From: an uncultured virus (IMG/VR IMGVR_UViG_3300028805_000102)
Lineage: Duplodnaviria; Heunggongvirae; Uroviricota; Caudoviricetes
Virus record (IMG/VR): IMGVR_UViG_3300028805_000102
Length of the DNA: 20,000 nt
Reading direction: 5' to 3' (one strand)
The translations under genes were made by a program, and so were the position numbers. Positions 1 through 20,000 of this stretch are shown here, one piece after another (positions within the stretch are counted from its first letter, which is position 1; every line of letters begins with the position of its first letter). The notes under the pieces are model-generated. The model saw nothing but the letters and a program-made list of their open reading frames with translations. It was not told the DNA's origin and searched no databases.

Positions 1-1
1 T

Positions 2-694
2 TTATTTTTTGCTTCAAATAACCATACAACTGATAGTTCCATTGACACAGTTTCAAAAACTTATACTCAAACCTCAGTTTTAGATATTCAAAATGTAAAT
101 GCAAATAGAGATATTAAAAAATATGACGGTGATACATTACTTGTAACAACTAATTTATGGCAAGAAGAACCACATTCATTTCAATCAATGTACTTCTTTC
201 CAGCAAGACTTGATTTTTCATTATACATTAAAACTTCCAAGCCAGTAGCATCTCTTGAAGATGATACTCCAAAATATCCATTCTATTTCACTAAATTAAT
301 ATATAGTGATACTTCTGATAACTGGAAAGAGAATGGTTATGGTGGATTCGATATTAAAAAACCAGCTTCAAAGTGCGACTATGATGTATATGATTTACGT
401 TATAAAGTACAAGTTAAAACAGATAATGGATATGAAACAATTGCTGAATACAGCATTTCACCTTATAAAGAACATACACAACTTAATGGTGATCAATATA
501 TGTCAATAGTAGAATATGATAATAAAATTAAAATTACACCTAAACCTTTATTTGTATCGAAATATTGTAAAAATGTTCCTATTGAAAATAAATCAGAATT
601 CATTAGGATATTGTTAGTAACAGGGTTTATAGCAACATCTGGTTGTAAAACTGAAATCTCTTCTAAGGTTGTTGATAATATCTCTTCTATATAA
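2..694 (+). CDS. Hypothetical phage protein, 5'-truncated by the window edge
   Basis: The frame of ORF 188..694 has no stop codon back to position 2 (LFFASNNHTTDSS...), so the gene probably starts upstream of the window. Ends TAA at 694. No recognisable motif. Confidence 0.7.
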   Translation, partial: LFFASNNHTTDSSIDTVSKTYTQTSVLDIQNVNANRDIKKYDGDTLLVTTNLWQEEPHSFQSMYFFPARLDFSLYIKTSKPVASLEDDTPKYPFYFTKLIYSDTSDNWKENGYGGFDIKKPASKCDYDVYDLRYKVQVKTDNGYETIAEYSISPYKEHTQLNGDQYMSIVEYDNKIKITPKPLFVSKYCKNVPIENKSEFIRILLVTGFIATSGCKTEISSKVVDNISSI

Positions 695-751
695 CTATCT
701 ATTTAAGATTTTATTGTTTATTATTTTATTATAATTTAAAAGTTTAATGAT

Positions 752-1612
752 ATGAATAAATTTATTGAATTAAAGTCAGTAAATGTAAAGAACCTGACTA
801 AACTGTTTCAAAATTCCTCAATTTTTAAAAAGAATCAATTATCATTTTACATTGATTCAACCCAAGAAAATGACATTTACAAGTCATTTGCTGTAAATGA
901 TTCAAAAACAATGATTAAGTACATTGAATCAGACCTTAAAGAATATTGTGAATCAATTGAGAAAAACTTTGAAGGACGTTCAACATCTATTTTTTCTTCA
1001 TCAGAAAAGATAATGAACATCCTGAAAAATCTTGGTACAGCAACTTGTGACATCAAGATTATATTTGCTGAATCAGAAAAGTATGGTAACCTTTCAAAGA
1101 TGATTAAAATTTCTAATCAGTATTTTGAAGTTAACCTGCCTGCAATGTCTGAAATTGTTTGTGATACAGTATCTGATAATTTATATTACGATGATAAATT
1201 AAGAGACAGATTCAGTTCAGCAAAAATTGCATATTCATTCAAAATCAGCGACATCAAACAAATTCTGTCTTGTATGTCAATTGATGACGCAAATACTAAA
1301 TTCTATATGTACAATAATGAAGGTACAGCATATTTTTCAGAATTACCTTCAGATTCAGAAGCAGTTGTTACAAATGTAGATGAGCTTACAGCTCTTGACA
1401 ATATCTACAAATATACACTTTCACCTGTTGAAAATCAATCATTAGACAAGATCTTCAATGCAGTAAGTAAGGATTTATTCAAAAACGTAAATTCAAACAT
1501 AACATACTCTGCGGATGTTATAGAAATTAATAAATCCGTTTACTCGCTTCGTCTAATCTCTGATCCGGACATTTGTTCTGAAATGTATATTGTATCAACT
1601 CTAAAACTATAG
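752..1612 (+). CDS. Possible DNA polymerase sliding clamp/processivity factor (T4 gp45/PCNA-like); otherwise hypothetical
   Basis: 286 aa ORF 6 nt upstream of the PolB gene. Size and alternating beta/alpha pattern fit a clamp subunit. Function is inferred from synteny only; no diagnostic motif. Confidence 0.4.
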   Translation: MNKFIELKSVNVKNLTKLFQNSSIFKKNQLSFYIDSTQENDIYKSFAVNDSKTMIKYIESDLKEYCESIEKNFEGRSTSIFSSSEKIMNILKNLGTATCDIKIIFAESEKYGNLSKMIKISNQYFEVNLPAMSEIVCDTVSDNLYYDDKLRDRFSSAKIAYSFKISDIKQILSCMSIDDANTKFYMYNNEGTAYFSELPSDSEAVVTNVDELTALDNIYKYTLSPVENQSLDKIFNAVSKDLFKNVNSNITYSADVIEINKSVYSLRLISDPDICSEMYIVSTLKL

Positions 1613-1618
1613 TATTAT

Positions 1619-4483
1619 ATGCTCGTTGACATTGTTTATAATGAGACTCCAAATAATCATTATTTGGAGGTCTCATATTGGAATAATAAAGGTTTTGTTG
1701 AAAAAATTCAAAAAAGAATTTCAGATGATGATATTTTTGATTGGGTTATTTCAGAAAAACCTACTAAAAAATTTAACTACTTAAACAAGTATGTAAAGCC
1801 AAAATATAAAAAGTATCTACGAGACCTTTCAAAATATAGAGTACAAGAACTTATTGAACAATATTTTGATAAAGAGCTTGACCTAATTTATTCAAGTCAG
1901 CAGCCACAATTCACATTTTTTGATATTGAAATAGAAGTACCTGATAATTCAATTTCATTGGATGACATTATTGCTCAGGCTGACAATGCAATAACACTTA
2001 TTTCATTTGTTACAAATAAAAAATTGTTTGTACTTGGATGGAAGAAAATGCCTGACGAAGACATAGAATTTGTAAAAGAATCCATTGACAAACATCTTGA
2101 ACTTTCTAAAATTCAGGATAGATATGAATTCAAATACAAATGCTTTGATTCTGAAGAAGATATGCTTACATTCTTTGTGAACAAAGTTGTAAAACGTACA
2201 GGTATTTTTTGTGGATGGAATTCAGAAGGATTTGACTGGCCTTACATATGCTATAGATGTCGAAAACTTGGAATTACAGATATAGCAAAAGCATACTTTC
2301 CAAAATCAAGAACTTCTGAACGTCCAAAGGGTGTAAGACTTGATCACGTAATTCATTTCGATTATCTTACTGCTTTCCAAACTTGGTCTAAGTATTTGAC
2401 TGATAATATGAAACTTGATACAGTCGGTGAAGTTGTCGCAGGTGTGAGAAAAATCCAACATGAAGAAGATTTGCAGACAATGTACCTTGAACATTATAAA
2501 GAGTACGTTCTCTATAATGCTATAGATAGTGTAGTTGTACAGCAAATTCATAATGTGACAAAGGCTTTAAGTTCCGGACTTTTGACAACATCGCTTACTC
2601 ACTCACGAGCATCCGATTGTGCTCATCGTTCAACACTTGTCGCAGACATTCTTAGAAAGGGATATTCTGAAGAAGGAAAGGTATTGAATGCTGATTATGT
2701 AAGTCCTAAAAAAGATAGGTCATATAGTGGAGCATTTTTCAAAAAACCTGTTGTTGGGAAACATTTTGACAATATGGCCTGTGACTTTGCCTCTCTGTAC
2801 CCTTCAATTATGCGTGAATTCAATATTTCACCAGAAACACATTTAAGACAAGAAGCTCCAGGTTCATTCAAGGAAATTATACCTGGCGAAATACGTTGTG
2901 CCTCAGGTGCAGTATATTCTAAAAAAGAAGGTGTATTGCCTCGTATTCTTACAAAGCTTTACAATGACCGTAAGTCATTTAAAAAGATTATGATGAAGTA
3001 TAAACAAGAATATGAGGACGGACGAGAACTTATGTTATCAAATGCGTCTTTATCTGAACTCTTGGATTATTATAACAGTCATAACGAGAATAAGAAGGAG
3101 TCTATAACAAAAGATGAATTTGAAGATTATTTAACAAGGACATACAGACTTCAGAAATCAAATAATGAGCTTCAAAATGCAGCCAAAACAATTATTAACG
3201 CTTCATATGGTGCTTTTGGATTCGAGACTTTCAGATTTTTCAATCTTGATATTGCTGAATCAATTACTACACAAGGTAAGGACGCAATTCTATGGACTGA
3301 GAAAAATTTGAATGAGTTGTTTAAGAAACATTGGCTTGAACAAACTGACGCTCATAGAAAAATGAACATTGTTGCAAGACATAATGTTATGAATGATTCT
3401 TCAGTATATATCGCAACCGATAGTATCTATGCCTCAGTACGTGAAGTAATAGAATCAACTGACTGGAATGAACATAAAGTTTGGCGAATTATAACAGATG
3501 ATAAGAAACATTATTTCTGTTCAGCAAATAATTTGGACACTGAAGAACAGGCTCTTGAATTTTTCAAAAATGTCCGTAATGTGGATATTAATAATGCAAA
3601 AATAGACCTGATAGATCCTGACGGATGCTCATTCGCTATGACGCTTTATGACGTTCTTTTGAAGCAGTTCTATGCAAACTTATTCGAAGACTATGCTAAG
3701 CGATACAATGGTAACGGTAATATTTTGAATTTCGAATTTGAATCATATTCAAAAACTGGTATTTGGCTTGCAAAGAACAGATATGTTCAAGATATTCGTT
3801 GGTCTGATCCAAATATTTACTACAAGCCATTTACTAAAATCAAAGCAACTGGCCTTGAAGATATTAAGTCAACTTATACGAAATTCCTAAGAAAAATGAT
3901 TGCTGATACTGAATTGTTTTTATTACAGAATGAAAAACTTTCAGAAGAAGAGGTTGCTGAATTCCTTAGAAAAATGAAAAATATCTTTATGACTGCAAAG
4001 ATTGCAGATATTTGTTCACTTCAGACAATCCATACATATAAAAGATATTGCATACAGGACTTCGGTAAAGCCATCATTCGTTCAAAAGCCCCTATGACAG
4101 TAAAAGGTGCCGTTCTATGGAATTATATTGTCAATAGCAATCCAAAGCTAAAGAAAAAATATAATTTGATAGGTGACGGTTCAAAAGTACGATTGGCTCT
4201 TGTAACATCTCCAATTATCAACTTCACAGTTATTAAAAATACTGAAGATACTGATGATGGTATAATGGATGATGATTTTACAGGAGACAATATGGAATCA
4301 CAAGTCATTGCATTTAGCCAAGATGATGAAGTCAATGATAGACTGATTTCAGATATGAAAATAAAAATAGATAAGGTACAAATGTTTGAAAAACTATACC
4401 TGCAACCTGTAAACAGGCTTTTGGAGGCTTGTAAAATTAGAACATTTGATGCTTCGCTTTCTTACTCAATTTCATTATTCTAA
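1619..4483 (+). CDS. polB: Family B DNA polymerase with 3'-5' exonuclease (T4 gp43-like)
   Basis: ExoI FFDIEIE, ExoII GWNSEGFDWPYI, ExoIII YNAIDS, motif A DFASLYPSIM, motif B KTIINASYG, motif C YIATDS (variant of YGDTDS), KNRY and KATGLE. 954 aa. Confidence 0.96.
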   Translation: MLVDIVYNETPNNHYLEVSYWNNKGFVEKIQKRISDDDIFDWVISEKPTKKFNYLNKYVKPKYKKYLRDLSKYRVQELIEQYFDKELDLIYSSQQPQFTFFDIEIEVPDNSISLDDIIAQADNAITLISFVTNKKLFVLGWKKMPDEDIEFVKESIDKHLELSKIQDRYEFKYKCFDSEEDMLTFFVNKVVKRTGIFCGWNSEGFDWPYICYRCRKLGITDIAKAYFPKSRTSERPKGVRLDHVIHFDYLTAFQTWSKYLTDNMKLDTVGEVVAGVRKIQHEEDLQTMYLEHYKEYVLYNAIDSVVVQQIHNVTKALSSGLLTTSLTHSRASDCAHRSTLVADILRKGYSEEGKVLNADYVSPKKDRSYSGAFFKKPVVGKHFDNMACDFASLYPSIMREFNISPETHLRQEAPGSFKEIIPGEIRCASGAVYSKKEGVLPRILTKLYNDRKSFKKIMMKYKQEYEDGRELMLSNASLSELLDYYNSHNENKKESITKDEFEDYLTRTYRLQKSNNELQNAAKTIINASYGAFGFETFRFFNLDIAESITTQGKDAILWTEKNLNELFKKHWLEQTDAHRKMNIVARHNVMNDSSVYIATDSIYASVREVIESTDWNEHKVWRIITDDKKHYFCSANNLDTEEQALEFFKNVRNVDINNAKIDLIDPDGCSFAMTLYDVLLKQFYANLFEDYAKRYNGNGNILNFEFESYSKTGIWLAKNRYVQDIRWSDPNIYYKPFTKIKATGLEDIKSTYTKFLRKMIADTELFLLQNEKLSEEEVAEFLRKMKNIFMTAKIADICSLQTIHTYKRYCIQDFGKAIIRSKAPMTVKGAVLWNYIVNSNPKLKKKYNLIGDGSKVRLALVTSPIINFTVIKNTEDTDDGIMDDDFTGDNMESQVIAFSQDDEVNDRLISDMKIKIDKVQMFEKLYLQPVNRLLEACKIRTFDASLSYSISLF

Positions 4484-4485
4484 TC

Positions 4486-5286
4486 ATGAGAGCAGTTTGT
4501 TTTTGGTATATAAATGATAGGGTTACTGATGAGTTTTTTGAAATGGAAAACCTTCATTTTGAAAAAATTAAACAGTATAACATCAAGCAATATTTTGATA
4601 AAATAGATGTACACATATCTATTAATCCTAAATTTCATTATGCCGAACATACTGAATTCTTTGATAAGGCTGTAAGAAAACTGCAATCTTGTCTTGGAAA
4701 AAATATTAATATAGTGGCATCCGAAAACTCTCCAAAATATGGGGAGTTTTTATGCTACTATGATATGGTATTTAAAACTCTGAAAGATGAAATTGAACCT
4801 ATATTTTATTTTCATTTCAAAGGAGTTAAAAAGTTTGACCCTGTTTTTATACAATCAAGGACAAAATGGATTAATGTCCTCTATGACAAATGTTTTTCAG
4901 AAAATATTCTTAACCATATAGGTGAATACTCTATGTCAGGTGCTCATTTTGAACCATGTTCTAGAAGCTGGTTTGAAAAATGGCTTTGGCTTGGAACATT
5001 TGAAAAATATAAAAAATCATATCCATTCTTAAAAAATCTTCAATCTACAAATTGCGGTTATCTCGACGGATCATTTCAATGGATAAATCCGATAAAGCTC
5101 AAAGAATATCTTTTTGAAAAGGGTGTTTCAATAGATGATTTGTTTTCAATTGAATTTTCAGACAATGCAAGAATAAGATACACTCATTTTTCAGAATATT
5201 TTCTATGTAGTATTTTAGATAAATCTGAAATCAATGCTGAAGAATTTGTAAGAACCTACTTACAAAATAAATTACTCAATAAATGA
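4486..5286 (+). CDS. Putative glycosyltransferase-like phage protein (YxHxKG family)
   Basis: 266 aa with the pattern YGE...IFYFHFKG...W...GSFQW...R...SEYFL. This resembles the viral family with Y-x-H-x-K-G, GNFWW and R..E.W motifs, often annotated as glycosyltransferase-like. Recognised from memory of the motif, not by search. Confidence 0.4.
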   Translation: MRAVCFWYINDRVTDEFFEMENLHFEKIKQYNIKQYFDKIDVHISINPKFHYAEHTEFFDKAVRKLQSCLGKNINIVASENSPKYGEFLCYYDMVFKTLKDEIEPIFYFHFKGVKKFDPVFIQSRTKWINVLYDKCFSENILNHIGEYSMSGAHFEPCSRSWFEKWLWLGTFEKYKKSYPFLKNLQSTNCGYLDGSFQWINPIKLKEYLFEKGVSIDDLFSIEFSDNARIRYTHFSEYFLCSILDKSEINAEEFVRTYLQNKLLNK

Positions 5287-6032
5287 ACGGAATAAATCTA
5301 TATAATACCGACTGTTTCAACATTTTATCACAGCTTGAAAATAACAATACAAAACTTGACTGTATAATTTGTGATTTACCATATTATAATGTAGTCGAAA
5401 GTGAATTTGACAATCAATGGAAATCAAATGATGAATATATAGAATGGCTTTGTACATTCGTTGAAAAATGTTATTCTGTACTTAAAGAAGGTGGGAATAT
5501 AATATTATTTTGTTCAAGACAAAATATGTGGAGAATTTCAGCTATGATGTATAATTCAGGCTTTACTGAAAACAGAACAATAATTTGGGCACGTAAAAGA
5601 GGTTTTAACAGTACAAGAGGTAAGTCATTAACAAGCGGATATGAACCAATTTTATTTTGGTCAAAGGGTAAATCATTGACATTCAATCAGATAAAATTAA
5701 AAATAAATTCAAAAAGAAAAGAATATACAAAGGGTTTTCTAAAAGACGGTGTAAATCTTACTGATGTTTGGACAGATATTCCTGCACTACCTCATAATTC
5801 AAAGGAAAAAACAAATCATCCGACTCAGAAACCTTTGAAACTGATGGAACGAATAGTAAGCCTTTTTACAAACAAAGATGATTTAGTGGCTGACTTCTTT
5901 ATGGGATCAGGTACGACAGGTGAAGCCTGCGTAAACTTGAAACGAAGATTTATAGGTGTTGAAATAAACAAAGAATTTTTTGAAACAGCTCAGGAAAGAA
6001 TCCAGAAAAACTTGTTTGCATATGGTATCTAA
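5283..6032 (+). CDS. Orphan DNA methyltransferase, N6-adenine/N4-cytosine, beta class
   Basis: Catalytic motif IV variant DLPY near the N-terminus, HPTQKP, SAM-binding DFFMGSGTT near the C-terminus, then FIGVEI. ATGA overlap with the upstream gene. No adjacent restriction endonuclease. Confidence 0.92.
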   Translation: MNGINLYNTDCFNILSQLENNNTKLDCIICDLPYYNVVESEFDNQWKSNDEYIEWLCTFVEKCYSVLKEGGNIILFCSRQNMWRISAMMYNSGFTENRTIIWARKRGFNSTRGKSLTSGYEPILFWSKGKSLTFNQIKLKINSKRKEYTKGFLKDGVNLTDVWTDIPALPHNSKEKTNHPTQKPLKLMERIVSLFTNKDDLVADFFMGSGTTGEACVNLKRRFIGVEINKEFFETAQERIQKNLFAYGI

Positions 6033-6080
6033 ATCAAAATTTTTATAATTTTTTATCTTATAGGTAAAAATAATTCAAAA

Positions 6081-6155
6081 TTTTGATCCAACTTTCAAAA
6101 TGTCATATTATATTTACATCAACAAATTAATATTAGCGTTTAAAATTAAATTATT
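6081..6155 (+). promoter_or_regulatory. Repeated phage promoter-leader element, copy 1 (TTGATC-N17-TATTAT plus conserved leader)
   Basis: TTGATC 6083-6088 and TATTAT 6106-6111 are 17 bp apart, followed by tttacatcaacaaattaa...ttaaaattaaa and ATG 6156. A near-identical copy lies at 10788-10861. Confidence 0.75.
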
Positions 6156-6698
6156 ATGACACAAGAAGAAAAATTATTATTAATAGATTTGTCATCAAGA
6201 GTACAATATAACGTGTTGGTTGAACAAACATGGTTTCCTACATACCTTGCAGGTAAAGTACAATGCTTAAAGTCAATACAAAATAATAATACAGTTACGC
6301 TATGCTGGCGTTTTGACAATGAATTTGTTCCTATACATGAAATTAAGCCATACTTGCGTTCAATGTCAAGTATGGCTAATGAAGAGGTGAAAGATTTAAT
6401 AAAAGTAAAAATTTTATCTAAATATGGTAAAGTAGGTGATTATTTTGGTTTTAATAACATAAAGTCAATTAAGAATATTCACTTCAGTTCAAGATACAAT
6501 GAGTGGTTTTGTGATGTTACGTTTAACACGATTGAGGATAAATTTACCACTTGTTTTTCAGTAGGCAGAGTTACTTGGGAAACCACAATTGCAGAAATTG
6601 ATTGGCTCAACGCTCATCACTTTGATTATCGTGGACTTATTGAGAAAGGTCTTGCATTGGAAGCAAAAGAAAAAATGTATAAACAATTAAATAATTAA
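6156..6698 (+). CDS. Hypothetical phage protein, MTQEEK...KPYLR...FDYRGLIEKGLA family, paralog 1
   Basis: 180 aa. Shares N-terminal, central KPYLRxMSSM and C-terminal HFDYRGLIEKGLALEA blocks with ORFs 16546 and 16932. Confidence 0.85.
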   Translation: MTQEEKLLLIDLSSRVQYNVLVEQTWFPTYLAGKVQCLKSIQNNNTVTLCWRFDNEFVPIHEIKPYLRSMSSMANEEVKDLIKVKILSKYGKVGDYFGFNNIKSIKNIHFSSRYNEWFCDVTFNTIEDKFTTCFSVGRVTWETTIAEIDWLNAHHFDYRGLIEKGLALEAKEKMYKQLNN

Positions 6699-6702
6699 AA
6701 CT

Positions 6703-8697
6703 ATGAATTACGAAAAGAAATATAAAGAAGCTCTTGAAAGAATGAAATCTTGGGTAAAAGGTGAGCATCCTGAATGCTTCTGTGAAGCTCAAAAGGCTGC
6801 CGAATTTGTTTTCCCTGAACTCAAAGAGAACGAGGACGAGAATATAAGAAAAGCCATCAAGTATGGTCTTGACCATGTGTTTACTAACAACACTACCATC
6901 TTTGAAGTCACAAAGGAACAGTGTCTTTCTTGGCTTGAAGGGCAAGATGATCAGAAACCTGTTTTGAATGAAGAGGATGAGAAGATGTTTAAATCAATTA
7001 TTGAATGTATAGATGGAACCGGTTTACTTGATTCAGACCAAATAACTTGGTTTAAATCTCTCAAAGACAGAGTTGGTTGTAAAGTGAATTACATGACTAC
7101 AAAAGAATGGAGTGAAGAAGATGAATATCAAATCAATACAATTCTTCACGGACTTGATTTAAAGAGAGCAATTTATAGAAAAGAAAAAAACAAAGTAGAA
7201 GAAGATAGATACAATACACAATATAATTGGCTCAAATCCTTCAAAGACAGAGTTGGTTGTGAAGTGAATTGTACAACCACAAAAGAGTGGAGTGAAGATG
7301 ATGAATATCAAATCAATACAATTCTTCACATACTTAATTTAAAGAAAGAAATTTATAAGAAGAGAGAAAATAAAGTAGAAGAAGATAGATACAATACACA
7401 ATATAATTGGCTCAAATCTATCAAAGACAAATACAAAGATGCTGTAGAATATGATAAGGCACGACTTGAAAAACAAGACGAGCAAAAAGAAACACTTTGT
7501 GATAAATGCAGGAGAGAACAACCTTATCACTCTTGTCAAGACATTACAGAATTAGGAAGATGTGTATTAGAACATCAATGTGAACAGAAATCTAATAATG
7601 TTGAATCGAAGTTCAAAGTAGGAGACTGGATTATACAGAATGGCGTAGGAACATACAAAATTGTAGAGGTTTGCGAGTCTTGGTATGAAGTAGTTGATGC
7701 TGAAGACAATCAGTATTCAATCTCTTTTGATAAAGAGTATATGTGCCATCTTTGGACTATCCAAGACGCGAAGGATGGTGATGTGCTTACATTTGTCAAG
7801 AACGGAACAATTTTTATATTCAAAAACGTTTTGGATAATATGCCATATTCTTATTGTGGAATAGATTACTTTGCAAGATTTAGAAATTGTATCGAAGAAG
7901 GCGGAAAAGAGGGAAGAAATTGGACATCGTCCTTACAAGGTATTTGTCCTGCAACCAAAAAACAACGTGACATACTATTCCAAAAGATGAAAGAAGCTGA
8001 GTATGAATGGGATGCTGAAAATAAATTAATAAGAAGACTTTCTAAATTTCATGTAGGCGATAAGCTGATTAGTTCAAAGAACCCAAGACTTACTTATAAT
8101 ATTTTGGAAGTTGGACATATCAATGAACTCGGCAACACAGAATATAAAGTAGAAATCTTTACTGATGGAAAAGCACAAAATCCTTGTAACATTCTTTATA
8201 TGGAATGTTGTAAAGTAGATGAATGGGCTGAACTGATTAATCAAAAGTCCAATGATAAAGTTGAACCAAAGTTTAAGGCTGGTGATTTGGCTGTTGATAA
8301 CTGTGGTTATATCTGGAAAATAGAAGGAATCTTAAACCAGTTTTATCTCTTAGAAGGTGTAGAAGGTGGTGAATCTCGCCCTCCAATAGAATTGGTTAAC
8401 AAGAACTTTCATCTTTGGACTATTCAAGATGCAAAAGATGGCGATGTACTTTCTTATGTAACAGATAAAGGAAATTTGTGGATATTGATTTATAAGTCTT
8501 TTTATGAACCTTATGAAGGACATGTTCATTATCACGCACTTCTTGCTAATGATGACTTTTCATGTGAAGGTACTTGTTGTATTTCTATTGACAACTTGAA
8601 ACCATCATCTATAGAACAACGTAAACTTTTATTCCAAAAAATTGAAGAGGTTGGTTATAAATGGGATTTAGAAAAGAAAGAACTAATAAATGAATAA
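6703..8697 (+). CDS. Modular repeat phage protein (KFKVGD / HLWTIQDAKDGDVL / PATK family), paralog 1
   Basis: 664 aa with two WSEEDE 60-aa repeats, three KFxxGD starts and two HLWTIQDAKDGDVL modules. Confidence 0.88.
   Translation: MNYEKKYKEALERMKSWVKGEHPECFCEAQKAAEFVFPELKENEDENIRKAIKYGLDHVFTNNTTIFEVTKEQCLSWLEGQDDQKPVLNEEDEKMFKSIIECIDGTGLLDSDQITWFKSLKDRVGCKVNYMTTKEWSEEDEYQINTILHGLDLKRAIYRKEKNKVEEDRYNTQYNWLKSFKDRVGCEVNCTTTKEWSEDDEYQINTILHILNLKKEIYKKRENKVEEDRYNTQYNWLKSIKDKYKDAVEYDKARLEKQDEQKETLCDKCRREQPYHSCQDITELGRCVLEHQCEQKSNNVESKFKVGDWIIQNGVGTYKIVEVCESWYEVVDAEDNQYSISFDKEYMCHLWTIQDAKDGDVLTFVKNGTIFIFKNVLDNMPYSYCGIDYFARFRNCIEEGGKEGRNWTSSLQGICPATKKQRDILFQKMKEAEYEWDAENKLIRRLSKFHVGDKLISSKNPRLTYNILEVGHINELGNTEYKVEIFTDGKAQNPCNILYMECCKVDEWAELINQKSNDKVEPKFKAGDLAVDNCGYIWKIEGILNQFYLLEGVEGGESRPPIELVNKNFHLWTIQDAKDGDVLSYVTDKGNLWILIYKSFYEPYEGHVHYHALLANDDFSCEGTCCISIDNLKPSSIEQRKLLFQKIEEVGYKWDLEKKELINE
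7048..7429 (+). repeat. Intragenic 180-bp (60-codon) tandem duplication, about 2.1 copies
   Basis: 7048-7227 aligns to 7228-7407 with an exact 180 bp period; for example gaagatagatacaatacacaatataattggctcaaatc occurs at 7201 and 7381. A partial third copy runs to about 7429. Confidence 0.92.
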
Positions 8698-8752
8698 ACT
8701 ATAAGTTATTAAAAAATAACTTTTATAAAGAAAATTAAAATTGATAAAGAAT

Positions 8753-9652
8753 ATGGAAAGAAAAGAGGCAATAGAAATTATAAGAAGCAATTTCCATAAT
8801 GGAAGTGTTAAGTTAAGTGAGGCATTGAAAACACTCATTCCTGAACTTGAAGAAAATGAAAACGATGACGATGGAATAAGAATGGACCTTATTGAGTTTG
8901 TTAGACAATATGGTGATAACTATTATGGTCAATTTTCAAAGGCATCCGTAATTTCTTGGCTTGAAAAGCAAGGTGAGCAAAACAAACAGCATCTATATGA
9001 TATAATTATATCCCTATGGGGTTTATTGGATAAAATAGATACGTTTGTAGACTTGCAAATAAATGATACTAGTCAACATAATCCTTTTAGAAAAATAGAG
9101 GATATAACACAAGAAAGACATAAATTTGTGAAATCAGATGGATATAATTTGTTCATTGATGACTTTATGATAACGAATGATAAAAATTTTGAAAAACAGG
9201 GTGAGAAAAAATCTGCAGATAATGTTGGCCCAAAGTTCAAAGCTGGTGATTGGATTATCTGCGATGGACTTCATCCTGCACTTATATTAAATGTTGCCGA
9301 TAATAAGTATGAAATCGAATTTACCGATAATGGTGCTGTAGGGCATCATGCTATTGATTTCATAGAGAGACATTGGCATCTTTGGACCATCGAGGATGCA
9401 AAGGATGGTGATGTACTTGTAAGCGGTAGTGGCTGCCCGTTTATTTATAAAAATATTAATGATAGATTGGCTCTATTTTATTGTTGTGTAAGTGCTGATA
9501 ATGATTTCCTTATTGGTAATGATAGAAGTTATTGTGGTCTTAAAAAAACAGCCAAGCCTGCAACCAAGAAACAACACGACTACCTATTCCAAAGAATGAA
9601 TGATGCGGAATATAAATGGGACGCGAACAAAAAAGAATTGCATGCAATATAA
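8753..9652 (+). CDS. Modular repeat phage protein, paralog 2
   Basis: The likely start is ATG 8753 (MERKEAIEII) rather than TTG 8741, by comparison with paralog 3. Contains WLEKQGEQ, KFKAGDW, HLWTIEDAKDGDVL, PATKKQ and EYKWD. Confidence 0.85.
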   Translation: MERKEAIEIIRSNFHNGSVKLSEALKTLIPELEENENDDDGIRMDLIEFVRQYGDNYYGQFSKASVISWLEKQGEQNKQHLYDIIISLWGLLDKIDTFVDLQINDTSQHNPFRKIEDITQERHKFVKSDGYNLFIDDFMITNDKNFEKQGEKKSADNVGPKFKAGDWIICDGLHPALILNVADNKYEIEFTDNGAVGHHAIDFIERHWHLWTIEDAKDGDVLVSGSGCPFIYKNINDRLALFYCCVSADNDFLIGNDRSYCGLKKTAKPATKKQHDYLFQRMNDAEYKWDANKKELHAI

Positions 9653-9694
9653 TACTACATTAAATTTTTAATACATAAACTTTAAATTTTGGTT

Positions 9695-10702
9695 ATGGAA
9701 AGAAAAAAAGCAATAGAAATTGTAAGAAAGAATTTTCCTGACAGTAGCTTCACTATGTTGTGTGAGGCATTGAAAACCTTAATTCCAGAACTCATAGAGA
9801 TTGAGGATGAGAAGATAAGGAAAGAAATCCTTGAGGATGAGAAGATAAGAAAAGAAATCCTTGATTATTTCAAAGACCTTGATGAACACGGTTATCCGAC
9901 CAAAGAATGGACTGCTTGGGTTGAAAAGCAAGGTAAACAAAAGTCTAAAGACAAATATACATTTAATTCAATACCTCGCTTGCTTGAAATGATTAAGCCA
10001 ACAGATAGAGCAAAAAGATATTGCCAAAAGTTGATTGATTCTTTACAGCAAGAAGGATATGTTACAGATGCTAAGATAATTAGTAAATGTCTAAAACGAA
10101 TGAACGGTGAGAAAGTTTCCATAGTCACTATGGATGAAAAACAAGGAGAACCTGAATCAAATAATAAAGTTGAGCAAAAGTTTGAGACAATGTTCAAGGT
10201 TGGGAATTGGATTGTTACCAATGACGGGATTACTACCAACAATGGTACAAACACGTTTTTAATAACGAATATTAATTGCGGATATGACTCATTAGGAGAG
10301 AATATGATTTATAGACATTACTGCTCATTAGAAGATACTGAAGGTGTTGTTCATTATCCTTGTCTACTATCTGAAAATCTCTACCACCCATGGACCATCA
10401 ACGATGCAAAGGATGGTGACGTAGTTGTCGATAAATCCAATGGAATTATTGGGATATTTCAAAGCATAGGACACCACACCGATGGTGGTAGTTATAATGA
10501 CCCTTCTTATTGTTTCCTACATTGTCGTTATGATGACGGATTCTTTTATGCAGATTTTGAAAATGGAAATATGATTGATTCTGATAATTTAATTCCGGCT
10601 ACTAAAGAACAGCGAAATACTCTCTTTGTAAAAATGAAAGAGGCTGGTTATGAATGGAATGTAAACAAAAAAGAAATAGTTTCAATATCAAAAGATAAAT
10701 AA
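9695..10702 (+). CDS. Modular repeat phage protein, paralog 3
   Basis: The likely start is ATG 9695 (MERKKAIEIV). Contains EDEKIRKEIL twice, WVEKQGKQ, FKVGNW, HPWTINDAKDGDVV, PATKEQR and GYEW. Confidence 0.85.
   Translation: MERKKAIEIVRKNFPDSSFTMLCEALKTLIPELIEIEDEKIRKEILEDEKIRKEILDYFKDLDEHGYPTKEWTAWVEKQGKQKSKDKYTFNSIPRLLEMIKPTDRAKRYCQKLIDSLQQEGYVTDAKIISKCLKRMNGEKVSIVTMDEKQGEPESNNKVEQKFETMFKVGNWIVTNDGITTNNGTNTFLITNINCGYDSLGENMIYRHYCSLEDTEGVVHYPCLLSENLYHPWTINDAKDGDVVVDKSNGIIGIFQSIGHHTDGGSYNDPSYCFLHCRYDDGFFYADFENGNMIDSDNLIPATKEQRNTLFVKMKEAGYEWNVNKKEIVSISKDK
9801..9860 (+). repeat. 30-bp in-frame tandem duplication (EDEKIRKEIL x2)
   Basis: ttgaggatgagaagataaggaaagaaatcc followed by ttgaggatgagaagataagaaaagaaatcc, one mismatch. 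Confidence 0.92.
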
Positions 10703-10787
10703 AATATGTAGGTAGAAAGGTTGATTAGTCCAAGCATGTACAATAATATTGTCTATAAAAATTGGCTTTTGTAAAAATTTTTCAAGA

Positions 10788-10861
10788 TTTTGATCCAACT
10801 TTCAAAAAGTCGTATTATATTTACCTCAACAAATTAACATTAACATTAAAATTAAACGGAT
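10788..10861 (+). promoter_or_regulatory. Repeated phage promoter-leader element, copy 2
   Basis: TTGATC 10790-10795, N17, TATTAT 10813-10818, then the leader tttacctcaacaaattaacattaacattaaaattaaa and ATG 10862. Matches 6081-6155. Confidence 0.75.
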
Positions 10862-11215
10862 ATGAGTACTAAGAACATTTTAACAGATGAAACTGAAATT
10901 GCAATCAATTCATTCAAGAACAGATTGAAATCTTTAGGATTCAAAAAAATAATTGACGGATGTGACTATACTACATACCGTTATGACGAACTATGTGAAG
11001 ACACAAGCAAATCCCTAACATTGGAAATCCAAGAAAAATCAGGAGCAACTACGTACAATTTATACACAACGGACTTTGACAATACTAAACCAAAAGGTCA
11101 TCAGAAATTTATAAAACGTGTATACCGCACAATGGTGTCCTTTAAATATTCTGAAAAAGAATTTGACAAAATCATCAAGAAATACAAATTCTCGACTCTT
11201 AAAAAATCCAAATAA
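10862..11215 (+). CDS. Hypothetical protein
   Basis: 117 aa ORF directly after the repeated promoter-leader element. Confidence 0.75.
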   Translation: MSTKNILTDETEIAINSFKNRLKSLGFKKIIDGCDYTTYRYDELCEDTSKSLTLEIQEKSGATTYNLYTTDFDNTKPKGHQKFIKRVYRTMVSFKYSEKEFDKIIKKYKFSTLKKSK

Positions 11216-11223
11216 TTACGGTT

Positions 11224-11733
11224 ATGACAAAATCAAAAGCATTAAAATTGCTTAAACAGCAATTAGAGAAAGATGATACAGTTCTTATTAGCTTATATGA
11301 TATATATAAGAAAGAGCTTCGATATAATCAAGAAATCGTAGAGACAAGAGGTAAGAGCGACTTTCGTCAAGACCTACAGGATTTTGTAATAGAACAGGTG
11401 AAGGTTTCAGACCTCATCAAAAACTTGAAAAAAGAAGAGGTCAAACTTCAAGATATTGTGATAGACGAAAATAAAATAGCAGAAGAAAAATGCTATATGC
11501 CGGAGCTTCGTCCATCATTGACTTACCAAGTGCTTGTGATGGAGATTGAAAAAATCAAAAAGCCACTAATGATTCCAGCCTACATTGTAGAATCTGTTAA
11601 TGAACTTAGTGACTTCATACATAATCCTGAAAATAAGAAGATTCTCGACACTCACGAATATGCTATGAAGAAAATACTTCATGGTTATATCGCAAATGCT
11701 TTTACATCAGTAAATAACTCAATGTTCAGGTAA
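11224..11733 (+). CDS. Hypothetical protein
   Basis: 169 aa ORF 8 nt after the previous gene; helical, charged composition. Confidence 0.75.
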   Translation: MTKSKALKLLKQQLEKDDTVLISLYDIYKKELRYNQEIVETRGKSDFRQDLQDFVIEQVKVSDLIKNLKKEEVKLQDIVIDENKIAEEKCYMPELRPSLTYQVLVMEIEKIKKPLMIPAYIVESVNELSDFIHNPENKKILDTHEYAMKKILHGYIANAFTSVNNSMFR

Positions 11734-11749
11734 TTAAAAATTTGGAATT

Positions 11750-12244
11750 ATGGAAAATTTTAAGACATTCAAAGAATTCAACTTTGACAAAAATGGATAC
11801 ACGGACCTTACAGGTGACAAACAAGAAATAAAGGATTTTCTTATAAAAAACAAAGACTCTCTTCCTGTAAAGGCTGAAATAATGGCAAATGCAACAGAAT
11901 CAGATACAAAGCTTGCAATGCTCTATAACATCTACGGTCTTGTAGACGACTTCGAAATTATAGGTGACGACTTGTATATCCTGTTCTATCCTGTATATTT
12001 CACATACTACAAATATCATTTTACAAGACCTCTGATACTGAAACATTCCGAGACCGGGAAAAATCTACGTTTCGACAAAATGTTTTCATTCATAGTACCA
12101 TACCTGTCAGACCTGCTTACTGGTGCTTTGATGAACGAAGGCTTTTCAAAAGACAAGGCCATAGAGTGGATGAATAAATCTACCAACAAGGAATACTTTA
12201 AAAAAATGACTGGTAGACAAACAGTGAATCCATATGAAAAGTAA
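11750..12244 (+). CDS. Hypothetical protein with a KTFKEF N-terminus
   Basis: 164 aa. The N-terminus MENFKTFKEF resembles the T4 internal-protein capsid-targeting sequence (MKTFKEF/MKTYQEF). Confidence 0.75.
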   Translation: MENFKTFKEFNFDKNGYTDLTGDKQEIKDFLIKNKDSLPVKAEIMANATESDTKLAMLYNIYGLVDDFEIIGDDLYILFYPVYFTYYKYHFTRPLILKHSETGKNLRFDKMFSFIVPYLSDLLTGALMNEGFSKDKAIEWMNKSTNKEYFKKMTGRQTVNPYEK

Positions 12245-12286
12245 AAAGAAAAATTTGAAAAGTTTCGTAATATAGTTATTAAATGT

Positions 12287-12310
12287 TGTTTATTTAATTA
12301 AACTATAAAG
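12287..12310 (+). promoter_or_regulatory. Candidate promoter TGTTTA-N12-TATAAG upstream of the large RNA
   Basis: The same TGTTTA-N12-TAyAA arrangement occurs at 16451-16474 and 18471-18494, all in intergenic positions. Confidence 0.4.
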
Positions 12311-12389
12311 TCAATAACTTGAAAAGATTTGACAGGAGTTCGAGTTCAAACTATACTCCAATAAGTACATTGAAATAATGATAATTTTA

Positions 12390-13045
12390 TACAGCTTGAC
12401 GGTCTGAAACCTAAGTTTAAATAATTTACTGGAAGAACGCCTGCTTTGTAAAGATGTAGATTGCAATAATTCAATCGTCTGATAAGTAGGATATTACAGC
12501 ATCAAGTTGTATTTTAGAAATAATTTTGTGTGCATAGGCGAGAAATCCCTATGTAGAATCTCCTAAATTCGGTGGAAATCCTTATCCTGATATAGAATCC
12601 TAAAACGGTTATGGATATTTTCTATAAAGAGTAGTCGGGAAGAAAGCACTAACTAATAATGTGTAAGGACTATACCGAGCGAAAATGAGATAAATACGAT
12701 GCCAATAGGAGCATAGAAGTAGTATTACTGTTACGCAATATACAGAATCTTATAATCGTGTAGACTGAAAGGGAGATACATAAAGTTGGAATTGAGATTT
12801 AAGCACCTTTGATGGAGAGGGACGTGAAATGATACTCAGCCTATATGGAATAAGTCACGTTGAAATAGCTAAAATATATCTCTACTTGCAAGAATTTCAA
12901 TATGGTAATATCAGTCAAAACCACAACAAACAATAAGGTTGAAAATCCGAGATTGTGTAAATCGAAAATGTAATTACTTGTCATTAAGTCTTGTAATGAA
13001 TTGTTTGTCTATGGTAACATAGTGTGGTAGGGTTTCACAGACCCA
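12390..13045 (+). ncRNA. Large structured RNA with a group I intron-type core (P2-P9), no evident exons and an end-closing helix
   Basis: Pairings read by eye: P2 tgcatagg 12531-38/cctatgta 12548-55; P3 atctcct 12558-64/gggagat 12771-77; P4 ttcggt 12568-73/accgag 12674-79; P5 tcctta 12579-84/taagga 12664-69; P6 gcga 12679-82/tcgt 12756-59; P6a atgagat/atcttat; P7 gactga 12763-68/tcagtc 12911-16; P8 extension ttggaatt 12786-93/aatttcaa 12893-900; P9 accaca 12920-25/tgtggt 13023-28 and acaaacaat 12926-34/attgtttgt 13000-08; closing helix ggtctgaaacc 12401-11/ggtttcacagacc 13031-43. No ORF of 60 aa or more in the gap. Confidence 0.75.
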
Positions 13046-13113
13046 TTTTAAAACAGTACATTAAAATTTTATGATTTATAAATTCTGAGATGTAGAAGTT
13101 AGAATAAACAGAC

Positions 13114-14010
13114 ATGAAAGTAAAAACAAGAAAATTTCCAGAATGTAATTACAATGCGACATGGATTGACGGTAAAACATTTCGAATGGGAGATGGTTTT
13201 GCTAAAGAATTACCAGCAGACAAATCTGAATTTTATGACATTGCCCTTGGCACAATGTGTAACCTAAATTGTCCGTTTTGTTATGCAGAAGCATCAAACA
13301 ACGGTAAATTCTATGATGATATTTGTCAAAAGGCCGAATTGTTTTTTGGTAACATGTCAGAAAACGACAAGCCGTTTCAGGTGGCAATAGGAAGTTTGGG
13401 TGAACCGACAATACATCCGGATTTTATCAATTTTCTAAAAACAATTGCAAAATTTGATATTGTTCCTAATTACACAACAAACGGAATAACATTAACAACA
13501 GAAAACGATTTCCGTGACGAATTGTTAAGTGTTACAGATAAATTATGTGGCGGTGTTGCCATAAGTACAAACGAATGGAATACAAAGATTCAAGAAACGT
13601 GGAGAAAGGCAGTAGAAAACTTATCATACTTTACAAAGACAAAGATAAATTTACACTATGTTGTTTCAGATGAGAACTCTGTTGTTAGGTTTAAAGAAAT
13701 TTATGACGAATATAAAGATAGAATCTTTTATTTTGTATTACTGCCAATGATGGATTCCGGACGTTGTACACAACGGTATAGCGAGAGCGCTTTTAAAAAA
13801 TTGGAAACTATGTGGAATGATTTCGATGTTTCAAAAATATCATTTGGTGCTCATTTTTATCCATTATTGAAAGAAAGCAAAATAATTAATTGTTCATTGT
13901 ACGAACCTGAATCATTTAGTAAAAATTTGATTCTTGACAATCCAATAACGATTACAAGAAGTAGTTTTGATTTAACAGTTTTAAAAACAATAGAATATGA
14001 AAAGAAATAA
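13114..14010 (+). CDS. Radical SAM superfamily protein
   Basis: CxxxCxxC motif CNLNCPFCY, GGEP-like GSLGEPTIHP and NYTTNG. 298 aa with no C-terminal SPASM cysteine cluster. Confidence 0.92.
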   Translation: MKVKTRKFPECNYNATWIDGKTFRMGDGFAKELPADKSEFYDIALGTMCNLNCPFCYAEASNNGKFYDDICQKAELFFGNMSENDKPFQVAIGSLGEPTIHPDFINFLKTIAKFDIVPNYTTNGITLTTENDFRDELLSVTDKLCGGVAISTNEWNTKIQETWRKAVENLSYFTKTKINLHYVVSDENSVVRFKEIYDEYKDRIFYFVLLPMMDSGRCTQRYSESAFKKLETMWNDFDVSKISFGAHFYPLLKESKIINCSLYEPESFSKNLILDNPITITRSSFDLTVLKTIEYEKK

Positions 14011-14590
14011 AATTTTATTCACGTTTAAAATTCAGAGTTTTTCTGATGTTATTACAAACAGTTCAAGCGAATTGTTTGTATTTGACGACAAAGGAGATGT
14101 AGAAAAAGTAAAAGAAATCCTTGATGGTCTTTATCCTGATTGGAGAAGCGAATATGAAGAGCCTGTCTTATTGAAAGATGCGGATGATGCTTCTGTTGAG
14201 TTATATGCTGAATATCTATTGCCAAGGGGCTGGGATTACGACTATCGTGGAGAAACAACAGAAGAATGCAGAAATCTTCTTCGTCAAGATATTAAACATT
14301 TCTTTAATGAAGACGCAAAAAGATTTTATCCAAATATTGATACTTGGGACCCGAAATATAATTGGAGTAATGATAAAAAGTTTAAAAATAAATTATACGA
14401 AGATTTAACAAGAGAAGAAAGGAGTGAAATATGGAGTAAACACGAACTCGAGTGTGATTATGATGAAGTTGTAAAATACTTAAAAGATAATAGACAAAAT
14501 GAAGTATTATTATTTTCATTAGGTGATAATCCTGATTGGGATATGCAGAAAAAACTTCAAACAGTTGCTAACCGCTATCATTTAGGTTAA
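13997..14590 (+). CDS. Hypothetical protein with IQSFSDVITNSSSELF N-terminal motif, copy 1
   Basis: 197 aa, acidic, overlaps the radical SAM gene by 14 nt. Confidence 0.85.
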   Translation: MKRNKILFTFKIQSFSDVITNSSSELFVFDDKGDVEKVKEILDGLYPDWRSEYEEPVLLKDADDASVELYAEYLLPRGWDYDYRGETTEECRNLLRQDIKHFFNEDAKRFYPNIDTWDPKYNWSNDKKFKNKLYEDLTREERSEIWSKHELECDYDEVVKYLKDNRQNEVLLFSLGDNPDWDMQKKLQTVANRYHLG

Positions 14591-14606
14591 AATTTTAATA
14601 TTAAAA

Positions 14607-14981
14607 ATGAAAAAGAGATTTATTATACAAATTCAGAGTTTTTCTGATGTTATTACAAACAGTTCAAGTGAGTTGTTTGCTGTTGGAGATGTAAACAAAA
14701 CAGCAAAAGAAATAAAAAAATTGCTTATACAAAAGTTTAAAGAATCAGGCGATACGTGTAGTGGCATGGAAGGATACATAGAAGTTACTCCATATGATGC
14801 ACCTGATGATATTAATGATTTTGTAATTACAAGTGATAATCTTAAATATGCACGTTATCTTAAAACTTGGAAGAAACTAAATATACCACAAAAAGGTTTT
14901 TTCATTGATATAGATAAGGGTTTATATAATACGATAGAGTTTATCAGAAATGAATTAAAAGGATATTTATTAGATTATTAA
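14607..14981 (+). CDS. Hypothetical protein with IQSFSDVITNSSSELF N-terminal motif, copy 2
   Basis: 124 aa. Identical 16-aa motif, and 40 identical nucleotides (14028-14067 vs 14629-14668), shared with the previous gene. Confidence 0.85.
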   Translation: MKKRFIIQIQSFSDVITNSSSELFAVGDVNKTAKEIKKLLIQKFKESGDTCSGMEGYIEVTPYDAPDDINDFVITSDNLKYARYLKTWKKLNIPQKGFFIDIDKGLYNTIEFIRNELKGYLLDY

Positions 14982-14998
14982 AAAGTATACTTGTAAAG

Positions 14999-15065
14999 TA
15001 AAAATGAAAAAGAGATTTATTTTACATCAACAAATTAATATTAACTTTAAAATTAAATAATTATG
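14999..15065 (+). pseudogene. Chimeric stub: duplicated start of gene 14607 fused to a promoter-less copy of the repeated leader
   Basis: taaaaatgaaaaagagatttatt at 14999-15021 is identical to 14602-14624. It is followed by tttacatcaacaaattaatattaactttaaaattaaa (15021-15057), matching the leaders at 6113 and 10820, then ATG at 15063. Confidence 0.6.
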
Positions 15066-15067
15066 GA

Positions 15068-16400
15068 AATAGTTCCAAAATCCATAGAAATATGGAAATT
15101 GTTTATAATTTAACAATTACCGGGTGAACTACAACGCCCTCTATCCCATCAAAAAAGACTTTTGGGAATGCTTTTCTCATGATGTTATAGCTTCCGTTCA
15201 CATCGGCATTTATTTTGTTTCCGTTTTCAGAAACAAACAAGCCTCGATGAACACGTTTTCCTTTATAAACATCATGCTTTCCAATTTCTTCCAAATCAAG
15301 GAAACTACATTTGGATGTGTAGCTTTCCTCGTTTGTAATTACTTTTATCCCCACCTTTTCGCATTTGTATGAAACCATCTCGACAAATCTACTGTGAGGT
15401 ATTTGTATGAAGTTCTGGTTGTTTCTTGAACCGGCGTTGCAGTCTTGCTTCCATCCGTCGTTCTTTCCTATAACCAGAACAGATATGCTCTTGTCTTTTA
15501 AATCATTTACTATTCTCTTGCTTGCACGATGCAAGTAGTTGTCAACCTTATTATTCCTTTTGTTTGTAAGTCTTCTTGTCCTGTGTGAATGCTTTTTCTT
15601 ATTGACTTTTTCTAATTTTGACTTATATTTTGCAAGTTCCTTGTTATAGAACTGGTTAATCGATTTCAACGGCTTTCCGTTTATAATTGTCGGCTGTTCT
15701 CCTGATGAATATGTTACTGTAGCAAGATTACTTACTCCTAAGTCTATTGCAGCTATATTCTTGTTGAATTTTACTTTTTCTACATCTTCAATGGTATATA
15801 TTACTTCAATAACATACTGCTCCGTCTTAGGGACAATCCTTATGCAATTTATTGATTTAAAGTTATTTATCTTCGTATAAAATTCTATATCTACTTTTGA
15901 CAGTTTAATTTTATGTGACTTTTCAAAAACCTTCTTTGAAATCGTCTGGTTGTTGAATGTTGCAACATACCTCCCATCTTCCTTATGTAAGAATTTCGGG
16001 AACTTGACGTTTTTGTTATCAATATTTTTTGAACGAAGCATTCCGAAAAAAGAATTGCAAGTTGCATGAACTGATCTTAAAGTCGCTTGCGCAACTTTTT
16101 GAGGAAGCTGTTTGAAGCATTCTTCATTTTTCATGAAGAAATATGAATCATTCAAAATATCATATGTTTTACTTTCCTCGTATTCCTTACGTATCAGATA
16201 CAATGTCCTGTTATATATGTTCTTTGAAGAAAAGCATAGTAAATCACATTCCTTATATAAGGGATGACTTCTTTTAATAATATGTCTTTCCACCAATTGC
16301 ATTTCTGTATAATGATACGTTTACTATTTTATTTATATATTTTCAAAAATACTTGATTTTTAATTTGTTAAATAAATAGAATTATTTCTATAAATTTTCT
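15068..16400 (-). mobile_element. Non-autonomous IS200/IS605-family (IS1341-like) element carrying tnpB only; ends approximate
   Basis: tnpB lies on the opposite strand to its neighbours, with no tnpA in the window. A subterminal hairpin tccata-gaaa-tatgga (15081-15096) lies just past the stop codon. Exact ends cannot be determined without an empty allele. Confidence 0.55.
15103..16302 (-). CDS. tnpB: TnpB RNA-guided endonuclease (IS200/IS605 OrfB), rearranged RuvC-II type
   Basis: N-terminal MQLVERHII...SKNIYN, RuvC-I AAIDLGVSNLA, LVIGKNDGWKQ in place of the usual VIEDL, NEESYTSKCS, and RuvC-III INADVNGSYNI. 399 aa. Confidence 0.93.
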   Translation of the reverse strand: MQLVERHIIKRSHPLYKECDLLCFSSKNIYNRTLYLIRKEYEESKTYDILNDSYFFMKNEECFKQLPQKVAQATLRSVHATCNSFFGMLRSKNIDNKNVKFPKFLHKEDGRYVATFNNQTISKKVFEKSHKIKLSKVDIEFYTKINNFKSINCIRIVPKTEQYVIEVIYTIEDVEKVKFNKNIAAIDLGVSNLATVTYSSGEQPTIINGKPLKSINQFYNKELAKYKSKLEKVNKKKHSHRTRRLTNKRNNKVDNYLHRASKRIVNDLKDKSISVLVIGKNDGWKQDCNAGSRNNQNFIQIPHSRFVEMVSYKCEKVGIKVITNEESYTSKCSFLDLEEIGKHDVYKGKRVHRGLFVSENGNKINADVNGSYNIMRKAFPKVFFDGIEGVVVHPVIVKL

Positions 16401-16449
16401 ATAATGTTATATAAAATATATGAAGTTTAACAATACAATTATTATATTG

Positions 16450-16542
16450 TTGTTTATTATTTTAAGATTACAATTTAATATTACAGATATGGCCCTAAGA
16501 AAAATAACGGACAGAAGGAATGTACAATTTTTAAATAACTGA
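16450..16542 (+). pseudogene. Truncated, frameshifted duplicate of the upstream region and start of gene 18525
   Basis: ttgtttattattttaagattacaatt...ttacagatatggccctaagaaaaataacgga at 16450-16511 matches 18470-18547. It encodes MALRKIT (vs MPLRKIT), then shifts frame and stops at 16542. Confidence 0.65.
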
Positions 16543-16545
16543 ACT

Positions 16546-16920
16546 ATGACAAACGAAGAAAGACAAATATTGCTAAAAGACCTTTGTATGCGGTTACCAT
16601 ATAAGGTCAAGGTACTTGACGATATGGGAAGACTGTATGAATTACATATAGGTGACTCATATATTATAGATTTATTCTATGGAAACGGAGGTTATATAGA
16701 GCCACCAGTAAAGCCATACCTCCGTCCCTTGTCGTCAATAACGCCTGAAGAGAGAAAAGAATATCATCGACTTTGTGATGTGGAAGAAGGCCCTTTTTAT
16801 GAGAGATTCTTTCACGATACGATTGCCTCAATTGAATATCTTACTTCAAAGCATTTCGACTATCGAGGTCTGATAGAGAAAGGACTTGCTATTGAAGCAT
16901 CCGACGATATGTATAACTAA
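16546..16920 (+). CDS. Hypothetical phage protein, MTQEEK family, paralog 2
   Basis: MTNEERQILLKDLCMRLPY...KPYLRPLSS...HFDYRGLIEKGLAIEA. Confidence 0.85.
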   Translation: MTNEERQILLKDLCMRLPYKVKVLDDMGRLYELHIGDSYIIDLFYGNGGYIEPPVKPYLRPLSSITPEERKEYHRLCDVEEGPFYERFFHDTIASIEYLTSKHFDYRGLIEKGLAIEASDDMYN

Positions 16921-16931
16921 AATTTATAACT

Positions 16932-17414
16932 ATGACACAAGAAGAAAAACAACTTTTACTTAAAGACCTTTGTGCAAGGTTGCCATATGGTGTAATAGTA
17001 AGGCACTCTGATTGTATAGTAGATGATGAAGGTAATGAAACTGGAAAATTCTATCATACAAAGGGTTATTTATGTGATGTTTGTACAGAGGATGATATGA
17101 CCACAACCATTATAGAAAGTGAAGGTGAGGATGAAGGATACAATCATATTTGTTCCTTAGAGTGGACTGTTCCATATCTCCGTCCAATGGATTCAATGAC
17201 AGTTGAGGAAATATGTAAAATAGAGGCAATTATTGGAAATGGTTTTAAATATGGAGACGGTGAATTGACGGTATGCGGCGAAGATGTTATTAAGCTGTCA
17301 TTTCCAAAAATACACGAACTCATGGAGTTTTTATATCAACACCATATTGATGTTAATTGTCTTATTGAAAAAGGTCTCGCTATTGAGGTGGAAAAAGGAA
17401 TGTATAATTTTTAA
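16932..17414 (+). CDS. Hypothetical phage protein, MTQEEK family, paralog 3
   Basis: MTQEEKQLLLKDLCARLPYG...PYLRPMDSMT...HIDVNCLIEKGLAIE. Confidence 0.85.
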   Translation: MTQEEKQLLLKDLCARLPYGVIVRHSDCIVDDEGNETGKFYHTKGYLCDVCTEDDMTTTIIESEGEDEGYNHICSLEWTVPYLRPMDSMTVEEICKIEAIIGNGFKYGDGELTVCGEDVIKLSFPKIHELMEFLYQHHIDVNCLIEKGLAIEVEKGMYNF

Positions 17415-17425
17415 ATGACTGAATT

Positions 17426-17626
17426 ATGATAGCGTTAATTATAATTGGATATTTGATAGGATTTGTCATCACATTGAAATTATTTAAAAGGGCATTTCCA
17501 AGCAATGACAATAATGATGATAAGATGTTTTTTACATTGGCTGGAATACTCTTTCCAATCACATTAGTTTTTGTTACGATGGTTTACATTTGGCGTTTAT
17601 TAATTAAATTTTATGACTGGCTATGA
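17426..17626 (+). CDS. Small membrane protein with two hydrophobic segments
   Basis: 66 aa with hydrophobic runs IALIIIGYLIGFVITL and FFTLAGILFPITLVFVTMVYIW. ATGA overlap with the next gene. Confidence 0.75.
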   Translation: MIALIIIGYLIGFVITLKLFKRAFPSNDNNDDKMFFTLAGILFPITLVFVTMVYIWRLLIKFYDWL

Positions 17627-17958
17627 CAGACGAAAAAATATCAATATCATTCAAAGACAGGGAAGTCATTATAGCGGCGGCATACAAGGTAAAGCCTGAA
17701 TATGTATGCAATGACGGCGGCGTTTATAAGACAGGTACTCGGGAACGTGACGATATTTACCGCTGCAGGATAGGCCGTCATCATGCCGAAATCCTGCATA
17801 TTTTCGAGGACGAGGTTGACGAATTTTCAGACGGATTCTACACTTCTTATGGAAGATGGGTTGGCAGGAAGGAGGCTGCTGAAATCGCCCTTGCGGCAGG
17901 CCAGTGCAAGAAGCCTCTGATTATGGGAGACATGCTGGACAGCAGCGACATATTTTAA
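17623..17958 (+). CDS. Conserved hypothetical phage protein (GRHH...GFxTxxGxxVxRxEAxxIA family)
   Basis: 111 aa. The pattern IIAAA...GRHHAEI...GFYTSYGRWVGRKEAAEIALAAGQ...LDSSDIF is recalled as a widespread uncharacterised phage family. Confidence 0.8.
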   Translation: MTDEKISISFKDREVIIAAAYKVKPEYVCNDGGVYKTGTRERDDIYRCRIGRHHAEILHIFEDEVDEFSDGFYTSYGRWVGRKEAAEIALAAGQCKKPLIMGDMLDSSDIF

Positions 17959-18106
17959 AATAGACAAAATGACAGGACATGAAAAACACGGATTTTATAA
18001 AGTTCATTATTTGCTGGCTTTTTAATTTAGGGCTGGTTTATTTAACGGCAATTTCTTTAGTAGAATACATATTTTAAATAATTATAATAGATAAGGAGAT
18101 AGACAT

Positions 18107-18388
18107 ATGACACAGGAACAGGCACTAAATGTAATAAAAAAGTATGTAGGGGATCAATGGAATGACGTTGATTACTTCACATCATATCCTATAAAGGCGA
18201 CTTTTCCAGACGTACCTATAAGCGTGAGGGCTGATTACCAGTTCATCAATGGCGGACAAATATGGGGTATTGTATTCTGCACATCCACATATAATAGGTG
18301 GGGTGAAAGTGATTCAAATGATATTTGCTTCTGCGATACAGAGAAAAAGGCAGATGTGGTATATGGAACAATAAAATATAGGGGATAG
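18107..18388 (+). CDS. Hypothetical protein
   Basis: 93 aa, preceded by an AAGGAG Shine-Dalgarno-like site, unlike most genes in this window. Confidence 0.7.
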   Translation: MTQEQALNVIKKYVGDQWNDVDYFTSYPIKATFPDVPISVRADYQFINGGQIWGIVFCTSTYNRWGESDSNDICFCDTEKKADVVYGTIKYRG

Positions 18389-18524
18389 CATGCAATTGAA
18401 AAATTCACAGGCTGGAAACTAGGAACAAGGCCTTTTCAATACGATTTGTTCATGGAAGTTTCTATCATATTGTTTATTATTTTAAGATTACAATTAAAAT
18501 TTAAGTTTTTTAATTTTTACAGAT

Positions 18525-18809
18525 ATGCCCCTAAGAAAAATAACGGAAAAAGAATGTAAGGAACTTTTGTCGCTCGCTGATGACTATTTGGTAAAAAAGA
18601 TTTCAGATGAAAACTATGACCAGTCTTTCGCTGCGTTCCTTAACAACAATTTCACAGCCACAGATTTCATATTCACACGCGATTCAGGAGAGAAACTTCT
18701 TGACATACTGTTGGAGACTGCCGAAAAATATTCAGATTCATTTATTGACGATCCTTCTGAAGAAATCAAATTTGTGACAAACGTCCTTAATGAGAATTAC
18801 TTCATATAA
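18525..18809 (+). CDS. Hypothetical acidic protein
   Basis: 94 aa. Its 5' region is duplicated at 16450-16524. Confidence 0.75.
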   Translation: MPLRKITEKECKELLSLADDYLVKKISDENYDQSFAAFLNNNFTATDFIFTRDSGEKLLDILLETAEKYSDSFIDDPSEEIKFVTNVLNENYFI

Positions 18810-18812
18810 TTT

Positions 18813-19285
18813 TTAATAGTGGAAAGTCGGCACCTGTTCCCAATATTCGTCCTTGCCTGATTCCCATCTTGAAATATATGTTTTTCCATTCCAGTCCACC
18901 CGTATAGGCAATAGTTTTTCAGAATTCCATTTTTTTGAAAACCAGTCGGTATACCAATATGTTCCTCCCCAACGGCTGTATGCTATTCCTGATACTTCCG
19001 TTATATCGAAATTCTCGTTTCTGTGAACCTCAATTTCAACATTTATAAACGAGGCCCGCCGGCCGCATTGTCTGTCTATAGAATCATTGAAATTCCCGTG
19101 AAGACGAAGTCTGCATTTATGCCAGCCATCATTTAATTCATCCGCATACTCTTTATAAAATTCATCAACTGTACCATATGTCACCTGTCCGTAGAACATA
19201 TAAGGATGCTTTTGATTTGAATGGTATTTGAATCGGGATTGCCGTTTTCATTCAGAAATTCAAAATATGTTTTCAAGTTTTCCAT
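18813..19285 (-). CDS. Hypothetical protein, probably starting at 19285 with a frameshift before 19199
   Basis: ORF 19199..18813 (128 aa) is preceded, out of frame, by ATG 19285 encoding MENLKTYFEFLNENGNPDSNTIQIK. Adding one base at the AAAA run near 19210-19213 joins the two frames (..QIKKHPYMFY..). TATAAATA lies on the minus strand at 19327-19320. Confidence 0.55.
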
Positions 19286-19412
19286 AAACGAAATATAAAG
19301 TAAATAATTAAACTCATAATATTTATATAAAATTAATACCTGTAATTACATAACGAAATATAAAATCCCTTTAATCCATTCCAACCTCCTGACAAGGAAA
19401 TTCCAATATGTT

Positions 19413-19650
19413 ATAATATCGCATATCCGTAGATTAAGACATTATGGCATTATAAAATGACCCAAATATATTCAGGCCTATTTTACAATTTATATATAAT
19501 ACTTAAATAATATCCGTAATAATATACCTATAATAATATTACAATATCCCCATGCACCCGACTATAATTATCATCAGCCTTTCACTATAATATTATCATA
19601 ATATTATTACAATATACTGTATAATATCCTAAATGATTTCTTTACAATAT
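19413..19650 (+). repeat. Cluster of A[T/C]AATAT heptamers in an AT-rich non-coding region
   Basis: Ten same-orientation copies counted, at 19413, 19507, 19519, 19533, 19541, 19587, 19598, 19609, 19621 and 19644. Confidence 0.5.
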
Positions 19651-19834
19651 TGTTATATTATTTCATATATTATCTATTATTATTCATATATGCATATATA
19701 ACGGCTTATCATTAATATCGGATTTTCAATTAAAAATTCAAGAAAACTGATTAAAAACTTTGAATTTTTCTATAAATATATAAAGAACAGTTTTAGACAT
19801 TATATTAGTAATTCATAATTAAAATTATAGAGAC

Positions 19835-20000
19835 ATGCTTTACAGGTCGAAGATAGAGGTAAGAAAATTCTCACCTAAATACAAGATTGTAACACCTTCC
19901 AAGCCCTTGCAGGACAAAGGTCTAGAAAGAACTAAAATAATTACCAAGCCTTACAGGGCCGAAGTAATAAAGCCATTACGCATAGGAAACAGACCTATAG
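19835..20000 (+). CDS. Possible CDS running off the window end (basic protein)
   Basis: ATG 19835 opens a frame to the window end (MLYRSKIEVRKFSPKYKIVTPSKPLQDKG...). TATAAATA lies upstream at 19771-19778. Confidence 0.45.
   Translation, partial: MLYRSKIEVRKFSPKYKIVTPSKPLQDKGLERTKIITKPYRAEVIKPLRIGNRPI

What the first reader, a model, noticed from the sequence alone, without database searches (positions are those of the whole stretch)
12390..13045. Free-standing ~650-nt RNA built on a group I intron core, with no exons and a helix joining its ends
Seen in sequence: the P3/P4/P5/P6/P7/P8 pairings occur in canonical group I order, with P-like AAATTCGGTGGAAA, Q-like ATACCGAGCG, R-like CGTGTAGACTG and S-like AATATCAGTC. 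P5, P6, P8 and P9 carry large extra domains (for example tcctga/tcggga, tatagaa/ttctata, acgtga/tcacgt, tcatta/taatga, and a ctatg-GTAA-catag GNRA hairpin). There is a ~130-nt 5' domain and a long-range helix 12401-12411/13031-13043 enclosing the whole RNA. It does not interrupt any CDS, tRNA or rRNA: the upstream gene stops at 12244 and the radical SAM gene starts intact at 13114. It carries no homing endonuclease ORF. Established knowledge: phage group I introns normally sit inside genes, whereas large ornate phage ncRNAs (ROOL, GOLLD) are free-standing and end-paired. Inference: this is an intron-derived large ncRNA or trans-acting ribozyme/scaffold, or an intron inside an unknown small RNA host.
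Basis: partly seen in the sequence, partly recalled or inferred. Interest (0 to 1): 0.9.

Follow-up and report, generated by a model that had tools for sequence, protein, structure and literature searches.

The report
Orphan group I ribozyme gene in phage
A rumen phage carries, between two genes, a stand-alone copy of a self-splicing intron that in related phages sits inside tRNA genes; here it has no gene to splice out of and looks like an RNA gene of its own.

Summary
The group I core is real. P2-P9, including the P3/P7 pseudoknot, are shared with 22 aligned relatives: 95% of cells pair (36-47% when partners are slid), and 17 of 57 pairs change on both sides.

It is not a new RNA class. By my tally of 30 copies (some by eye):
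- 22 lie in tRNA anticodon loops.
- 1 lies in a protein gene.
- 6 lie in no gene. These are the window, L027, L009, two in L016, and L040.
- 1 is truncated.

The window copy is truly exon-less: no ORF under three genetic codes and no tRNA halves. It follows a sigma-70-like promoter.

Its 3' strand is a terminator-type hairpin shared with L027 and L009, and the complementarity is at chance level. The ~130-nt 5' domain is missing from L027.

In the gene-less copies the exon pairings P1 and P10 look lost by eye, yet the core stays about 92% conserved. My best reading is a non-splicing, stand-alone descendant of a tRNA intron. Function is unproven, and I found no RNA evidence for this copy. Earlier scan notes report phage tRNA group I introns on other DNA, but not this free-standing form.

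The parts
12329..12357 (+). sigma-70-like promoter, TTGACA-17-TATACT
   Evidence: 11 of 12 consensus matches, the best site among 11 in 11700-13400. It is the only TTGACA-N16-18-TATA[AC]T site on the + strand of the 123.8-kb record; the script searched that strand only.
12364..12376 (+). motif AGTACATTGAAAT, a probable transcript-start or promoter-associated repeat
   Evidence: Two copies in the window; 6 of 200 shuffles give two or more. In the whole record, other noncoding + strand copies lie 236 nt upstream of tRNA-Ala and about 200 nt upstream of the tmRNA gene.
   Evidence: No counterpart in L027. No significant match in the other loci. A roughly 94%-identical relative in run X5 has 150 nt where the window has 264 (12382-12647).
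12506..12531 (+). 5' motif of the gene-less copies (GTTGTATTTTAGAAATAATTTTG) followed by GUGU at the internal-guide position
   Evidence: Aligns with GTTCTTTGAAA...TGTGC in L027, L009 and both L016 copies. Reading it as a relic of the 5' exon and L1 loop is by eye.
12532..12554 (+). P2 hairpin
   Evidence: 7 pairs, 100% paired, 4 with changes on both sides.
12558..12573 (+). P3 5' strand, J3/4 (AAA), P4 5' strand
   Evidence: P3 pairs with 12771-77 and P4 pairs with 12674-79. They are 100% and 96% paired and nearly invariant.
12579..12669 (+). P5 (12579-84 with 12664-69), a variable P5 extension, and the conserved hairpin 12647-63
   Evidence: The extension cannot be aligned between copies.
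12674..12758 (+). P4 3' strand, P6 (12680-90 with 12748-58) and a variable P6 extension
   Evidence: P6: 9 pairs, 4 with changes on both sides.
12761..12777 (+). P7 5' strand with bulged A12762, J7/3, P3 3' strand
   Evidence: P7 pairs with 12912-17. GACUG/CAGUC changes to GGCCA/UGGUC in 3 relatives.
12786..12917 (+). P8 (12786-93 with 12893-900), its variable extension, J8/7 and the P7 3' strand
   Evidence: P8 is 97% paired, with 3 pairs changed on both sides.
12918..13031 (+). P9 domain, the conserved GUAA hairpin 13009-22, and G13031 at the omega-G position
   Evidence: The P9 domain is 88.5% identical to that of the tRNA-hosted copy L024. In tRNA-hosted relatives the intron ends at the aligned G.
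   Evidence: Folds at -6.3 kcal/mol. It is homologous to AGGGTTTCACAAACCCT followed by a T run of seven or eight in L027, which the scan calls a terminator, and to AAGGATTCACACATCCTTTTTT in L009. The run X5 variant G13040>A makes the stem perfect. The window's own site fails the scan's T-run criterion.
13055..13067 (+). second copy of the motif, AGTACATTAAAAT, ahead of the radical SAM gene

Best explanation
The element is a stand-alone RNA gene that descends from a tRNA-type (IC3-like) group I intron.

It appears to be transcribed from its own promoter at 12329-57. It folds into an intact group I catalytic core (P2-P9, the P3/P7 pseudoknot, and the bulged-A/G-C guanosine pocket in P7). It ends at a terminator-type hairpin that overlaps the omega-G position.

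Shown here:
- It belongs to the family.
- It has no exons.
- It has promoter and terminator signals.
- The core is conserved.

Inferred by eye:
- The pairings that define splice sites are gone. The guide reads GUGU where a neighbouring CUU would need GAG. The sequence after G13031 is GUUU where the UUUU ahead of the guide would need AAA.
- So the RNA most likely does not splice.

Inferred from recurrence:
- The same exon-less unit, with its own 5' motif and 3' hairpin, sits in unrelated gene contexts in at least four phage genomes. In the 100%-complete phage examined (G001) it is the only copy found.
- The folded ribozyme itself therefore seems to be what is kept. It would act either on other RNAs through its free GUG guide or as a structured RNA.
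For: - Core covariation: 95% of cells paired against 36-47% when slid; 17 of 57 pairs change on both sides; 0 of 500 shuffles reach this.
- Relatives are true introns. ARAGORN with introns allowed places the element in tRNA anticodon loops in 13 of 21 loci, 5 of 6 new loci and 2 of 3 new loci. In tRNA-Leu(UAA) hosts the cut is CUU/...G/AAAA. L018 gives a continuous 372-aa ORF across the predicted junction. L011 carries a LAGLIDADG ORF.
- The window copy has no ORF and no split tRNA. The close relative L001 lacks the element without restoring any gene.
- Five other gene-less copies exist: L027, L009, L016a, L016b and L040. Four of them (not L040) share the 5' motif and TGTGC with the window. 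The flanking genes of L027, L009 and L016 are unrelated to the window's and to each other's; L040 was not compared.
- The terminator hairpin is shared by the window, L027 and L009, with a G-C to A-U swap in L009.
- There are no further copies in G000, in the 100%-complete 339-kb G001, or in G002 beyond its two. Gene conversion from tRNA-hosted copies in the same genome therefore cannot explain the conserved core.
- Gene-less copies differ from the tRNA-hosted consensus at 4-13% of 165 strongly conserved columns. tRNA-hosted copies differ at 0-11%.
- The promoter matches 11 of 12 consensus positions, and the AGTACATTRAAAT motif is shared with the tRNA and tmRNA region.
Against: - There is no RNA evidence for this copy. 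In the one metatranscriptome laid (X4), only the family-conserved blocks are covered, by contigs of other members; bins of window-specific sequence such as 12348-12509 have depth 0.
- The whole-region folding z-score is -0.7.
- The window's hairpin has only four U's and fails the terminator scan.
- The loss of P1 and P10 is read by eye in AT-rich sequence. A weak 4-bp P1 (GCAU at 12499-502 with GUGU at 12528-31) cannot be excluded.
- The tree does not resolve the gene-less copies as one clade; only the window plus L027 pair together, with SH-aLRT 91.
- Peripheral domains are shared with tRNA-hosted copies: the window's P9 with L024 and L016b's P6 with L023. The gene-less copies may therefore be recent spin-offs rather than long-kept genes.
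- A truncated copy (L060) shows that relics occur.
- Only six gene-less copies are known.
Confidence: 0.45

Rival explanations
1. It is a neutral or selfish relic. An intron copy lost its tRNA exons, or landed between genes by recombination, and has not yet decayed. It does nothing for the phage.
For: - By my tally most family members (22 of 30) are ordinary tRNA introns.
- A truncated copy, L060, sits in a tRNA array.
- Both L016 copies lack the omega-G; L009 has an inserted TATA there, and its G is uncertain.
- Peripheral modules are shared with tRNA-hosted copies, which suggests recent exchange.
- There is no expression evidence.
Against: - A 0.55-0.7 kb useless insert is unexpected in densely packed phage genomes.
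- The core stays about 92% conserved at strongly conserved columns, and all 57 core pairs of the window form standard pairs, while the periphery cannot be aligned.
- The same ends recur in four unrelated contexts.
- It is the only copy found in a complete genome.
Confidence: 0.3
2. It is still a cis-splicing intron, lodged in a non-coding transcript. The exons would be the leader (or the upstream gene's 3' UTR) and the short terminator tail. Splicing would have no coding consequence.
For: - The window and L027 keep a G at the omega-G position.
- Possible short P1 pairings exist by eye: GCAU at 12499-502 in the window, and ACAU in L009.
- Azoarcus-type introns, by recall, use only a 3-nt exon pairing.
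- L040 keeps CUU with GAG, and a terminal G.
Against: - L027 and both L016 copies offer no CAU-like partner within hairpin reach.
- There is no P10 complementarity to GUUU.
- The omega-G lies inside the terminator stem.
- L016 lacks an omega-G.
- Splicing would destroy the terminator hairpin.
Confidence: 0.2
3. It is a long structured leader or riboregulator of the radical SAM operon. The 12401-11 segment would compete with the terminator hairpin, acting as an anti-terminator.
For: - The 11-bp complementarity exists.
- The weak terminator lies 64 nt upstream of the radical SAM start.
Against: - The complementarity is at chance level.
- The leader is absent in L027.
- Other gene-less copies precede unrelated genes.
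- L001 has the same radical SAM gene (91% amino-acid identity) without the element.
- The G13040>A variant in run X5 improves the hairpin and would break the long-range pair.
Confidence: 0.05

Closest known systems
Bacterial tRNA anticodon-loop group I introns (subgroup IC3): cyanobacterial tRNA-Leu(UAA) 'Leu.3Ug' and Azoarcus tRNA-Ile(CAU). Source: Williams 2020, bioRxiv 10.1101/2020.01.27.920355, part 1 of 2 of the text read.
   Same: - The same core order and the same P3/P7 pseudoknot.
- Relatives of the window element sit at the same sites: CUU/...G/AAAA in tRNA-Leu(UAA), and after CAU in tRNA-Met-like genes.
- The P2 and P9 loops are GAAA-like and GUAA; that Azoarcus has matching tetraloops is recalled, not tested.
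   Different: - The window copy has no tRNA exons and no P1 or P10 partner.
- It has its own promoter and a terminator hairpin over the omega-G.
- It carries large P5, P6, P8 and P9 inserts, so it is 500-650 nt against about 200-250 nt.
- Rfam RF00028 finds neither it nor its tRNA-hosted relatives.
GIR1 / lariat-capping ribozyme, a group I-derived ribozyme that no longer splices (recalled from knowledge; no paper read).
   Same: It is a precedent for a group I core kept after the splicing role was lost.
   Different: - GIR1 sits inside a eukaryotic twin-ribozyme rDNA intron ahead of an endonuclease mRNA, and has a rearranged core.
- No Rfam family of any kind matches here at E<=10 apart from two chance hits.
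- No branching site can be named.
ROOL and GOLLD, large ornate RNAs of phages (Rfam families).
   Same: - Large, ORF-free phage RNAs.
- Some copies of this family lie in tRNA arrays (L016, L040). By recall, ROOL and GOLLD often do too.
   Different: No Rfam match. The fold is a group I core. The end-to-end helix is not supported.
IStrons: a group I intron fused to an IS200/605 element (PMC4227781, passages read).
   Same: A group I ribozyme that can lie outside conserved genes. A TnpB gene lies in the window at 15103-16302.
   Different: The TnpB gene is on the other strand, 2 kb away, with three ORFs between. The other gene-less copies were not checked for a linked IS gene.
Bartonella BbgpI (PMC7717549, passages read): a group I intron first thought to be intergenic.
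   Same: It is the same puzzle. [quoted passage not shown]
   Different: Their case resolved into an unannotated tRNA-Arg(CCU) gene. Here ARAGORN with introns allowed finds no tRNA, and the 3' flank has no T-arm by eye.

Membership tests
Group I intron (IC3-like, tRNA type) | P3-P9 helices in canonical order, with the P3/P7 pseudoknot and the P4-P6 stack | tested here: met
   57 pairs, 95% paired against 36-47% when slid; 17 pairs change on both sides; 0 of 500 shuffles reach this.
Group I intron (IC3-like, tRNA type) | Guanosine-binding P7 with a G-C pair next to a bulged nucleotide | tested here: met
   U12761, bulged A12762, and G12763-C12916. The outer pair is U-A here and G-C in most relatives, read by eye. 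That this arrangement is the G site is established knowledge, not assayed.
Group I intron (IC3-like, tRNA type) | P1: the 5' exon ends in U, wobble-paired to a G of the internal guide | tested here: inconclusive
   Clear in tRNA-hosted relatives (ACUU|...GAGU; CAU|...GUG). In the window there is only a weak 4-bp option (GCAU at 12499-502), none at the homologous place, and none in L027. All of this is read by eye.
Group I intron (IC3-like, tRNA type) | Omega-G at the 3' end | tested here: met
   G13031 aligns with the terminal G of the tRNA-hosted introns. It is absent from both L016 copies and uncertain in L009.
Group I intron (IC3-like, tRNA type) | Interrupts a gene that precise excision restores | tested here: not met
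   No ORF. No split tRNA. L001 lacks the element and no gene is restored.
Group I intron (IC3-like, tRNA type) | Match to Rfam Intron_gpI (RF00028) | tested here: not met
   No hit at E<=10. The model also misses the tRNA-hosted relatives. According to Williams 2020, none of the 12 Rfam seed sequences was bacterial, so this failure carries little weight.
Group I intron (IC3-like, tRNA type) | Self-splicing with guanosine | not testable with these tools
   Needs an in vitro assay.
ROOL / GOLLD / other described large ncRNAs | Match to the family covariance model | tested here: not met
   0 matches at gathering score over the whole window. Over 12200-13150 at E<=10 there were only two chance hits, snoR07 and ST7-AS2.
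Stand-alone RNA gene | Own promoter and terminator bracketing the RNA | tested here: inconclusive
   The promoter matches 11 of 12 positions. The hairpin folds but fails the terminator scan in the window and passes it in L027. Transcript ends were not observed.

The most novel reading that the evidence does not exclude
The gene-less copies are a domesticated, non-splicing group I ribozyme gene, kept by selection in rumen phages. The RNA would use its intact guanosine pocket and its free GUG guide on other RNAs. One candidate is RNA with CAU in an anticodon-like loop, such as host tRNA-Met or tRNA-Ile2; the phage brings two tRNA-Met genes of its own. Alternatively it would serve as a structured decoy. 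Either way it would be a free-standing group I-derived ribozyme with a new job in a bacterial virus.
Probability: 0.2. Interest if true: 0.85.

Novelty: new variant of a known kind. Interest (0 to 1): 0.55.

Why it matters
Group I introns are described as residents of tRNA, rRNA and protein genes. One paper (PMC7717549) says outright that an intergenic location would be novel.

Here an exon-less copy recurs in at least four phage genomes. In the window and L009 it lies between a promoter-like site and a terminator-type hairpin. If it is maintained, it would show how a selfish intron becomes an RNA gene, and it would be a natural free-standing group I ribozyme to test for trans activity.

If it is only a relic, it still documents a large intron family in phage tRNA genes that Rfam misses. 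Contigs of that family are deeply covered in a sheep-gut metatranscriptome, with summed contig depth of hundreds to about 2,400 over the conserved blocks.

Tried and rejected
- Alternative genetic codes (TAG=Q, code 4) open no frame across the gap.
- Rfam at gathering score and at E<=10 gave nothing relevant. RF00028 on the whole record also gave nothing.
- blastn of the gap against 50,697 GenBank phage records gave no match.
- Closing helix: rejected as at chance level and not conserved.
- tRNA or tmRNA host: ARAGORN with introns up to 1300 nt finds none around the window copy.
- Chance pattern hits set aside, because they lack the other core blocks or lie in coding sequence: L019 and L022, L048 and L050, L053 and L054.
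- The 20-mer from the leader found nothing in viral contigs.
- The tree of core columns was too poorly resolved to test a single origin for the gene-less copies. L011, L015 and L046 were left out of alignment A1 because of large inserts or truncation.
- A covariance model could not be built, because A1 has 859 columns and the limit is 400.
- Metatranscriptome run X4 gave no cover of window-specific sequence. This is no evidence either way.
- Pfam found no family for the L018 host gene.
- Literature searches turned up no report of a free-standing group I RNA gene in phages. These searches cover open-access text only.

Full report
**Setting**

The window is positions 52145-72144 of a 123.8-kb viral record with an estimated completeness of 49%. 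Pfam finds a family B DNA polymerase, an N6/N4 methylase, a radical SAM protein (13114-14010) and an IS605-type TnpB on the minus strand.

Between the stop codon at 12244 and the start at 13114 lie 869 bases. No reading frame spans them under code 11, TAG=Q or code 4, and there is no tRNA.

**Is the group I core real?**

Rfam gives nothing at gathering score. At E<=10 it gives two chance hits. The minimum-free-energy z-score is only -0.7. None of that settles the matter, so I looked for relatives.

- A 19-nt string spanning P3, J3/4 and P4 found 21 loci in viral contigs. 19 of the 21 carry all five conserved blocks in the same order.
- Two further pattern scans added nine new loci. A metagenome scan added L027.
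- I placed P2, P3, P4, P5, a small conserved hairpin, P6, P7 (as a pseudoknot with P3), P8 and the GUAA hairpin on a 23-sequence alignment. The result:
  - 95.0% of 1300 cells form standard pairs, against 36-47% when partners are slid.
  - 17 of 57 pairs change on both sides, in 65 cells.
  - 0 of 500 shuffles reach these values.
- Examples of compensatory change: P7 GACUG/CAGUC becomes GGCCA/UGGUC, and P2 AUA/UAU becomes UAU/AUA.

The group I architecture is confirmed.

**What the family is**

ARAGORN with introns allowed puts the element inside the anticodon loop of a tRNA gene in:
- 13 of the first 21 loci;
- 5 of 6 new loci;
- 2 of 3 further new loci.

L021 and the truncated L015 show tRNA halves by eye.

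In tRNA-Leu(UAA) hosts the junctions read CUU/intron...G/AAAA. This is the classical site noted by Williams 2020 (bioRxiv 10.1101/2020.01.27.920355, part 1 of 2 of the text read). In tRNA-Met-like hosts the 5' exon ends in CAU, facing GUG in the intron.

L018 lies in a protein gene. Joining at the predicted sites gives an unbroken 372-aa frame through a P-loop-like TKGGKS. L011 carries a LAGLIDADG endonuclease ORF in P8.

Rfam RF00028 misses even the tRNA-hosted members. This fits Williams' remark that none of the Rfam seed sequences was bacterial.

My tally over 30 copies:
- 22 are tRNA-hosted, 20 by ARAGORN and 2 by eye.
- 1 is in a protein gene.
- 6 are in no gene.
- 1 is truncated (L060).

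Earlier notes of this scan also report group I introns in phage tRNA genes on other DNA.

**The window copy and its like**

Six copies are in no gene: the window, L027, L009, two in L016, and L040.

- The gene-less copies other than L040 read TGTGC at the guide position, as do tRNA-Met hosts. They are preceded by GTTCTTTGAAA-like sequence. L040 reads AGTGC.
- The flanking genes of L027, L009 and L016 are unrelated to the window's and to each other's; L040 was not compared.
- Homology between the window and L027 runs from about 12514 to 13049.
- In L027 only about 45 nt separate the upstream stop codon from P2.
- A roughly 94%-identical relative seen in run X5 has the element at the same locus, but with 150 nt instead of 264 between 12382 and 12647.

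**The 'closing helix'**

The 3' strand (13031-43) is a hairpin, GGGUUU-CAC-AGACCC, followed by AUUUU.

- In L027 the same hairpin is perfect and followed by a T run of seven or eight. The scan calls it a terminator.
- L009 has AAGGAU...AUCCUU followed by U6, which is a G-C to A-U swap.
- The X5 relative has G13040>A. This perfects the local stem and would break the proposed long-range pair with C12404.
- The best duplex between the leader and the 3' end is matched by 43 of 1000 shuffles and by 18 of 228 other stretches of the window.

I reject the closing helix.

**Transcription signals**

- TTGACA-17-TATACT at 12329-57 matches 11 of 12 consensus positions. It is the only such site found on the record's + strand, the only strand the script searched.
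- Seven bases later begins AGTACATTGAAAT. This motif recurs at 13055, ahead of the radical SAM gene. It also recurs upstream of tRNA-Ala and of a phage tmRNA gene elsewhere in the record.
- L009 has a 9-of-12 promoter-like site 43 nt upstream of its copy.
- The record's 19 tRNA genes carry no intron of this family, and a BLAST of the element finds no second copy in the record.
- G001 (339 kb, 100% complete) holds only its gene-less copy. G002 holds only its two.

**Can it splice?**

This part is read by eye. tRNA-Leu members pair ACUU|AG with UUGAGU (P1), and UUU with the AAA of the 3' exon (P10). The gene-less copies offer CUU against GUGU, which gives a U-U clash, and GUUU after the terminal G. 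The omega-G lies in the terminator stem. Both L016 copies lack that G. A weak GCAU/GUGU pairing at 12499-502 cannot be excluded.

The core is nevertheless kept. The gene-less copies differ from the tRNA-hosted consensus at 4-13% of 165 strongly conserved columns, against 0-11% among tRNA-hosted copies.

Peripheral domains are mosaic. The window's P9 domain is 88.5% identical to that of tRNA-hosted L024, with compensatory A-U to G-C changes read by eye.

**Verdict**

This is a stand-alone, probably non-splicing descendant of a phage tRNA group I intron. It is not a new RNA class and not an end-paired ornate RNA.

Whether it is kept for a function (my leaning, 0.45), is a relic (0.3), or still splices in a non-coding transcript (0.2) cannot be decided without RNA data. 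The one metatranscriptome laid covers only the family-conserved blocks, through contigs of other members.

Open-access literature searches found no described free-standing group I RNA gene in phages. PMC7717549 (passages read) calls an intergenic location novel, though its own case dissolved into a hidden tRNA.

Noticed in passing
G000:C1:32269-32615 (L055 970-1316), outside the window: The phage encodes a full-length tmRNA (Rfam RF00023, 89.7 bits, E 1.3e-34). It sits inside its array of 19 tRNA genes at C1:31979-36242.
   Followed up: partly
window 12364-12376 and 13055-13067; G000:C1:31743 and 32060: The 13-nt motif AGTACATTRAAAT occurs four times on the + strand in non-coding DNA, each time ahead of an RNA gene or an operon. 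It may be a phage promoter or a transcript-start signal.
   Followed up: partly
window 15103-16302 (-): An IS605-type TnpB gene (OrfB_IS605 plus a Cas12f1-like TNB domain) lies on the opposite strand to its neighbours. I did not look for its guide RNA or its element ends.
   Followed up: no
L040 1646-2541: A tRNA-Leu(UAA) gene is split at the anticodon loop by an ~810-nt insert. The insert encodes a 243-aa protein with an HNH-like motif (HHIDKNPNNN...NH, by eye). No core of this intron family was seen in it. It lies 46 nt downstream of a gene-less copy of the ribozyme.
   Followed up: no
L016 1428-2729 (302-kb contig): Two gene-less ribozyme copies flank a tRNA-Arg(UCU) gene in a tRNA array. 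Their 5' and 3' flanks are near-identical, but their P5, P6, P8 and P9 inserts are unrelated. The flanks AAATTCAT and ATGTAATTT could pair, by eye.
   Followed up: partly
L056, L063 (and L060): A sister branch of the family sits in tRNA-Met(CAU) genes. It has a changed P4 (ACGGU/ACCGU) and a changed P7. L060 is a copy truncated after J8/7 and wedged between tRNA genes.
   Followed up: partly
window 13114-14981 and L001: The radical SAM gene and the ORFs after it are about 90% identical in L001. An earlier scan note on other DNA describes this radical SAM enzyme with tagged partner proteins. I did not study it here.
   Followed up: no
window 12248-12305 and G000:C1:101722-101780: A 58-nt stretch just after the upstream gene's stop codon is repeated at 83% identity in another intergenic spot of the record.
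   Followed up: no

Follow-up and report, generated by a model that had tools for sequence, protein, structure and literature searches.

Within the 20,000 nucleotides analysed here (the window), from an uncultured phage of the Caudoviricetes, lies an RNA element with a group I-like core whose P7 helix appears to lack the usual entry for guanosine. This raises the question of whether the element still splices, is the remains of an intron, or has been put to another use.

Genomic context and anatomy of the element

The virus record is 124 kb long and carries a family B polymerase, a DNA methylase and a radical SAM gene, with 19 tRNA calls and a tmRNA about 30 kb from the RNA element. The latter lies in an 869-nt gap between an upstream ORF ending at 12244 and a downstream ORF starting at 13114. 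There is no ORF of at least 50 aa within 12500-13050, and hence no homing endonuclease or transposase inside the element. ARAGORN found no tRNA in the window, and we found no second copy of the element in its genome. An independently assembled contig from run X1, probably the source sample, spans 12661-13110 with 0 letter differences and 0 gaps. Since it agrees letter for letter across the P6/P7 junction, the short junction described below is real DNA and not an assembly slip. The contigs compared with the window came from four of 24 runs; for habitat, the 22 of 24 runs with small word shares were left out.

The surroundings hold some features of their own. The motif TGTTGTTTATT, at 12284-12294, is repeated upstream of genes elsewhere in the genome and is possibly a phage promoter. 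The radical SAM gene (PF04055) is followed by two ORFs with a common motif, IQSFSDVITNSSSELF (together 13114-14981), and a TnpB-like gene (PF01385, PF07282) lies on the minus strand at 15103-16302, about 2 kb from the RNA element. In G000 C1, an unannotated stretch behind a boxA-like motif (32090-32260) has a tRNA-Ala on one side and the tmRNA on the other, and tRNA-like sequences 3' of the tmRNA (32620-33100) were either uncalled by ARAGORN or called without identity.

The element occupies approximately 12525-13044 and, by helix pairing and alignment with tRNA introns, is a member of a group I intron family of phage tRNA genes. P2, P3, P4, P5, P6, P8 and P9 are all paired in the window, and the P, Q, R and S elements of a group I core are present. 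The positions on which the original prediction was built were exact (TCGT 12756-59, GTA 12760-62, GACTG 12763-67, CAGTC 12912-16, A12917 and CTAT 12670-73). The features are, from 5' to 3':

12329..12357 (+): sigma-70-like promoter, TTGACA-17-TATACT, identified purely as a consensus match; candidate transcript start at about 12364
12365..12375 (+): boxA-like antitermination motif GTACATTGAAA, four copies in the genome
12389..12512 (+): additional 5' domain with an 11-bp closing helix (12389-99 / 12502-12), found only in this element
12510..12521 (+): worn boxA-like copy, by pairwise alignment; its counterpart lies directly 5' of the core in the orthologue L184
12525..12533 (+): former internal guide sequence TTTGTGTGC, of the type seen in the family's tRNA(CAU) introns
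12532..12554 (+): P2 hairpin, 7 of 7 pairs
12558..12583 (+): P3 5' strand (12558-64), P4 5' strand (12569-73), J4/5, P5 5' strand (12579-83)
12584..12646 (+): variable P5 tip, agreeing with L184 in just 26 of 75 columns
12647..12682 (+): P5 extension, P5 3' strand, J5/4 CTAT (12670-73), P4 3' strand (12674-78), P6 5' strand (12679-82)
12691..12748 (+): variable P6 tip, by tip comparison
12756..12768 (+): P6 3' strand TCGT, J6/7 GTA, P7 5' strand GACTG(A), lacking positions 262 and 263
12771..12794 (+): P3 3' strand GGGAGAT (12771-77), then P8 5' strand
12795..12883 (+): variable P8 tip, common to the canonical tRNA intron L115 (79% over 91 nt)
12884..12917 (+): P8 3' strand, J8/7 AATAT (12907-11), P7 3' strand CAGTC (12912-16), A12917 at position 312
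12920..13028 (+): P9 domain, ACCACA (12920-25) / TGTGGT (13023-28), with a variable tip related to the one in L162 between them
13031 (+): retained G where the family has its omega-G
13030..13049 (+): terminator-like 3' hairpin followed by a T run, with 4 T here and 8 T in L184

The promoter-like site (12329-57) matches the consensus at 11 of 12 positions and was the best among 10 sites found, against 6.0 expected in shuffles. The motif that we take to be a boxA occurs twice at the tRNA cluster and twice flanking the element. Folding of the 124-nt 5' domain gave a z-score of -1.96, with 6 of 200 shuffles equally stable, and the domain has no counterpart among the fetched family loci or in Rfam. 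The splice-site G is G12528, and the 5' tRNA half is absent upstream of the guide sequence. The 3' tRNA half is absent too, and CACAGA (13036-41) in the 3' hairpin can pair with the guide sequence (12525-30). The terminator scan made no call at this hairpin (13030-13049). At the base of P8 the window copy carries a private mismatch and one extra A; its P8 tip was also found on an RNA contig whose junction has the long form. Minimum free energy folding of the whole region was uninformative (z -1.08). In Rfam, the window had 0 matches at E up to 1, ROOL and GOLLD models included; the Rfam group I model also failed to match five canonical members among the nine family loci scanned, so this silence carries no meaning.

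The guanosine-binding site

In the part of the structural work available to us, P7 consists of six pairs with a bulged A263, and pair 262-312 precedes G264-C311 (PMC10020454). The same part describes the guanosine site as four stacked triples (A263-C262-G312, G-G264-C311, A261-A265-U310 and A306-C266-G309) and assigns guanosine or metal-ion contacts to C262, A304 and A306 (PMC10020454). When the window is mapped on the Tetrahymena numbering given there, G12763-C12916 corresponds to G264-C311 and A12762 to A261.

The P6/P7 segment had been described as two nucleotides shorter than usual, and the comparison with the family agrees: canonical tRNA introns read GTA-GA-GACTG and the window lacks the GA. 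Positions 262 and 263 are missing, and the partner of 262 (position 312) is A12917 instead of C. This A and a J8/7 of 5 nt (AATAT), against 7 nt in the family, are two lesions of the same pocket beyond the one previously described. As a consequence of the shortened J8/7, U12911 stands at the A306 position, where its pairing with A12768 could make P7 one pair longer. Judged from the sequence and from the triples given in the available part of PMC10020454, two of the four layers of the guanosine site are gone, and G264-C311 and the omega-G are kept. An alternative register with T12761-A12917 paired and A12762 bulged is 2.9 kcal/mol worse, as calculated for the isolated helix. In 7 of 10 short-junction members position 312 is A or G, either of which can pair with U; A also occurs there in 5 of 59 long-junction ones. 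The J5/4 CTAT, previously listed as another sign of change, loses this meaning: it is also found in 14 of the 39 members whose flanks join into a tRNA.

From the published guanosine-site structures we infer that catalysis is probably lost. In the accessible part of a mutational study in cells, a six-base change over 261-266 abolished activity and G264A alone was weakly active, and these changes differ from the lesion of the window (PMC4094466). We consider it very likely that the element does not splice.

The short junction recurs in a family of phage tRNA introns

A first pattern scan gave only three chance matches (L001-L003). Scanning with the two P4 strands returned 30 loci, and scans with the P5-P4 motif, which are independent of the junction, returned 25 loci and then 119 stretches, 80 of them with full flanks. 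Together, the scans gave 111 distinct sequences, i.e., five chance matches and 106 family members; L134 carries the DNA of the window and is not counted separately. The junction could be read in 94 members and was long in 83 and short in 11. The short junction thus recurs, and the case that had been held to speak against the original prediction, in which all homologs carry the GA, did not occur. A scan for the short form that ignored P4-P5 returned 15 loci, of which five are family members, all with a whole scaffold and two of them new (L184 and L187). A scan of a genome collection gave seven matches, two of them family members (L200 and L203). BLAST of annotated phages gave seven short matches, all outside the core, and the neighbouring proteins used as bait (the 164-aa ORF and PolB) gave no related viral loci.

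Most long members are inserted in tRNA anticodon loops, with GTA-GA-GACTG at the junction and CAGTC-C opposite it. The P7 subtypes among them show matching changes across the helix. In RNA run X11, contigs join 13031 (the omega-G position) to 12530 (the P1 loop), as circles of other, active members would, and L112 consists of tandem identical intron copies of the same form as these joints. Together, these observations indicate that the family splices. The scaffold columns of the window are 95-97% identical to those of canonical introns, and equally close to derived ones. In run X24 the summed RNA depth over the conserved core was very high. No RNA contig covered the window-specific parts, own ends included, in the two RNA runs (X11 and X24); 12250-12510 has no RNA cover in either, which speaks neither way. 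Among the matches listed for X24, a second contig covers 12761-12782 without the AG insertion; it may be a short-junction RNA and was left uncounted.

Some members differ in other ways. L083 (match at 368, minus strand) has a canonical core and appears to lie inside a protein-coding gene, not a tRNA. In L019, L076, L105, L107, L116 and L157, which are otherwise canonical, the P7 3' strand is split by an insertion at one site. The insertion of L019 ends in G right before the rest of P7 and contains a P9-like stem, and L067 has one extra G at that P7 site, resembling a scar. This insertion is possibly a nested element, in which case the outer intron could splice only after the insertion had been removed.

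The lesion goes with the loss of tRNA exons

In 52 members all anchors were found; their flanks were joined, and ARAGORN was used to search for a tRNA across the joint. The outcome was read as join or no join only; the printed tRNA identities are unreliable. No tRNA was obtained for seven of eight short members (the window, L015a, L050, L061, L086, L101 and L110) against 6 of 44 long ones. The remaining short member, L072, gives a tRNA on joining, as do 38 of the 44 long members. For the window, none of the joins tried gave a tRNA. L163 and L171 are short, have no 5' tRNA half and are cut off at their 3' ends; L161 is short and cut off at both ends.

The catalytic core was altered in 10 of 13 members without a join and in 3 of 31 with one (Fisher p 2.5e-5, the rows not being independent); this comparison covers 44 of the 52 members, the eight others having been dropped, some for insertions in J7/3 or P7. 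One of the three altered cores with a tRNA join, that of L070, is a plausible working variant. The derived J8/7 (AATRT) was found in 12 of 69 members, nine of them short and exon-less and three with a long junction (L013, L015b and L047). L015 encodes two exon-less copies in one tRNA array (865-1370 and 1505-2095). They have different tips, and one has a short and the other a long junction, with the derived J8/7 in both. A dead core within tRNA halves was found in L047 and L072 and, judging by the 5' half, also in L160 and L165.

Candidate start signals and a putative guide-tail helix

A boxA-like or promoter-like motif lies just 5' of the core in 12 of 17 exon-less copies, which were picked by hand, against 1 of 39 tRNA-joinable members, in which a shorter stretch was read. 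For the promoter-like motif we used the Bacteroidota consensus. In the window, a 124-nt domain separates the boxA-like motif from the core, which is why this copy does not count among the 12.

The bases directly 5' of P2 can pair with a strand 6-8 nt behind P9 in a helix of 5-6 bp. This guide-tail helix was found, in one register, in eight of nine short exon-less copies against 1 of 37 tRNA-joinable introns; in the latter count five elements were missed by the anchor, two of which are counted among the former. It was found post hoc and occurs in three independent versions (TTTGTG/CACARA, CATTG/CAATG and TATGAG/CTCATA). Two of these put a C opposite the splice-site G, and the Tetrahymena intron is inactivated when the pair at its splice site is C-G (Williams 2020, bioRxiv 10.1101/2020.01.27.920355). 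Measured by free energy, the end-to-end pairing of the window was no better than that of shuffles (p 0.34). We rejected a general end-to-end pairing in all exon-less copies, as one of eight short copies had it and, in a second count, 3 of 13 exon-less ones, and the window did not.

Exon-less copies of other subtypes, with P7 or J8/7 lesions of their own, also lie behind boxA-like motifs (L200, L078, L082, L149 and L013), and in L200 a perfect 12-bp stem joins the ends. These copies suggest repeated domestication or decay.

Conservation of the scaffold and exchange of the tips

Scaffold pairs were intact in 420 of 440 cases in nine short exon-less copies, an undercount in which the P3 anchor of the window was misplaced, and in 1373 of 1442 cases in 29 tRNA introns. 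L184 is an orthologue of the window element, with the same start, the same lesion and the same 3' hairpin, followed by eight T. The two are identical in 234 of 255 core columns and in 128 of 335 tip columns. The flanking genes of L184 are unrelated to those of the window, and the PolB proteins of the two phages are 28% identical. P4 is kept in L184 through a matching change. A scan for the 3' end of the window and L184 returned L184 only.

With the catalytic columns left out, the derived J8/7 clusters in a tree of 69 scaffolds, requiring three changes against a shuffled mean of 11.3. The single-clade test neither rejected nor established one origin: p-AU was 0.097 for the members with the derived J8/7 and 0.27 for the nine rows that are both short and exon-less. 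No sister of the window is supported in this tree. No canonical copy was found in the five records with derived copies, which are 25-82% complete.

We compared the P6, P8 and P9 tips of the 11 short copies, leaving out those of P5, and found a clear match between L015a and L163 and a second match of 26 nt. Because tips are also exchanged with active introns, an intact scaffold could be maintained by recombination, with no need of selection. Intact scaffolds are also favoured by the main scans, in which the P5-P4 motif had to match exactly. The window copy shows wear (the private P8 mismatch, the worn inner boxA and the short T run). Strict T-arms were found in the tips of two of nine short copies and 3 of 39 tRNA-joinable ones. 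The window tips hold no strict T-arm and one T-loop-like hairpin against 0.4 expected; lacking a T-arm, they do not support tRNA mimicry or a tRNA decoy for this copy. The idea that splicing chemistry might be lost while the fold is kept has gained ground, since the short junction recurs, goes with exon loss and accompanies a paired scaffold; on these comparisons the loss is probable.

Comparison with known systems

The element resembles bacterial tRNA anticodon-loop group I introns of subgroup IC3 (Azoarcus tRNA-Ile2 type; Williams 2020), having their P2-P9 core with P, Q, R and S; the subgroup label follows the statement of Williams 2020 on tRNA introns. It also resembles the phage tRNA introns of its own family, with 95% scaffold identity, a guide of the tRNA(CAU) type and a G at omega. 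Unlike IC3 tRNA introns, it has no exons, lacks 262 and 263, has a changed 312 and a J8/7 two bases short, and has candidate start and end signals of its own and long variable tips. In Williams 2020 (bioRxiv 10.1101/2020.01.27.920355), introns are located by way of their exons, and copies without exons are not reported. As far as the accessible part of PMC10020454 goes, the element shares with the Tetrahymena and Azoarcus cores the G264-C311 pair, the A261 position and the P7 pairs 264-268 / 307-311, but it has a U at the A306 position and no A263-C262-G312 layer.

ROOL and GOLLD, in the available parts of their descriptions (PMC12286853, PMC5737381), are likewise large structured phage RNAs of unknown function and similar length, often near tRNA genes. 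The element differs from them in having a group I core and a traceable intron ancestor; it has no Rfam match, and nothing in the comparison with these parts favours the formation of a cage. Introns in tRNA genes of large gut phages are known from the Lak megaphages, where they are called enigmatic; the part of that report available to us does not assign them to group I (PMC6784885). BLAST against Lak records gave no match to the core, only one to a 46-nt trailer at E 0.2. In the open literature we found no description of exon-less group I-derived phage RNAs; supplements outside this scope, e.g., the alignments of Williams 2020 or the motif lists of PMC5737381, may bear on the matter.

Alternative explanations

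That the short junction is an assembly error, or a deletion unique to this genome, is very improbable. Losing two bases in a dinucleotide repeat is a typical slip, and a long junction is seen on the RNA contig that has the window's P8 tip, but the independent assembly is identical across the site and the short junction is present in 12 other distinct elements. The X1 contig and these elements rule out the error or private deletion. A ribozyme that is altered and still active, in which the shifted P7 register (T12761-A12917, with A12762 bulged) rebuilds the guanosine site and the RNA cuts or processes tRNAs or neighbouring transcripts in trans or in cis, seems unlikely to us. The window does retain G264-C311, the A261 position and the omega-G position, 312 can pair with U in the 7 of 10 short members with A or G, and the guide is still of the CAU anticodon loop type in a genome with uninterrupted tRNA(CAU) genes. 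Yet the shifted register would either leave a J6/7 of one base or open P6, J8/7 is shortened too, and the A at 312 is also found in five long members. Furthermore, G264-C311 is broken in L015a and L086, the omega-G is lost in L015a, L061, L086 and L110, J4/5 is shortened in L184 and L061, and the guide is predicted to be blocked by the tail.

A neutral relic is a serious possibility, although we do not think it probable. The tRNA gene would have died or lost its halves, the catalytic strands would have slipped at GA repeats, and the scaffold would be young or refreshed by recombination. The many active introns of co-infecting phages could serve as partners, and tips are indeed common to canonical introns; recombination with active introns should, however, mend the catalytic strands too, and these stay broken. 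Short junctions arose independently in L072, which has tRNA halves, and in L161, and this recurrence of a deletion within a GAGA repeat makes an easy slip. Yet the same compound lesion is found in 11 exon-less copies that share few P6, P8 and P9 tips. Decay would also account for the varied lesions, with some truncation, of the dead copies (L071, L078, L081, L082, L109, L124, L149, L152, L160 and L165), for the intermediates with tRNA halves and a dead core (L047 and L072, and L160 and L165 by the 5' half), for the private wear of the window copy and for the lack of RNA contigs on its specific parts in the two RNA runs. The search was biased towards intact P4-P5, but the scan that ignored P4-P5 found whole scaffolds in all five family loci among its 15. 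Start and end signals of their own and three versions of the guide-tail helix are unexpected of debris.

A proposed stand-alone RNA derived from a tRNA intron

We favour, with somewhat better than even confidence, a phage tRNA group I intron that has turned into a non-splicing, stand-alone RNA under selection for its fold. We do not class the element as a self-splicing intron, because of its guanosine site, its J8/7 and its exon joins, even though it has a group I scaffold and descends from tRNA introns; that it was repurposed is a reading of the sequence comparisons. In its sequence, the element combines absent tRNA exons, a complete P2-P9 scaffold and a dismantled guanosine pocket with its own candidate start and end signals. 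As a stand-alone RNA, it would give a stable transcript of about 520-690 nt, folded like a group I core and unable to add G or to splice. The guide sequence would be blocked by the 3' tail of the RNA itself, with a C opposite the splice-site G. More speculatively, selection might remove catalysis, since an exon-less ribozyme could attack cellular RNA, and keep the fold as a stable carrier of exchangeable P5, P6, P8 and P9 tips; in the window, this carrier might additionally display the 5' domain. The element might then be a dedicated gene for what was formerly an excised intron. That host RNA-binding proteins or nucleases are trapped by the tips, as by a sponge or decoy, is a guess in which we have little confidence.

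Group I introns are regarded as parasites made harmless by splicing. We tentatively propose, being almost as inclined to accept this as to doubt it, that gut and rumen phages have more than once domesticated tRNA group I introns into stand-alone non-coding RNAs, in which the active site is dismantled, the guide locked and the fold used as a chassis for four exchangeable tips. If this is true, the excised intron itself serves the phage, and such genes make that product without splicing. A recurring exon-less and catalytically dead form with its own signals would be a ribozyme fold kept for a non-catalytic use. Ancestors, intermediates (a dead core in tRNA halves; a full R with a dead S strand) and end states are all available, and the family provides a natural series of guanosine-site variants for structural work. 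The function of excised phage tRNA introns and the origin of large phage RNAs of unknown function would thereby become testable.
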